Source: a bacterium
Lineage (GTDB): Bacteria > Electryoneota > JAOADG01
Assembly (NCBI GenBank): GCA_963681965.1
Contig: OY820579.1
Span: 2,656,001-2,720,000, forward strand
Length of the DNA stretch: 64,000 nucleotides
Direction: 5' to 3'
The position numbers and the translations under genes were made by a program. Positions 1 through 64,000 of this stretch are shown here, one piece after another. Under the pieces are notes generated by a model. It was not told where the DNA came from, did not search any database, and saw only the letters and a list, made by a program, of their open reading frames with translations. The stretch's first letter is position 1. Every line of letters begins with the position of its first letter.

Positions 1-3000
1 AGGGGTCATTGAAACAGAGCTGATTCGGATTCGTCCATTCTGTGTACTTGGTCCGGTTACTAACCAATTGAATGAGTTTGTATTGGAAATATTGGACGCG
101 ATTGTGGTCCAATCGCCCCACGGATAGTGCCGATTCAATTCGATATTGATATTACCATTGATGTGAATTGAATTCCAATTGATTACTCTCGTGGAGTTGC
201 CATCCCAGCTATCCATACTACCCGGAGAATTGATGACGAAACGGGAAGGTTCATCCACGGTAATCGTAAAATTGGAAGGAGATTCATTGTTCGCATAAAG
301 TGCAAGACCGTAATCGTCATCGCTCAGTGGTGTAAAGACGAAAGAAGCAGTATTAGAAGACGTCAATTCCACTGCGGACACAGATTGACCACACCCGGCA
401 AAATACGGCGCATCATGCGATTGGAAGAGTTTTATTCCAAACGCAGCCGATCCACTGGTGCGTTCCACCGTGAAAGTATAGGGAATTCCGGCAATCAGAT
501 TGACATCCCACATTTTAACGACATCATCTGAAAGCCAGCTGCCGGATGCGGCACAGGGAGGAGCAAGTGGAGTAGAACTGCCAGCACACCATTCGATGGA
601 AAAACTGCCAGTGCCGCCGTACCGATTCATCCGGTTGTAATATTGACCGGTTGGTGTGTGGTTGTAATCTACTGCGATAAAATCGACTGGATTCGTTAAA
701 CCACTATTGGCAGCCTCATTTGTAAAATTGTTATCGGTCCATAAACTAAGATCGTAATCGACACCAGAAGTTGATCGGATTCCCGTTGCCGACCAGCGAG
801 GGGAAGATTGTGTGTAGGAATAAAATACAACATCTCCACCTTGGCGTGGAACGGAATGATCATCGATCAGCGAACCGATGGAAGGGAATGAAATACTAAA
901 ATTCGCGTCGCAGGTATCGCTTCGCATCGGAGTCATGTTTAGTGTTCTAATTCTTACTCGGGCTTGCCCGGTTTCGGGTCCGGTTGCCGTCCACCGATAA
1001 TAACCGCTATTCGCAATATTTTCCGCAATCGGTACCCAGAGATAATTGCTATTATAACTTCGTGCCAGTTCAATCGTGACATTCCCGACGACATCAGTCG
1101 AATTCCAAGTGATATCTACATCAGAAGAGTAGGGATAGTTGCCCCCAAAATTCGGAGAAGTTATCACGATGGTGGGTGTTGGTACATCGACAAACAGCGA
1201 ACATGCAGCCATATCGCTGGTATTTTTATAAACGACCAACCCATAATAATCGGATGCCGTGACTGTATAACTAAACGATTCAGCATCGCTATATCCATCC
1301 GAATGTGCGACTGATGCCTGTTTTCCGGCGTAGTAAGCGGCGCCATTGGACGCGAAAAGTGCGATACCCAAATCCCCTGATCCACTGACTCGATCACAGC
1401 GGAATGTATGGGTTCCCGGGTTCAAATATACGTCCCACACTCTGGCTATTCGCGAAGTCTCAAAAACAGAATAGCCTCGTGAACCCGATTGGAGCATTTC
1501 AGTACCACCTTCGTACTGAACGTTGAAGGTACCGTTTCCGCTATAGCGCGTTACTCGTGGATAAAATATTCCCGAACGGCTGTGGTTGTGATCGGAAACA
1601 ATGAAATCGGTTGAATCGATTGTACTACTCGATGCCAGTGTCGTGGTATAAGCCGAGTTATCGAATAACTGCAAATCGTAATCCGACCCGAGTGGCGAAT
1701 GAAGACCAACGACTGACCAATAATTTTGTGATTGATTAAAAGTGTAATAGCTCGTTGATGCATTGCCTCCCAATGCGTTTCCGGAAGTAAGATCGCTGAT
1801 CGATTGAGTGATGGTAAAATCATCATCCGAGATATCGGTCACTTGTTGATTACCGAATGAAATACCTATCCGAATACGCGCATGACCACTTGCTGGCTGA
1901 GTGACTAGCCAGTTATAGGTTCCTAAATTCGATCCGGTAATCCCGATATACTCCCACACACCCGATGGATAATTCCGGTCGATTTCAAAGGTGATGTTAC
2001 CCTGGATACCACCGGCATTCCACTCAATCGGAAAGGTAGAGCCGACCGACCAACTTTCACTACCGTTCGGAGAAAGTAGTCTCACTCCAGGTATGCTAAG
2101 GGTATAGGTACCACTACTATCATTGTCGCAGAGTATTGCCAAGCCATACCAGTCGCTGACAGTGGGGGTGTATTGAATTTGTTTCGAAGTGAAGTTATCC
2201 GGTTGATAACTGGCAACATTTCTGGCAATATTGGAATAATAAGAGGAATTTTGCGAAGCAAATAGATACATCCCAAGATCGATACCTCCCGTTTGGTCGA
2301 GTTGGATCGTATGGGTTGTTCCAGCCGTAAGGAATACATTCCAGATTTTAACCACATTATTGGCTGGCCAATTTCTTATCGATGAACTCATCCCTGGACG
2401 CAATGTATCGAGCGCTGCGTCCCCTTGTACACGATAGGAAGAGCTATATTCATCATTATCAGGATTAATCTTGTAATACACTGGAGACAATACTGCGTGA
2501 TGATAATCGGCAACAAGCATATCGGCTGGAAATCCTGAATAATTACCTGATGAAGTATCAATTCTTTCAGAATAAACCGAATCGCGGTATCCATACATAT
2601 AATGAAGTCTGCTACTCATTTCGACTCGGTATCCTACCGCAGTCCATCCAGCGGATAATGGTGTCAACTTGTAATAATTGGTGCCATATCCATTTTGAAT
2701 GATTTGGTTGTTGAGTTCAATCGGCGAGATGATGGAAAAGTTGGCATGCGAAGTATCGCCGATTTGCGGGGTCATGGCAACGCTGCGGAGCCGTATCCGG
2801 CAATTGTTCGAAAGCGCTCCAGTAACCGTCCAATTGTAAACGCCGCTGTTTGCTACTGAAGAAGCAATCTGCTCCCATGATCCATTGGGATAGGTGCGAT
2901 TGAGATCGATGCTGATATTGCCGGACATATTATTCGTACTCCAGCGAATCGGCGTAGTAATTCCCGAGAAACACCGTTCACCTCCATTCGGTGTCATTAG

Positions 3001-4491
3001 GGCAATAACATGTAAATCGGCAAAGGGATTGATCAATCCGCGACCCATCATGCCAATCTCTTCCGGATTGTATCGATCCAAATTGATCGCGGTTGACATA
3101 ATCAACGCTTCTAACTGATTGACTGTTAACGTCGGATTTCGCGATAAAATCAGGGCTGCAACCGAAGCCGCCATGGGGCTAGCCATCGAAGTACCATGAT
3201 ATTGTATATAATGAACGGCGTGATAGGCATTGACGACCATCGTCGACCAAATGTCTTGACCGAATGCGGAAAGATCGATCCATGTTCCATAGTTCGAGAA
3301 AGAGCTAAATTGATAATCGTTACGGATCGATGTAACTGCAATTACATTGGCAGCGGCGGCTGGATACAGCCGATTGCCAGAGTGATCATTGCCTGCAGCA
3401 GCAAAAACCAAACAATTGTTATTGCGGGCATATTGCAACACGGTCACATAAGCAGAAGAAGGGGTTGCGTACGATCCAATACTGAGATTGATGATGCGAG
3501 CACCACGATTGACCGCGTATTGAATTCCGGCAACGAAATCATCATCGGAACCAGTTCCTAGATGCTGTCCTAGGTGGATATATTCGCACCCGGCACGAAC
3601 ACCGATAGTTCGAATGTTAAAAGCGGGCGAGTTGACACCAATTCCATTGTCAGTTCGCGCGGCAAGAATTCCAGCAACATGCGTGCCATGACTTTCAAAA
3701 TCCATCGGATCATTGTCGCGCGGACCGTAGTCTTCACCGGGGGAGGGAGAACCTTCGAATTCGGCAGCACTATGACTGACAAAGTCATAACCGATCACGT
3801 CATCGACAAATCCATTGTTATCGTTATCGATTCCATTATTGTCTGCACTCGTGAGCCGACCGTCATGATTGATATCTTCGGCACTATTTACTCGAAAAGA
3901 GCCAACCAGATCCTCATGGTTGTAATCGACACCGGTGTCGATCGATACTGCAAGGATCGTGCTATCCCCTTTCCCAAAATCCCATGCCCGTCGTAGTCGC
4001 AGTGAATCGTAATAATCGGAGACCATTTGTACGTTCGCTTCGCGGAATAACTGCCAATCGTTGGGTGTGTATTGAAGTTGCCGAATCGGACAGGGTGCCG
4101 CTTCTTCGATACCGGGAATTCGTGCGAGTTCCTCGCACAATTTTTCAATTTGCTGCTCGGAATCGAAGAACTTCGGAAAGTGAATCAAGTAAAAGCGCTC
4201 CATTCTGAGCGCATGAAATTCCTTATTCTGTAACGAAATCGGATCAAAGGAAAAAACCGGATCGAGCTTTTCTACGTTGAGTTTAGCGAGCTTGAGATCG
4301 AGGGCTAATATACCACTGGGAAGAAGAATCGACCCGTCGGGAATTCGATGCATTTTACTACTAGCAGCAGGATCGAATGTTAGAAATATCGTTCCCGATA
4401 AATAATGTTCAAATGCCAATGTTACTGATGGAAGTAAAAACAGAAACACAATTCCCATAAATAGGTGTAGAAAGGAATGATGTCGGTTCAT
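1..4491 (-). CDS. Secreted S8 (subtilisin-family) serine peptidase with tandem ~305-310-aa C-terminal repeats; 3' end lies beyond the left edge of the window
   Basis: Absent from the ORF track, apparently because it has no stop in the window. Read by hand from ATG 4491: MNRHHSFLHLFMGIVFLFLLPSVTLA (signal peptide). Catalytic motifs SIDTGVDYNH (~3915-3945), SHGTHVAG (~3670-3693) and GTSMASP (~3176-3196). The N-terminus aligns with 5113..9882 (PVFSFDPISL). The start overlaps the stop of 4488..4895 (ATGA). Confidence 0.9.
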   Translation of the reverse strand, partial: MNRHHSFLHLFMGIVFLFLLPSVTLAFEHYLSGTIFLTFDPAASSKMHRIPDGSILLPSGILALDLKLAKLNVEKLDPVFSFDPISLQNKEFHALRMERFYLIHFPKFFDSEQQIEKLCEELARIPGIEEAAPCPIRQLQYTPNDWQLFREANVQMVSDYYDSLRLRRAWDFGKGDSTILAVSIDTGVDYNHEDLVGSFRVNSAEDINHDGRLTSADNNGIDNDNNGFVDDVIGYDFVSHSAAEFEGSPSPGEDYGPRDNDPMDFESHGTHVAGILAARTDNGIGVNSPAFNIRTIGVRAGCEYIHLGQHLGTGSDDDFVAGIQYAVNRGARIINLSIGSYATPSSAYVTVLQYARNNNCLVFAAAGNDHSGNRLYPAAAANVIAVTSIRNDYQFSSFSNYGTWIDLSAFGQDIWSTMVVNAYHAVHYIQYHGTSMASPMAASVAALILSRNPTLTVNQLEALIMSTAINLDRYNPEEIGMMGRGLINPFADLHVIALMTPNGGERCFSGITTPIRWSTNNMSGNISIDLNRTYPNGSWEQIASSVANSGVYNWTVTGALSNNCRIRLRSVAMTPQIGDTSHANFSIISPIELNNQIIQNGYGTNYYKLTPLSAGWTAVGYRVEMSSRLHYMYGYRDSVYSERIDTSSGNYSGFPADMLVADYHHAVLSPVYYKINPDNDEYSSSYRVQGDAALDTLRPGMSSSIRNWPANNVVKIWNVFLTAGTTHTIQLDQTGGIDLGMYLFASQNSSYYSNIARNVASYQPDNFTSKQIQYTPTVSDWYGLAILCDNDSSGTYTLSIPGVRLLSPNGSESWSVGSTFPIEWNAGGIQGNITFEIDRNYPSGVWEYIGITGSNLGTYNWLVTQPASGHARIRIGISFGNQQVTDISDDDFTITQSISDLTSGNALGGNASTSYYTFNQSQNYWSVVGLHSPLGSDYDLQLFDNSAYTTTLASSSTIDSTDFIVSDHNHSRSGIFYPRVTRYSGNGTFNVQYEGGTEMLQSGSRGYSVFETSRIARVWDVYLNPGTHTFRCDRVSGSGDLGIALFASNGAAYYAGKQASVAHSDGYSDAESFSYTVTASDYYGLVVYKNTSDMAACSLFVDVPTPTIVITSPNFGGNYPYSSDVDITWNSTDVVGNVTIELARSYNSNYLWVPIAENIANSGYYRWTATGPETGQARVRIRTLNMTPMRSDTCDANFSISFPSIGSLIDDHSVPRQGGDVVFYSYTQSSPRWSATGIRSTSGVDYDLSLWTDNNFTNEAANSGLTNPVDFIAVDYNHTPTGQYYNRMNRYGGTGSFSIEWCAGSSTPLAPPCAASGSWLSDDVVKMWDVNLIAGIPYTFTVERTSGSAAFGIKLFQSHDAPYFAGCGQSVSAVELTSSNTASFVFTPLSDDDYGLALYANNESPSNFTITVDEPSRFVINSPGSMDSWDGNSTRVINWNSIHINGNINIELNRHYPWGDWTTIASNISNTNSFNWLVTGPSTQNGRIRISSVSMTP

Positions 4492-4895
4492 TTGACAACT
4501 CCTTTCTGCGCGGGAACAGTATTTTTAAATTTGAGTATTGTCGGTTTGGTGGTAGTGGGGAGGTAGCCACTGGTATCGGATCCGATCGGTAGAGGTTTGA
4601 GCTTTATTGGTATTACACCTACAACTCGAATCGATTGGATTAGAGGAGAGATTTTTGGGAGTGAAGCGAGCTTCCATCTTTCGGTTTCAGATAACAGTGC
4701 GGGTAATGAAGTATTACAAGAATCGGTAACGATCGGATAATCCGGTTTCAGATTCACAGAATCCGATCGCTCAAGCTTCAAATTAACCGATGTGTTTGTC
4801 GGAAAGGGTGACGATGCAAATGCAAAATGGAAAGAAAGTGTGAATAAAAGTGCAAGTGCAAATGCAAACAATCGCAAACGAAAACAAGGCTTCAT
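4488..4895 (-). CDS. Small secreted Pro/Ser-rich hypothetical protein, probably translationally coupled to the downstream subtilase
   Basis: 135-aa ORF with AGGAGG RBS, signal-peptide-like N-terminus (MKPCFRLRLFAFALALLFTLSFHFAFA) and ATGA overlap with the next gene. Confidence 0.7.
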   Translation of the reverse strand: MKPCFRLRLFAFALALLFTLSFHFAFASSPFPTNTSVNLKLERSDSVNLKPDYPIVTDSCNTSLPALLSETERWKLASLPKISPLIQSIRVVGVIPIKLKPLPIGSDTSGYLPTTTKPTILKFKNTVPAQKGVVK

Positions 4896-5112
4896 TCTTT
4901 CCTCCTAGCCAAGTAACTATAATAATTGAGCTAGTATTAATTGAATTAAATAATTGTTAAAATAAGATAATAGCGTTCACAGTCACTTCAAGTACCATGA
5001 GTTCATCACAAGTGCATTCGCGAAATACTAACTCGAACCTTCACTCACTTTTCGGTCAAAAATCGTCGGTGAGAACCCATCGAGGCAGTACAGTGCCATG
5101 ATCTACTACTAC

Positions 5113-8100
5113 TCAATTCACTGCAGTAACCCGGTAATAATACACCCTACCAGTAGGCTCTTCGATATACTGTTGCGTTCCAGCAGGTACGGAATAAATC
5201 AGTGTTCCACCGACCGGAGGAGTGAAGTATGGTGTTGATGAACGGTAAACATGATATCCTGCAGTCGCACCCGAAACCGCATTCCACTCTAGAATTCTAA
5301 ACGTACCACTAGTTCTGATTTGTAATTGCTGTGGTGCTGCCGGAGGCGCTACTACCGGTCCAGTTACGTGTAATGAATTAACGAAGAGAATCGATCCATG
5401 ACCATTGATTCCGATTAATCCAATTCGAGCATACGTCGAAAGCACTTCATTCGGAATCGGTAACGTCAGAGTTCGAGCCGAAGATTCAATACCAGGAACC
5501 ATCGCGGAACCATCCCCGCTGTTGAGCGAGTTATCCAATGTACCCGCACTCGACCATAACGTCTGCAATGGGTATAGATATCCATCCTGATTCATTGTGA
5601 CAATCTGTAGTGTATCGACGTAAGGTTGGTAGGGAGCATAAGTCCATGTAAATGAAACCGTACCCCCTTGCTCTATACTCGGCATCGTTAGAAATGGTGT
5701 CCAAAGAATATCTTTCTCGCCAAGAAATCCGTTGTGATACCAATCGAGTCGCGCGACTCCGTCTCCGGCATAACCACCGGAAATCCGATCCCAAGTGATC
5801 TCATTTCCCTGATTATCGAGAAACCATTCCGATGGTGGAAAAGTCGCCTGTTCAAACGATTCAGTCAGTGGTAATGCTACCGGTATGTATGTCGTAATCC
5901 AACAATCGGGTGACGGATCGGACCGAAGGTAGTCGCCATTGTAAGCGTAGCAGGCAAACTGGTAAGTAATTCCAGGCGTCAATCCCACTACTTTAATCGT
6001 ATCCCACAGATTGTAGGGTAACCGGATTTCCGATGTATCCAACACTCCGAATGGTGGTTGAATCCATAATCCGGTGCTCAGTTCCCGAAATGAAAGGAAG
6101 GTCGATGGAGGAGCGGTAGTCCCGATTACCGGTACTATCCGCAAGGTTGAACACCCTACGGCAGTTACTAACGGAAACAGAGGCGCTTCGGCTAGTGTCC
6201 AGCCATTCGCTGAAGCATACCCGACCGACCGGACATCGGAGACCAGACTGTACACCCGGTAATAGATATAGGTACTTGAGGGTAAATTTTGAATGGAAGC
6301 AGAAGTGACATTTTCCGAAACAGTATCATGAGGCGAGAAATTATAACCATCGAAGGAAATGTCAATGACAAAACCGCTTTCTTCGTCCGACTGATCCACC
6401 CAACTGATGCAAGTTGAGCTTGTGGTAGTTCCGATAAGTGTCGCATTGGCAGGACTGCCCGTGGGGAGGATCTGACTGATATAAACACTATCGATGTAAA
6501 TATTTGAACCGCCGTGATTGATGCCGATGAATCCAATTCGGACGTAATCTTGCTCTAGCGCTTGAGCCGGGATAAAAACTCTTGCATGTCCCCACGTTCC
6601 AGTCTCACCCGGAACGCTGCGCATCCCGCCACTGCCTGCTGCCAAAGATAGTCCGCTGTAGCCATTGGCATCGGCAATCCACATCTGATCCTGCGTGCCT
6701 TGTCGATCGGTTACTACGATCAGCGAATCATTCGTCGATGATTCATTGAAAGTATAACTCCAAATGAACCGTAGATAATAACCTCCAACCGGGCGGAAAT
6801 CGAAATGGGGTGTCCAGAAAATGGCGTGCTCGCCGTTTGGAATCGATGAACTAATTGGCAATTCTGCCACTCCGTCATTGGCATTATAATCGGCAAAGCG
6901 CTGCCAGAGGACACCACCTTCCGGATTGGCGCGTTGCCAGGAATAAGGCAGCGCATAAGGTCCGGGGAAGGTTTCCATATAAGGGGGTGAATAGCTGGTT
7001 TCAGTTCTTCTGGTAACTCGCGGTGAATATTCGGTTACAGATCCACTTCGGTCGCGAGCAACGGAAAAGATTTGATAAGGTGTATTGGGCACCAAATTCT
7101 CGATAAAGATCTGATTCCAACCAGTCAATCTCTGCCACACCGGTTCGGTTCCGAACGTTCCATCGGCTTGAATCCAGTTAACGAAGTTATCATCGCAGCG
7201 AATCGCATACTCGGTTTCGACGTTGTTGGGAGTGGTGGCATTGTTTTCCGGATTGATTGTCATCCGGTACTGCGAAACTTCGTATACTGTAGGTACGAAA
7301 GGGATCACGGCAGGAAGATTTAAATCGGTTTCGGCGAAGGTTTGCGAGTAAGAAATACCATTCCAGGCATAGACCCTGAACCAGTAGCGTGTATTCGGTG
7401 TCAGGTTTGTTGCGGTATAGGCAAGCACGTTTGCATTCACTGAATCCAAGGGTTCAAATTGTGTGCCATCTACCGATTTGAAGAGTGTAAAGTGTTGTTC
7501 GGTGAATGAATGATCGATCCAAGTAAATTGTAACGAGGCTGCACTTAGTTGTGTTGCAGAAAGATTCGTTGGTCCTGATAAATCGACTCCGGGAAGGATT
7601 GTAAAATTATCTACAAAAATCCCCGGATCTGTCCCATATCCCATGGCAGATCCACGATTGATACGTAGTCCGAAATAAATCGTAGGTCTATTCAGGATTT
7701 CATTGGGGAGTGAGATCTGCATTGTGTTCCACATTCCCGGGAAGGGGTGATAGGGAGGGGCATTTTCAAAACTGATTAAAGCGTGTTCGCCAGTTCCGCG
7801 CGTCCATTTTTTGTTAAGAGTATACTTCGTATCTGTAGGCGAGTAACAATAGAACACTTCTAAAGTATCGGGAAGACTGGTTTCATATGATTCCGGAGCG
7901 CAGCTCCAATCATAGTTTAACGTTGCTGAAGCCAGACTGAGTGTATTCAGTGGCGGTGTAATCAATGACGATTCATCACCGGGTGACCTGACAGTCAAGC
8001 AGCCGTCACCACTGTACTCGCCAGTATACCGAGTCCAGTACATATAGTTAGTATTCACTGGTTGTGATGTCCAGGATGTTGGCGGAAACGTAGTACTGGC

Positions 8101-9882
8101 AAATGTTTCCCGGAACGGGAGACCGGTGTTATTGTATATCGTGATGTTCGAAGTGGACATATCGAACGATGCCGGGTTATTTTGATCATAAACTCTGAAT
8201 CGCAATGTTGTGGTTGGTGCGATGTTAGTTGCCCAGATATAGTCGAAGATCGATACAATCGGTCCGGCTACCGGTTCCCAAGCTCCGGAAGGGTAGTTTT
8301 GATTCATTTCAATCATGATGTTCGAGACTTCTTCGCGAGCGTTCCAGGTTATGCGAAGCGAAGACGCTGACAAGATCCGCTCACCACCCCGCGGTGAATT
8401 TAACGTTACCGGATAGGCATTGCGAACTAAACTGTAAGCATCGACCATCTTTCCCATCCAAGCAGCATTATTAGGATCGAAGGCAATGATGTCGCTATTG
8501 TAACGCTGGAAGAGTGTTAACAAAGAATCGTCGGAGATCGATGGGCGACTACTAAGAATCAACGCTGCAACCGATGCTGCATTAGGGGATGCCATCGAAG
8601 TGCCGCTCTTGATCTCGTACCCTCCAGTTCGGGAGGTTGACAGTATACTCGAACCGGGCGCACAAAAATCGATCCAACCGCCGTAATTCGAGAACGAAGA
8701 TTTTACATTCCCCGGAGCCAAAGATGCGACTGCTTGTGATTCATCAAAGGCAGCGGGATATGCCATCGTGGAACTGTTGTCATTTCCCGCCGAGAAAAAA
8801 CAAAGACAATTATTCGCACGGGCGTATTGAATCGCGGTATGTTCCGCGGTATTCGGAATACCGCCACCGTAACTACCACTAATGATCCGGGCACCACGAT
8901 TCACAGCATATTGGATCGCGACCGGAGTATCCTCTCCAAACATCAATCCTGCCACTCCATCGGGTTTGGTTACGGATCCACCGGCTCTGATACAGATTGT
9001 AGAAACATTGTAGCTGGCTGCCGGCACTCCGATCGTATTTTTGGTCGCGGCTGCCATGGTTCCACAGACATGGGTTCCATGCCCATTGAAGTCGGACGGA
9101 GTAGGATCGCGAGGTCCATATTCCTCGCCGGGAGTGGCAGTCCACGAACCCGAAGGAACATAACTGGTAAAGTCGTAGCCAATCACGTCGTCGATAAATC
9201 CATTATGGTCATCGTCAATTCCATTCAGGTCAGCAGAAGTGAATCGACCGTCATGATTAATGTCTTCAGTCGTATTCACCCTGATATTTGGAATCAAATC
9301 GGGATGATCGTAGTTCACTCCGGTATCGATTGACGCAATCAGAATCGATGAGGAACCCCGAACCATTTCCCATGCTTCGCGACACCGCATGCCATCCAGA
9401 CCCCACATTCCAGAAGTACCCGCCGCAACCGACCAATCATTGGGAGTGGCATGCAATTCACGGTGATTGACCGGTTCCGCCAGTGCAATTACCGAGAGTG
9501 TTTTTGCGCCATTGACGACATCGTCGACCGTTTCATTGCCGAACGGTTTGTCAGGATCTACTTTTCCTTGCACCAGATAGAATCGATCCATTCCGAGTTC
9601 GAAAAAGGTTGGGTTCTTCAGCGAAATTGGATCGAAAGAAAAAACCGGAACCAGTTGCATGCAGTGATAACTCGACAACCACTGGTCGAGTTCTTTATCG
9701 CCAGTAGGAACCGTAAATGAGCCATCAGCTTCACGGTGGACTTGACCAGAAAATTGAGGAGTGATCTGCACGAAGATCATACTCTGATCAACCAGATCTG
9801 CTGTTGAGATTGAAGCAAGACAAACAATCGGTAATAGTAGTAGGCAAAATACAAGTGGGAGTTTTGATAAGTAACTGGTCAT
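5113..9882 (-). CDS. Secreted S8 serine peptidase with an Ig-like domain, three MAM/cleaved-adhesin-like domains, FN3 domains and a terminal FN3-like 'YYYRVTAVN' domain
   Basis: 1589 aa; signal peptide; IDTGVNYDH, GHGTHVCG and SGTSMASP triad motifs; repeated 'P(F/Y/L)xE(T/S)F....P..W' domain starts; FN3-like 'W.D.S..E..F' segments. Confidence 0.93.
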   Translation of the reverse strand: MTSYLSKLPLVFCLLLLPIVCLASISTADLVDQSMIFVQITPQFSGQVHREADGSFTVPTGDKELDQWLSSYHCMQLVPVFSFDPISLKNPTFFELGMDRFYLVQGKVDPDKPFGNETVDDVVNGAKTLSVIALAEPVNHRELHATPNDWSVAAGTSGMWGLDGMRCREAWEMVRGSSSILIASIDTGVNYDHPDLIPNIRVNTTEDINHDGRFTSADLNGIDDDHNGFIDDVIGYDFTSYVPSGSWTATPGEEYGPRDPTPSDFNGHGTHVCGTMAAATKNTIGVPAASYNVSTICIRAGGSVTKPDGVAGLMFGEDTPVAIQYAVNRGARIISGSYGGGIPNTAEHTAIQYARANNCLCFFSAGNDNSSTMAYPAAFDESQAVASLAPGNVKSSFSNYGGWIDFCAPGSSILSTSRTGGYEIKSGTSMASPNAASVAALILSSRPSISDDSLLTLFQRYNSDIIAFDPNNAAWMGKMVDAYSLVRNAYPVTLNSPRGGERILSASSLRITWNAREEVSNIMIEMNQNYPSGAWEPVAGPIVSIFDYIWATNIAPTTTLRFRVYDQNNPASFDMSTSNITIYNNTGLPFRETFASTTFPPTSWTSQPVNTNYMYWTRYTGEYSGDGCLTVRSPGDESSLITPPLNTLSLASATLNYDWSCAPESYETSLPDTLEVFYCYSPTDTKYTLNKKWTRGTGEHALISFENAPPYHPFPGMWNTMQISLPNEILNRPTIYFGLRINRGSAMGYGTDPGIFVDNFTILPGVDLSGPTNLSATQLSAASLQFTWIDHSFTEQHFTLFKSVDGTQFEPLDSVNANVLAYTATNLTPNTRYWFRVYAWNGISYSQTFAETDLNLPAVIPFVPTVYEVSQYRMTINPENNATTPNNVETEYAIRCDDNFVNWIQADGTFGTEPVWQRLTGWNQIFIENLVPNTPYQIFSVARDRSGSVTEYSPRVTRRTETSYSPPYMETFPGPYALPYSWQRANPEGGVLWQRFADYNANDGVAELPISSSIPNGEHAIFWTPHFDFRPVGGYYLRFIWSYTFNESSTNDSLIVVTDRQGTQDQMWIADANGYSGLSLAAGSGGMRSVPGETGTWGHARVFIPAQALEQDYVRIGFIGINHGGSNIYIDSVYISQILPTGSPANATLIGTTTSSTCISWVDQSDEESGFVIDISFDGYNFSPHDTVSENVTSASIQNLPSSTYIYYRVYSLVSDVRSVGYASANGWTLAEAPLFPLVTAVGCSTLRIVPVIGTTAPPSTFLSFRELSTGLWIQPPFGVLDTSEIRLPYNLWDTIKVVGLTPGITYQFACYAYNGDYLRSDPSPDCWITTYIPVALPLTESFEQATFPPSEWFLDNQGNEITWDRISGGYAGDGVARLDWYHNGFLGEKDILWTPFLTMPSIEQGGTVSFTWTYAPYQPYVDTLQIVTMNQDGYLYPLQTLWSSAGTLDNSLNSGDGSAMVPGIESSARTLTLPIPNEVLSTYARIGLIGINGHGSILFVNSLHVTGPVVAPPAAPQQLQIRTSGTFRILEWNAVSGATAGYHVYRSSTPYFTPPVGGTLIYSVPAGTQQYIEEPTGRVYYYRVTAVN

Positions 9883-10739
9883 GATTTTCCCTCGATGAAT
9901 TCTTCACAAGGATACATTGTGCCTGTTAGGAAACGATAAACCTTAATTGTGCGTGATGGTTCGATACGAGAAGACTTATTCGACAAGTTGTTCAGGGAAA
10001 TCCAACTCTTGTACGGGCGTGTTCAGGAGCAACTCAAACGGAAAGATAGTGAAAGTAGGGGTACTTGTGAAGTCAAAAGGAAGAAAATAAAAGATTTCTG
10101 GTGATATGGATCAATTCATCATGAAGTGTAGTTAACAACAGAAATATTCTCTATTCATGAGAATATTCTTTAAAACGATCCGGAAATTGTCTTCATGATA
10201 ATATTACTCAACTGGATCAAACTCGCAATAAATCGACTTTCAACTGGAAAATACCTTATAGCTCAGTATTCATTTTCACTGCACAACTACTAGTAACCAT
10301 CCTCTGCTAAGCCATGCGAATACTTTATTGTGTAGTAACTGAGCTTTCTGTTCTTCACAGCAATGGAATATTACAATTGACGACTATTTCACTTCCCAAT
10401 CAAAGTGTGATGGTTTAGAGAACTAGAATAATCTGCTCATGAATTGGTAGGAATTTTTGTTTCTCTTCATCCTCCTAAGATTCCGGTTTTTGGAGAGTGT
10501 GTTTCTTTAACATCCCGACTGCTTCTAAGAGAAAAATGACTTTCGGTGTGTGTTTGGCTTGGACTCACTGTTTTGAAACAGTTACATTCTTTTCCGTAGA
10601 ACCGTCCGAGTTATTGGGTGGAGAACGAGTTATACACCTGAATTCGGGACTTACTGTAATAAAATTAATTCATTGGGATACTTGGAAATCACGGAAGCGT
10701 GACCGACAAAATTATGAGAATTGGGGATAGACGAAAAAT

Positions 10740-13700
10740 ATGAGCCCAAAGACTATTCCGTTAAGTGGAGAATCAAACGATATCGATTGCACTTATCGAG
10801 TAATTTTTGAGAATGCATTAGAAGGTATCGTATTTACCGATTCTACCCAACAGCTTATCGAGGTTAATCCTTCGTGTTGTAAGATTCTAGGTTATGATCG
10901 CACGGAGTTACTTCAATTATCAATCTTCGACCTGCTCATTGAGGATGATTTCGAAGCAAAGAAACAAGATGTCGATGAATTTCTATCGGGTAAATTGAAT
11001 TTTGTGGAACAGAGATTACGTCGGAAAGATGGTTTACCTATACACGTAGAGTTAATAGCAAAAAAGCTACCTGACGGACGATTATTATATTTGATTTACG
11101 ATATAACTAAAAGCAAAAATACTGAAGCGACGTCTAAGCTTACCGAGCAAGGAATACAAAACATTCTCAAAAATTCTCCTTTTGGTTCTCACCATTACGA
11201 ATTACAACCGGGAAATCGACTCGTTTTCACAGGAGCAAATCCCGCAGCCGATGCAATTCTAGGTGTTGATAATTCTCAATTCATTGGTAAAACAATCGAA
11301 GAGGCATTCCCTTTACTGGCACAAACTGAAATTCCCGATAAGTATCGGTTAGCAGCTTCAACAGGAGAGCGATTCTCTACTCAACAACTTTCCTATCAGG
11401 ACGAGAAAATTGTTGGTGCTTTTGAAGTCTTCGCTTTTCAGACAATTCCAAACCATGTAACTGCATTCTTTATTAACGTGACCGAAAGAATGCAGACCGA
11501 AGAAGCACTGCGAGACAGTGAATCGAAGTACCGTAGATTATTCGAGACGATGGTACAGGGAATTGTGTATCAATCCAGTGATGGCTCTATCACATCAGCC
11601 AATCCTTCTGCGGAGAAGATTTTAGGACTTACTCTTGATCAGATGCAAGGTAAGACATCGATGGATCCGGATTGGAATGCAATTAATGAGGATGGTAAAC
11701 CGCTTAAGGGTGATGATCACCCAGCAATGGTTGCACTTCGAACCGGAAGAGTCGTTGAAAATTTTATAATGGGTGTTGCAAATAATAGGACGAATAATTA
11801 CACATGGATATCTGTAACGGCTACACCACAATTCAAACCGGGTGAATCCAAGCCTTATCAAGTTTATGCTACGTTTGACGATATTACCGAGAGTAAAATA
11901 GCTCTTAACAAACTACAGGAAAGCGAAGAGCGTTTTCGCACTTTGTTCCAAGGGGCGAATGAAGGAATATTTCTCTTATCTGAGGATGGAAACGAGTTAT
12001 TAGCAGTTAATGAATCGTTTGCGCGGATGCACGGTTATACTTTGGAGGAAATGAAAAACATTTCTTTACGAGATCTGGATACCCCAGAATCGGCTGCCAA
12101 AGTGCAAGAACGAATGAAACTCCTACTAACCGGAGAAGCACTACTCATTGAAGTGGAGCACATTCATAAAGATGGTTCATGTTTCCCACTGGAAGTATCT
12201 GCTAGCTTAGTGACATTCAACGGAAAGAAAGCCATACAGTGTTTTCACCGCGACATTTCCGAAAGAAAAAAAACTGAAGTGATGCTCCGTGAAATAATCG
12301 AGCAAAACCCGTTATCTATTCAGATTGTCGATGAAAACGGTTATACGATAAAAGTCAATCCTGCCCATACTTTGTTATTCGGTGCTATTCCACCACCCGA
12401 TTTTTCGATCTTTGATGATCTTGCGAGAAGAAGTCCGGAGTTGGAAATAATTATCAAACGGATTAAGAATGGCGAAGTCGTTCATTTTCCGGATATGTAT
12501 TACAATGTTCACGATGTGAATCCAGAATTACCCGATAATCCGGTATGGATCAGAGCCGTTGTGTTTCCACTCAAAGATAATAACATCAATACCGGTACAT
12601 TCGTCGTTGTGCACGAAAATATTACCGATCAAAAAATAGCAGAGAACGAAAAAGAAAAGCTAGAAACTCAGCTCCAACAGGCTCAGAAGATGGAGTCGAT
12701 TGGCAGACTGGCAGGTGGTGTAGCACACGACTTCAATAATATGCTTGGGGTAATCCTCGGGCATGCAGAAATTTCGCTTGAAACGTTACCGAACGTACAT
12801 CCAATTCGAAAAGATTTGGAAGAAATTCGACTTGCAGCGAACCGATCAGCCGATTTGACTCGACAATTACTAGCTTTTGCTCGAAAACAAACGATCGCAC
12901 CGAGAGTGTTAGATCTGAACGAAGCAATTTCAGATACGTTGAAAATGCTTCATCGACTAATCGGTGAGAATATCTCTCTTTCTTGGTTACCTGCTGCTGG
13001 ATTGTGGAATGTTAAAATCGATCCGTCACAGATTGATCAAATTCTTGCCAATCTCTGTGTCAATGCACGCGATGCTATCGATGGAGTTGGAAAAATTGTG
13101 ATTGAAACAAAAAATTGTTCGTTCAATTCCGAGTATTGTGCTAGCAATATCGGTTTTGAACCGGGTGAATTTGTTCGAATTTCAATCAGCGATAGCGGTT
13201 CTGGTATGGATGTGGAAACCCTTTCACATGTATTTGAACCCTTTTTTACGACCAAGGAAGTCGGAAAAGGGACGGGATTAGGGTTGGCAACGGTTTACGG
13301 AGCGATCAAACAAAACAATGGTTTTGTGAATGTGAATAGCACTTTGGGTCAGGGAACGATCTTTTCTATTTATATTCCACGTTATATTTCGACTACCGAC
13401 AATGAAACACATGAAATTGTTCTCGAAGTAAACCAGCACGGGAATGAGACGATATTGCTAGTGGAAGACGAACCTGCAATTCTGAGGTTAACAACAACAG
13501 TTTTGCAAAACCATGGTTACAACGTTCTCACAGCAAGTACTCCTAAGGAAGCGATTCAAATTGCTCAAGCACCAAACGTGAAATTCGACCTTTTAATCAC
13601 CGATGTGGTAATGCCAGAGATGAATGGTAGAGAGCTTTCTAAGATTCTTGGTTCGATCTTTCCGAACCTGAAACACTTATTCATGTCCGGATACACTGCT

Positions 13701-13811
13701 GACATCATTGCTAGTCAAGGTGTATTGGATGAAAATGTCAATTTCATTCAGAAACCTTTCTCCATGCGCGAGATTACCTCGAAAGTAAGAGAGATGTTAG
13801 ATCGAAAGTAG
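10740..13811 (+). CDS. Cytoplasmic multi-PAS hybrid sensor histidine kinase (PAS x4-5, HisKA, HATPase, REC)
   Basis: Repeated PAS/PAC segments, H-box AGGVAHDFNNML, NLCVNARDA, GKGTGLGLA, and a C-terminal receiver ILLVEDE...TDVVMPEMNG. Confidence 0.93.
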   Translation: MSPKTIPLSGESNDIDCTYRVIFENALEGIVFTDSTQQLIEVNPSCCKILGYDRTELLQLSIFDLLIEDDFEAKKQDVDEFLSGKLNFVEQRLRRKDGLPIHVELIAKKLPDGRLLYLIYDITKSKNTEATSKLTEQGIQNILKNSPFGSHHYELQPGNRLVFTGANPAADAILGVDNSQFIGKTIEEAFPLLAQTEIPDKYRLAASTGERFSTQQLSYQDEKIVGAFEVFAFQTIPNHVTAFFINVTERMQTEEALRDSESKYRRLFETMVQGIVYQSSDGSITSANPSAEKILGLTLDQMQGKTSMDPDWNAINEDGKPLKGDDHPAMVALRTGRVVENFIMGVANNRTNNYTWISVTATPQFKPGESKPYQVYATFDDITESKIALNKLQESEERFRTLFQGANEGIFLLSEDGNELLAVNESFARMHGYTLEEMKNISLRDLDTPESAAKVQERMKLLLTGEALLIEVEHIHKDGSCFPLEVSASLVTFNGKKAIQCFHRDISERKKTEVMLREIIEQNPLSIQIVDENGYTIKVNPAHTLLFGAIPPPDFSIFDDLARRSPELEIIIKRIKNGEVVHFPDMYYNVHDVNPELPDNPVWIRAVVFPLKDNNINTGTFVVVHENITDQKIAENEKEKLETQLQQAQKMESIGRLAGGVAHDFNNMLGVILGHAEISLETLPNVHPIRKDLEEIRLAANRSADLTRQLLAFARKQTIAPRVLDLNEAISDTLKMLHRLIGENISLSWLPAAGLWNVKIDPSQIDQILANLCVNARDAIDGVGKIVIETKNCSFNSEYCASNIGFEPGEFVRISISDSGSGMDVETLSHVFEPFFTTKEVGKGTGLGLATVYGAIKQNNGFVNVNSTLGQGTIFSIYIPRYISTTDNETHEIVLEVNQHGNETILLVEDEPAILRLTTTVLQNHGYNVLTASTPKEAIQIAQAPNVKFDLLITDVVMPEMNGRELSKILGSIFPNLKHLFMSGYTADIIASQGVLDENVNFIQKPFSMREITSKVREMLDRK

Positions 13812-14293
13812 TGATCGAGTATAAAGATACCGGATCGTTGCTACATCTATATAATTATGACTGACCAATCAGTGAGTCCGTTTGCAATAATTTGTGATGA
13901 TTACAATTACCCCAACTTTACCTGATCTTGATCCCTAACTCAGAAGCAATTTTGTGTCTAGATCGCTTTGATCTAGTCTAGATTTATCTCCGTCATTGCC
14001 TCTGATTAATGGAACACTCATAATCATATTTCTCGAATATATACATAATATGACGCTATCTAAACAGTCATTATGACTAATCTTCTCCCATTTCTATTCA
14101 CATCAATTGTCACTCCGGTTGTACTAGTGTTCGACGAAACTACATAAAATACCTCGAAATTGTTCCCTCTAGAAGACCAGGTTAAGACGTATCACATAAA
14201 AATTGGAATTATGAATCCGAAATCATACAAGATATTACAATTGTTCACAATGAGATGTGAGTATGAGACGTAAGCAAAGAATTATTGGGAGAA

Positions 14294-14698
14294 ATGATGA
14301 AGATTATCCTTACGAGAGAAGATGTGAATTCGTATCTTGAAAAGCATCCATTCACTTCAGTGGTACTAACACTCGAATCAGTTGTTCTCGATCAGCTTAG
14401 ATTCAAGGTAACTGGTAACGTTCCTGCGGTGCCAATCGAAATCAGTATGCACTTTACTTTGACTGAGATAACCGCGACAAAATTCAATGGAGTATCTGGA
14501 AGTTTTCAATTGAATTTACCCATCCTTTTGAAGCCGTTTAGAGGTATCATTGAAAATTATTTACAAAACAAGCTTCCATTCCTCAACTTTCAAACCACAC
14601 GGTTTTCCTATCCTATACCACTCGAAATATGGAATCACTTATCTTCGGTTTCTATCAAGTTAGATACCGATGAAATTAACATGAGTGTTGCAATTTAA
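14294..14698 (+). CDS. Hypothetical protein (~134 aa)
   Basis: ORF with GGGAG upstream of ATGATG at 14294/14297; isolated in AT-rich DNA; no motif recognised. Confidence 0.6.
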   Translation: MMKIILTREDVNSYLEKHPFTSVVLTLESVVLDQLRFKVTGNVPAVPIEISMHFTLTEITATKFNGVSGSFQLNLPILLKPFRGIIENYLQNKLPFLNFQTTRFSYPIPLEIWNHLSSVSIKLDTDEINMSVAI

Positions 14699-14816
14699 CT
14701 TTCGAAGACCGGAAAGGAGTTTCGTGAAGGACTTTGTGAGATTTCGAGTCTTTTGATTAGTATCGTTACGAAGTTATTTGAGTGTGAAATATAAAATACA
14801 TTGAAGTAGTAGTATT

Positions 14817-17426
14817 CTATTCAACCACAATTTCATCACAGAAGAGCCATGCTTTACCACCCTTTCCTGGATGCCATTCAGGACATCGAAGAACTCCTTT
14901 TCCAATTACACGAACGAACCGAATATTTTCCTGTGAGATTGAAACAGAGAAATCTTTAATTTGTACTGAATTCGCATTGGAAGCAGGTTTTGAATTTGCG
15001 TGATGAATTTCTCCAACTTTCATAAACGATTTATTATCACTAGAAGTATAGAATTCGACTTTTGTTGGAAGGAAGATCCAATCGTCAATTGAACTCAGAA
15101 ATCCGATTGAAACTTTTTGTACTTGTTTTGATTCGACAAGATCTATCGTTGCTTCGAGATCGACCCCTTCAAATCCTTGCCACTCACCCGACGAGTAATT
15201 ATAGGATCCTTTGATACCGTCGGTTAAAGCACTCTTGCCAGAAGCTGGATACTTTTCGTTGAATGGGTATTTAAAATTGATCGGTTTATTCAAAGCTAGG
15301 TGCTTGATACCCGAACAACCTAAAGGTTTTATTGTTTTGAAGACATTCATTTTTTCTTGAGTGGAGGTGTTATACACCGCAATCGATGGAAAGTTATCAC
15401 TACTCTCTTTCTCAACAGGATAAATTGTGATTGCATTGCCACTTGCACGAGAAAGAGGCGCAATTATTGTGTCAGAAGCAGTGACCAAATAATTACCAAT
15501 TTCTACTTTCTCAGGATCCTTTTCCCAGTTGGTCAGTTTCGAATCTCCATAAACCGTAGCTATATACTTTCTACCTTTTTCGAGAAATGGGAGCGGGATG
15601 GAAAGTGTTCTACTTTCTTCATCGGTCACAGACCCAATAAACCAACGGTCTTTGCTTCTTCTAGCAATTGTTACATAATGACCAATACTCGCAATAATTA
15701 CTTTCGTTTCATCCCACGTACACGGTACCTTTTCAATAAACTTAAAAGCTGGACTATTCGAATAATTTTCGATCATGTCCGAAACCATCATCAGTGGACT
15801 GTAGAAAATGACGTACAGTGCTAACTGATTGGTAAGTGTACAATAGAGTCGTTTATTTTTCTCGGGTGAGTGATTCACCCGGAAGATCCCAGGAGTGTAG
15901 TCTGCCGGTCCAGCAAGAAATCGGGTGAAGGGGAGGATGGTAACATGTTGGGGAGGAGTTGCCTTGTAGGTTGCATTCCATTCGTTCCCACGAATAGCCT
16001 CTTGTGAAACGAGGTTTGGCCATGTTCGATCGAGACCGGTTGGTTTGATACTTTCATGCACATCGAGTGCCACATGATATTTTGCAGCGGTTTCTACAAC
16101 TTTTTGAAAATGTCGCACCATAAATTGACCATGATGGTGGTACCCGCTTGGAAGTATCGAACCTGCATATCCAGTCTTTACTGTGGTAATGCCAAGTCTT
16201 TGACATAAGGAAAAAGCATCTTCGAGCTGCGCTTCATAGACTGGAATATTACCTCCGGTTTCATGATGGGAGATAAATTGTACATTCTTAGATTTCGAGT
16301 ATTTAACGACCTCTTCCAGATTAAAATCGGGAGTAGCTTTGCAGAAATTCTGTAATGGTGTTTTTCCCGGTGCCCAACTTTCCCAACCCACATTCCATCC
16401 TTCGGCTAAAACCCCCTCAATATGATGAGTCGCTGCAAAGTCGATGTATTCTTTGGTTCGCTTGGTTGTTGCCCCGTGTTTTGGACCCTGAAACCATGTG
16501 TATTTTCCCAGATGCATTCCCCACCAAATCCCGACAAACTTCATCGGTTTGATCCATGAATAATCAGTGATTCGATTGGGTTCATTAAGATTCTGAATTA
16601 AGTGAGATTCAATTAATTCACCGGGTGTACGGGCGATCATTATGACTCGCCATGGCGTCGTAAAAGGCGCTTTCACGCGGGCACAAACGCCATCTGGTTC
16701 AGGCCAGAGCGAAGATATAAACGAGAGTGAATCGGCTTTCGCTTTTTTTAGCGTCATTTCGGAATAGTTGATCAACGCGGCTTCATGAATAGATAGGGCG
16801 AGACCATCGTTTCGCTCAATTGTAAAGGGAGTATTGGCATCTGTGATTTTATCAATCGGTGTGTGTCGATAAAGGGATTCGTATGCGAACTCATTGGCGG
16901 GAATCCACCAGGCGCTGTCATTCGATGTGAAGTTGAATTCGCTGTTTTCGTTAGTGATAAATAGGCTGTCTTGATTGTGAATTCCAGCGATGATGTATCT
17001 GAACGCAATTCCATTATCGTAGGCTCGAGCGATTAACTGGATGATGCGTCGATTTTGATCAATTTCTTGAAAAGTAATCCATGTTTCATTGTAGTTATTC
17101 CTGATAGAGGACGAAAAACCAAGAACAGGATTCCAAGTTTCATCGCAGGAACTCTTTTTTACATCGACAATTTGTAGTTGTGTTCCCAATGGGGGTTGAT
17201 TTTTGAATTCGAATGAGAAAGAAGATTTTCGCAAGATGACAGTGTTATCGCAAAAAACAGTATATGACGGTATTCCATTTTCCAGTGTAAGTCGAAATTC
17301 GATTTTGAAATCAGGGGAAGGGAGAGTGATCTCTGAATATTTTTGAATACACGATGCTAAACAGAAAATTTGAAATATGCCCAAACAACAATAAGCTATT
17401 CTCTTAATTATTGAAATATCGATCAT
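14817..17426 (-). CDS. Glycoside hydrolase family 97 (SusB-like alpha-glucosidase/galactosidase) with C-terminal F5/8-type C (discoidin-like) domain; possible lipoprotein
   Basis: GH97 motifs WIKPMKFVGIWWGMH, YIDFAA, EGWN, HHETGG, RTWPN...EAIRGNEW and PADYTPGIF. C-terminal LTDG...WQGFEG...AWLFCDEIVVE. Probable start ATG 17426; LAS-C lipobox-like. Confidence 0.92.
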   Translation of the reverse strand: MIDISIIKRIAYCCLGIFQIFCLASCIQKYSEITLPSPDFKIEFRLTLENGIPSYTVFCDNTVILRKSSFSFEFKNQPPLGTQLQIVDVKKSSCDETWNPVLGFSSSIRNNYNETWITFQEIDQNRRIIQLIARAYDNGIAFRYIIAGIHNQDSLFITNENSEFNFTSNDSAWWIPANEFAYESLYRHTPIDKITDANTPFTIERNDGLALSIHEAALINYSEMTLKKAKADSLSFISSLWPEPDGVCARVKAPFTTPWRVIMIARTPGELIESHLIQNLNEPNRITDYSWIKPMKFVGIWWGMHLGKYTWFQGPKHGATTKRTKEYIDFAATHHIEGVLAEGWNVGWESWAPGKTPLQNFCKATPDFNLEEVVKYSKSKNVQFISHHETGGNIPVYEAQLEDAFSLCQRLGITTVKTGYAGSILPSGYHHHGQFMVRHFQKVVETAAKYHVALDVHESIKPTGLDRTWPNLVSQEAIRGNEWNATYKATPPQHVTILPFTRFLAGPADYTPGIFRVNHSPEKNKRLYCTLTNQLALYVIFYSPLMMVSDMIENYSNSPAFKFIEKVPCTWDETKVIIASIGHYVTIARRSKDRWFIGSVTDEESRTLSIPLPFLEKGRKYIATVYGDSKLTNWEKDPEKVEIGNYLVTASDTIIAPLSRASGNAITIYPVEKESSDNFPSIAVYNTSTQEKMNVFKTIKPLGCSGIKHLALNKPINFKYPFNEKYPASGKSALTDGIKGSYNYSSGEWQGFEGVDLEATIDLVESKQVQKVSIGFLSSIDDWIFLPTKVEFYTSSDNKSFMKVGEIHHANSKPASNANSVQIKDFSVSISQENIRFVRVIGKGVLRCPEWHPGKGGKAWLFCDEIVVE

Positions 17427-17668
17427 TAGAATTGTCCATTTGCGAGATAAACACCAGCGATCTGGTTTGTCTCTTTCCAAAGTATAGAATCAAAGAATTC
17501 TTCTTTCAGCAACAGCTTCTGTCTACAGTTAATGTGTTCGAGGTAAACGTAGCGATCGATTAATCGATTTGTTGGCTGTTTCTTCAATCCCGATCATGTC
17601 GGTTAAATTGATGAAGCAACAACCCAGTGATTAGTTGAACGCACATTACTCATTCCGATATACAATAC

Positions 17669-18235
17669 TTACTTAACGAACTCGATCGTACCGTCAGGTT
17701 TCAACTTCACATGCTTTCCCTTTTTAAGCTGTTGACCGTGGTAGTTCACGGTACTTGCTACCTTCGCATACTTCAGCTTTCCGTTCTCGTAGAAGTAAGT
17801 GCGTCCACCACCGCCAAAAAGTTCCGTCCAGAAAGTACCGACATCGCACGGTACGCCATCGATAGTCTGAACTTCCGATAAACCGCCGCTCGCCAGTCTG
17901 CCGCTAGGAAAAAATTCCGTCATCCAGTCATGACCACCACCCTGCATCGGGTGACCCTGTACGACCCAATTCTTGCCAAGAAAACACCAATCCATTACAC
18001 CACTTTTAGTGAAGTGAAATCCTGTGTTCGCTGGAAACCTGTGTCCGAACAAACTATCATCCTTCACGATGCGTGCAAATTCGAGTGTATCATTCTGATA
18101 GAATTCAACCTCACCTGAAACGAGTAATCCATGTATCATTGTGGGTGTTGCGTATTTTTGAAATCGCGTATCGCTCGCTGCTAAAGCGGCTATGCTGATT
18201 ATTCCGGACAAGAGTATTATTACTAACTGACGCAT
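17669..18235 (-). CDS. Secreted hypothetical protein with MORN-variant/YwqK-like repeats
   Basis: Signal peptide; repeated units VEFYQNDTL, FHFTKSGVM, TEFFPSGRL and TYFYENGKL. Confidence 0.7.
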   Translation of the reverse strand: MRQLVIILLSGIISIAALAASDTRFQKYATPTMIHGLLVSGEVEFYQNDTLEFARIVKDDSLFGHRFPANTGFHFTKSGVMDWCFLGKNWVVQGHPMQGGGHDWMTEFFPSGRLASGGLSEVQTIDGVPCDVGTFWTELFGGGGRTYFYENGKLKYAKVASTVNYHGQQLKKGKHVKLKPDGTIEFVK

Positions 18236-18305
18236 GATCGTCCCATTCCGTGTGAGTTATCCGACATCGATTCGCTAAAAAAAACTTGATACCTTTAATA
18301 TTCAA

Positions 18306-19256
18306 CTATGTTACAGATTCTACTGTTTCAATTTCTTTTGATGGACGATCAGGAATGAAGAGACAGATCGCTGCAACAACCATCGGTCCACAAATGAGCA
18401 GTGCCGTTTCGATTTGACCCCACCTAAACCCTTTACCGATGATAATAACCAGTAGTGCGACGGTTACGACCAAAACAATGCTTCCAACCACTCGCGGGTA
18501 TTTCTTAGCCAACCATCCGAGCCCGGCAATTGCGAGTCCGGGAGAAATAATTAATAGCGTCTCCCAATTGAACCCAGCTTCGAATGAGGAAAACAAAGCA
18601 ACGAGGAGGCCGACTCCCATAATCATCTTCGAAGCTGCCATTCGATAATCTTTCACCAACAGTACGTTGAAGAGCGCTTTGGAAGCGAGACCAGTCATAA
18701 CAACACCAATGAACATTTCAAAAGTGTGATCGTTATGGGCAGCGTAGTAGATAGTATATGCTATCGCCATGACGATATCGGTAGCAAAGGCGATATTGCC
18801 AGAACGGTAATGCACCTGGAGTTGCCACTCGTCGAGATGCTTGCGAAAGTAGGTGAGTGCAGCTCGAATCGAGAATTGTAGATTCTGTAGGATTGTATTG
18901 TGGAATCTGCGTGAGACGATAATGACGAACAAGACGCGAACCACAACACCGATAGCGACGACCATAATAAATGAAAGGTAACAGGACTTTCCTTCGATCA
19001 GGTTCATCGCTGCAAACAGTAATGCGACAGTGTTAGTGATTCCGTAAGCAATGTTGCCGGAGCGATAGTGGATGATCATTTGTCGTTCATCCACTCGCGC
19101 CTGCTTGACACCGAACGAGGCTAGGGTGGGGCGCAACAGGTATGAACCGACTAATAAATACAACCAGAGCTGATCTTGAGTTAGGGCAAAAAGTGCCAAC
19201 GCGAGGATAAAGTTCGCAGTGGCGATCCAGAATACGATGTCTTTCGCTTTAACCAC
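18306..19256 (-). CDS. Integral membrane protein with an internal duplication (DUF2178-like 'DER...HYRSGNIA' motif twice)
   Basis: About 10 hydrophobic segments; VDERQMIIHYRSGNIAY and LDEWQLQVHYRSGNIAF; overlaps the upstream HTH gene. Confidence 0.8.
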   Translation of the reverse strand: MVKAKDIVFWIATANFILALALFALTQDQLWLYLLVGSYLLRPTLASFGVKQARVDERQMIIHYRSGNIAYGITNTVALLFAAMNLIEGKSCYLSFIMVVAIGVVVRVLFVIIVSRRFHNTILQNLQFSIRAALTYFRKHLDEWQLQVHYRSGNIAFATDIVMAIAYTIYYAAHNDHTFEMFIGVVMTGLASKALFNVLLVKDYRMAASKMIMGVGLLVALFSSFEAGFNWETLLIISPGLAIAGLGWLAKKYPRVVGSIVLVVTVALLVIIIGKGFRWGQIETALLICGPMVVAAICLFIPDRPSKEIETVESVT

Positions 19257-19458
19257 GATCCTTTTCCTCCAATATAAATATCTCTTCCACCGTGACCCCC
19301 AATTTCTCCGCCAGTTGAAGGGCTAACTTGACAGATGGTGCATAATCCCCCTGTTCTATGGAGATGATCGTCTGTCGCGACACGCCAATCAGCTCAGCAA
19401 GCTGCTGCTGACTAAGCTCGCCCTTCAGGAACCGGTACTTTCTCAAATTGGTTTTCAT
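19249..19458 (-). CDS. XRE/Cro-C1 family helix-turn-helix transcriptional regulator
   Basis: 69 aa; LSQQQLAELIGVSRQTIISIEQGDYAPSVKLA is a classic HTH_3 pattern. Confidence 0.93.
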   Translation of the reverse strand: MKTNLRKYRFLKGELSQQQLAELIGVSRQTIISIEQGDYAPSVKLALQLAEKLGVTVEEIFILEEKDRG

Positions 19459-19484
19459 GTCGCTTGTGCTATACCTCCGAATTG

Positions 19485-19527
19485 AATGTAAAGCTGTCTA
19501 AACATAATGTCAAGCCATCTTGACATT
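19485..19527 (-). promoter_or_regulatory. Sigma70-type promoter overlapped by tandem palindromic operators (probable autoregulation)
   Basis: Minus strand TTGACA (19513-19508), 17 bp, TACATT (19490-19485). Perfect palindrome AATGTCAAG-ccat-CTTGACATT (19506-19527) and an imperfect copy AATGTAAAG-ctgt-CTAAACATA (19485-19506). Confidence 0.75.
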
Positions 19528-19891
19528 CATAGCGAAATAAGTATGTTGTATGGATGAATAATTTATGATAAATGTATAATAGTTTTCCATGCTATTTACA
19601 CGGTGGGCTAGAAATGTAAAAAAATCGAGATCGATCATTATCGACTTGATAAAAATGAAAATTGGAACTCAGTAAGTTTGAAATGAAAAGTGGTGATTTG
19701 CGACAAGGCGTCTTCTCGCAATTCACATCTAACACCAAAATCAAAAATCACGTCTGAAGGAATTCGATCGACTATTCGCCGACAGTTTAAACAGATTGTT
19801 GACTTAATCTGATACCAGAGAAAAAAATGGGGTTAAATTGATGCTTTGGGATAGAATGAATAGAAGAAATTTCAATTCTATATTTTTCAGG

Positions 19892-20367
19892 GTCGAACCG
19901 ATTCGGTCGAAAAAAACATTGCAGCAGCAGACTTCTTTATCGATTCCGATCCCGGCTTCGGTCAGGCAACGTCTATTCCGGTAGTTGTAGGAGAAGCCGC
20001 TACTATTTCGCTTACCGCACTTCTAAGCGGTCAAGCAAATTGCAATTGTGAATTGATTGTTCGCGTAAAAAATGCCAATGGAGTGTGAAGCGTCGCAGAA
20101 CAATATAGATTTGTGATCGCAGATGTTCCCGACTCGCCTGCTTTGCTTTGGATATCCTATTTGCAATCCAGTGCAGAATTATCCTGGCAGGCTTCACCCG
20201 GAACAGTGGCGGGATATCATATCTATCGCAATCAGAGTACCTATTTCACACTATCCGCACAAGGTACGTTAATAGGTACCGTCGATGGAATTACGACCAC
20301 TTACACCGATACTAACGTGATAGATAAATATTATTACCGTGTAACCTCATTTACGAACCTTAAATGA
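19892..20367 (+). pseudogene. Decayed 3' fragment of an EYFIDxDPG-repeat protein (paralog of 63113..>64000): one repeat plus the terminal FN3-like domain
   Basis: DNA similar to 63611-63650 and 63870-64000. It has a 1-nt deletion in the A-run near 19910, an in-frame TGA at 20086-20088 where the family has Trp (NANGV*S vs NGNWS), and no 5' part. Confidence 0.85.
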
Positions 20368-20389
20368 TTAATCCATAATTATATAATAT

Positions 20390-20958
20390 TGGTTTGCCCC
20401 CATTTTCTGTACCAGTGTCTATGTCACACTGGTCTCATTCCTGCGTAGCGTAGCGGAGCAGGAATGAGAGGTAACGCAGTTTCCGGCGCCGGCGGCAGAT
20501 AGCCCAAAGAACTGTGTGGTCGGATCGTATTGTAATGGTGCCGCCATTGTTCGATAATCACCTTCGCTTCCAGCATGGTATCAAAGATTTCACCCTTCAG
20601 CAACAGTTTCAACCGACAATTAAAGCTTTCGATGTAACCATTTTGCCATGGGCTGCCGGGAGTAATAAACAACGGCTTTACATCAACCCGGGGAAGCCAT
20701 GCCAGTACTTCATTCACCGTAAACTCAGGGCCATTGTCGCTGCGAACATGAACTGGTGTACCTCGTAATACAAACAGTTCTTCCAGTACGCAAAGAACAT
20801 CATCCGCCTTGATCTTCCGGGCATCCAGGATCGAAAGATATTCGCGGGTATATTCGTCCATGATCGCGAAGACCTTGAACGAACGACCATTCGACGTATG
20901 CCACGTCACAAAGTCGAAGATCCAGACGTGATCCGGATGTTCCGGACGAAGTCTGATA
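20390..20958 (-). mobile_element. Truncated IS3-family element (one end plus the integrase-core part of orfB), related to the element at 29971-32516
   Basis: End TGGTTTGCCCCCATTTTCTGTACCAGTG matches 29971 TGATCTGCCCCCATTATTTGTACCAGTG. ORF 20424..20972 is nearly identical to 30005..30730 (RSDNGPEF, PGSPWQNGYIESFN). Similarity stops near 20955. Confidence 0.9.
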
Positions 20959-20968
20959 TTGGCAATCT

Positions 20969-21889
20969 TCATCTCGAGACTATCCGCCTTATTTCCTTCT
21001 CTAACTCAAGAGTATTTACATCAGATCGAAGAATGCCTTTTCGATCAATTATTAACAGACGGGGTAAACTTGAAATACCCAAAGCTTTTTTCCAGTAATT
21101 TCTCTTCTCTAATCCAATCGGGGCAATAACTTCGTGCCAGGGGAGATCCGCTTTTAATAAGGCTTCCTGCGCTTTTTCAATTGTAAAATCATGATTAATT
21201 CCGATTACTTCAAATCCTTTCGAATGAAGTTCAGAATATATCTGTTTCAACATCGGCATTTTCTTCATACAAGGATTACACCAAGTTGCCCAGAAATCAA
21301 GTAGAATTACTTTGCCCAGAAAATTTCGCGAATTGATTATCATTCCATCAGCACATTTTATTTGGAAGGCGTATGGCTTGCCGATTTGTGGAAAAGGTAA
21401 TGCGCTTTCACCCATTTGTTGGAGTTGCTTGAAAGCATTTGGTGCAATGACATCTCTTAGATTATCCAGTGTCAATGCTTCGATTCCGAAGTAAGCCAGT
21501 CGATCGCAATTAAGTCTATTCGATGGCATAACGAATGTGTGTAATGAGACATTCTCCGTGGATCCACCAGTACTATTCTCAAATTCGAAACGGTTACCGC
21601 AAGAGTCAAAGCCAATCACTCGGAAGTCATACAGACCAGAAATTTTATCACTGGAATTTGCAACTGAAACCGATAAATCACCAGATCTCAGAATTTCGCG
21701 AGAAATTACAAAACCATTGATACAGCATAGTGGACTGGTATTATCTATCGGTTGAATTTGCCAGATCCATCCCGGTTGATTGGGGAACTGTCGAACCTCG
21801 GCATAAACAGTTGAATTTTTTGAAATCAAAAACACAAGTAGGATGAGCGCGGTAATAGATAACTGTATGAGTCTACTAACCTGTTTCAT
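20969..21889 (-). CDS. Exported TlpA/ResA-family thiol-disulfide oxidoreductase with an N-terminal extension
   Basis: Signal/anchor N-terminus; GKVILLDFWATWCNPC and LPRLLIIDRKGILR. Confidence 0.88.
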   Translation of the reverse strand: MKQVSRLIQLSITALILLVFLISKNSTVYAEVRQFPNQPGWIWQIQPIDNTSPLCCINGFVISREILRSGDLSVSVANSSDKISGLYDFRVIGFDSCGNRFEFENSTGGSTENVSLHTFVMPSNRLNCDRLAYFGIEALTLDNLRDVIAPNAFKQLQQMGESALPFPQIGKPYAFQIKCADGMIINSRNFLGKVILLDFWATWCNPCMKKMPMLKQIYSELHSKGFEVIGINHDFTIEKAQEALLKADLPWHEVIAPIGLEKRNYWKKALGISSLPRLLIIDRKGILRSDVNTLELEKEIRRIVSR

Positions 21890-22131
21890 CTGACTCTCCC
21901 TAAAATTGAATGACCACTATCAGATCGACACACAATATTGAAGTATATAGTTATCGATCCACAATTAAGTAACTAGTGAATATGTTAATTCACGGTGGTG
22001 CTGCAAACATTCCGATTAAAGCATTAAAACATTGCTATTGAAAAAGAAAATCGATCAATCCAAATCTTGGTATATACAGTAACTGAAACAGCAATTAGGT
22101 GTTACAGGATTTAATTGTGTTTATTGATAAT

Positions 22132-22172
22132 TCAATCGCACCAGATCGGATGGATTGATCTGGTGCGATTGA
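22132..22172 (-). terminator. Stem-loop downstream of the 1484-aa gene, probable terminator
   Basis: Perfect 16-bp inverted repeat TCAATCGCACCAGATC / GATCTGGTGCGATTGA, about 25 bp past the stop; U-tract is weak. Confidence 0.65.
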
Positions 22173-22196
22173 TTATTCAGGGAACTACCACAATGT

Positions 22197-25100
22197 TCAT
22201 TTCAACAAGTCGAAAGAGTTGCGTCGATCAAGATTCTTTTCCGACTGTTCGTGAATAGTGGTTCCCAATTCGTTGGAATTTGCGCAAGTTGCAGTAAACG
22301 TATTAAAAGCCGTTACCCGGTAATAGAACGCTGTCGATGGGAGGGCATTCGGAATTGTGAATTGAGTAATACTACCATCCGATACCGTTCCAATTAAAGC
22401 TACAGTTCCGGGTGGATTGAAGTATCCAGTAGTCGATCGATAGATATTATATCCCGAAACAGTACCAGTTGCCGCAGACCAGTTTAATACTAGATTATTC
22501 CCAACGACTGTAAGCGTCAGATTAGTAGGTGTAGTGGCAACCGCCCAACTGTTTCCAAACACATGAATCGAAACCGTCATTGCATTCGATGCGTTCGAGA
22601 TGATCGTCAAATCGCCGACAATAGAAGTTATCAAAGTAGGAGTCCAATTGAGTTGAAGACTCAATGAATCCCCGGAGAGAATAGTAATCGGAAAAGTATT
22701 CCAGTTGCTACTGATCCCGGAAGGTAATATCAGTTGTGTAATTGACAATGTGGCGGTTCCGGGATTTCGAACATATAATCCCTGATGACCGGTAGTACTA
22801 ACCTGAACTGATCCGAAAGATATCGATATAACACTAGCTTCGATTTGTGGTAGTGGTACCCAACAAATGCCTGCGAGTGAAATCGAATCTACTGGATTAT
22901 TCGTTGCAGATGAAGAGATGATTAAGGATCCGCTTAAAGCCGAACCCGATATTGGTGACCAAGTGATTTGCATCGCAAGCGAATCGCCGGGAGCAATCGT
23001 TACCGGTAAAGTATTACAGTTGTGCGTAACGGTTGGCGGAGCTGATATCTGCGTGATCGTATACGGATAGTTTCCGGAATTGAACAATATTAGTGAACGT
23101 TGTGCGGATAAATTCACTTGAACCGATCCAAAATCCAGTACAGAAACACTAGTCTCAATCACCGCCTGCGGTACCCAACTGGAACCGGTTAGAAATACAG
23201 TATCCACAGGCGTGTTAATGACATTCGAAATGATTATGCATCTACCTGATTGATCGATAAGGGTCGTGTTACTATTTGGTGTCCACGTAAGTTGTAATGC
23301 CACCGAATCGCCTGCAGCTATTGAAATCGGAAAGGAAGTCCAGTTAGCAGAAAAAGTTGGTGGAAAGAATAAATTACTGATACGGAGCGGTGCTAATCCA
23401 CCATTTCTCACCATTGTCGATCGAGTAACTTGATTTCCAACCATTACTGTTCCAAACGATACTGTTGCTGGATTCATCGAGATTGTCGGTTTCGGATACG
23501 TAAACAACAGCGCCGTTTTACTGATCGGTTGAAAACTATTGGATCCGTATTGTATGAAACTGGTACCGGTAGTTGCCCCCTGAATGCCAATAGTCGCATT
23601 GAAAACAGTTGGGGAGGGGATAGTATCATACTGAAATAATATGTCACCGCTGTTATTTAAAATAACTTGAAACCGAATTTGATTGTTCAGATCTCCAATT
23701 CGACGTGCCCAATAGGATATAACAAACCGACCATCAAGCAACCGCTGTGTCATCACCCGATCATTTGAGGTTGAAATCATCGTCAAATCGTCCCATAGTG
23801 GGAATAATACGCATGGACGGGATGCAGAGGCAGCAGGCAAATTGGTATTGTTGTAAGCTTGCCATACTGAAGGACCGAAAACAATGAACCCATTCGAACT
23901 AAAAGTAAGGGTATCGCCAACCGTCGATCCATAAAATGGCATCTGGAAGCCGCTATTGGAAATCGTACCTAACGCTTCATCGCCATTCAACCAAATTGCG
24001 CTACCGGTTGTTGAAATATCGATCCAATGATACACCGGACCGGAACTGGAATAGTTACCGGCAAACAGGTAATTACCGGTATAGGGACCACCGGTTTGAG
24101 GTGGAAGTACTGATGGTCCGAAAAAACTACCGGATGCAGGCAGTCGGATATTGCCGCTTGAATAAGATGCGTAAAAATAATAACTGTAATTTGCGGCATT
24201 AGATAACGTGACCGAAGTACTCCATACTTCCGTACCCGGTAACGATCCCGATTGTAATGTCATCGGATAGGAAGTAGAATTGAGATTGAGTAGTACTTGC
24301 GTCGGTGCGGTTCCCGTTACATAAGAAGTGTAGTTAACGGTGAATTGAAAGTTCCCGTTCACGACACCCACAGTCGGAAAAACCTCATTATTTGTTAGCA
24401 CGCTCGAAATCGCTGTTCCAATTAACATTGAACTAGTTGTACCACTGATTGCGTCTGATTCAATTGAAAGTGAACTCAACAGTGCACCTGACGCAGGAGG
24501 TTGCCAGGTCACATTGTATGAAGTGGAATCGCCAGCAGCGATCGTAACTGATGAAGTAGATGGAGTAACATTCGCCGGTGTGGTCATTCCGGTGATATGC
24601 AATGGTACAGCGCTGAAGTTCCTGATTTGGAAAGCTCGCGTTGAATTACCGTTAATTGGAACCAACCCAAAATCGATCGAAGCAGGAGTGATTTTACACC
24701 AAGGCAATGTCGGATCGAATTGAATCGCGAAATTTGATTCACCCGGCATAGTATTCGAGCCGAATTGAAGATAACCGCCGGGTAACATATTGTTTTGGAT
24801 ACCGATTGAAGCACTGAATTTATCGGCACCGATCGTAGTATTGTACTGATATCGGATCGTACCGTTACGGTACAAGATTGCTTCTGCTAGAATGGTTGAA
24901 GTCGGAAAGTATACATTGTGCGCATAGTATTCTATAATAAATCTGCCATCGAGCATATCCTTATACCAGATTCCTTCAGTCGAATTTGGCACGATTGCCG
25001 CATCATCCCAGAATAATGCCAACGTAGCAGTGGGTAGAGTCGCGGTGGGGAAGTTTACATTCACTGCCGTTGATATCGTGGTTGGTCCCAAAGTAATCAG

Positions 25101-26651
25101 TCCATTGGTGCTGACAGCAATATTTCCATTGTATTCCGATCCGTAAAAGGGGAAGATGAACGAACCTAAGCTAAAAGATGAAAATGCTTCGTCGCCGCTC
25201 AGTGATAATTTTGTTCCAGAAGAGCGGATGTCTACCCAATTGTACGCCGGTCCACTAGCATTGGTGCTTGTTCGATACATATAACCTGCTGCAGTGGGAG
25301 CGACGGTACTGGGGGGGCGAATATCGACGATAATAGTATCGTGTGCGACGCTGTCGTATGAATCAGTGGCGTTAACAATTACTGTCGAATATCCAAACGA
25401 GCTGCTAGATATCTGCAGATCAGTACCTACAATGGAAGGGGTGACAGAAGTACCTTGTCCGAAACTGGGAATAACCGAACAAGAATAGGTGAGGTGGTCG
25501 CCATAGGGTAGATCGGGATCGGAGAAAATAGTATCTAGATTTGCGATAGTAAGATTGGTAATGGGCGAATCGAGATACAGTGGTGCAATGTGGCGATCAA
25601 GCATGGGATTATTGTCTAATACCACTGAAAACGACAATTGATCGCGAATACTCCATCGTCCATGGCTGTCTTGGACTCGGAAATAGGCAACATGTGGTCC
25701 GAGTGGTAAGCCGGTTAATGGCGCTATAAGATGAATATTAGGCTGTTGTGACGGGATAAATGGAATAGAAATGCCATTACCATATCCGGGGTCACTATCG
25801 ATATAATACTCGCATCGGGTTATTGTTCCGATCGGGAGCGGATACGAGGATGTATCGCTCCAAACAAGAAAACTACTGGCAACAGGAACACTGTACGACC
25901 AAATTCCGCAATCGCCTTTAGCGCGAATGTAGATTTGATGAATACCGTTCGCGACGCCATTCAATGGAACCACAAATTGACCGTCAGTTGCATGTCCGGG
26001 ACTCGATGCCGCGACATAAAATCCATGTCCAGCACCGGGATCGTCGTCGATAAATGTTTCGAAACCGATAATATTGCCAGTTAAATTCGAGCTAATCGAG
26101 GTAGTATCTGTCCAAACCATGAAACGTGCGGTTCCTTGACTACCTAGCGACCATTTGCCATCATTGCACTTGGCTCTGATCGTGATCGTGTGAACGCCGT
26201 TACTAATTTGGTTGAGCGGCATCATGATCATCTGTGAGCAGGTGGTTGCGGGATTGAGTTGGGCAAAATAGGTACCATATCCTAACCCGGGATCGATATC
26301 AATGAAGCACTCGTAACCAACGATTGTTTTGCCGACAGTATCACTTGCAGTAGAATTGTCTGACCATAAAAGAAAACGATTATAGACAGGTGTTTGCAGT
26401 GACCAGTTACCATTATTGCTCTGGGCGCGAATACCAATTTGATGAATACCGGCACTCAATCCGGTTAAATCGGCATTGAAAGTAAAATTGATCACTGAAT
26501 CAGGATTAACTGGTACGATTCTTCCGTGACCAATTCCTTGATCAAGGTCAAAGTAGTATTCCAGCCGGGTGACTGATTGTGCATTCGCTAGAGCCACACA
26601 TAAAGTAACTAAGCACCATAGTGTTAGTGACAACTTCCATCGCCTTCTCAT
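22197..26651 (-). CDS. Large secreted protein: 4 EYFIDxDPG repeats, 2 nidogen-like beta domains, 4 choice-of-anchor D (ASH/Cep192-like Ig) domains, terminal FN3-like domain
   Basis: Signal peptide. Repeats EYYFDLDQG, ECFIDIDPG, ETFIDDDPG and EYYIDSDPG. Two 'GPxY(N/H)W(V/I)DI...PFYG' domains; four 'I(D/S)FG.V.V....(R)N.G..PL.I' domains; FYYRVTAFN. Confidence 0.88.
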   Translation of the reverse strand: MRRRWKLSLTLWCLVTLCVALANAQSVTRLEYYFDLDQGIGHGRIVPVNPDSVINFTFNADLTGLSAGIHQIGIRAQSNNGNWSLQTPVYNRFLLWSDNSTASDTVGKTIVGYECFIDIDPGLGYGTYFAQLNPATTCSQMIMMPLNQISNGVHTITIRAKCNDGKWSLGSQGTARFMVWTDTTSISSNLTGNIIGFETFIDDDPGAGHGFYVAASSPGHATDGQFVVPLNGVANGIHQIYIRAKGDCGIWSYSVPVASSFLVWSDTSSYPLPIGTITRCEYYIDSDPGYGNGISIPFIPSQQPNIHLIAPLTGLPLGPHVAYFRVQDSHGRWSIRDQLSFSVVLDNNPMLDRHIAPLYLDSPITNLTIANLDTIFSDPDLPYGDHLTYSCSVIPSFGQGTSVTPSIVGTDLQISSSSFGYSTVIVNATDSYDSVAHDTIIVDIRPPSTVAPTAAGYMYRTSTNASGPAYNWVDIRSSGTKLSLSGDEAFSSFSLGSFIFPFYGSEYNGNIAVSTNGLITLGPTTISTAVNVNFPTATLPTATLALFWDDAAIVPNSTEGIWYKDMLDGRFIIEYYAHNVYFPTSTILAEAILYRNGTIRYQYNTTIGADKFSASIGIQNNMLPGGYLQFGSNTMPGESNFAIQFDPTLPWCKITPASIDFGLVPINGNSTRAFQIRNFSAVPLHITGMTTPANVTPSTSSVTIAAGDSTSYNVTWQPPASGALLSSLSIESDAISGTTSSMLIGTAISSVLTNNEVFPTVGVVNGNFQFTVNYTSYVTGTAPTQVLLNLNSTSYPMTLQSGSLPGTEVWSTSVTLSNAANYSYYFYASYSSGNIRLPASGSFFGPSVLPPQTGGPYTGNYLFAGNYSSSGPVYHWIDISTTGSAIWLNGDEALGTISNSGFQMPFYGSTVGDTLTFSSNGFIVFGPSVWQAYNNTNLPAASASRPCVLFPLWDDLTMISTSNDRVMTQRLLDGRFVISYWARRIGDLNNQIRFQVILNNSGDILFQYDTIPSPTVFNATIGIQGATTGTSFIQYGSNSFQPISKTALLFTYPKPTISMNPATVSFGTVMVGNQVTRSTMVRNGGLAPLRISNLFFPPTFSANWTSFPISIAAGDSVALQLTWTPNSNTTLIDQSGRCIIISNVINTPVDTVFLTGSSWVPQAVIETSVSVLDFGSVQVNLSAQRSLILFNSGNYPYTITQISAPPTVTHNCNTLPVTIAPGDSLAMQITWSPISGSALSGSLIISSSATNNPVDSISLAGICWVPLPQIEASVISISFGSVQVSTTGHQGLYVRNPGTATLSITQLILPSGISSNWNTFPITILSGDSLSLQLNWTPTLITSIVGDLTIISNASNAMTVSIHVFGNSWAVATTPTNLTLTVVGNNLVLNWSAATGTVSGYNIYRSTTGYFNPPGTVALIGTVSDGSITQFTIPNALPSTAFYYRVTAFNTFTATCANSNELGTTIHEQSEKNLDRRNSFDLLK

Positions 26652-26675
26652 CGGAATTCCTCCTGGTTCGGGATG

Positions 26676-27665
26676 TCAGTATGCTCGCGCCGAAACTGTC
26701 ACGGGTAATCCGGTTTGGGTCGTTCCATGTCCGATTGTCTGAAACATTGTGATTTGTGGATAATAGGATCGACCGGAAAGTACATAGGCTGCTGGACCAC
26801 CAAAAGGACCGGCAGTTATACCATCCATACCTCCACTGATCGTCGGTGATCCCGCAGCTGTTTGGTACATTTGATCGCCTGAGCCGGTTCCTATGATCAT
26901 CGCAGAGACAGTAACATTGAAATGATTGAATAGGTCGGCTCGAGCGTTTCCGCCATTACCAGAAAAGAAATTGTATTCTGCTGCGGAATTCGAATGCAAG
27001 GTAAATGTCGAGCCGACTGCGATATTATTAAAAAAATCGGACCGATAGATATCGATCGAACCGCCGATATAATTATTGTATACAAGATTCATCGTGACCG
27101 ATGTACCATCACTGCATGTTAGATTGGATGTAATGATGTTGTTCTTGATTGTAGCAGTCGCATCGGTCATGATCGTTACCGATGAAACTTTCGATTGTTG
27201 AATGATGGTTGCTGTGCCCGACAAGTATACATTGTTACCATAACATTTTTTTATTGTCACGTTTGCAACGCCTTGATTGACTAGAATATTAGCAGTTTCG
27301 AATCCCTCGATTACTGAATTATCGCTTCCCGTTGCGAATGTAATGGTTCCGAAATGAGCACTGTTAGTATTGACCGGTGCTGGAATCAGATTCGTCAAGA
27401 AATAACCGGGACCAACGAAATACAATTGCTTCGAAATCGTTGCACTTCCATATCCACCATTGTTTTCACCAACACAGATGATCGTATCACCGATTGCTGC
27501 AGAATCGTTCGCACCTTGGGCAGTACGAAAATGAGCGACTGAACCGGGATTGCGATCGAGCACACGAATTGTTGCGTTAGCCGGATTGAAGCCGGCACTG
27601 AGTAAGGTTAGCAAAAGAACAAACAGTACAAGGAAATTGTGATGAGAGTGTACTTTCCTACTCAT
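26676..27665 (-). CDS. Secreted right-handed parallel beta-helix protein (module partner, copy 1)
   Basis: Signal peptide; AAIGDTI cap; Asn-ladder (IKNNII, VYNNYI, FFNNIA); ends GLPVTVSARAY; homologous to 62102..63097. Confidence 0.85.
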   Translation of the reverse strand: MSRKVHSHHNFLVLFVLLLTLLSAGFNPANATIRVLDRNPGSVAHFRTAQGANDSAAIGDTIICVGENNGGYGSATISKQLYFVGPGYFLTNLIPAPVNTNSAHFGTITFATGSDNSVIEGFETANILVNQGVANVTIKKCYGNNVYLSGTATIIQQSKVSSVTIMTDATATIKNNIITSNLTCSDGTSVTMNLVYNNYIGGSIDIYRSDFFNNIAVGSTFTLHSNSAAEYNFFSGNGGNARADLFNHFNVTVSAMIIGTGSGDQMYQTAAGSPTISGGMDGITAGPFGGPAAYVLSGRSYYPQITMFQTIGHGTTQTGLPVTVSARAY

Positions 27666-27699
27666 GGTTTATACTCCATTCTTGGAAAAATTGCAGTTG

Positions 27700-27802
27700 T
27701 TCCCGACAATCATTGAAGAATATTCTTAAAGACTCGAGTAAGTTTAAAAAATTACTTGATATCCCAGGTCGAGATTGTATAAGACTACCTGATTGTCGGG
27801 AA
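27700..27802. repeat. 13-bp perfect inverted repeat enclosing 77 bp in the 5' region of the beta-helix gene
   Basis: TTCCCGACAATCA (27700-27712) and TGATTGTCGGGAA (27790-27802), with an inner TCGAGTAA/TTACTTGA stem. Confidence 0.7.
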
Positions 27803-27954
27803 TTTCTAGCGCTCGTATCGATTAACAAATGAGCGCTTTATTGAGTAGTACACAAGGAAAGTGAGAATCTCGTGGGTACGAGGAAGCAGAAATTAATTAT
27901 CTTGTAAACTGATCGCAGAATAGATGTAAAAAATGAGTAATAAGTTGCAGATTA

Positions 27955-29970
27955 TTAATTAGTTGAAGTGTTGTATAGAATAAATCCAGACCATAGTTTC
28001 GGGTGTGGAACGCCCGTCATTTCCCGAGCGTCTCGAATTAATTCGATTTGCATTTCGTGAAAAGCTACCGCGATCGATTCGTTAAATAAGAGATTTTGAT
28101 AAAATTTCTGGACAGCTTGAAAACTTATTCTATCGGGTAATGGTTGAACTACCGCTACAACGCTATTTGCGCCAGCCTTTAAGAATGATCGAATTAAACC
28201 GATCGGACTTTCATGAATTCGCAATGTACCCAGACCAGTGTTGCATCCGGATAGAAACACTAGACTACCAGTGCATATATTCTCGGTATGTTCGATTTCG
28301 CTAGCTGTGACAATGCCGTTACCGTGATGCGGTTTACTACTACCGGATTCCAACCAATCATTCACACCCGAGAATACGATACCGCACTTTGCACTTTGCG
28401 ATAGAAATTCTTTCGGAGTGATTGCACGATTGTACTCGATATCTGTCGTTCGACCGTTCGCATCGCTTTGTGTATCGATCATATAAAAAAAACCGTGGGT
28501 TGCAATATGAAGAATCGTCGGTGATTGAATACGGAAGAATGACTGCTTCGTAGCATGAATTCCAGAATGATGAACTACTTTAAAATGGGATTGTGTAAGT
28601 GTATTATGTATCCATTTCCCCTCAAGTTCACTTGCCGGTAGGGGGGTAAAATTCGTAGTGAATCCGGCATTTGAAGTTGATGCTTGAGCAGAATATTTGT
28701 CTGAATCATCTGATCTCACGATAGATCGGAATTGGGTTTCGGATGGGGGGGATACTGAAAACCGAGGATTGGAAATCACGACGCACTTTCGGATTCCGTT
28801 TGTTAACATCGAACTGTAATATAAACCACTTCGCGCACTAAGAGCATACGAAATGTGAAACTTCTCAACAAGAAGAATATCGTTATCGTCGATTAATTGT
28901 TCGAATTGTAGCGACGCCAAGGTTCTATCTGGAACGATCAACAGTTTTCCAATACCGGGATCGATTGAAACTGAATTGAGTAACGGTTTAATCAGCAGTT
29001 GATACAATTGATTCGAAAGTGAATGCCATCGTACATAGCCGTCATCGTCTGTCGCAACATTTGCCAGTGTAAGTTCAGAAATTAAGTGATTGATGTGAGC
29101 AGCATCATTGATTACAATGAGATCGACTTCGACACCACGCTCTTTCCAATTGGTAATTACGAATGCGGTATATTGTCCTGTATTTCCACTTTCACTACCG
29201 GTATTTGTGTAATAGAAATCAATCACTGCAGTGTCAGGTGCCAATCTATTTGTAATATGTGATAAGGATAGTTCAAGCGAGTTAAATGTCCCAGGACGAT
29301 TCGTCTGTTCAACCGATAGTTCAGCAGACAATTCCTCATAACGTTTAATAAGTAAATTCCATTTGTCATTATTCGTTACGCATTTTCCGATAGCTAATTC
29401 GCTGAATGCTTCACTGATCGATCGAAGTTCGCGGATCGTTTTCGATGATTTTTTTCCAACTCGATTTTGTTGACGTGAATTGGATAAGTTTTTGAAAAAC
29501 TCTAGTTGTAAATAACCTTCAATTAAGTCTTTCGGTCGTATGTATGGTGATTTAAGAAATTGTAAAAATGATTGTACTACTTGAAATCCCATGGATTTAA
29601 AGATCGAGAGTTTGTTTGCGGAACTGTAAGGTGCTAGTACTTTTAACAAATTGTTTTGAAGACCGATACTCAGGAAGTAATAGATACGCGCTTTCGAATA
29701 TTTTTTCTTTTCCTGTAAGTAACAGTAACCCAAGTTCACTAAAGTATTACAATATTTCAATGTGTGATCGGTACCCCATTTAACTGAATCCCGTTGACTT
29801 GCACGCAAGTACTGTATCGCTTCGGGATACAGATGTAGTTCAACTAGTGTCGAGCCGATATTATGAAGTAATGGACTGTGATCGGATATTTTCCGATTGT
29901 GCTCAATTCGCCTCATTGATTTCCGATAGAAAGAAATCGCCAAATCTTGCCGATCCATTTTTACCAGAAG
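27955..29970 (-). pseudogene. 3' part of a TPR-CHAT (caspase-like cysteine protease) gene, separated from its 5' part by IS insertion
   Basis: CHAT dyad motifs LHIATHGFF and LVFLSGCNTGLG, plus PKLWSGFILY. Joins in frame to 32517..33330 once the IS and one GAAG copy are removed (…GLL-L-V-K-MDRQ…; 2826 bp, 941 aa). Confidence 0.9.
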
Positions 29971-30817
29971 TGATCTGCCCCCATTATTTGTACCAGTGTC
30001 TATGTCACACTGGTCTCATTCCTGCGTAGCGTAGCGGAGCAGGAATGAGTGGTAACTCTGTTTCCGGTGCCGGCGGCAGATAGCCCAAAGAGCTGTGCGG
30101 TCGAATCGTATTGTAATGGTGCCGCCATTGTTCGATAATCACCTTTGCTTCCAATATGGTATCAAAGATTTCACCCTTCAGCAACAGTTTCAACCGACAG
30201 TTAAAACTTTCGATGTATCCGTTTTCCCACGGGCTGCCAGGCGTAATAAACAAGGGTTGCACATCAACCCGGGGCAGCCACGCTAGTACCTCATTCGCCG
30301 TAAACTCAGGGCCATTGTCACTACGAACATGAATCGGTGTACCTCGTACTACAAACAGTTCTTCCAGTACGCAAAGAACATCATCCGCCTTGATCTTCCG
30401 GGCTACCAGGATCGCAAGGCATTCCCGGGTGTATTCGTCCATGATCGCAAAGATCTTGAACGAACGACCATTCGACGTATGCCACGTGACAAAGTCGAAG
30501 CTCCAGACATGATCCGGATGTTCCGGACGTAGACGGATGCAGGAACCATCATTCAGCCACAGTCTTCGACGCTTCTTCTGCTTCTTCGGGACCTTCAGTC
30601 CGGACTGTCGCCAGATCCGTTCCACCCGTTTGTGGTTTACCCGCCAGCCGATGTTACGGATCATCGCCGTTACGATCCGGTAGCCATACCCGCCATACTG
30701 GCAAGCCAGAAATACCACCAGCGAGACCAACGGGCCTTCGTGAGGTGGTACCCTCAGTTTGGACAGTTTTGTGCGAATCTTAGTTAGATTGCACCGCCCA
30801 CTGTCTGCTGTTTCTTG

Positions 30818-31702
30818 TCAGGCAGCTGCCTGACAAGAAAGATTTCTTAGACTATCGGTGTAGACTTCATCTGGGGTTTGATAGCCCAAGCCTTGGTGCG
30901 AACGTTCGCTGTTGTAGAACGAAAAATACTCACCGATGCTACGCTCTGCAATGCGAACTGAATCGTACCCTTTCAAGTATACTTCCTCGTACTTCAACGA
31001 CTTCCACAACCGTTCGACAAAACGGTTATCCATCCACCGACCTTTACCATCCATACTGATCCGAACGCCTGCCTCTTTCAAAACATCCGTAAATGCGATG
31101 CTGGTAAACTGACACCCTTGATCGCTGTTGAAGATCTCAGGCTTCCCATACTTCGACAATGCTTCCGTCAGCGCTTCCACACAGAAATCGGTGTCCAGCG
31201 TATTCGAAAGTCGCCACGACAGTACTTTCCGGCTGTACCAATCGATCACCGCCACCAGATACACAAAACCCCGAGCCAATGGGATGTACGTGATATCGGT
31301 TGCCCACACTTGATTCGCCCGATCTACCACAATATCGCGAAGCAGGTACGGATAAATCTTGTGTTCCTTGTCAGGAACCGTCGTACGCGGCTTGCGGTAC
31401 AATGCTTCCAGACCGAGGATGCGTAGCAAGGAACGAACCTTTTTCCGACCAACATCGATACCCTGCTTCGATAACTCCACCACCAGTTTACGGGCACCGT
31501 AGAACGGAACCTTCAGGTGAAGCTCATCCAGCGTTCGCAACAGCATCAATTTGTTCGAATCAAGCGGAACAGGGCGATAGTAGTAACTGCTGCGTGGAAC
31601 CTTGATCAAAGAACACTGCTGAACCAACGGTAAACGGGCACCCGGATCGATCAGCGCTTCACGCTCAGAACGCCCAAGCGACTGAGCCCCCGTGACAAAA
31701 AA
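30818..31702 (-). CDS. IS3 transposase OrfB (probably expressed as OrfAB via -1 frameshift)
   Basis: [20 protein letters not shown] and [10 protein letters not shown]. The frame is open upstream to a T6 run (31702-31697) in -1 relation to orfA. Confidence 0.88.
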
Positions 31703-31953
31703 TCGTTCTCCATCGTTAACTGGCCAATCTTGGCGCGAAGCTCCTTAAGGTCTACTTCTTCACTTCCTGACGACTCGGTCTTGCCAAACACCGATGCAGC
31801 ATGATCCAAAAGCTGCCTCTTCCACTGGCTGATCTGATTCGGATGAACCTGATACATACTCGCCAGTTCCGATACCGTCTTGTCACCCTTGAGGGCTGCT
31901 AATGCTACCTTCGCCTTGAAATCAGGCGATAAGGTCCGTCGTAATCCCGACAT
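31651..31953 (-). CDS. IS3 transposase OrfA (HTH) of the nested element
   Basis: MSGLRRTLSPDFKAKVALAALKGDKTVSELASMYQVHPNQISQWK; GGGAG RBS before ATG 31953. Confidence 0.9.
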   Translation of the reverse strand: MSGLRRTLSPDFKAKVALAALKGDKTVSELASMYQVHPNQISQWKRQLLDHAASVFGKTESSGSEEVDLKELRAKIGQLTMENDFLSRGLSRLGVLSVKR

Positions 31954-32175
31954 TGTAAACTCCCTGCTTGCTGTCAAAATATCGGGCAAAGCAATCTAAC
32001 TAACAAACTGTCCAGGAAAACGGGACCACTTCATCGTCGGCACGACGAAGCGGTGCATACCGGTGACTCGTTCGTGGTTCGCAAAGAACCGTACAGACCC
32101 GTCGTTCCGAGACCCGATCAATGCCCAGCGAATGGCGAACAGTAAGCGCAGTCTCGCGACGCTTCGCCGGGCACA

Positions 32176-32451
32176 CTATTTTCCCTTGAGAGCCTCCTGC
32201 AGGATCTCTTTGTCCAAGGTCAGATCAGATACGACCTTCCGAAGACGGCCATTCTCGCGTTCCAGTTCCTTCAAACGCTTCGCCTGATCCAGCTTCAAAC
32301 CACCGTATTCCTTGCGCCAGTGGTAGTAAGTATGTTCCTGGATGCCCAACTTCCGGCAAACTTCACGGACGCTCATCCCCTTCCCAATCTCAACTTCCGC
32401 TTCACGAAGCATCGGGATAATCTGCTCCGCAGTTCGCTTCACTCCACGCAT
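32176..32451 (-). CDS. IS3 transposase OrfA of the outer element
   Basis: TAEQIIPMLREAE…VCRKLGIQEHTYYHWRKEYGGL…LKELERENGRLRKVV; GGGAGG RBS. Confidence 0.92.
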   Translation of the reverse strand: MRGVKRTAEQIIPMLREAEVEIGKGMSVREVCRKLGIQEHTYYHWRKEYGGLKLDQAKRLKELERENGRLRKVVSDLTLDKEILQEALKGK

Positions 32452-32516
32452 GAAAACCTCCCATAAAAGGTACTACTCTGACATAGAGAGTGGTACTACT
32501 TTCGGGGGCTAGATCA

Positions 32517-33330
32517 GAAGTAATCCATAAAGTTGTATCAATGACGTATTCAGTTTCAATGTCGATGGGAGCTTTTCATAGAGATTAAAAAAGTCATTTG
32601 ACAAATCTCTACCTTCAATCGAGTTAGTAAGAACTTGCCGACAGAAAGCTAACATTGCTAGACAAGTCACATACGACAAAGGATCAATAGAGGGGTCTCG
32701 GCAAATAGAGAAATATTTCTTTAGTAATATTTCGGTCTTCTCGAATTCCTGCACTTGAAAGCGATGGTATGCTGCAATGTAAAGTACGCGAATGCACATT
32801 AATGCTTCACGTGGATTCTGATCCATCAATTCGATCGCTGATAATACAACGGTTTCAGCTTCGTGAAAGCGATGGGCTTCGTAAAGGGCATGCGATAAAT
32901 TAGCTGTATTATTGGCGAAATCGGCAGTATTTGTCAAACCTAGTTCCACGAAGATTCGATTTACTTTCTTTTGCATCTCGATTGCTTCATCGAACTTACC
33001 CATGGCTTGGAGAACAGCCGCCCAGTTTGCCAATAGCGATCGATAGAGATCATCCTTAGGTAGCAAGTGGGTATTTGCCTTCTCGAAACAACGATTCGCT
33101 TTTGGGTAATCCTGTTTCTCAGAATAAATGATTGCTTCGTGGCAATAGCATCGGGCAGTTTGGATCCGGTCTGATTGGTTAATCGCGAGGCGTAGTGCGC
33201 GGATAATTACTTTTTTCGCCTGATCAAATTCTCCGCTTATTCGTAAATCGCGAGAATAGTTAATCAACTCCGAAATCGATTGTGAATTCGGTTTGCTTTG
33301 CGAGAGTATTTGCGCCGATTTACTCCTCAT
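32517..33330 (-). pseudogene. 5' part (TPR repeats) of the IS-disrupted TPR-CHAT gene
   Basis: TPR-like helices (AAVLQAMGKFDEAIEMQKK; LSHALYEAHRFHEAE). The apparent stop at 32509-32511 lies inside the IS end. The start overlaps the anti-sigma gene. Confidence 0.88.
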
Positions 33331-33967
33331 TATGTCGACGGAAGAAAATCAAATAGGTAGATGCTGTGACGTTTTGGAATGAAAATACGGATTGCTTTTG
33401 TTGATTAATACAATATTCAATCCGGCTATTATTGAGGCGAATACGATCGACCATGATGGCTGCCTTGTATTCTTGTTTTGGGTCTTCTATTTCGATTGTC
33501 ACTTCTTGAGACGGCACAGTAATCTTGCATTCGGGAATAGAATCAGTAGTTACATGAACTGGAACTTTTGCAAGAGGAGCATTAGCGTCCAGACCACGGT
33601 ATTCACCAATAGTGGCAATAACTCGAATTGATGGCGGTACGGAAAAATCGAATAACTGGTTAACAGTCCGTTGTTGAAGATCCGAGATCCACGATCTAAT
33701 AAACTTCGATGCTTTGTGTTTTTTGTTCAAGACGGTTTGTAATGATTTTAATAGTATTGATGCCGGTTCGTAAACATTTTCTATGCTCAGTGGGATACGT
33801 TCCATTTGCAGATAAATTGACTGAGCCAGTCGATACTGATTACGGCAAGAGGTGCAGGCTTCTAAATGAACCAAGTGATGCTGATCCTGCATAGTTACCT
33901 CGACTTGCTCAGTAAGCGAGAGATCAATCAATCGTTCCAAATCAAGAGTGGATAAGTGCTTGGTCAT
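33320..33967 (-). CDS. Soluble putative anti-sigma factor with N-terminal zinc finger (zf-HC2/ZAS)
   Basis: KHLS…HLEACTSCRNQY (HxxxCxxC); lies directly downstream of an ECF sigma gene; no transmembrane segment. Confidence 0.8.
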   Translation of the reverse strand: MTKHLSTLDLERLIDLSLTEQVEVTMQDQHHLVHLEACTSCRNQYRLAQSIYLQMERIPLSIENVYEPASILLKSLQTVLNKKHKASKFIRSWISDLQQRTVNQLFDFSVPPSIRVIATIGEYRGLDANAPLAKVPVHVTTDSIPECKITVPSQEVTIEIEDPKQEYKAAIMVDRIRLNNSRIEYCINQQKQSVFSFQNVTASTYLIFFRRHNEE

Positions 33968-34021
33968 AATCTACCTCGATGTCCTCTTAATTATACTCAT
34001 TCACATTCAGTGTATCGCAGG

Positions 34022-34843
34022 TCACATGATTCGTGTGATTGATTTTGCCATTTTCACCGAGAGGCGCTTTCGAACGTTGTAGTTCCAATTACTTACAATA
34101 CTAGCGCCAGCGATGCCCTGAGCGCAAACGAATACTTCAAATTCAATATTTCCACAGATTTTCAAGAGGATTTGATTGTACCGAGCGATAGAGACACTGT
34201 CGTTCCTTGAAAGCAAATTTTGAACAGAGCGATGCAATTCCTGACCGATTTTCGAAAATAACTGATCAATGAGTTGAGAGTTAAATTTGTAGTTTGCTTC
34301 GAATTCGGTTTGCCATTTCGCACAAAGTGCATACAACGTCTCCCGGGAAAATTCATTCACCAACTCGAGTGGAGTGATTTTGGAAGAACTAGTATGACAA
34401 AGACCAAAGGAGATTACTTGCCATGGCGTGCCTGAATTTATCAAATGATTCATGAAGATCTTGAATGTTCGATCTGACCCTTCGGGAGTATGACTTTGTT
34501 CAGAGACAAATTCACTTTGTTCATCGATTCGAATTACCTCTAATCGGTTTCTTACCGTTCGATTTAAAAAAGTTTTCACGTGATTGGAAGCAATTGTGTA
34601 AGCCCAAGTTGAAAACTTGACATTTCGATTAAAATCGAAAGTCTTGGTTGAATCAACTAGTTTGATAACGATTTCTTGTGTGAGGTCTTCTAATTCAGTA
34701 TTGCTGCATACGCCTGAGTAAACCATCTTGGAAATTATTTGTCGAGTAAAGTCAGCGGATTGAAGATAAAGTTCATTCAGTGCTTCACGATCGTTTGCGC
34801 GCACTCGTTCTATCAAGTGATTATTGAATAAATTCTTTTCCAT
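34022..34843 (-). CDS. ECF-type RNA polymerase sigma factor with an atypical, expanded region 4
   Basis: Region-2 motifs DREALNELY…EDLTQEIVIKL…KFSTWAYTIASN. The C-terminal SIVSNWNYNVRKRL resembles the region-4.2 recognition helix. Confidence 0.82.
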   Translation of the reverse strand: MEKNLFNNHLIERVRANDREALNELYLQSADFTRQIISKMVYSGVCSNTELEDLTQEIVIKLVDSTKTFDFNRNVKFSTWAYTIASNHVKTFLNRTVRNRLEVIRIDEQSEFVSEQSHTPEGSDRTFKIFMNHLINSGTPWQVISFGLCHTSSSKITPLELVNEFSRETLYALCAKWQTEFEANYKFNSQLIDQLFSKIGQELHRSVQNLLSRNDSVSIARYNQILLKICGNIEFEVFVCAQGIAGASIVSNWNYNVRKRLSVKMAKSITRIM

Positions 34844-35116
34844 TTACTTACGAAGGAATTTGGTTGAATTCGGAATCAAGGTCGTTTATTGAACGCTCGA
34901 ATCCAGCAATTAGTCCAGATTCAAGTCAGTATTGCAATAATGATTACACTGCAGCACTAGCATTCAAGATACCATAATTTAATGTGAATTGACTAATAAT
35001 TACAATATCTGTGTCTCTTGTAAATTGTTACTGACGGAAATCTCAATTTGGAGTCGATCATCTACTGCCGTTTTTATTCAAATCCCACATAGATAGTTAT
35101 CAATTAATTCCCGACT

Positions 35117-35188
35117 CTTTACATTTTCTTTACACCTTCTACTATCCTTCCACATTGATCTTTTACATCTTCTCGATCTTCTTATAAT
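35117..35188 (+). promoter_or_regulatory. Putative KdpE-binding direct repeat and -10 element of the kdp promoter
   Basis: TTTACA at 35118 and 35129 (11-bp period; resembles the E. coli KdpE site TTTATA…TTTACA), a third copy at 35162, and TATAAT at 35183-35188. Confidence 0.7.
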
Positions 35189-35333
35189 GAAATGGTTGGA
35201 AGGGAGGAGGTAGATGATGCAATTGACTTTATTTATGGCAGTGATAAGCGGCTTTGCTGTTGTTAAGACTCACATCAGATTGCATCGATTGGGATTGGAA
35301 TTGGATAAAGCACTGGATGGAAGGAGAGAGACA

Positions 35334-35423
35334 ATGGCAATATTGTATATCATCGCAGCAATAGTCGCGATCTTTGTCTTCACTTATTTGCTAGTAGCGT
35401 TGTTTCATCCGGAGAAGTTCTAA
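35334..35423 (+). CDS. kdpF: K+-transporting ATPase subunit F
   Basis: 29 aa MAILYIIAAIVAIFVFTYLLVALFHPEKF with the YL..AL..PE.F signature; AAGGAG RBS; stop overlaps the kdpA start. Confidence 0.88.
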   Translation: MAILYIIAAIVAIFVFTYLLVALFHPEKF

Positions 35424-37150
35424 TGAACAATTCTGATTTTCTGCAAATCGGGATCTACTTCATTGTTCTGTTGATACTTGCAAAGCCGCTTGGAACTTAC
35501 ATTGCAACTGTGATCGAATCAGATTGTAGATCAAAGCGCTTGCCGATCAGTTGGTTAGAACGATCAATCTACCGGATCTGCAACATCGATCCGCTTGTAG
35601 AAATGAATTGGAAGCAGTATGCGATTGCAGTCATGATGTTCAATGTTAGTGGAGTGGTGATCTTATTTTTGATCTTGTTAACACAGCATTGGATGCCGTT
35701 GAATCCCGAACATCGGAATGCGGTTCCATTTGCACTAGCATTGAACACTTCCGTTAGTTTCGTAACAAATACCAACTGGCAATCGTATAGTGGTGAATCG
35801 ACGTTGAGTTACTTTTCGCAGATGGTTGGACTCACTGTTCAGAATTTTCTTTCTGCTGCTACTGGAATTGCTGTGATGGCTGCGTTGATTCGCGGACTGG
35901 TACGTAAAAATGTGGCAACTATCGGGAACTTCTGGATTGATCTAGTTCGCTCTACTATCTATATACTGTTACCACTTTCGATACTCCTTTCGATAGTGTT
36001 GATATGGCAAGGAGTTCCGCAAACCTTCTCGCCCACCTTAACAACGAAACTTATGGAACCGGTGCAGCAGGATTCGCTCACGAAAGTTACTACTCAATCC
36101 ATCCCATTAGGACCAGTAGCTTCACAGATTGCGATCAAACAACTCGGTACGAACGGTGGTGGTTTCTACAATGTGAATTCAGCACACCCATTCGAGAATC
36201 CAACCCCACTCTCGAATTTCTTGGAAATGCTATCACTAATCCTCATTCCAACTGCACTCTGCTTCACATTCGGAAAGATGGTTGGGGATGCGCGGCAGGG
36301 GAATGCGTTACTGCTTACAATGTTAGTACTGTTTGCACTGTTTCTGTATGTGGGACTGTGGCAAGAGTATCAACCAAATCCGAATCTAGTATCCATTCAC
36401 GGATTAAATTCAACTCAAGCAAATATGGAGGGTAAAGAAGTTCGATTTGGTGTTGCGAACTCGGTTCTTTGGGCAACTGCCACCACTGCTGCTTCCAATG
36501 GATCCGTGATTGCGATGCATGACAGTTTTTCACCTTTGGGTGGTTTAGTTCCAATGCTATTGATGCAATTAGGTGAAATTGTGTTTGGTGGTGTCGGATC
36601 GGGGCTGTACGGAATGATCGTCTTTGCAATTGTTGCAGTATTCATTGCTGGTTTGATGGTAGGTCGAACACCGGAGTATTTGGGAAAAAAGATTGAATCC
36701 TTCGAAATGAAAATGGTCTCGATTGTATTACTGGTTCCTATTCTTGTCGTACTCATCGGGACAGCGATCGCCGTGATTATTCCAGCAGGTAAAGCGGGGG
36801 TATTCAATCCGGGAGTACACGGTTTCAGCGAAATTCTATATGCATTATCCTCAGCTGCCAACAACAATGGTAGTTCATTTGCCGGACTAAGTGCGAATTC
36901 CAATTTTTATAATTATCTGCTTGCGTTTGCGATGTTCATTGGTCGCTTTATGGTAATTGTGCCAGTTTTGGCTATTGCAGGATCAATGGGCGAAAAGAAG
37001 AGTGTACCTGCTGGACCCGGGACCTTTCCAACTACGGGATGGTTGTTTATCGGAATCCTTAGTGCTGTGATTCTCATTGTCGGCGCGTTGAGTTTCTTTC
37101 CAGCGCTTGCATTAGGTCCCATCGTCGAACACTACCAATTATTCCGGTAG
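35423..37150 (+). CDS. kdpA: K+-transporting ATPase subunit A
   Basis: SFVTNTNWQSYSGE, IKQLGTNGGG, NNGSSFAGL and FFPALALGPIVEH. Confidence 0.98.
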   Translation: MNNSDFLQIGIYFIVLLILAKPLGTYIATVIESDCRSKRLPISWLERSIYRICNIDPLVEMNWKQYAIAVMMFNVSGVVILFLILLTQHWMPLNPEHRNAVPFALALNTSVSFVTNTNWQSYSGESTLSYFSQMVGLTVQNFLSAATGIAVMAALIRGLVRKNVATIGNFWIDLVRSTIYILLPLSILLSIVLIWQGVPQTFSPTLTTKLMEPVQQDSLTKVTTQSIPLGPVASQIAIKQLGTNGGGFYNVNSAHPFENPTPLSNFLEMLSLILIPTALCFTFGKMVGDARQGNALLLTMLVLFALFLYVGLWQEYQPNPNLVSIHGLNSTQANMEGKEVRFGVANSVLWATATTAASNGSVIAMHDSFSPLGGLVPMLLMQLGEIVFGGVGSGLYGMIVFAIVAVFIAGLMVGRTPEYLGKKIESFEMKMVSIVLLVPILVVLIGTAIAVIIPAGKAGVFNPGVHGFSEILYALSSAANNNGSSFAGLSANSNFYNYLLAFAMFIGRFMVIVPVLAIAGSMGEKKSVPAGPGTFPTTGWLFIGILSAVILIVGALSFFPALALGPIVEHYQLFR

Positions 37151-37160
37151 CAGGTGAATA

Positions 37161-39230
37161 ATGGAAAAAAAATCACTTAACTCGCAACAGTTGCGTGAAC
37201 AGATTTTCGAAGCGATTCAGGACTCATTTCGAAAAATGAATCCGAAGACTCAATTGCGCAATCCTGTAATGTTTGTAGTATACATCGGTAGCATTTTTAC
37301 TACCGGGTTATATATACAATCGATAATCGGGCAGGGGGAAGCGCCCAGCTCATTTATCTTCGGCGTGACACTTTGGCTTTGGTTTACAGTATTGTTTGCC
37401 AACTTTGCCGAAGCTATTGCGGAAGGGCGAGGCAGAGCTCAAGCTGAAAGCCTCCGGAAAGCACGCAAGGATGTTACTGCTAAAAAACTTTCGGATCCAG
37501 TTCGAACTAGTATCTCAATATTGGTAGCTGCTTCGACCATGACAAAAGGGGATATATATCTGGTGGAAGCGGGTGATGTTCTTCCTGCCGATGGCGAAGT
37601 GATCGAAGGAGTCGCTTCTGTCGATGAAAGTGCGATAACTGGTGAAAGCGCACCAGTTATTCGCGAGAGCGGTGGTGATCGCAGTTCGGTAACAGGAGGT
37701 ACTAGAATTTTGTCCGATTGGCTGGTCGTTCGGGTAACTGCAAAGCCGGGCGAATCGTTTCTAGACCGGATGATAGCAATGGTCGAAGGGGCAAAGAGAC
37801 AGAAGACACCCAATGAAATCGCACTGAACATTCTACTTGCAGCGATGACAATCATATTCCTCTTGGTAACGGCGACGTTGCTCCCATTTTCGATCTTTGC
37901 TGTAGAAACGGCAAAAGGTGGTAATGTCATCTCCATAACAGTTTTGATATCATTACTGGTTTGCTTAGCACCCACTACCATTGGTGCGTTACTTTCCGCA
38001 ATTGGTATCGCAGGCATGAATCGCCTAAGTCAATTCAATGTCATCGCAATGTCGGGGCGTGCGGTGGAGGCTGCTGGTGATGTCGATGTACTGCTTCTCG
38101 ATAAGACCGGCACTATTACTCTTGGAAATCGACAGGCAGTTGAGTTTCTTCCAGTGAAAGGCGTGATTGAAAAGGAATTGGCTGAAGCTGCTCAGTTATC
38201 CTCTTTGGCAGATGAAACTCCGGAAGGACGTAGCATTGTCATATTGGCAAAGAACCGGTTTTCGATTCGCGAGCGCAGCATTGAACAGTTGGGTGTTCAC
38301 TTCATACCATTCTCTGCCAATACTCGTATGAGTGGTGTTGATTTTCATGGGAAAGAGATTCGTAAAGGTGCAGCAGATAGCATCGAAAAATACATTATTT
38401 CGAATGGTGGTATAATTCCTCCGGAGTTGACATCGATTGTTCAAAGCGTTGCTCACAAAGGTGGTACACCATTGGTTGTTACTGAGAAACACCGTGTACT
38501 CGGTGTGATTCATTTGAAGGACATCGTGAAAGGTGGCATCAAAGAACGGTTTGTGCAATTGCGTAAAATTGGGATTAAAACCGTGATGATCACAGGTGAC
38601 AATCCTCTCACTGCAGCTGCTATAGCAGCCGAGGCTGGTGTCGATGATTTTCTTGCAGAAGCGACACCGGAAGCCAAGTTAAAATTGATTAGGGAGTTTC
38701 AGCAGGCAGGTCATTTGGTCGCAATGTGTGGCGATGGCACCAACGATGCTCCGGCGCTGGCACAAGCCGATGTCGCTGTAGCAATGAATACAGGTACCCA
38801 AGCAGCAAAAGAAGCCGGTAATATGATCGACCTCGATTCCAATCCAACCAAACTTATCGAAGTCACACAGATCGGAAAGCAACTCCTGATGACTCGGGGT
38901 GCATTGACAACCTTTAGTATTTCGAATGACGTTGCCAAGTATTTCGCTATTCTACCCGCAGCGTTCGCATCGACTTATCCTGAACTGAATAAACTCAATG
39001 TAATGGGATTGACTTCACCACATAGTGCCATTCTTTCAGCAGTGATCTTCAATGCTTTGGTCATTATTCTGTTGATTCCACTCGCGCTTCGCGGAGTGAA
39101 GTATCGTCCACTTCCTGCATCGCAACTGCTATCGAGGAACATATTCATCTACGGTATCGGTGGACTTATTGTTCCATTTGTCGGTATCAAATTGATCGAT
39201 CTGATTCTCGGCATATTTCATCTGGTCTAG
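37161..39230 (+). CDS. kdpB: K+-transporting P-type ATPase subunit B
   Basis: TGES, DKTGTIT phosphorylation site and [10 protein letters not shown]. Confidence 0.98.
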
Positions 39231-39237
39231 GAAAACC

Positions 39238-39828
39238 ATGAAACAGCTCTTCTATCAATCGGCGAAAATGCTAATCATATTGATTCTGCTCACTGGTGTG
39301 GTTTATCCCACGTTGATTACCATTGTCGGGCACTTTGTTTTTCCTCGCCAAGCATCTGGAAGCGTAATCAAAAATGGAGAAGTGCTCGTTGGATCAGAGT
39401 TAATTGGACAGCATTTTACCTCATCGAAGTACTTCTGGAGTCGCCCATCTGCGACTTTGCCTGTGTCCTATAACGCAGCCTCTTCGAGTGGATCTAATGT
39501 GGGTCCATCGAACCCAGCATTGGTAAAACAGGCAAAACTGCGAGAGACTCAATTGAAACAATCTGATAGTAGTAACTCACAACTGATTCCCATTGATCTT
39601 ATAACCAGCTCAGGCAGTGGACTTGATCCACATATATCTCCCGAAGCTACCCGGTATCAGATTTCCCGTATTGCGAAACTACGTGGTTGTGATCGAGTGT
39701 TTCTGGAAAATCTCGTCACTCGCTTCACTGAGACAAGGCAATTAGGTATTTTAGGTGAATCGCGTGTAAACGTAGTGAAACTTAACTTAGCTCTCGACTC
39801 ATTATGTCCAATAATAACAAAACAATAG
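39238..39828 (+). CDS. kdpC: K+-transporting ATPase subunit C
   Basis: GSELIGQHF…YFWSRPSA, SGSGLDPHIS and VNVVKLNLALD. Confidence 0.97.
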   Translation: MKQLFYQSAKMLIILILLTGVVYPTLITIVGHFVFPRQASGSVIKNGEVLVGSELIGQHFTSSKYFWSRPSATLPVSYNAASSSGSNVGPSNPALVKQAKLRETQLKQSDSSNSQLIPIDLITSSGSGLDPHISPEATRYQISRIAKLRGCDRVFLENLVTRFTETRQLGILGESRVNVVKLNLALDSLCPIITKQ

Positions 39829-42521
39829 ATTACGAACGTCCCAATCCGGATGATTTAATCGAACGGATCAAACTGGAAGATAGTGTCTCCCCTCGGGGAC
39901 GACTAGTCATTTTCTTTGGGTATGCCGCCGGAGTTGGAAAAACCTATAAAATGCTTGAGGCTGCCAGAGCACAGAAATCTGCAGGTATTGATGTTGTTAT
40001 TGGTTTTGTACAACCCCATGGACGAATTGAGACTGAAACATTGATGAGTAGTCTCGAGTGTCTTCCCACTTCAAAAATCGAGTATCGATCGATCCAGATT
40101 GACGAATTTGATATCGATGCAGCTTTACAAAGAAAGCCAAAGCTAATACTAGTTGACGAACTGGCACATACAAATACACCTGAATGCAGACACCCCAAAC
40201 GCTGGCAAGACATCGAAGATTTGCGTGATTCCGGTATCGATGTTTTTACTACGCTAAATGTTCAGCACCTTGAAACGCTCAACGATGTTGTGGCTCAAAT
40301 TACTGGCGTTATTGTTCAAGAGACGATACCAGATGCCGTTTTCGATAGTGCAGACGAAATCGAACTTATCGACTTGCCTCCCGATGAGTTATTGGATCGC
40401 TTGAAACATGGCAAAGTGTATTTACCCAAGCAGATCGAACGGGCACTAAGTAATTTCTTTATCAAACCGAACCTGATCGCACTTCGGGAACTGGCGTTGC
40501 GAAAGACGACTGAACGAATTAATCAACAGGTTCAGACCGCCCGCAAGAGTATGGGTTCCGAGAAGATCTGGCAAACCGGCGAGAAATTACTAGTATGTGT
40601 GAGTCCTAATTCGTTGAGTCCGAAAGTCATTCGCACGGCAAAGCGAATAGCAACATCTTTGCAAACCAATTGGATTGCAGCGCACGTTGAAACTCCACAC
40701 TCACAGCGGATCAGTGATAAAAGTCGACAGGCGTTATTGAAGCATTTGCACCTTGCTGAAACACTTGGCGCCGAGATTGTCACACTGAGTGGCAACAATC
40801 GTGCTGATGAGATTCTCGATTATGCTCATCATCGGAATATTTCTCAAATCATCGTCGGTTATAGTGATCGACCATGGTGGAAACAGTTTTTTCGAGAAGC
40901 AATTTCTTCGGAATTGCAAAGGAAAAGCACTGATATCGATGTTTTAGTAGTAGTGGGAACTACCGAGAAAGTAGATGCAGCGGATTCACCATTACCAGAT
41001 GTCAAAGAAATCAAAGGGTACAAGCGCAGCCTTGCTGTTGTAGCACTCTGCACTGCAATCGCTTACTTGATGCACTATTTTCAACTAGCTGAAGCCAACA
41101 AGGTGATGGTTTTTTTGCTGGGTGTCGTATTCATTGCAGCTCGGTATGGTGCCGGTCCCGGAATATTGGCATCTATCGTAAGTGTTCTGCTATTCGATTT
41201 CTTGATGGTAAAGCCCTTTGTATCATTTGCAGTACAGGATACCGAGTATATCCTGACCTTTTTAGTGATGCTTGCAATCGCGATACTGATCAGCACTCTT
41301 ACTTCACGGATCGCACAGCAGTCTGATATGTTACGCCGAAGAATGCAGCGAACTGAAGCACTCTATCGATTATCGAGACAGCTTGCCAGTACCGCTGGGT
41401 TTCATCAATTAATTGAGGTTGCAGATAAAGAACTTTCCGAAATGTTCGATTCGCAGATTGTTGTATATGTCCGTAAAGGAGCGAATGATTTTACCCCTGT
41501 GACGCAAGATTCGGATTATTTTACTACCGATTTCATTGAACATGGTGTTGCGATGTGGGCATTTACCCATGTTCAAATCACGGGACGGGGTACCGATACT
41601 TTACCTCAAGCGAAAACACTTTATTTACCATTGGTTGGAACCCGTGGTGCGTTAGGTGTGCTGGGTCTTCGACCGAGAAAATCGAATGTAATATTCATGC
41701 CAGAGCAGATGGAAACGTTAGAGACGCTATCAGGTCAAATCGCTTTAGCATTGGAACGAGAACTTTTTTCGGATCAAGTTCAGAAAGGTTTGTTGGACAT
41801 TGAGTCCGAGCGATTGCGGAGCAGCCTATTGAGTTCAATCTCCCATGATCTACGAACACCCCTTTCTGTAATTTCAGGTGAAATCCAAAACCTACTCGGT
41901 CGAACAGATCTGACGGGAGATCACGATGTGTTAATGTCGTTATCTACAGCCGCAGGAGAAGCAAAACGATTAAATCGCTATATTGATAATCTGCTTATGA
42001 TAACCAGACTGGAGGCAGGATCAATCGTTCCTGACCTGCAATGGAATGTGATTGATGATGTAATCGGAAGCGCTATAAGTGCAGTCAAAGTGGACTTATC
42101 AGGAAAAGAAATAAAATTAAACGTTCCTGAAACTCCCCCTGTAAAAATGGATAGTGTACTCATCGAACGGGTATTGATTAACTTGTTGGATAATGCAATT
42201 AAGTTTTCGGCTCCAGACACAGAAATTGAGTTAGAAGTCAATTCCTCTTCTGATATGCTGCAAGTATCGATCTCGGATCGTGGAATTGGTATGCCCGACG
42301 GAATGGAAGATAAAATTTTCGAAAAGTTCTACCGATCCGACCGGGATAATCATAATAGAAAATTGGGTACAGGATTAGGATTGTCGATCTGTAAGTCGAT
42401 TTTGATTATGCACAATGGGTCAATTACTGCTACAAATCGCGATGGAGGAGGTACAATCGTATCTTTCCGATTACCATTAACCAGTAATACCGAACCAACG
42501 AAACGAATTAATGATGTCTAA
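39804..42521 (+). CDS. kdpD: Sensor histidine kinase KdpD
   Basis: GYAAGVGKTY, LVDELAHTN, Usp-like domain, four TM segments, SISHDLRTPL and GTGLGLSI. Confidence 0.97.
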   Translation: MSNNNKTIDYERPNPDDLIERIKLEDSVSPRGRLVIFFGYAAGVGKTYKMLEAARAQKSAGIDVVIGFVQPHGRIETETLMSSLECLPTSKIEYRSIQIDEFDIDAALQRKPKLILVDELAHTNTPECRHPKRWQDIEDLRDSGIDVFTTLNVQHLETLNDVVAQITGVIVQETIPDAVFDSADEIELIDLPPDELLDRLKHGKVYLPKQIERALSNFFIKPNLIALRELALRKTTERINQQVQTARKSMGSEKIWQTGEKLLVCVSPNSLSPKVIRTAKRIATSLQTNWIAAHVETPHSQRISDKSRQALLKHLHLAETLGAEIVTLSGNNRADEILDYAHHRNISQIIVGYSDRPWWKQFFREAISSELQRKSTDIDVLVVVGTTEKVDAADSPLPDVKEIKGYKRSLAVVALCTAIAYLMHYFQLAEANKVMVFLLGVVFIAARYGAGPGILASIVSVLLFDFLMVKPFVSFAVQDTEYILTFLVMLAIAILISTLTSRIAQQSDMLRRRMQRTEALYRLSRQLASTAGFHQLIEVADKELSEMFDSQIVVYVRKGANDFTPVTQDSDYFTTDFIEHGVAMWAFTHVQITGRGTDTLPQAKTLYLPLVGTRGALGVLGLRPRKSNVIFMPEQMETLETLSGQIALALERELFSDQVQKGLLDIESERLRSSLLSSISHDLRTPLSVISGEIQNLLGRTDLTGDHDVLMSLSTAAGEAKRLNRYIDNLLMITRLEAGSIVPDLQWNVIDDVIGSAISAVKVDLSGKEIKLNVPETPPVKMDSVLIERVLINLLDNAIKFSAPDTEIELEVNSSSDMLQVSISDRGIGMPDGMEDKIFEKFYRSDRDNHNRKLGTGLGLSICKSILIMHNGSITATNRDGGGTIVSFRLPLTSNTEPTKRINDV

Positions 42522-43209
42522 AACTTCAGTTCTGATCATTGAAGATGAAGCTCCTGTTCGGCGGTTTGTCCGGTCAGCTTTAATCGGAATGGACTTTGCT
42601 GTACTTGAGGCAGAAACTGGTCGCGAAGGCATCAATCTGATCATTTCCCATCGTCCGGATGTCGTGATTCTCGATCTAGGTCTTCCCGACATGGATGGAA
42701 TGGCTGTGATAAGAGAGGTAAGGGATTGGTCGCAAATACCAATCGTAATCCTTTCTGCCCGCGGTCAGGAAAAAGACAAAGTAACTGCATTGGATCACGG
42801 CGCTGACGACTATGTAACTAAGCCCTTCAGTGTCAATGAATTGATTTCGCGAATAAAGGTCGCAATCCGACATTCAGTTCGCGTCTCGTCAAATGAACCT
42901 ATATCCGAAACAAAGATTGTATCAGGAAATTTAACCATCGACTTGGAAGCACACCGTGTCTTTCGGAATGAAATCGAAATACACTTAACCAATATCGAAT
43001 ACCGGTTACTTGCGGCACTTGCTCGAAATCAAGGGAAAATCCTCACTCACCGGCAAATAATGAGGGATGTTTGGGACAAACATTCTTATGACGAGCAACA
43101 TGCATTGCGCGTTTATGTGGGAGCGCTTCGAAGAAAGATTGAACCAAATCCTGCATTGCCGGTTTTCATTATTACTGAGCAAGGAGTTGGTTATCGATTG
43201 TCCGATTGA
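42511..43209 (+). CDS. kdpE: Response regulator KdpE (OmpR family)
   Basis: LDLGLPDMDG, GADDYVTKPF and LRRKIEPNPALPVFIITEQGVGYR; follows kdpD. Confidence 0.96.
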   Translation: MMSKTSVLIIEDEAPVRRFVRSALIGMDFAVLEAETGREGINLIISHRPDVVILDLGLPDMDGMAVIREVRDWSQIPIVILSARGQEKDKVTALDHGADDYVTKPFSVNELISRIKVAIRHSVRVSSNEPISETKIVSGNLTIDLEAHRVFRNEIEIHLTNIEYRLLAALARNQGKILTHRQIMRDVWDKHSYDEQHALRVYVGALRRKIEPNPALPVFIITEQGVGYRLSD

Positions 43210-43477
43210 ATTTTGTGACGAAGAATTATTATGTAAAAAAACGAGAATCGAAGAGTTACTAAAAATTATTATCGATGAAATTGAAATGGATTGATGCAAC
43301 TAGATGAATTATAATTTGGTGCGAAGTAATCTATCTGTGCAAAACAACATAGTGAACGTAATGCAAAGTACCTTTCCTGCATTAATGTTATTGATCGCAA
43401 CGATATTATCGAGTACTATCCACCTAGCTTATTCCGTAAAATATTTATATTGATTATAAAAATATATTGGGCAATAG

Positions 43478-43522
43478 AAAACCCCGTCATTACCCGGCGA
43501 ACCGTGATAATGACGGGGTTTT
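43478..43522. terminator. Intrinsic terminator, potentially bidirectional, between the convergent kdp operon and the giant secreted-protein gene
   Basis: AAAACCCCGTCATTA … TAATGACGGGGTTTT, 13 bp past the stop of the minus-strand gene. Confidence 0.85.
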
Positions 43523-43535
43523 ACGAATTGTGTTC

Positions 43536-46500
43536 TTACTTCAGCAAAACAACTTTCCGCTCCGTGGAAAAATGTCGACTTGATATCCGAAGGATGTATG
43601 TTCCGCTGGCTAATTGTCGACCATCGACTGCAATGTATCTGGCTTGTGATGTCAAATTTCCAGTAAACAATGTTTGAACCAATTGACCTGTTACAGAATA
43701 CAAAGCAACTTTCGCCTCACCTGCTTCCCGCAATTGCACTTTCACAGTCATTGTCGCATTAAATGGATTCGGATACGATTTTAGGAATGCGAATCCATTC
43801 GGCATTTCTGGATCGGTGTAGTGAGTATTGATTGACAATACTCGCAATACCGTTTGAATTCCCTCCAGACTTATTTCCGATAATCGGTACTGATATCGTT
43901 GATTGTAAACAATTCGGTTATCATTCCAACGGTATGTCAATTGCGTCGAACTGTTGCCATTTTGGGTGGTGATTCTGGCTATAGTTTCGTATTGTGTCGA
44001 ATCGGTCCGTCGTTCGATCAGAAATCCATTATTGTTCACTTCGGATTCAGTAATCCATAAAAGATTCACTCCAGTTGAAGATACATTTGCCGAAAACGAA
44101 GATAAATTAACTGGAAGAACACCACTATTTCCCAGCGTCCAGGTTGAGAAGTGATCGAGATGTTCAATCGTAAATTCCCATACACCTGGTGCCACTAGGA
44201 CTCGTCGCGTTGCAGGAACAAAATGCCAGGTATTACCGCCATCCAGTGAATATCCGGCATTAATTGGTGGCATTGCAGTCAATGGATCACCAATCCCACT
44301 CGGTAAATCCGCTGATGTGAATCGCAAGGTCAATGTCGCATCGGTGAATTGTTCCGACGAAGGGGTGATCTCCCACGTTCGACTTATGGTGTTTTCCGGC
44401 GGCGTCTGCAATGGATTTAAAGTCGGAGCAGAATAAACCACATTAACTGTTACCGATCCGGGATTACCATTGGAACCGGTTTGAGTTGGAAATACGATCT
44501 CAACTGGAGGTTGTCCACCAGTCGAGGGATCGGGTGGTGTTATCATAACAAATGGATGTTGACTTAAATCCGGATTCGGACTAGTTATTATCGGTGCGAT
44601 TGAATGGAGCGATAACTGCGCGCTCAAGATTCGCAGCGAATCACCAGCTCGTAAGTCAATTGCCCGAAATTTCCAAACACCGTTCGCTGGTTTTCCTACA
44701 AGCCTCGCAAAAGTGCAATAGGGTTTCCAAGTCCCAGTGAATGGGGGAGTAGCGGTAAGGATCGAGGAATCGGCGCTAGCTTTGAAAATCACGTCAGTAA
44801 AATTATCTCCGCTGCCGCCGCTTCTTGCAATGAGAGTATCGGTCGTTCCGTCCGGTGCGACCAGTGTGAACACAACATCACCAGTATAAGAATGAGAGGC
44901 ACTCAAGAAAAACTCAACATTCGAAACAACTTGAAATGATCCCAGATTCACATTGATTGGAATGGAAATTGTGTCCAGATCGACATATCGGCTTGGCAAC
45001 AAACCTGACGCTGGGGAATACACGGTTGAATTCGTTGTCCATGCCAAAGTCGATTGTGTCGCTACTGAGGAATACAATGAACGGATATTATTGGAATTTC
45101 GTGCTACCACATCGAATGAATAGCTGGTAGATGGGGATAATGCCAACACTGTTTTGGGACAATTCCAGGCAATTAATGTCTGCCAGACAGTATCAGTGCC
45201 CATTGTTCCAAGTGCTGTCAGGAAATGGTTGCCATTCACCCGAACTGCATATTGAGTCGAACTGGAATTTGGCGTTGAGAGATTATTCAGGATCGACAAA
45301 AATACTGTATTCGCCGTTGCGGCAGATACAAGCGGTTGAGCTGGAACCGCTGCCAAAGTTGTAAACGACAAGGATGCATAAGTTGTAGAGTAGACATAAG
45401 AATTCAACTCGTCGGTTGATTGATTTGGTTTTGCCGAAGCTCCGCTCTGAACGACCGATTTATGCCGTGTGCTGGTACTTTTCAGTGATTTCTCGAAGGA
45501 TTGATTGCCATCCGGTTGATCAGTTGAATCACCGTTGCCTAGATATCCACTGCTTAACAGTGTCGTAGCACTAGCCGCCGAATAGATCCGGATGTAATAA
45601 GTCTGATTAGGTATGAGGTTATTGATAACAGCATTATAGACGCTGCCTTGTTCTGCACTCGACGATGAAACAACTTGTACAATGGGTGTAGCGGTAGTAG
45701 GATCGAAGTTAGCAGCAAACGATGTCGGGGAAACGAAAATATGAAAGTAATCTTCGCTAATGGAACCATCGACCCAATCGAGTTGTACCGAAGTGGTCGC
45801 AACGTTCGATGCAACCAGTGTCGTGGGACTACCGGTGATACTTTCGAAAGTACCCTCATCGGCTCCGATATCGGGATTGCTGCTGTTTCTGGTTTCGCCA
45901 TCGATATCGACCGTTACACCAGTGATCAGCGTTCCATGATTACTTACCGGAGAATCGCTGAATTGAGTAACATGGAGATTTTGTGGATCGATCGTACTCA
46001 CGAGTTTTGGATTGGCTTGGATTGAGTGAAGATCGTGCGCAGGCGTAAATGCCGATTGCCAATCCGATAAATTCGTTTTCATCGTATTGCCAAACCGTCC
46101 GACACTACCGTTGGTGTTCGGCGAGTAGTAGAGGTTGTAATCGGAAACAAGTGTGGTTACATCCGAATAGATTGCCGCATGAACAGAAGACGATTGCGTC
46201 GCCGATGCATTCACGAAAATATTGTTCCGAACGGTATCAACCGAGGATTGAACCGAGAGACAGCGCGAGCTGTAAAGTGAACCGGAGCTGTTTAGATAGT
46301 CGGTTTTCAAGTAGACTGTGTTGTGGGCAAATAAACCAACAGCACTACTCGCAACAATTCCCCCTACATAATAACTCGACGACGACAGTGGGCTGGTGGA
46401 GGTCGATTTCGCCGCCAGATCATAGATCATATTGTTCGTGACGATTGCGCGAAAACTGGCACTGCTAGCATTCATGTGGATGCCGTATACAAATGCCGGT

Positions 46501-49500
46501 TGTTGATTGGGTGAGACCGATTTGATATTGTTGATGCGGCATCTCGTGACAGTAGTCGCTCCATAGCCGTAGACACTGCGAATCGCGTAAGCGTTGTTGG
46601 TGCTGCCACGAACAATCATATTGCGAACATCGACATCGTGAATGTTAAGCCCTTCCTGCTCGTAGGAATAAATACCGTAACACGTTCCCAACGCGTTTCC
46701 GATGGAATCGGCTACGGTCGGCCCACCAATCTGGAAGCGGTTGACATAATCGAGACCGGTTGTAGTGCTACCGATTTCGTTGCCAATATCTCGATAATTT
46801 AAACTGCTGTTGTCGGGCGAGAGCTGAATGCCATTTCCCGCCTGCGTGATTTTTAGGTTCAAGTATTTATTATAGCTGTTCGACAAGGATTGCGAATTTA
46901 TTGCGACAGAGTAACTGGTATAGATACCGGAAGATGCTTTACCTGCCCTTAATGTAATCTTGGCATTCTGAATCGTGTTGTAGATCGCACCGGCGGTGGA
47001 GGTATTGGTCAACCAATAACCATATTCGCAGAAATCGGTGCCAGTACTCTGATCGACGATATCGATTCCATCGAAGGTCACGTACTTGGATGCAACCAAT
47101 TTCACTGCCGCTTCTACACTTGAGGTTACCGGTGGAACGATGGTTACCGATCCACTCTCCTTACGGAAAATAATCGGTTTGGCAGCAGTGGATAGGGTTG
47201 TGTTCACCACAACTGCTTCGTTAAACACACCCGGACGGACCGACACTACCACTCCTCCGGTACTCAGCGGTAGATTACAAAGCGCGGTGTTTGCCTCGGC
47301 AAACGTCGTGAAGTTGGGATTGCTACCACCCAATGTAAGCGTGCCCGACAAGTAACTCGGTGCTCCGGTAAAATGAATTTTATAGGTGGTATCGTTCAAG
47401 TCCTGACTCGTGATGGTAACAGAATCCGTCTTCGTACCCCAGGTCTTCGGGTAAAATCGGACGATGAAATGCGCGGAGTCGTTTGCTGCAATCGTCGTGG
47501 GAAGCGAATCGACAAATGTGTAGGATGACGCTAACGTCGTGAATGCGAGTGTTGAAGAACAATTTCCAGTGTTAACAATGGTAAATGTTCTATCGAGATT
47601 CGTGTAGGGTGATACTGTACCATAGTCGCTGGTTCCATCGTTGACTACTTGTCGAACCGTGATATTCGGCATCAATCCGGTACCTGTCAGTTTAACGACA
47701 TACCGACCATTGGTCTGATCTTGCGTAGTGATCACCAGCGAATCGGTATAGGTGGCGTTCAGGGTCGGCGAAAAGCTGATTCGCACTGCTATTGAATCGT
47801 TTGCTGCGACAGTTGCAGCCGGAGTTCCAACAAATGTGTAACCCGTGTGCAATGCAGCATACGACAAAGTCGAAGCGGCTGTTCCACTGTTTTTTATATA
47901 AAATTCCAATTCGCTAGCGGATCCGGGTCTGCAACTGGTGAAGGTCGCAGTACTGCGGTTAGCATAACCATTAACTGCTACGATCGGAAAATTGCTGGTA
48001 GCGATTAATCTAAATGGGGCACTGAGATGAGTAGGATCGTTTGTCGACAATTGATACGTTATTGAATGATCACCGATGCCTAGCGAAGTGAAACGTACTG
48101 TGAAGGTTGTTTGCACACCATGCTGTATTATCGTTGGAGGTGTTCCAACATATTGAAAACCTCCACTGATTGCAGGATATACAATTGAGAGTGGTGCATT
48201 TCCGGTGTTGGCAATCAATAATGACCGATCAACCGATTGGCTCTCACCGACATTTCCAAAATCTGCTTGATTATTCAGGATCATAAAATTACTTCGTCCA
48301 CCAAAAGTACCTTCATCTGCGCCGATATCCGGTGCTTGAGCATGACGTGATTGCCCGTCAATGTCGGTTGAAATCCAACTAATCGGAAATCCACAGCTTT
48401 CGATACGGGTCGGATTAGCCGTTTCAAAATAGGCTATATGAAGATCGATGGGTGATTCGGTGTTCACAAAGTAAGGAGTACCGAAAGTAGAATTCAGATC
48501 CACATTGGGACTGAAAGAAGTCTGCCAACTCGACAAACTGTTACAATCGCCAGAAGGGCTATATCCGAAATAGCCACCGCGAGCGCTATTCGATAAATAG
48601 AAATTATTGTTATCTGAAACCAATTGAGTCACCGATCTGAATAGGCAGTAGTGGCGACTTCCGTTCCCATCGGAAGAAATATTCGCGAGGATATTGTTGT
48701 AAAGCGTGTCGTACGTTAGAAATGAACCGTTTCGCATCGTAATACACGCGCTCCCAGCGAGGGTATCGCGAGCGGCATACCGATCTTGTTTGATCAGAAT
48801 GGAATTGTTCGCAAAAGTACCGGAGGCCGAATAAGCAGCAATTCCGATTGCACACATACTGGATGTGGCAGTCGAGCGTTGCGACGAGGAGACGATATCC
48901 GAAATCATATTGTTGTAAATTTTGAATACTGGAATGTTTGTTGCCGTACCATATCCATTTAAAAAGATTCCCTGCACGACCATGTTATCGGTGTTTGAGG
49001 TAATATTGCGAATTCCGGTGATCCGGTTCCGATACACCGATGCAGTTCCGAAGTAGAATTGAAGAAGTAATCCAGTGGCATTGTACGAATCGGTGGTAAC
49101 GATATTCGAGATATCGATATCATGAATGGCTAAATCTTTTTGATAGCTGGTGTAGATACCGTAACCGGTTCCCGGACCACCGACCGTATCTGTACCACCG
49201 ATGGTGAGACGGTCGGCAAAACTAAGCGAAGGATTGGTGCTGCCAACTTCATTTCCCGCATCGCTGAGTGCCTCGTCGTTGTATCCACTCAGATAGATAC
49301 CGCTGCGGCAGTTAGTAATCTTCAAATTGTAAAACTTATTGTTGCTTTGCGTGCCGAGGGTAGAGGTCGGGTTAAATGAAAAGCGCGAGTAAACACCGTT
49401 CGAAGCATACTGTCGATGCAAAGCAATACGACAATTTTGAATGGTGATGTTTTGTGCGCCATTGGTTGCAGACGCATTGGTGAGCCAATAACCATACTCG

Positions 49501-52500
49501 ATAAAGTTGCTGCCGGAGCTGTTATCGGCAACATCGATCCCATCAAACGTCACCCAGTCGGTGCCATTCAGTTTAACTGCGGCTTCCGTTGCCGAGGTCG
49601 CGACGGGAGTTAGTGTAACCGTTCCGCTCTCTTTGCGGAATACAACTGGATTCATCTGACTGCAGTTGGGGATCGTATTGAGCGCAATCATTTCTGCGTA
49701 ACTGCCGGACCGAATATTGAAGGTCACACCTCCCGAACCGACACCGATCGAATTTAAGCCGAAAATAGCATCGGTAAAGTTGGTATAATCGGGATTGGTT
49801 CCACCGATAGTTTTTGTCCCGGAGATCGGAATACCGGTACCCGTCAAATAAATTTTATAAACCGGATTATGACCATCTTGAGTTGTGATCATAAGCGAAT
49901 CGCGAACAGCACCGGAGATTAATGGCTGATACCGCATTGTAAAGGTGGTCGATCCATAGGCGGCAACTTGTGTTGGAATTGCACCAATCAACGAAAATTG
50001 CGATGATGAACTGGCAAAACTTAGTGTCGAAGCGGAACTTCCAGTATTGTTTATGGTGAATGTTTGGCTATCTACCATACCGCCGATGAGTGAGCCGAAC
50101 GCATAGGTCGAGGAATCGCTGTAACCCGAGACTTGAATGGCTATACCTTGGCATTGTGCTCGCAGGTAGATCGTGTACACGGGGGTGCGAATATCTTGCG
50201 AACTGATCCGCAAAGTGGAAGCATGCGATCCATATGAGGTCGGGTGAAAGCGTACTTTCAGTGAATCACGACCACCTGCCGCGATCGACGAAGGAGGTGT
50301 TGAAAGGAAGCTGAAGTCATTGGTCAGCGCGTCGTAGGATAAAGTCGAAGGCTGATCGCCATCATTCTGTAAGTGAACCGTTACATCGCGATTATCTAGC
50401 AGATCAGTCGTCGCGAAAATTGTCGAGTCGCTGTTGGCGACATCCGCGAAAACGTGCGAATAGTGACAATTCCCCGTTACATAAATCTTATAGACCGGGT
50501 TGTGTCCATCCTGTGTCGTAATGACGATGGAATCACTAACGACGCCATAGGTTGTCGGCGTATAACGCACGGAAAAAGTGGTCGACCCGTTGTCCGCTAC
50601 AGTAGACGGATTGGTGCCGACGAATGTGAACTGACTATGCAGCGTGGCAAATGCCAATGTCGAGCTGGCATTGCCGCTATTTTGCAAAGTGAAATTGGCA
50701 GTACCCGCCGATCCGATGTTGACATCACCAAATGAATACGTCGAGGAGTCGGTATTATCGGTTACTTGGATCGCTACGCCTTGACAGAGTGCAGACAAAT
50801 GAATTGTATAAGAAGGTGCCGCAGGATCGTTCGAAGCAACGATGAGATCGCTGGAATGCGGTCCGTACGTTGTCGGTTGAAATCGAACCGTAACGGAATC
50901 GGAACTGTTTGCACCAAGTGTGGTCGGGCGTGAACCAGTATAACTGAAACCATCCGTCAGAGTAGAATAGTTTAAAGGAGTTGCGGTATTACCTAGATTT
51001 TGCAGATGAATTACGATGTTCCGACTATCATTGATATCGGTGGTCGGGAATCTACAGGTATCCCCATTCGAATAATCCGCACGAAGAATTGACAGATTTC
51101 CGCGACCAACCATTCGGATCGTGTATAGTGGTGTTACAGGATCTTGAGAGGTAATGCGGATCGATTCGAATGCGCTATCGCCGTTTGTAGGTGTAAATCG
51201 AACGGTAAATTGAACCGATGCGTTTCGCGCGATAGAGGTTGGACAAACACCCACATACGAATATGGCCCAGTCAAGGGAGCGAATGACAATGTAGAAGCG
51301 ACTGGACCTGTATTATTCAAAGTAAACGTACGAGTTGCACTGGAATTCACATTTACATTTCCGAAATTGAACCAACTACTGTCCGGTTGACTCGTAACAT
51401 TCAAGTCCGCTTGAACGCCCCAACCCCACACACTCAATTGATAAGGGGGCTCACCGGCATTCTGATTCCCAATCGAAACCGTAGCGGTTTGGTCGACACC
51501 ACCCACAATGGGAGTGAAGCGCACGGTGATGCTTGCCGAATCGTTCAATGGAATGGAAGTAGGTAGGCTACTAACAAAGCTGAATGGAGTCGTAAGTTGT
51601 GAGAACGTTAGATTTGCCGGTCCAGAATCGCCAATATTGACGAGTTTGAACGTATGGTCGACGGGATGAAGATAGTCGGTCGTGGGAAATGAATATAGGT
51701 TACCACTACCACGTTCAGTGGTCGTTATTTTCGCGCCTCCGGTAAACGTGCCTTCGTCAAAACCGATATCGGGATGAATGGTTGAACGAGTATCACCATC
51801 GATATCATGTGTTATTTCAGGAATGGGGAGCCCAGCATTACTAACAATCGAGTGCATGTTGGTTTGAATGTGACGATTATCGGAACTCACAAAGTATGGA
51901 TTGCCACTGATCGAATGTTGTTCATAAACCGTTTGATTTTGTAATGCAGCCATCGAATAGTATTCTACATCATTACTTTTTAGAAATCTACCCCCATTCG
52001 GGATATCGTAACAGTTGTAATCAGAGAAAAAGCTGCCGTAACTAGTCGTTCCATTTGTGATTACATAACCCTCGGACAAAGTATTCGTTAAAATATTGTT
52101 ATAAATGCGGATGTGGGCATTACTTGCTCCAATGTAGATATTTGAAGCGTATCTGCCGCCGAGATAATTGTTCGCATAAATTGAATTATAACAAATTTTG
52201 AGTGTCATTCGACATGCAACACCATAGACGACGATGCCACCATGCGGTAAGTAAGCGCTAAGTTCAGGATACAACTCCAACGGCATAACAGTAGTAGGGG
52301 AGAAATTATAAATAGAATTATTATCTACGAAAACCTGCGCTGTTTCATCACCTCCGCTGAACCAAATCATTGCAATCAATTTACTACTCAATGAGTGATG
52401 GAAATTTGAGATTCGATTACGAGATATGTAATTTTCCCGTCCATAAATACTTCCGACACGTATTCCGAACAGATGTCCATCGGAAGTGCCATTCGATATT

Positions 52501-53330
52501 TCACAATCGTGAATCCGAATATTTTGCTGGTTAGTAAAATGTATTCCTCCACTAGTTGCGCCATCAACATGACCAATCCCGTAATATCGTCCCAGTCTCA
52601 ACCGGTTGATCGCGTTGATGTCTGTGGATGTAGAACCAATTTCATTGTCTTGTGATCGAAAATTTGAATTGGAACAACTCATCGAAAACAATGCGATCGC
52701 AGTACCCGCTCGATCGATGTTGCAATCCAAAATCGAATTGTAGCTATTAGCACCCTCGACACTGGTAGGAGTATATACTTCGTCAGCATAAACACCGTAG
52801 GTCGGAACACCGACTGTATTTGTACATCTGCCATTCAGGATCGAACAATTCCGGATAATATTGTATTGGCAGCCATTGGTCGGGGATACTTGGCACAACC
52901 AAATTGCATACCTGACACTAGTAAAATTAACGCCGTCCAATCCGGCAGTAATGCTAAGTGAGTCGAGCGTGATGTAGTCCGCGCCATTCAACTTAACGAT
53001 GGATAGGTTTCCATTATCGATGTATGGATATTGGATGTTGACAATCCCAGAACCGCGTAGTGTGATGCGATTGGTTGCCGATGCTCCGACCACAGCATTG
53101 ATCTGAATCGGCCAAGTCTCGTTCGAATACGTCCCGGGAGCAGCCGTGATCGTTACTGGTCCACTAACACCTTGCGTGTTCAGGGCGTTTACAGCCGCAG
53201 TAAAGTTCAGAAAATTCGTCGAACTGGCAGCCAATGATGGATCGATCGTATAGTTGCCCGAAAGTTGCGCAAACACTGCTAGCGGAAGCAGTGCAACCAT
53301 TATTACGAATAGTAGAAGATTAGGGCGCAT
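43536..53330 (-). CDS. Giant secreted protein (~3264 aa): three beta-helix modules, multiple choice-of-anchor D Ig domains, FN3, proprotein-convertase P-like domain and T9SS-type C-terminal sorting domain
   Basis: Start ATG 53330 with CAGGAG RBS and signal peptide. Three modules end DIDG..R....PDIG(F/A)DEGTF. SHSYTGDVVFTLVAPDG…ANGVWKFRAID (P-domain-like). C-terminus LPVNLSSFSA…SYPNPFNAT…LASGTYILRI…KVVLLK. Confidence 0.9.
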   Translation of the reverse strand: MRPNLLLFVIMVALLPLAVFAQLSGNYTIDPSLAASSTNFLNFTAAVNALNTQGVSGPVTITAAPGTYSNETWPIQINAVVGASATNRITLRGSGIVNIQYPYIDNGNLSIVKLNGADYITLDSLSITAGLDGVNFTSVRYAIWLCQVSPTNGCQYNIIRNCSILNGRCTNTVGVPTYGVYADEVYTPTSVEGANSYNSILDCNIDRAGTAIALFSMSCSNSNFRSQDNEIGSTSTDINAINRLRLGRYYGIGHVDGATSGGIHFTNQQNIRIHDCEISNGTSDGHLFGIRVGSIYGRENYISRNRISNFHHSLSSKLIAMIWFSGGDETAQVFVDNNSIYNFSPTTVMPLELYPELSAYLPHGGIVVYGVACRMTLKICYNSIYANNYLGGRYASNIYIGASNAHIRIYNNILTNTLSEGYVITNGTTSYGSFFSDYNCYDIPNGGRFLKSNDVEYYSMAALQNQTVYEQHSISGNPYFVSSDNRHIQTNMHSIVSNAGLPIPEITHDIDGDTRSTIHPDIGFDEGTFTGGAKITTTERGSGNLYSFPTTDYLHPVDHTFKLVNIGDSGPANLTFSQLTTPFSFVSSLPTSIPLNDSASITVRFTPIVGGVDQTATVSIGNQNAGEPPYQLSVWGWGVQADLNVTSQPDSSWFNFGNVNVNSSATRTFTLNNTGPVASTLSFAPLTGPYSYVGVCPTSIARNASVQFTVRFTPTNGDSAFESIRITSQDPVTPLYTIRMVGRGNLSILRADYSNGDTCRFPTTDINDSRNIVIHLQNLGNTATPLNYSTLTDGFSYTGSRPTTLGANSSDSVTVRFQPTTYGPHSSDLIVASNDPAAPSYTIHLSALCQGVAIQVTDNTDSSTYSFGDVNIGSAGTANFTLQNSGNASSTLAFATLHSQFTFVGTNPSTVADNGSTTFSVRYTPTTYGVVSDSIVITTQDGHNPVYKIYVTGNCHYSHVFADVANSDSTIFATTDLLDNRDVTVHLQNDGDQPSTLSYDALTNDFSFLSTPPSSIAAGGRDSLKVRFHPTSYGSHASTLRISSQDIRTPVYTIYLRAQCQGIAIQVSGYSDSSTYAFGSLIGGMVDSQTFTINNTGSSASTLSFASSSSQFSLIGAIPTQVAAYGSTTFTMRYQPLISGAVRDSLMITTQDGHNPVYKIYLTGTGIPISGTKTIGGTNPDYTNFTDAIFGLNSIGVGSGGVTFNIRSGSYAEMIALNTIPNCSQMNPVVFRKESGTVTLTPVATSATEAAVKLNGTDWVTFDGIDVADNSSGSNFIEYGYWLTNASATNGAQNITIQNCRIALHRQYASNGVYSRFSFNPTSTLGTQSNNKFYNLKITNCRSGIYLSGYNDEALSDAGNEVGSTNPSLSFADRLTIGGTDTVGGPGTGYGIYTSYQKDLAIHDIDISNIVTTDSYNATGLLLQFYFGTASVYRNRITGIRNITSNTDNMVVQGIFLNGYGTATNIPVFKIYNNMISDIVSSSQRSTATSSMCAIGIAAYSASGTFANNSILIKQDRYAARDTLAGSACITMRNGSFLTYDTLYNNILANISSDGNGSRHYCLFRSVTQLVSDNNNFYLSNSARGGYFGYSPSGDCNSLSSWQTSFSPNVDLNSTFGTPYFVNTESPIDLHIAYFETANPTRIESCGFPISWISTDIDGQSRHAQAPDIGADEGTFGGRSNFMILNNQADFGNVGESQSVDRSLLIANTGNAPLSIVYPAISGGFQYVGTPPTIIQHGVQTTFTVRFTSLGIGDHSITYQLSTNDPTHLSAPFRLIATSNFPIVAVNGYANRSTATFTSCRPGSASELEFYIKNSGTAASTLSYAALHTGYTFVGTPAATVAANDSIAVRISFSPTLNATYTDSLVITTQDQTNGRYVVKLTGTGLMPNITVRQVVNDGTSDYGTVSPYTNLDRTFTIVNTGNCSSTLAFTTLASSYTFVDSLPTTIAANDSAHFIVRFYPKTWGTKTDSVTITSQDLNDTTYKIHFTGAPSYLSGTLTLGGSNPNFTTFAEANTALCNLPLSTGGVVVSVRPGVFNEAVVVNTTLSTAAKPIIFRKESGSVTIVPPVTSSVEAAVKLVASKYVTFDGIDIVDQSTGTDFCEYGYWLTNTSTAGAIYNTIQNAKITLRAGKASSGIYTSYSVAINSQSLSNSYNKYLNLKITQAGNGIQLSPDNSSLNYRDIGNEIGSTTTGLDYVNRFQIGGPTVADSIGNALGTCYGIYSYEQEGLNIHDVDVRNMIVRGSTNNAYAIRSVYGYGATTVTRCRINNIKSVSPNQQPAFVYGIHMNASSASFRAIVTNNMIYDLAAKSTSTSPLSSSSYYVGGIVASSAVGLFAHNTVYLKTDYLNSSGSLYSSRCLSVQSSVDTVRNNIFVNASATQSSSVHAAIYSDVTTLVSDYNLYYSPNTNGSVGRFGNTMKTNLSDWQSAFTPAHDLHSIQANPKLVSTIDPQNLHVTQFSDSPVSNHGTLITGVTVDIDGETRNSSNPDIGADEGTFESITGSPTTLVASNVATTSVQLDWVDGSISEDYFHIFVSPTSFAANFDPTTATPIVQVVSSSSAEQGSVYNAVINNLIPNQTYYIRIYSAASATTLLSSGYLGNGDSTDQPDGNQSFEKSLKSTSTRHKSVVQSGASAKPNQSTDELNSYVYSTTYASLSFTTLAAVPAQPLVSAATANTVFLSILNNLSTPNSSSTQYAVRVNGNHFLTALGTMGTDTVWQTLIAWNCPKTVLALSPSTSYSFDVVARNSNNIRSLYSSVATQSTLAWTTNSTVYSPASGLLPSRYVDLDTISIPINVNLGSFQVVSNVEFFLSASHSYTGDVVFTLVAPDGTTDTLIARSGGSGDNFTDVIFKASADSSILTATPPFTGTWKPYCTFARLVGKPANGVWKFRAIDLRAGDSLRILSAQLSLHSIAPIITSPNPDLSQHPFVMITPPDPSTGGQPPVEIVFPTQTGSNGNPGSVTVNVVYSAPTLNPLQTPPENTISRTWEITPSSEQFTDATLTLRFTSADLPSGIGDPLTAMPPINAGYSLDGGNTWHFVPATRRVLVAPGVWEFTIEHLDHFSTWTLGNSGVLPVNLSSFSANVSSTGVNLLWITESEVNNNGFLIERRTDSTQYETIARITTQNGNSSTQLTYRWNDNRIVYNQRYQYRLSEISLEGIQTVLRVLSINTHYTDPEMPNGFAFLKSYPNPFNATMTVKVQLREAGEAKVALYSVTGQLVQTLFTGNLTSQARYIAVDGRQLASGTYILRISSRHFSTERKVVLLK

Positions 53331-53410
53331 AAAATAATTCTCCTGATATTTCTTGTATGATTCTAAGTGTACAGTAGAAATTTGGGGACAGATCTCTGAT
53401 AGAAGAAATT

Positions 53411-53449
53411 TTTGACAAATTTGTGCGAGTCTTTGCGCGTTTTGTGCGA
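53411..53449 (-). promoter_or_regulatory. Phased direct repeats upstream of the giant gene; candidate binding site for the adjacent AraC-output regulator
   Basis: TTTGTGCGA at 53420 and 53441 (21-bp period), with TTTGCGCG at 53432 and TTTGAC at 53411. Confidence 0.55.
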
Positions 53450-53564
53450 ACGACTCCACAAGTACTAGCAATATCTAGAGTAATATGCTATTTAAAGGGA
53501 CGATTTGAAGCGCTTTGGGTCGAAAATATGGCGATCGAGCAGAAGAAAATGAATGTACCCGATT

Positions 53565-56414
53565 TTACCGATTGAGGATATCAGATGGACTTTTACCAAA
53601 TAGTTTCTTAAAACTGCGATAGAAATAATTCGGATCGCGGAAACCAACCGAATACGCGACTTCAGATACCGAGGCGAAATTTTTCCGAGTTAAGAATTCC
53701 AAAGCGCGATTTAAGCGAATTTGCATGATGAAATCGAGTGGTGTTAAATCGGTCAGTAATTTTAATTTTCGTCGTAATTGACTTTCGCTTAAGTTGACGA
53801 CGCTTACAAAATCCTCCGGCGACAAATTTGGATTGTCCAGATTCTTCATAACCGCATCGCGGAGACGTTGGACGAATTTTTCATCGTATGAGGGTGATTT
53901 GATAGGTTCAGATTGAACAGTAATCGCTTTTTTCGCAAAGGCTTTGCGTAGATCCCGGTATCTGGTTACAATGTTTGTTAAGAGCGTTTCGATAATAGAG
54001 GCTTTGAATGGTTTTGTAACATAATAGTCGGCTCTACCTTTCAAGCCAGCGATTTGATCCATTTCGGAGGATCTAGCAGTTAGTAAAACTACCGGAACAA
54101 CGTGAAGGATCTCATCTTGCTTGACGAATTGCAGCAATTCAAATCCATTCATCCGTGGCATCATTACATCGGAAACAATAATATCTGGGAGAATTTCTCG
54201 CGCTAATTGAAGTCCTGCTTCACCGTCGTAAGCGTAATGAATCTCGAATTTACGCGAAAGAAATTTTCCCAATTCATCGCACAATTCGACGTTATCGTCG
54301 ACCAATAAGATCACGGGACGGTCGGTAGAGCGTCGAATTGGTTTTCGCGATTTAGTCTCAGTTTGAGCTTCTGATATGGTACTGGTGCTTGGAGGCTGTA
54401 AAAAACGGAGTGGTAGCTGATTATCATTGTATGACTGAGCTACTTCTTCGGATGCAAGGGGAAGTTCGAACCAAAAAGTGCTGCCACTTCCGAGTTCGCT
54501 TTTAAAACCAATCGCTCCAGCCATGCTTTCCACAAGGCTTTTGGTGATCGCAAGCCCGACACCACTCGAGGATTCTGTGCCGGTTGGTCGATTTTGCGTT
54601 ATTCCGAATTGCTGGAAAATATTGGATTGATCCTCTAATGCAATTCCCAATCCCTCGTCTTGAATCGAAATCCGACACTTGCCAGATGTGGACGGCGCGT
54701 CTGCACAAAGCACAGAGGATTTTACAATGATTCTTGTTCCGGTAGGCGAGTACTTGATAGCATTCGAAATCAGATTCTCTAGAATTTGTTCGAATGCACT
54801 TGGATCAGCCATGCCAATCGCAGGATGTGAAGGTTTCTGCCACTCGATGGAAATATCTTTTTTGGATCCTAGCGGACGATACTGATCAATGATATAATCG
54901 ATTATTCGATCAAACGCTATCGGTTGAATTTTCAGTAATTGGGATAGTGTTTCTAGATTGTTGAAATAGTCGAGATTCGCAATTTGGTTTAGCATTCGTT
55001 GCACGATATTCGATATCTGTTGTGTACGGTGTTTTCCCTTCGTGGGGTCAGATTCAAACAGCATTTGTTGATTCAATACATCGATCGTTAATAAAGGATT
55101 TTTTAAATCGTGTGCCACCATCTCGACAATGCGTTGTTTTTCGCGCTGGGCTTCATCTAATTTCCGGTTCAACTTTTCAAGAATAGTTGCTTTCTCTTGT
55201 TGGGTTGCAGCATCGCGAAGAGCTTGGTTTACTTGGAATCGCGCCTCCATTTTGGTCTGAGTAGAGATCTTTTCTTCGTTAAGGAATTGCGATCGAAGTG
55301 CGTCGTATCGAAGGAATTGTTGAATTGATCGGTCTAAATTTCCCATGCTTTGATTGACCAAAGCTAATTTATAATGCAAATTCATTTGAATTCGCACTGA
55401 TCCGATTTTTTCAACCAGATCAATAGCTTGAAGTAGTAATTCGTGTCCTTGGTTAAATTGTGAGTTGTCGATAAAATAGTGCGCTTTTGTTTCAAGTGAA
55501 TGAATTAAATTGGACGTGTCGGTGAGTTCTTCGAAAACCGGGATACATCGGTTGAGAGAATCGATCATTTCATCCCACCGCTTTAAATGATGATAAGCTT
55601 CTGCTAAATTGAGATGCGCGAGCGCGATTCCGCGACGATCGATTAGTTCCTCTTTAATGGTGATGCTACGTACATAGAAATCTATCGCAGCTTCCATTCG
55701 ATTACTGCGAACCATTAAATTTCCCAGATTGATTAATACGACCGACACCTGACGCCGATCGCCGGTTTGTTCATTGATCGCAAGCGCTTTTAGGTAATAC
55801 TCTTGCGCCTTATCCAGTTCATCTGTCCGGGAATAAATATTACCAATAGTATTAATCGTATTTGCAAGTTTATCCGTCGAACCACATTGTTCGCCGATTT
55901 CCACTGCTTCAAATAATTGGGATAATGCCAGCTCGTAATCGCCTAATTCCGAGTAAACGATAGCGGAATTATTCAGGATTCGGATCGTATTGACATTCGC
56001 TTTAATTGCGCGAGTAGCCGAAAGTGCGGATTGATAATACTCTATTGCTTGTTGATACCGACCAGATTGAAAATGAAGGATGCCTAAATTGGCTTTAATC
56101 GATATTGCAATATTGTGCATTTCATATTTGTCAGTGATCTCAAGTGCGGCCAATAAGTATTGTTCTGCCTTGGAATTATCAAAAGCTCGGATGTAGAGTA
56201 CACCGATCTCTCGCAGCAGCAAAGCGTGTAATTGTTCAGGTTGAAGATTTTTTAAATAGCTTAAAGATTCAATCGCATACTCAATAACCCGGTCTAGCGA
56301 CATAATTTTTAACTGGGATTCGATCTCATTAACAAATGTTTGCATATCGTCGATTGACGAGATCAATTTGATTTTTGTTTCGAGTTCAATACCTGTTAAC
56401 AATTGACTATTCAT
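53565..56414 (-). CDS. Soluble hybrid two-component regulator: TPR repeats, HisKA/HATPase, receiver and AraC HTH
   Basis: Tandem TPRs; VAHDLKNPL, NLISNAIKYS and GVGLAITK; ILLVDDN…SDVMMPRMNG; SEVAYSVGFRDPNYFYRSFKK. No TM segment. Start may be 56414 or 56432. Confidence 0.92.
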   Translation of the reverse strand: MNSQLLTGIELETKIKLISSIDDMQTFVNEIESQLKIMSLDRVIEYAIESLSYLKNLQPEQLHALLLREIGVLYIRAFDNSKAEQYLLAALEITDKYEMHNIAISIKANLGILHFQSGRYQQAIEYYQSALSATRAIKANVNTIRILNNSAIVYSELGDYELALSQLFEAVEIGEQCGSTDKLANTINTIGNIYSRTDELDKAQEYYLKALAINEQTGDRRQVSVVLINLGNLMVRSNRMEAAIDFYVRSITIKEELIDRRGIALAHLNLAEAYHHLKRWDEMIDSLNRCIPVFEELTDTSNLIHSLETKAHYFIDNSQFNQGHELLLQAIDLVEKIGSVRIQMNLHYKLALVNQSMGNLDRSIQQFLRYDALRSQFLNEEKISTQTKMEARFQVNQALRDAATQQEKATILEKLNRKLDEAQREKQRIVEMVAHDLKNPLLTIDVLNQQMLFESDPTKGKHRTQQISNIVQRMLNQIANLDYFNNLETLSQLLKIQPIAFDRIIDYIIDQYRPLGSKKDISIEWQKPSHPAIGMADPSAFEQILENLISNAIKYSPTGTRIIVKSSVLCADAPSTSGKCRISIQDEGLGIALEDQSNIFQQFGITQNRPTGTESSSGVGLAITKSLVESMAGAIGFKSELGSGSTFWFELPLASEEVAQSYNDNQLPLRFLQPPSTSTISEAQTETKSRKPIRRSTDRPVILLVDDNVELCDELGKFLSRKFEIHYAYDGEAGLQLAREILPDIIVSDVMMPRMNGFELLQFVKQDEILHVVPVVLLTARSSEMDQIAGLKGRADYYVTKPFKASIIETLLTNIVTRYRDLRKAFAKKAITVQSEPIKSPSYDEKFVQRLRDAVMKNLDNPNLSPEDFVSVVNLSESQLRRKLKLLTDLTPLDFIMQIRLNRALEFLTRKNFASVSEVAYSVGFRDPNYFYRSFKKLFGKSPSDILNR

Positions 56415-56814
56415 CTGTATGCCATCAAGCAATTCGATAATCGATAGTAAAAGTTAGCTCTCTATAGACGGATTAATCCAAAACTTCGATTAATGCATTG
56501 CTATTCATTATGCAATTTCTAGTACTTTGTTCGTTACTCAAATGCTATTTGAGCTGATTCACTATTGGATATAAAAATACGAAACGCTACGCTATTCAGC
56601 AATACAGAAGGACTGTAGTATTTTGAGTTAACTTTCAACGAAATCAATAAATTGTCAAATTAATCCAATTAATCTTATTGATCCAAAATTATTCCTTATA
56701 TTCTTCAGTTGAGAAACATTGGTTGTTAACTTGGAATTAATAGGTCATCGATTAGGTTTGAAGTTTTTCTCATTTGACATCAATCTATTGTATGAATTGT
56801 AATCAGTGCTATCA

Positions 56815-56847
56815 ATAAAAAACGCCCACCATTAACAGTGGGCGTTT
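56815..56847 (-). terminator. Intrinsic terminator of the LamG-domain gene
   Basis: Minus strand AAACGCCCAC-loop-GTGGGCGTTTTTT, about 20 bp after the stop. Confidence 0.85.
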
Positions 56848-56866
56848 GAAGAAAGTGATGTTGCGC

Positions 56867-59443
56867 CTAGCGATTTTGTAACGATACGCCCAATATTCGC
56901 TGTACTTCCATTTCCGATGTACCCACCGGAATCGTCCGCAAGCAATCGCTCGAGCTGGCACCGCCCGTTATTGCAGTCACGCGATAATACATCGCAGGAC
57001 TGAAGCGTACTACGCCAGTATGGGTATAGGTGGTTGCATCGACACCAGTCGTATAATTCAAATACTGCCAAGTATTTGTCAAGTTGCTGCGGTAATAAAT
57101 GATATAGTTGGTTACAGCCACCGGACCGCCATAGATATCATGAGTGACTTGATTCCAAGCCAGATCCGCGTTGATACCGCTTGTCGTTACTGTCAATTGA
57201 GTCGGCATCATTGGCTGGTACGGTGTATTTAAATGGGTGTCTACGACTTCGCTGGCAACCCAATTCGACGTCGTGTCCGTCAATGCGAAATTTAATAGGA
57301 CACCATCGAAACCATGTCCCGTGCGATCGGGTAAAATACCGATTCTTGCATTATTCTGTCCGGATGAACCCTCATTGAAATTGTAGTCGCAAATCAAAGT
57401 CGGATAGTCCGCGACCGATATTTGTCGTTGCAGAGTTTCCCAAAGTTGCGTTTGTGTTCGTATGCCGTTCCACACCCGGAAACCGTCGAGACACCCTTTT
57501 AATGCGCGGGATCCATCGTTTCTGCGACCGAGCTGGAAGTTAGCAGTGGATGAATAAAATGCCGAGGAAAGAGAACCGGTTACGCTTACAGGTTGTTCAA
57601 ATCCATTCACAAAGATCTTCCCCAGCGATTGCGACGCATCGAACTCACAGGCGATATGCGTCCACACTCCCACCGGTATCGAATAGGCTGCATCGATATA
57701 AACTCCTAATCGGGGAATGAAGCGAATCAGATTGGGTCCCGTATGAATTTCCATCTGCTCGTTCGCTTTGGCACAGATGAATTGAACATCGCTGGTTGAA
57801 TTCGGCGTCCATTTGAGCCAGGTCTCGATCGTGTAGCCATTCGTCGAGCCCAGATCGACTCCGGTGGAGATCACGACATTATCGTCGACACCATCGAACG
57901 CGAGTGCGTTGTCCTCTACAGGATACTGCTTGACGGCAACGGAATCGATATCACCGGAAGCCGTAGCGATATAGACCATCGCGTGACGGTTGGCGGTTGT
58001 CGTATTCGGCGATGCAGTCACTGGAAGCGGTATGCCACCATCGCCAGTGGTTCTACCGAGTGTTACCCAATTCGCGCTACACGAGGCATTCCAAGCAATT
58101 CGCGACGTCAACCGGATGGTATCCGCATGGATTGGGTTACTGGAAATGAATAAAGAATCGGTGGCAACAGTCAGATTGATTTGTCGTCCCGGAATCATCT
58201 CCTTGATTAGAACGAAATCGGTGCCACTGGCGGCCCATGGTCCCATTAAATTATTCACTACGATGCCGAGATACCAGTGCTGATTGGCGACGGTGATCCG
58301 TTGGGTGGCATAGGCATCGATCGGATAACGGTTGACAGTAGTACCGTCGAAACTACGTACTACGGCAGTTTGAGTAGAGTCTGTGCTATTGACCAGATCG
58401 AAGGTCGCGCTATCTGCCGTTAATGAAATCGGGATCGAATTCAGTGTCGATGTGCCTTCCCAAGGGAGCGGTTTTGCATTGTAATACCACTGCGACTGAT
58501 CATTGTTACGGAGTTCCAACTGAACTTCCATAGCATGATTCGGATCCGGCATCGGACAAATCACGATAGGGGATGAGTAAGCGGGTACGGTAAAGGTAAA
58601 TTCTTCCGCCAAGATATTGATGCCGGTAAATGTGACGGGGGTATCGGATAGACTGTGAACACCGAACATAAATCCTTGGGATAATACACCATTCACGGAA
58701 TTGAAAACCATTCCCATGGGATAAAACCACAGATCGAACACAGCAGGATAACTGTCATCCCAGTATGAATTCGGTTGAAGGTAAACATGTTCCCGTAGAT
58801 AGCCATTGTCGATTATCTGAAACTCGGCCATTTCCGGATATGCATCATTATTCGAAAAAACGTGCTCTCTTTCGTAACGGACACAGCCCAATGTGAACGT
58901 TCCATAATTAGTATTCCAAATCACATTCATTGTCAATGGGTAATCGTTAAAATTTTGGAGGACCATTTCTGGACCTTGCATAGGCGAGCTTCTTCCATAT
59001 CTCTTCATTTCGCAATGAGTGAATTGGGACGGGGCAGGAACATAAGCGATCTCGTTGCCGTAATAGATGCCACTAGCTGTGACGAACTTCAACCGGCAAT
59101 AATATTGCATCGGGTAACTGTTTTGGAAAGTAGTTGTGACGTTTGCCGATACGGTGGTGTCGTTCGAAATGGTGCCAATGACAATTTGATGGCCGTAGGT
59201 CAGCGTTTCGCCATACTCGAAGGAGAGCGTTCCTGAGAGTCCGTTGGTCGCGATATGACCGGAATACAGAGCGGTTAGCTGACCATAATCGTAAGTATAA
59301 CCAGGGTAAATTGGTGATAAGCTGATTGAGCCTAAGTTGTTGCATTTGACCTGAGTCGGTTGATACGTATTCAAAACGGGAGTTTGCGCGAAAGCTACAC
59401 AAGCGAGGATCGTGATCGGGAACAGAATGAGGAAGCGATTCAT
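56867..59443 (-). CDS. Secreted protein with BACON-like and LamG-like jelly-roll domains and a terminal FN3-like domain
   Basis: Signal peptide; WNASCSANWVTL…NTTTANRHA (BACON-like); ALAFDGVDD…YTIETW…WTHIA…RVWN (LamG-like); MYYRVTAI. Confidence 0.85.
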   Translation of the reverse strand: MNRFLILFPITILACVAFAQTPVLNTYQPTQVKCNNLGSISLSPIYPGYTYDYGQLTALYSGHIATNGLSGTLSFEYGETLTYGHQIVIGTISNDTTVSANVTTTFQNSYPMQYYCRLKFVTASGIYYGNEIAYVPAPSQFTHCEMKRYGRSSPMQGPEMVLQNFNDYPLTMNVIWNTNYGTFTLGCVRYEREHVFSNNDAYPEMAEFQIIDNGYLREHVYLQPNSYWDDSYPAVFDLWFYPMGMVFNSVNGVLSQGFMFGVHSLSDTPVTFTGINILAEEFTFTVPAYSSPIVICPMPDPNHAMEVQLELRNNDQSQWYYNAKPLPWEGTSTLNSIPISLTADSATFDLVNSTDSTQTAVVRSFDGTTVNRYPIDAYATQRITVANQHWYLGIVVNNLMGPWAASGTDFVLIKEMIPGRQINLTVATDSLFISSNPIHADTIRLTSRIAWNASCSANWVTLGRTTGDGGIPLPVTASPNTTTANRHAMVYIATASGDIDSVAVKQYPVEDNALAFDGVDDNVVISTGVDLGSTNGYTIETWLKWTPNSTSDVQFICAKANEQMEIHTGPNLIRFIPRLGVYIDAAYSIPVGVWTHIACEFDASQSLGKIFVNGFEQPVSVTGSLSSAFYSSTANFQLGRRNDGSRALKGCLDGFRVWNGIRTQTQLWETLQRQISVADYPTLICDYNFNEGSSGQNNARIGILPDRTGHGFDGVLLNFALTDTTSNWVASEVVDTHLNTPYQPMMPTQLTVTTSGINADLAWNQVTHDIYGGPVAVTNYIIYYRSNLTNTWQYLNYTTGVDATTYTHTGVVRFSPAMYYRVTAITGGASSSDCLRTIPVGTSEMEVQRILGVSLQNR

Positions 59444-59651
59444 ACATTACCCTTTCCGAGCTGAGGTGAAATATCTTGTGATAAAGAACGAAAATTAGCC
59501 TACAAATTCATGTTTCTCACAGCTTCCATCGAACAGTCGCAGAATCGCATTCAATTACGGCAGAAAATAGTCTACAAGGCCAAAATAACCATCGAGCTGT
59601 AGTTTTGCAATAAAATTTGTTTCCAATCGCGCGATTTTCCGCTGTCACCCA

Positions 59652-60071
59652 TCAAATCTGTCGATTTCGAGAATGTTTGCCGGATCGAAAAGCACCATCG
59701 ATCGCTAGCATTGTTAGGAAGGTAGCACCCAACATCGTCTCGATAGTTATCGCAATCCAAATCGATGAATTCACCGTTCCGCGGAAAAACTCATAGGTTC
59801 CCATGCTTGCCAACCCCAGAAACATAACTCCGATGGATAGACTGATCGATTGCCGAATCTTGCTAGGTTCAATATTTCTAACCAAAAACGAGATCATGGC
59901 AATACACAGCATAAACATGGAGACTCTTCGTCCGAGAATAGAAGTCGCTTCCGACGGTATAAGTCCCATATCCTGAACGAAACTGTCTGTGAAGAAAAGC
60001 ATCTCGATGCAGAGGTAGGTGAATAACACCGAAGTGGCGATTGCAGCAATCTTGAATAGACGTTGTTTCAT
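59652..60071 (-). CDS. Small four-TM membrane protein of unknown function
   Basis: 139 aa with four hydrophobic segments; GGAG RBS. Confidence 0.8.
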   Translation of the reverse strand: MKQRLFKIAAIATSVLFTYLCIEMLFFTDSFVQDMGLIPSEATSILGRRVSMFMLCIAMISFLVRNIEPSKIRQSISLSIGVMFLGLASMGTYEFFRGTVNSSIWIAITIETMLGATFLTMLAIDGAFRSGKHSRNRQI

Positions 60072-60589
60072 GTATTCTCCATTTGAGCTAAATTTTCATC
60101 TGAAGGAAAATTTTCGAATATCGTTAGAAAGTGTAAGGTAATGGTGAACTGCATTTGTATCAAAGTTCTCCATTATTGCAATACAGTGTGACTTGCACAT
60201 CGAAAGCAGTAACGGTCAATATCACATGGATCGCGAAATGTCCTACTTGAGTCCGCATTAACGATCTATCGCTAGTCGTGGGTTGGTCAGCATCGATCCA
60301 TGTGAAAGCGACTAAGTGCAATTAAGATTTGATTTACACCGATGGATGCGTATATTTACGGGTGAGTAGTAGTGCAAATCCGGTTACAGTTTACGTATTC
60401 GGGGAAGTGTCCCTTTTCAATACGGTTTTGCCATTGCTCGAAGTCTTTGATAATAGCGCGAATTCCATTACACGGTATAATATCGTGCTAATATTCAAAT
60501 CATTGCCGATTCGGAAATCGGCAGTACTAGAAAATTTTAGATTTCTCTACTCGTTGTTCTAACATCAATCCATAAAACAAGAAGGGCTT

Positions 60590-60743
60590 ATGTTTAGGAT
60601 TGCACTCCATTTGGATCTTGCTGAATAAGGGCGGCAACTGATTTCCCGTTCAATACAAACTTCAGTTCCCCCTATTCCGACTTGATCCCTTCGCTTTATC
60701 CACCGATAGCTGTATCGGTAGGATTAGTCTTTTTGTTGCTTTT
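60590..60743 (+). promoter_or_regulatory. Putative leader peptide (MFRIALHLDLAE, 60590-60628) and attenuator hairpin upstream of rsgA
   Basis: GAAGGG RBS-like element before a 12-codon ORF. A stem pairs 60623-60641 with 60662-60677. Hairpin ATCC-ACCGATA-gctg-TATCGGT-A-GGAT (60698-60724) is followed by a T-rich tract. Confidence 0.5.
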
Positions 60744-60769
60744 ATTGTGAAGATTTGGAGTGAAAAACC

Positions 60770-61834
60770 ATGTTTGAACTATCCTATTTAGGATTTTCCT
60801 CTTTTTTCAGAAATCAACTCGCAGACAATCTGCAGGACAATACACAGCTCGCGCGAATCACTGCAGAACACCGCAGCGAGTATGAAATATTAACGATCGA
60901 CGGGCCGGGAAAAGCGCACTTATCGCCAAACCTGTACAAGACGCTGGAAAGCGAATTGTTACCGAAGGTGGGCGACTGGGTGGTGTTGGAAGCGCGTGAC
61001 CGGATTCTGTATATCGAGCAGATCCTGACGCGAAGAACATCCCTGGTCCGAGGTTCGGCGGGTAAGGAGACGACAAGTCAGGTATTGGCAACCAATGTCG
61101 ATATCGTTTTCATCGTCGCCGGTCTCGATTCGGTGTTTAATCCGAACCGAATTGAACGCTACTTGTCGTTAGTCTGGTCGAGCAAAGCGCAGCCAGTCGT
61201 TGTTCTGAACAAGGCAGATCTGTTGGAAGACCCTTCCAGTGTGTTGCTCGAGGCTGAGAAACGCAATCTGGGTGTACAAGTGATCCTTGCCAGCTCGAAA
61301 ACGGCCGAGGGTTTGCACGAAATTCGATCGCTTCTATGCGAAGGAATAACTGCCGCGTTTGTCGGCCCATCGGGAGTTGGTAAATCAACGCTGATTAACG
61401 CGCTGCTTGGTGAAGAGCGTATCGAAACGAATGCGGTTCGAGAATGCGATGCGAAAGGGCGTCATACAACCGTCCATCGTCAATTGATTGTGCTGCCGGA
61501 AGGGGGTCTGGTGATCGATACCCCCGGTTTGCGCGAACTGCAACTGGCTGAAAGCGATGGTATCGCGTCGGCATTTCCGGAGATCGAAGCGCTGGCCGAA
61601 CAGTGCCGTTTCAGCGATTGCACGCATCAGTCCGAACCGGGTTGTGCAGTAAAGAGCGCGGTTGAGCAGGGTTCGATTCAGCAAGAGCGATATGCGCACT
61701 ATCTGAAACTACAGCACGACGTTCAATCGTTCAAAGTCCGCCAGAACGAACGGTTGCGCCATCAATCCGAACGGATCTGGGGAAAACTCAGTCGCGAAGG
61801 CGAGATGATTAGACGACTAAAAGGAAGGCGTTAA
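60770..61834 (+). CDS. rsgA: Ribosome small subunit-dependent GTPase A (RsgA/YjeQ), long form
   Basis: Circularly permuted GTPase motifs NKADL, GPSGVGKST, GRHTT and DTPG; zinc site CRFSDCTHQSEPGC. Confidence 0.95.
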   Translation: MFELSYLGFSSFFRNQLADNLQDNTQLARITAEHRSEYEILTIDGPGKAHLSPNLYKTLESELLPKVGDWVVLEARDRILYIEQILTRRTSLVRGSAGKETTSQVLATNVDIVFIVAGLDSVFNPNRIERYLSLVWSSKAQPVVVLNKADLLEDPSSVLLEAEKRNLGVQVILASSKTAEGLHEIRSLLCEGITAAFVGPSGVGKSTLINALLGEERIETNAVRECDAKGRHTTVHRQLIVLPEGGLVIDTPGLRELQLAESDGIASAFPEIEALAEQCRFSDCTHQSEPGCAVKSAVEQGSIQQERYAHYLKLQHDVQSFKVRQNERLRHQSERIWGKLSREGEMIRRLKGRR

Positions 61835-61898
61835 TGGTTATTTATGCAATCGATCATGTAGTGAGCGATCAGTAGATTTGCTGGCGGGAGATCCCAAT

Positions 61899-61930
61899 CG
61901 TCCGACTCGAAATAGTCGGACGTTTTTTTT
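61899..61930 (+). terminator. Intrinsic terminator after rsgA
   Basis: CGTCCGACT-cgaaat-AGTCGGACG followed by T8. Confidence 0.9.
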
Positions 61931-62101
61931 AGATCGTGACTCGCACGCATTACCTAAAATATCTCAATGTTCATTCTTTCTTAAATAGGACTTGATTTAT
62001 TATTCATAAGGACACTAATTTGTGACTATTCCCTTTTACCAGTACTAGCTTTGATTAATCCTTTTCGAATTCCAACATCATTAATCATTTATGAGGTGGT
62101 T

Positions 62102-63097
62102 ATGTCTCGATTCTTTTTCTCTACTCTGATCGTTTTACTAATCGCTGGCATGTCGGGTGCAACCGTTCGAGTAGTAGACAACAATCCCAACGCAGTCGGC
62201 GTCTTTACGGATGGACAAACGGCAATCAATGCATCGGTTGCAGGAGATACCGTTTATTTTGCCGGTTCAGTTACTGGGTACGGCAGTATATCAATAAATC
62301 GACCGCTAACGATTATCGGAGCGGGTAATTTCCTGACAGAGTATCCGGAATCGCAAGCGCGCCCGCTTCCTTCCTATATCGTAAGTTTGTATCTAGCTGA
62401 AGGGGCAGCAGGGACAGTCGTTTATAGTATGAAATTCAATTCTGTTATCCTCTGGAGCAGTAATGTATCGCTCAGACGATGTGTTATCGATAACGGGGGA
62501 AATACTCTCATAAGTACCGATCGATTAATTTCGGATATATTGGTCGAACAATGCTATCTGTCAGGTTCTTACAACGGGTATCCTGCCATATTCTTACCTA
62601 ATACGCAGAACACCAATTTTTACAACAATTACATGGTAAGTACTTCCACAACTCAACCACTATTCTGGACAGGAACGAGTGCGTCGAATATCGATCTGGT
62701 CAATAATGTGATTTCGGGCAATGTTGAGCTTAATAATGGATACATGGCAAATAATATCATGATCAGCGGTACGCTGACGGCCAATAATTGCCGAACATTC
62801 AATAACATCGGTAGTGGTGTGCAATTCTCGGCATCGAATAACAACCAGCAGAATATCGATATGTCTTCTGTGTTCATCGGTACCGGTACAACCGATGGAC
62901 GATGGCAATTATCCGAAAGTTCACCGGCGCGAGCTGCGGGAATTGGGGGAGTGGATTGCGGTATCTTCGGGAATACTAATCCTTATATTCTGGCTTGTCT
63001 TCCACCGATACCGACGATAACCTCCTTTACCTCACAGGCTGCAACGACTGCTCCTGCAGGTCTTCCGATAACAATTCGTGCGCGCGGACATTACTAA
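62102..63097 (+). CDS. Secreted right-handed parallel beta-helix protein (module partner, copy 2)
   Basis: ATG 62102 after GAGGTGG; signal peptide; VAGDTVY cap; Asn-ladder; ends GLPITIRARGHY; homologous to 26676..27665. Confidence 0.87.
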   Translation: MSRFFFSTLIVLLIAGMSGATVRVVDNNPNAVGVFTDGQTAINASVAGDTVYFAGSVTGYGSISINRPLTIIGAGNFLTEYPESQARPLPSYIVSLYLAEGAAGTVVYSMKFNSVILWSSNVSLRRCVIDNGGNTLISTDRLISDILVEQCYLSGSYNGYPAIFLPNTQNTNFYNNYMVSTSTTQPLFWTGTSASNIDLVNNVISGNVELNNGYMANNIMISGTLTANNCRTFNNIGSGVQFSASNNNQQNIDMSSVFIGTGTTDGRWQLSESSPARAAGIGGVDCGIFGNTNPYILACLPPIPTITSFTSQAATTAPAGLPITIRARGHY

Positions 63098-63112
63098 AAT
63101 CGTGAGGCGGAA

Positions 63113-64000
63113 ATGAAAATTTTCAACTTGCGAATCGCTTTCACGGTATTCGGTATTGTGCTTCCTTGCTTGTTATGCGCGAATCCCATCGTGCGAATCG
63201 AGTATTTTATCGACTCCGATCCGGGTTGGCATCAAGCAACGAGCTTGCCTAGTACGACTGCGGATAGTATTTCGATCAGTTCCACGATACCTGTGAACGG
63301 GTTGGCGCTGGGAATGCACACAGTAGGATTCCGTGCAATCGACAATAACGATGTGTCCAGCGCTCCCTTTTTTCGAAGTTTCTGGATCGATCGTGTCATA
63401 GCGACTCCACACGTTGTTCAAATCGAATACTTCATCGATCGCGATCCGGGTTATGGCAATGGCATTAGTCCCACTTTCGAACAAGGTAGCTCAGTCGGTG
63501 TTAGCTTATGTGTTGCCACCGATACGCTTTCAATCGGAATGCATGTATTGGTCGTACGAGTACGTGCCGCCGATAACCGGTGGAGTACTTCTTTCAACAG
63601 ACCATTCTGGGTAGAACCGATTCGGTCGGAAAAAAGCGTTGTAGCTGCAGAGTACTATGTCGACCGAGACCCGGGCGTTGGTCAGGCAATACCGTATCCG
63701 GTTATCCCAAATGTCGAAGTCAATCAGTCATTTGTTCTAGCAACCGATACTCTGTCACCGGGCCTTCATCTGTTTGGAATGAGATTTCGTGACAGCAGTG
63801 GAAACTGGACAATAGCTTTACAAAAAGGCTTCTGGGTAGAACGGATCCATTCGGTCGCTTCGGTTAATGCAGCCGAATATTACATCGATTCCGATCCCGG
63901 GTTCAATCTGGCAACGTCTATTCCGGTGGTCGCAGGAGAATCCGCTACTATTCCGTTTACCGCACTATTGAGCGGTCAAGCAAATGGCAATCATGAATTG
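63113..64000 (+). CDS. Secreted EYFIDxDPG-repeat protein; runs off the right edge
   Basis: Absent from the ORF track (no stop in the window). ATG 63113 after GAGG; MKIFNLRIAFTVFGIVLPCLLCA then repeats EYFIDSDPGW, EYFIDRDPGY, EYYVDRDPGV and EYYIDSDPGF. Confidence 0.88.
   Translation, partial: MKIFNLRIAFTVFGIVLPCLLCANPIVRIEYFIDSDPGWHQATSLPSTTADSISISSTIPVNGLALGMHTVGFRAIDNNDVSSAPFFRSFWIDRVIATPHVVQIEYFIDRDPGYGNGISPTFEQGSSVGVSLCVATDTLSIGMHVLVVRVRAADNRWSTSFNRPFWVEPIRSEKSVVAAEYYVDRDPGVGQAIPYPVIPNVEVNQSFVLATDTLSPGLHLFGMRFRDSSGNWTIALQKGFWVERIHSVASVNAAEYYIDSDPGFNLATSIPVVAGESATIPFTALLSGQANGNHEL

What the first reader, a model, noticed from the sequence alone, without database searches (positions are those of the whole stretch)
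22197..27665. Recurrent two-gene module (beta-helix + EYFIDxDPG-repeat protein): candidate split-Ig, strand-complementation scaffold
Seen: the same gene pair occurs here and at 62102->64000. Gene 1 is a ~330-aa secreted beta-helix protein with no anchoring domain but a conserved terminal tail (PQITMFQTIGHGTTQTGLPVTVSARAY vs PTITSFTSQAATTAPAGLPITIRARGHY). Gene 2 starts right after its signal peptide with four ~75-85-aa repeats 'EY(F/Y)IDxDPGxG…L..G.H.I.IRA….G.WS…F'. Inference: each repeat looks like an Ig-like sandwich lacking its first two strands, and the gene-1 tail has the alternating pattern of those missing strands. Gene 2 would then be a scaffold docking up to four beta-helix subunits by beta-strand complementation and holding them at the surface through its own C-terminal domains, a cellulosome-like logic without cohesin/dockerin. 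I know of no description of this mechanism for this pair.
Basis: partly seen in the sequence, partly recalled or inferred. Interest (0 to 1): 0.88.

Follow-up and report, generated by a model that had tools for sequence, protein, structure and literature searches.

The report
Conserved beta-helix plus repeat-scaffold gene pair
A small secreted beta-helix protein with a conserved two-strand tail is almost always encoded right next to a surface protein that starts with short Ig-like repeats, and the two probably form a head-and-stalk complex, though binding is not yet shown.

Summary
The window holds two copies of the pair, and the whole genome holds 7 modules (8 beta-helix genes, 7 repeat proteins, 30 repeats), always adjacent.

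The pairing holds far beyond this genome. Of 80 repeat-protein loci from other species, mostly Bacteroidota, 73 carry the beta-helix gene. The other 7 are cut at a contig end. From the beta-helix side, 12 of 12 and 18 of 19 tail-bearing genes have a clear repeat-protein neighbour.

Five natural fusions place the tail 9-12 residues before the first EYFxDxDPG repeat, with no signal peptide between. Neither family has a Pfam or NCBIfam model. In Bacteroidota, gene 2 is a type IX secretion (T9SS) cargo.

The repeats resemble the C-terminal part of Y_Y_Y/FN3-type Ig folds. They run about 30 residues short of full Ig-like domain models, and AlphaFold gives each only three long strands.

The functional pairing is strongly supported. 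The strand-complementation mechanism and the four-subunit stoichiometry remain plausible but unproven. I found no prior description.

The parts
26676..27665 (-). Module 1, gene 1: secreted right-handed beta-helix protein, 329 aa
   Evidence: ORF. AlphaFold2 model has mean pLDDT 89.5 and many short strands typical of a beta-helix. Best Foldseek matches are PL6 lyases and pectate lyases, all weak (best E 2.8e-3). No Pfam or NCBIfam family.
27573..27665 (-). Gene 1 signal peptide (aa 1-31, cleavage inferred after ANA)
   Evidence: Read from the sequence. The model has a helix at 8-23. The cleavage site is an inference.
26679..26768 (-). Gene 1 conserved C-terminal tail (aa 300-329), modelled with two beta-strands
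   Evidence: Strands E304-310 and E322-327, pLDDT about 77-82. Conserved across the family (alignments A1 and A3). The last 46 aa are more conserved than the body.
22197..26651 (-). Module 1, gene 2: 1484-aa secreted multidomain protein
   Evidence: ORF. Pfam finds DUF1573, four ASH/HYDIN-type Ig domains and fn3; NCBIfam finds choice-of-anchor D.
26340..26573 (-). EYFxDxDPG repeat 1 of gene 2 (with linker)
   Evidence: hmmsearch aa 27-97, i-E 2.4e-18. Coordinates.
26094..26324 (-). EYFxDxDPG repeat 2
   Evidence: hmmsearch aa 110-172, i-E 5.1e-12.
25836..26072 (-). EYFxDxDPG repeat 3
   Evidence: hmmsearch aa 195-265, i-E 4.8e-13.
25596..25823 (-). EYFxDxDPG repeat 4
   Evidence: hmmsearch aa 277-349, i-E 1.7e-25.
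22296..22532 (-). FN3-like domain near the C-terminus of gene 2 (aa 1374-1452)
   Evidence: Pfam fn3, 26.3 bits against a cut-off of 25. The same domain lies within 51 residues of the C-terminus of 26 of the 30 ORFs that match it in this genome.
62102..63097 (+). Module 2, gene 1: beta-helix paralogue, 331 aa from the ATG (ORF opens at TTG 62051)
   Evidence: E 1.7e-26 to module-1 gene 1. Weak Pfam Beta_helix hit, 16.9 bits.
63002..63094 (+). Module 2, gene 1 tail (aa 301-331)
   Evidence: Sequence, aligned in A1 and A3.
63113..64000 (+). Module 2, gene 2 (first 296 of 398 aa; runs off the window)
   Evidence: AlphaFold2 model of the full protein has pLDDT 85.3.
63188..63862 (+). Repeats 1-3 of module-2 gene 2 (63188-63412, 63413-63637, 63638-63862). 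Repeat 4 starts at 63863 and leaves the window.
   Evidence: hmmsearch i-E 2e-25 to 2e-28. Coordinates.

Best explanation
The pair encodes a two-part extracellular 'head and stalk' assembly.

Gene 1 is a Sec-exported right-handed beta-helix, the head. It has no sorting or anchoring domain of its own, and its conserved last ~30 residues are modelled as two beta-strands. Gene 2 is the carrier. It begins with 2-8 short Ig-like EYFxDxDPG repeats (Y_Y_Y/FN3-like, each about 65 residues plus a linker). It continues into variable stalk and anchoring domains. In Bacteroidota those include a T9SS C-terminal sorting domain, often followed by a PorP/SprF gene.

I propose that the tail docks onto the repeats by beta-sheet augmentation or complementation. 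The repeats look like sandwiches whose first sheet is under-populated. Docking would let the beta-helix be carried with, and displayed on, the repeat protein.

Shown:
- the two families and the conserved tail;
- near-obligate adjacency and gene order;
- rare in-frame fusions exactly at the tail/first-repeat junction;
- the T9SS-cargo nature of gene 2 homologues.

Inferred:
- physical binding;
- that the tail is the docking element;
- that the repeats are incomplete folds;
- the number of heads per carrier (one or several);
- export of the head together with the carrier.
For: (1) Obligate pairing.
- In this genome, 8 of 8 beta-helix genes and 7 of 7 repeat genes lie in adjacent same-strand modules.
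- Of 80 repeat-gene loci from other species, 73 have the beta-helix ORF: 72 upstream on the same strand and 1 downstream. The 7 without it have 150 nt or less of upstream sequence.
- From the beta-helix side, 12 of 12 tail-bearing loci in relatives have the repeat gene downstream.
- In an even sample of 81 genomes of the phylum of L036, 13 genomes had the family. Of the 19 gene rows, 18 have a clear repeat neighbour and 1 has a weak one.

(2) The tail goes with the partner.
- 17 distant beta-helix relatives without the tail, several ending in a C-terminus that looks like a T9SS sorting domain by eye (not scanned with an HMM), have no repeat neighbour. The one exception is a single weak in-ORF hit.
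- A broken copy (L121) and a tail-less copy (L122) have none.

(3) Fusions at one junction.
- In L111, P0083, P0183, P0220 and P0112 the order is beta-helix, tail, 9-12 residues, first repeat, with no signal peptide between. The 9-12 residues are about an inter-repeat linker length.
- The fused proteins continue into SprB repeats or LRR/Ig domains. P0220 and P0112 end in a T9SS sorting domain.

(4) The tail is constrained. Mean pairwise identity is 0.46 against 0.30 for the body among this genome's paralogues, and 0.34 against 0.295 over 61 sequences.

(5) The minimal Bacteroidota gene 2 is only a signal peptide, 4 repeats and a T9SS type A domain (L047, L090). That leaves little function other than carrying something.

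(6) The repeats look under-built.
- The model shows three long strands per repeat and an unpaired 20-residue middle segment.
- Ig-like Pfam models match only with their last third, leaving the repeat about 30 residues short on the N-terminal side. The tail is about 28-30 residues long.

(7) L111 has a free tail-bearing beta-helix gene directly upstream of the fused gene. Several loci have 2-4 beta-helix genes before one repeat gene. Both are compatible with more than one docking site.
Against: - The tail has no significant similarity to the repeat, to FN3 first strands or to any Pfam model.
- AlphaFold models the repeats confidently without any partner (pLDDT 85.3), so they may be self-sufficient small domains. 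The DSSP reading is indirect, because no coordinates or single-repeat model were available.
- The tail is also modelled with fair confidence in the monomer (pLDDT about 80) and could simply cap its own helix.
- All repeats are equally conserved, and the most conserved part is EYFxDxDPG in every repeat. That fits a purely structural role, for example metal binding, as well as docking.
- Gene dosage is usually one beta-helix gene to 3-8 repeats.
- There is no paralogue-specific covariation within this genome (r 0.24; 945 of 5000 shuffles as high).
- Some gene 2 homologues carry other domains before the repeats (L039, L043, L099, L105).
- In this genome gene 2 lacks a T9SS type A domain, although the genome has at least 150 such matches and a SprA. 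How gene 2 is anchored here is therefore unknown.
Confidence: 0.4

Rival explanations
1. A head-stalk complex exists, but the repeats are complete, self-sufficient small beta-sandwich stalk modules. The invariant DxDPGxG loop would stabilise them, for instance by binding a metal ion. The tail is a 'neck' that joins only the N-terminal end of gene 2, one to one, without completing any fold.
For: - Fusions have one beta-helix in cis with 5-8 repeats, and the tail sits only before repeat 1.
- The repeats are modelled confidently on their own.
- All repeats are equally conserved.
- Usually there is one beta-helix gene per module.
Against: - Repeat 1 is not distinguishable from the later repeats in conservation.
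- Loci exist with 2-4 beta-helix genes, and L111 has a free beta-helix gene beside a fused one.
- The repeats are about 30 residues shorter than the Ig-like models they resemble.
Confidence: 0.2
2. There is no stable complex. The genes are co-transcribed functional partners, for example a secreted glycan-acting beta-helix enzyme and a repeat protein that binds the same substrate or surface. The tail would be just the C-terminal cap of the helix.
For: - The nearest folds of gene 1 are polysaccharide lyases and esterases, though weakly (best E 2.8e-3).
- Operon partners need not bind each other.
- Neighbouring two-component regulators in 24-28 of 80 loci suggest a regulated, substrate-responsive cassette.
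Against: - Recurrent in-frame fusions at exactly the tail/repeat junction.
- Tail-less relatives lack the partner.
- The tail is more conserved than the body.
- A beta-helix protein without a sorting domain would stay in the periplasm of a T9SS organism. In the passages I read, a signal-peptide fusion lacking a CTD served as the control construct in T9SS export assays of F. johnsoniae (PMC10994853).
Confidence: 0.2
3. Gene 1 is a dedicated periplasmic helper. It transiently caps the incomplete repeats of gene 2 until export, as a chaperone does in chaperone-usher pili, and it is not part of the final surface structure.
For: - The repeats seem to be under-built.
- Gene 1 lacks any sorting domain.
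- The genes sit in tight, often overlapping arrangement.
Against: - Natural fusions keep the beta-helix covalently at the N-terminus of the exported protein.
- A roughly 300-residue beta-helix is an unusual chaperone.
- Modules with 2-4 diverged beta-helix genes look like alternative heads rather than helpers.
Confidence: 0.1

Closest known systems
Donor-strand complementation in chaperone-usher and type V pili (recalled. The search listing shows PMC4789730 on Mfa4, title and abstract start only)
   Same: An incomplete Ig-like fold would be completed in trans by strand(s) from another polypeptide. The products are secreted surface structures.
   Different: - Here a two-strand C-terminal segment of a beta-helix protein would be the donor.
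- The acceptor is a tandem array inside a T9SS cargo.
- No chaperone or usher genes are among the recurrent neighbours I annotated.
- Complementation itself is not shown.
Cohesin-dockerin scaffoldins (cellulosome)
   Same: A repeat scaffold could hold several catalytic or adhesive subunits, each bearing a short conserved C-terminal docking element. The scaffold carries its own anchoring domain.
   Different: No cohesin or dockerin domains are present. The only hit was a sub-threshold Dockerin_1 match in one homologue (P0045, 16.8 bits against 22.9). The docking element is about 30 residues of beta-strand, not an EF-hand pair. Multivalency is untested.
T9SS cargo proteins with C-terminal sorting domains and PorP/SprF partners (SprB-type adhesin cassettes; the sprCDBF operon is recalled)
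   Same: - Gene 2 homologues carry Por_Secre_tail or CHU_C-type domains.
- PorP/SprF lies directly downstream in 19 of 80 loci.
- P0083 has SprB repeats.
   Different: The upstream tail-bearing beta-helix partner and the N-terminal EYFxDxDPG array are not part of any described T9SS cassette that I could find. This genome's gene 2 copies lack the type A domain.
Y_Y_Y domain (PF07495) of Bacteroides hybrid two-component sensors such as BT4663
   Same: The second half of the repeat matches Y_Y_Y profile positions about 26-65. Three homologues score above the Pfam cut-off (29.3-30.0 against 26.6). Atlas neighbours are auto-named Y_Y_Y (score 0.87, a lead only).
   Different: The window's own proteins do not reach any threshold. 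There are no beta-propellers. The solved Y_Y_Y domain is described as 120 residues with an extra strand relative to a 7-stranded, 85-residue sandwich (passages of PMC5121618). The repeat core is about 65 residues.
Tat 'hitchhiker' co-export of signal-less subunits (PaoABC; PMC4273604, search listing and abstract start only)
   Same: A folded protein without its own targeting signal is exported by binding a partner that has one.
   Different: It uses a different membrane and machinery. For T9SS I found no description of such co-export, and nothing here demonstrates it.

Membership tests
Right-handed parallel beta-helix (Pfam Beta_helix PF13229 / pectate-lyase-like fold), for gene 1 | Predicted or solved right-handed beta-helix fold | tested here: met
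   AlphaFold2 pLDDT 89.5 and pTM 0.84, with stacked short strands. Foldseek top matches are beta-helix lyases and esterases with probability up to 1.00, but the best E is 2.8e-3.
Right-handed parallel beta-helix (Pfam Beta_helix PF13229 / pectate-lyase-like fold), for gene 1 | Pfam PF13229 score at or above the gathering cut-off | tested here: not met
   16.9 bits against 25.9 for 62102-63097. No hit for 26676-27665.
Polysaccharide lyase PL6 / pectate lyase enzymes, for gene 1 | Conserved catalytic and metal-binding residues | not tested
   Structural matches were too weak (9-15% identity) to map residues, and no coordinates were available.
Y_Y_Y domain (PF07495), for the repeats | HMM score at or above the gathering cut-off (26.6 bits) | tested here: inconclusive
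   No hit in the window's proteins at E <= 0.1. Among the homologues scanned, P0062, P0055 and P0073 score 29.3-30.0 bits, and P0030 and P0045 are below the cut-off. Matches cover only profile positions about 26-65.
Y_Y_Y domain (PF07495), for the repeats | Context: follows two beta-propellers in a periplasmic sensor | tested here: not met
   Repeats start within 67 residues of the N-terminus in 139 of 149 top homologues. No propeller families were found.
Fibronectin type III (PF00041), for the repeats | HMM match of the repeat to fn3 | tested here: not met
   fn3 matches only the C-terminal domain (aa 1374-1452; aa 323-397 of P0024), never the repeats. hhalign of the repeat against this genome's FN3-like domains gives probability 0.4%.
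T9SS type A cargo (TIGR04183 / PF18962), for gene 2 | C-terminal Por_Secre_tail domain | tested here: not met
   No hit in the window's gene 2 proteins, although the genome has at least 150 matches elsewhere. It is met in Bacteroidota homologues, for example L047 at 52.7 bits and L090 at 49.9 bits against a cut-off of 23.
Cohesin-dockerin system | Cohesin and dockerin domains | tested here: not met
   Neither is found in the window's proteins. One homologue has a sub-threshold Dockerin_1 hit.
Donor-strand complementation systems (chaperone-usher or type V pili) | Acceptor Ig-like fold lacking strand(s) that a partner supplies | tested here: inconclusive
   DSSP of the model and length comparison with Ig-like Pfam models suggest a short fold. 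No single-repeat model or coordinates were available.
Donor-strand complementation systems (chaperone-usher or type V pili) | Dedicated chaperone and usher genes in the locus | tested here: not met
   Of the neighbour clusters in the 80 loci, the three largest and two smaller ones were scanned against Pfam. They are PorP/SprF, TPR histidine kinases, response regulators, dihydroorotate dehydrogenase, and one cluster with no family hit.

The most novel reading that the evidence does not exclude
An Ig/FN3-like domain is split between two genes. The first two strands form the C-terminal tail of a beta-helix protein, and the remaining strands form each EYFxDxDPG repeat of a T9SS cargo. Reassembly in the periplasm would let sorting-signal-less beta-helix 'heads' ride through the T9SS. 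They would then be displayed, several per carrier, on a repeat scaffold. That would be a widespread, cohesin/dockerin-independent docking system in Bacteroidota and related phyla.
Probability: 0.15. Interest if true: 0.9.

Novelty: new variant of a known kind. Interest (0 to 1): 0.65.

Why it matters
The repeat family is large. A search with a fused beta-helix-plus-two-repeat query found 6,533 representative clusters at E <= 1e-3 (this count mixes both families). A pattern scan found at least 592 loci in species-representative genomes. Neither the repeat family nor its constant beta-helix partner has a Pfam or NCBIfam model. Five literature searches found no description of the pair.

If the two proteins bind through the tail, this would be a new way of loading proteins onto T9SS-exported surface fibres. 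It could also be the first case of co-export through the T9SS. It would give a functional label to many 'hypothetical' surface proteins of Bacteroidota. The idea is directly testable with two recombinant proteins.

Tried and rejected
- Complex prediction. I sent gene 2 repeats (A4, residues 24-330) with mature gene 1 (A3, residues 21-331). The result was no verdict: ipSAE 0.00 and 0.26 against a mark of 0.32, and the controls were not run.
- Tail against repeat HMM, and hhalign of tail against repeat. Nothing significant; only a 6-column 'IRAR' match and a 17-column match at probability 1%.
- hhalign of tail against this genome's FN3-like domains. The best alignment puts the tail on the FN3 first two strands, but at E 0.41 and probability 0.1%, so it is not evidence.
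- hhalign of repeat against the FN3-like domains. Probability 0.4%.
- Profile searches of PDB sequences with A5 and A4. No significant hit. The best was E 0.02, to a short antenna protein that shares the AEYYxDxDPG motif; I take that as chance.
- Foldseek and VIA-align on the gene 2 model. Matches were tandem FN3/Ig arrays, dominated by the C-terminal FN3.
- The search for homologous proteins with 'longer' for gene 1 fusions. None found, which the tool says is weak evidence. Fusions were later found by other routes.
- Mirror-tree correlations. Gene 1 and gene 2 distances correlate over 61 pairs (r 0.53-0.67; 0 of 500 shuffles as high). The tail does not correlate better than the body, and there is no signal among the 7 paralogous modules. 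Co-inheritance explains this result.
- First repeat against later repeats. No difference in HMM score or conservation.
- Pfam on the five fused proteins. No family spans the tail/repeat junction.
- Lipoprotein anchoring of gene 1. I rejected this by eye: most family members have no cysteine at the end of the signal peptide (sequences).
- Literature. No paper describing the pair, the motif or T9SS co-export was found in the held library.

Full report
**What is in the window**

Gene 1 (26676..27665, minus strand, 329 aa) and gene 2 (22197..26651, minus strand, 1484 aa) lie 24 nt apart. A second pair lies at 62102..63097 and 63113..64000 on the plus strand, 15 nt apart. The second gene 2 leaves the window and is 398 aa in the genome.

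They are homologous (E 1.7e-26).

A repeat HMM finds four repeats directly after the signal peptide in each gene 2. The 1484-aa protein continues into DUF1573, four ASH / choice-of-anchor D Ig-like domains and an FN3.

**It is a genome-wide module**

The window lies in a single 4.24-Mb contig. A six-frame scan finds 8 beta-helix paralogues and 7 repeat proteins carrying 30 repeats. No repeat occurs anywhere else. All of these genes sit in 7 same-strand modules with gene 1 directly upstream of gene 2, and one module has two gene 1 copies. All 7 gene 2 proteins end in an FN3-like domain.

**The pairing elsewhere, from the repeat side**

Gene 1 homologues from the 5.8-billion-protein search are 324-367 aa. 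All keep the ending PY-x-LSG-x-P-x-IP-x-I, then 9-12 residues, then G-L-x-V-x-I-K-A-K.

The scan of species-representative genomes used the pattern EYF[IFL]D[STN]DPG. The 80 best loci were kept. They are nearly all Bacteroidota, plus FCB-group and Calditrichaceae records.

- Local HMM searches find a beta-helix family ORF in 73 of the 80 loci.
- In the 7 loci without one, the repeat gene starts within 150 nt of the contig end.
- In 72 loci the beta-helix gene is upstream on the same strand. In L059 it is downstream.
- Several loci carry 2-4 beta-helix genes before one repeat gene: L069, L071, L091, L101, L105 and L111.

**The pairing elsewhere, from the beta-helix side**

- In relatives of this genome, 12 of 12 loci whose match includes the tail have a repeat gene downstream.
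- 17 loci hold distant, tail-less beta-helix proteins, several ending in a C-terminus that looks like a T9SS sorting domain by eye (not scanned with an HMM). None has a repeat neighbour, apart from one weak in-ORF hit.
- In an even sample of 81 genomes of the phylum of L036, 13 genomes have the family. Of the 19 gene rows, 18 have a clear repeat-protein neighbour and 1 has a weak one.
- A broken copy and a tail-less copy found have none.

**Fusions**

L111 encodes a single ORF in which the beta-helix and its tail are followed after 9 residues by EYFFDTDPG and further repeats, with no signal peptide in between. A free tail-bearing beta-helix gene sits directly upstream.

I searched 1.84 billion representatives with the first 520 residues of this protein. 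Among the top 150, all 149 new proteins contain repeats, and 4 of them (P0083, P0183, P0220, P0112) are beta-helix-tail-repeat fusions. In these the tail precedes the first repeat by 9-12 residues.

The junction sequences differ, apart from L111 and P0083, which share theirs. I judge by eye that there were at least two or three independent fusion events. The fused proteins go on into SprB repeats, a MopE-type metal-binding motif (P0183), or LRR and Ig domains. P0220 and P0112 end in a T9SS sorting domain.

In 139 of the 149 proteins the first repeat starts within 67 residues of the N-terminus.

**What the parts look like**

*Gene 1.* The AlphaFold2 model has pLDDT 89.5 and is a stack of short strands. 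The tail gives two strands (304-310 and 322-327) at pLDDT about 80. Foldseek finds only weak generic beta-helix matches (PL6 alginate lyase, E 2.8e-3). No Pfam or NCBIfam family fits. Atlas neighbours are unnamed or auto-named 'right-handed parallel beta-helix' Bacteroidota clusters. The last 46 residues are more conserved than the body.

*Gene 2.* The model of the 398-aa protein has pLDDT 85.3 and pTM 0.43. By DSSP, each repeat has a strand over the EYFxD motif, one short strand or bridge, a 20-residue stretch with no paired strand (block pLDDT 73-92), and two long strands over the G-H-L-x-R-x-D-x-G-x-W-S and F-x-V motifs.

Structure searches see tandem FN3/Ig arrays, but the C-terminal FN3 dominates the rigid alignments.

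Sub-threshold Pfam hits in homologues all use the last part of complete Ig-like models:
- GbpA_D3, positions 60-85 of 97
- Big_13, positions 65-92 of 102
- MalQ_N, positions 60-83 of 91
- Ig_J, positions 67-104 of 104
- BiPBP_C, positions 58-87 of 90

In the repeat, the matched motif begins only about 23-37 residues in. Y_Y_Y matches with positions 26-65 of its 65-position model, and three homologues pass its cut-off. The passages I read in PMC5121618 describe the solved Y_Y_Y domain as 120 residues, with one strand more than a 7-stranded 85-residue sandwich.

So the repeat core of about 65 residues is roughly 30 residues, or two strands, shorter than the complete domains it resembles. That is also about the length of the tail. 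It rests on weak hits and on a secondary-structure string, not on coordinates.

**Context in Bacteroidota**

Gene 2 homologues carry T9SS type A or CHU_C-type sorting domains, PKD, Big, LRR or SprB repeats. The smallest are just a signal peptide, four repeats and a type A domain.

A PorP/SprF gene lies directly downstream in 19 of the 80 loci. TPR histidine kinases occur in 24 loci and response regulators in 28.

From the passages read in PMC9251779, T9SS substrates cross the outer membrane folded and need a folded C-terminal domain. In the passages read in PMC10994853, a signal-peptide fusion lacking a CTD was the control construct in T9SS export assays. Gene 1 has no such domain. If it acts outside the cell, it needs a carrier.

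This genome has a SprA and at least 150 type A sorting-domain matches. Its gene 2 copies nevertheless end in an FN3-like domain instead.

**Interpretation**

The near-obligate synteny, the link between the tail and the partner, the fusions at one precise junction, and the 'repeats-only' cargo proteins together make a physical head-stalk partnership the best reading.

The tail is the obvious docking element, and sheet augmentation of an under-built Ig-like repeat is the simplest mechanism. Neither point is demonstrated.

It is also open whether one head or several bind a carrier.
- All repeats are equally conserved.
- Some loci have several beta-helix genes, and L111 has a free copy beside a fused one.
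- Yet most modules have a single gene 1.

I give about 0.4 to docking through the tail onto the repeats. I give about 0.15 to the full split-domain, multivalent, co-export picture.

**Comparison and novelty**

The logic resembles three known systems: donor-strand complementation in pili, cohesin-dockerin scaffolds, and hitchhiker export. The defining parts of those systems are absent (see the membership tests).

I found no paper on the pair, the motif or T9SS co-export in five searches. There is no curated family for either protein.

I therefore file it as a new variant of known docking and complementation systems, attached to T9SS cargo. It is a widespread, unannotated gene pair with a clear experiment to do.

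Noticed in passing
window 22296-22532 and the C-termini of all 7 gene 2 proteins (e.g. L004:4064-4306); genome-wide: 30 ORFs match the same FN3-like domain, and in 26 of them it lies within 51 residues of the C-terminus; most are 1500-3900 aa. In five gene 2 proteins and two others the protein stops 0-3 residues after the F-strand motif YYYRVTAF. The model shows six strands, and FN3 templates of 88-99 residues align only over about their first 78 residues. The last strand may therefore be missing. This could be a lineage-specific C-terminal sorting or docking domain.
   Followed up: partly
window 20113-20972 and 30005-31627: Integrase-core (rve) transposase ORFs at 20424-20972, 30005-30730 and 30818-31627 flank module 1. 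An orphan 84-aa fragment of the FN3-like C-terminal domain lies at 20113-20367. This suggests insertion-sequence-driven rearrangement around the module.
   Followed up: no
window 53565-56432: A hybrid TPR / histidine kinase / receiver / AraC regulator. It combines the domains of the TPR histidine kinases and the HK/receiver/AraC hybrids that recur next to the module in other species' loci. It lies about 6 kb from module 2.
   Followed up: no
window 27955-29958 and 20969-21889: A CHAT-TPR protein lies directly upstream of module 1 and a thioredoxin-like (redoxin) protein directly downstream. Neither recurs beside the other modules examined.
   Followed up: no
L111:4831-10675: A free tail-bearing beta-helix gene lies directly upstream of a beta-helix-repeat fusion gene. 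If the fused tail occupies the first repeat, the free copy would need another site.
   Followed up: partly
L091:2214-12292: Four consecutive beta-helix genes precede one repeat protein that has four repeats. The match in number may be coincidence.
   Followed up: no
window 22197-26651, aa about 455-650 and 850-1050 of the 1484-aa protein: Two similar internal segments of about 200 aa (each with a motif like ...W-x-D-I-S-x-x-G-x-x-x-x-L-x-G-D-E-A...F-x-F-Y-G...) have no Pfam hit.
   Followed up: no
L039, L043, L099, L105: In some species the repeat array follows other N-terminal domains in the same ORF. By eye these look like IPT-like repeats, a lectin-like domain, or a metalloprotease-like region plus FN3; they were not scanned. 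The repeats are therefore not always at the mature N-terminus.
   Followed up: no
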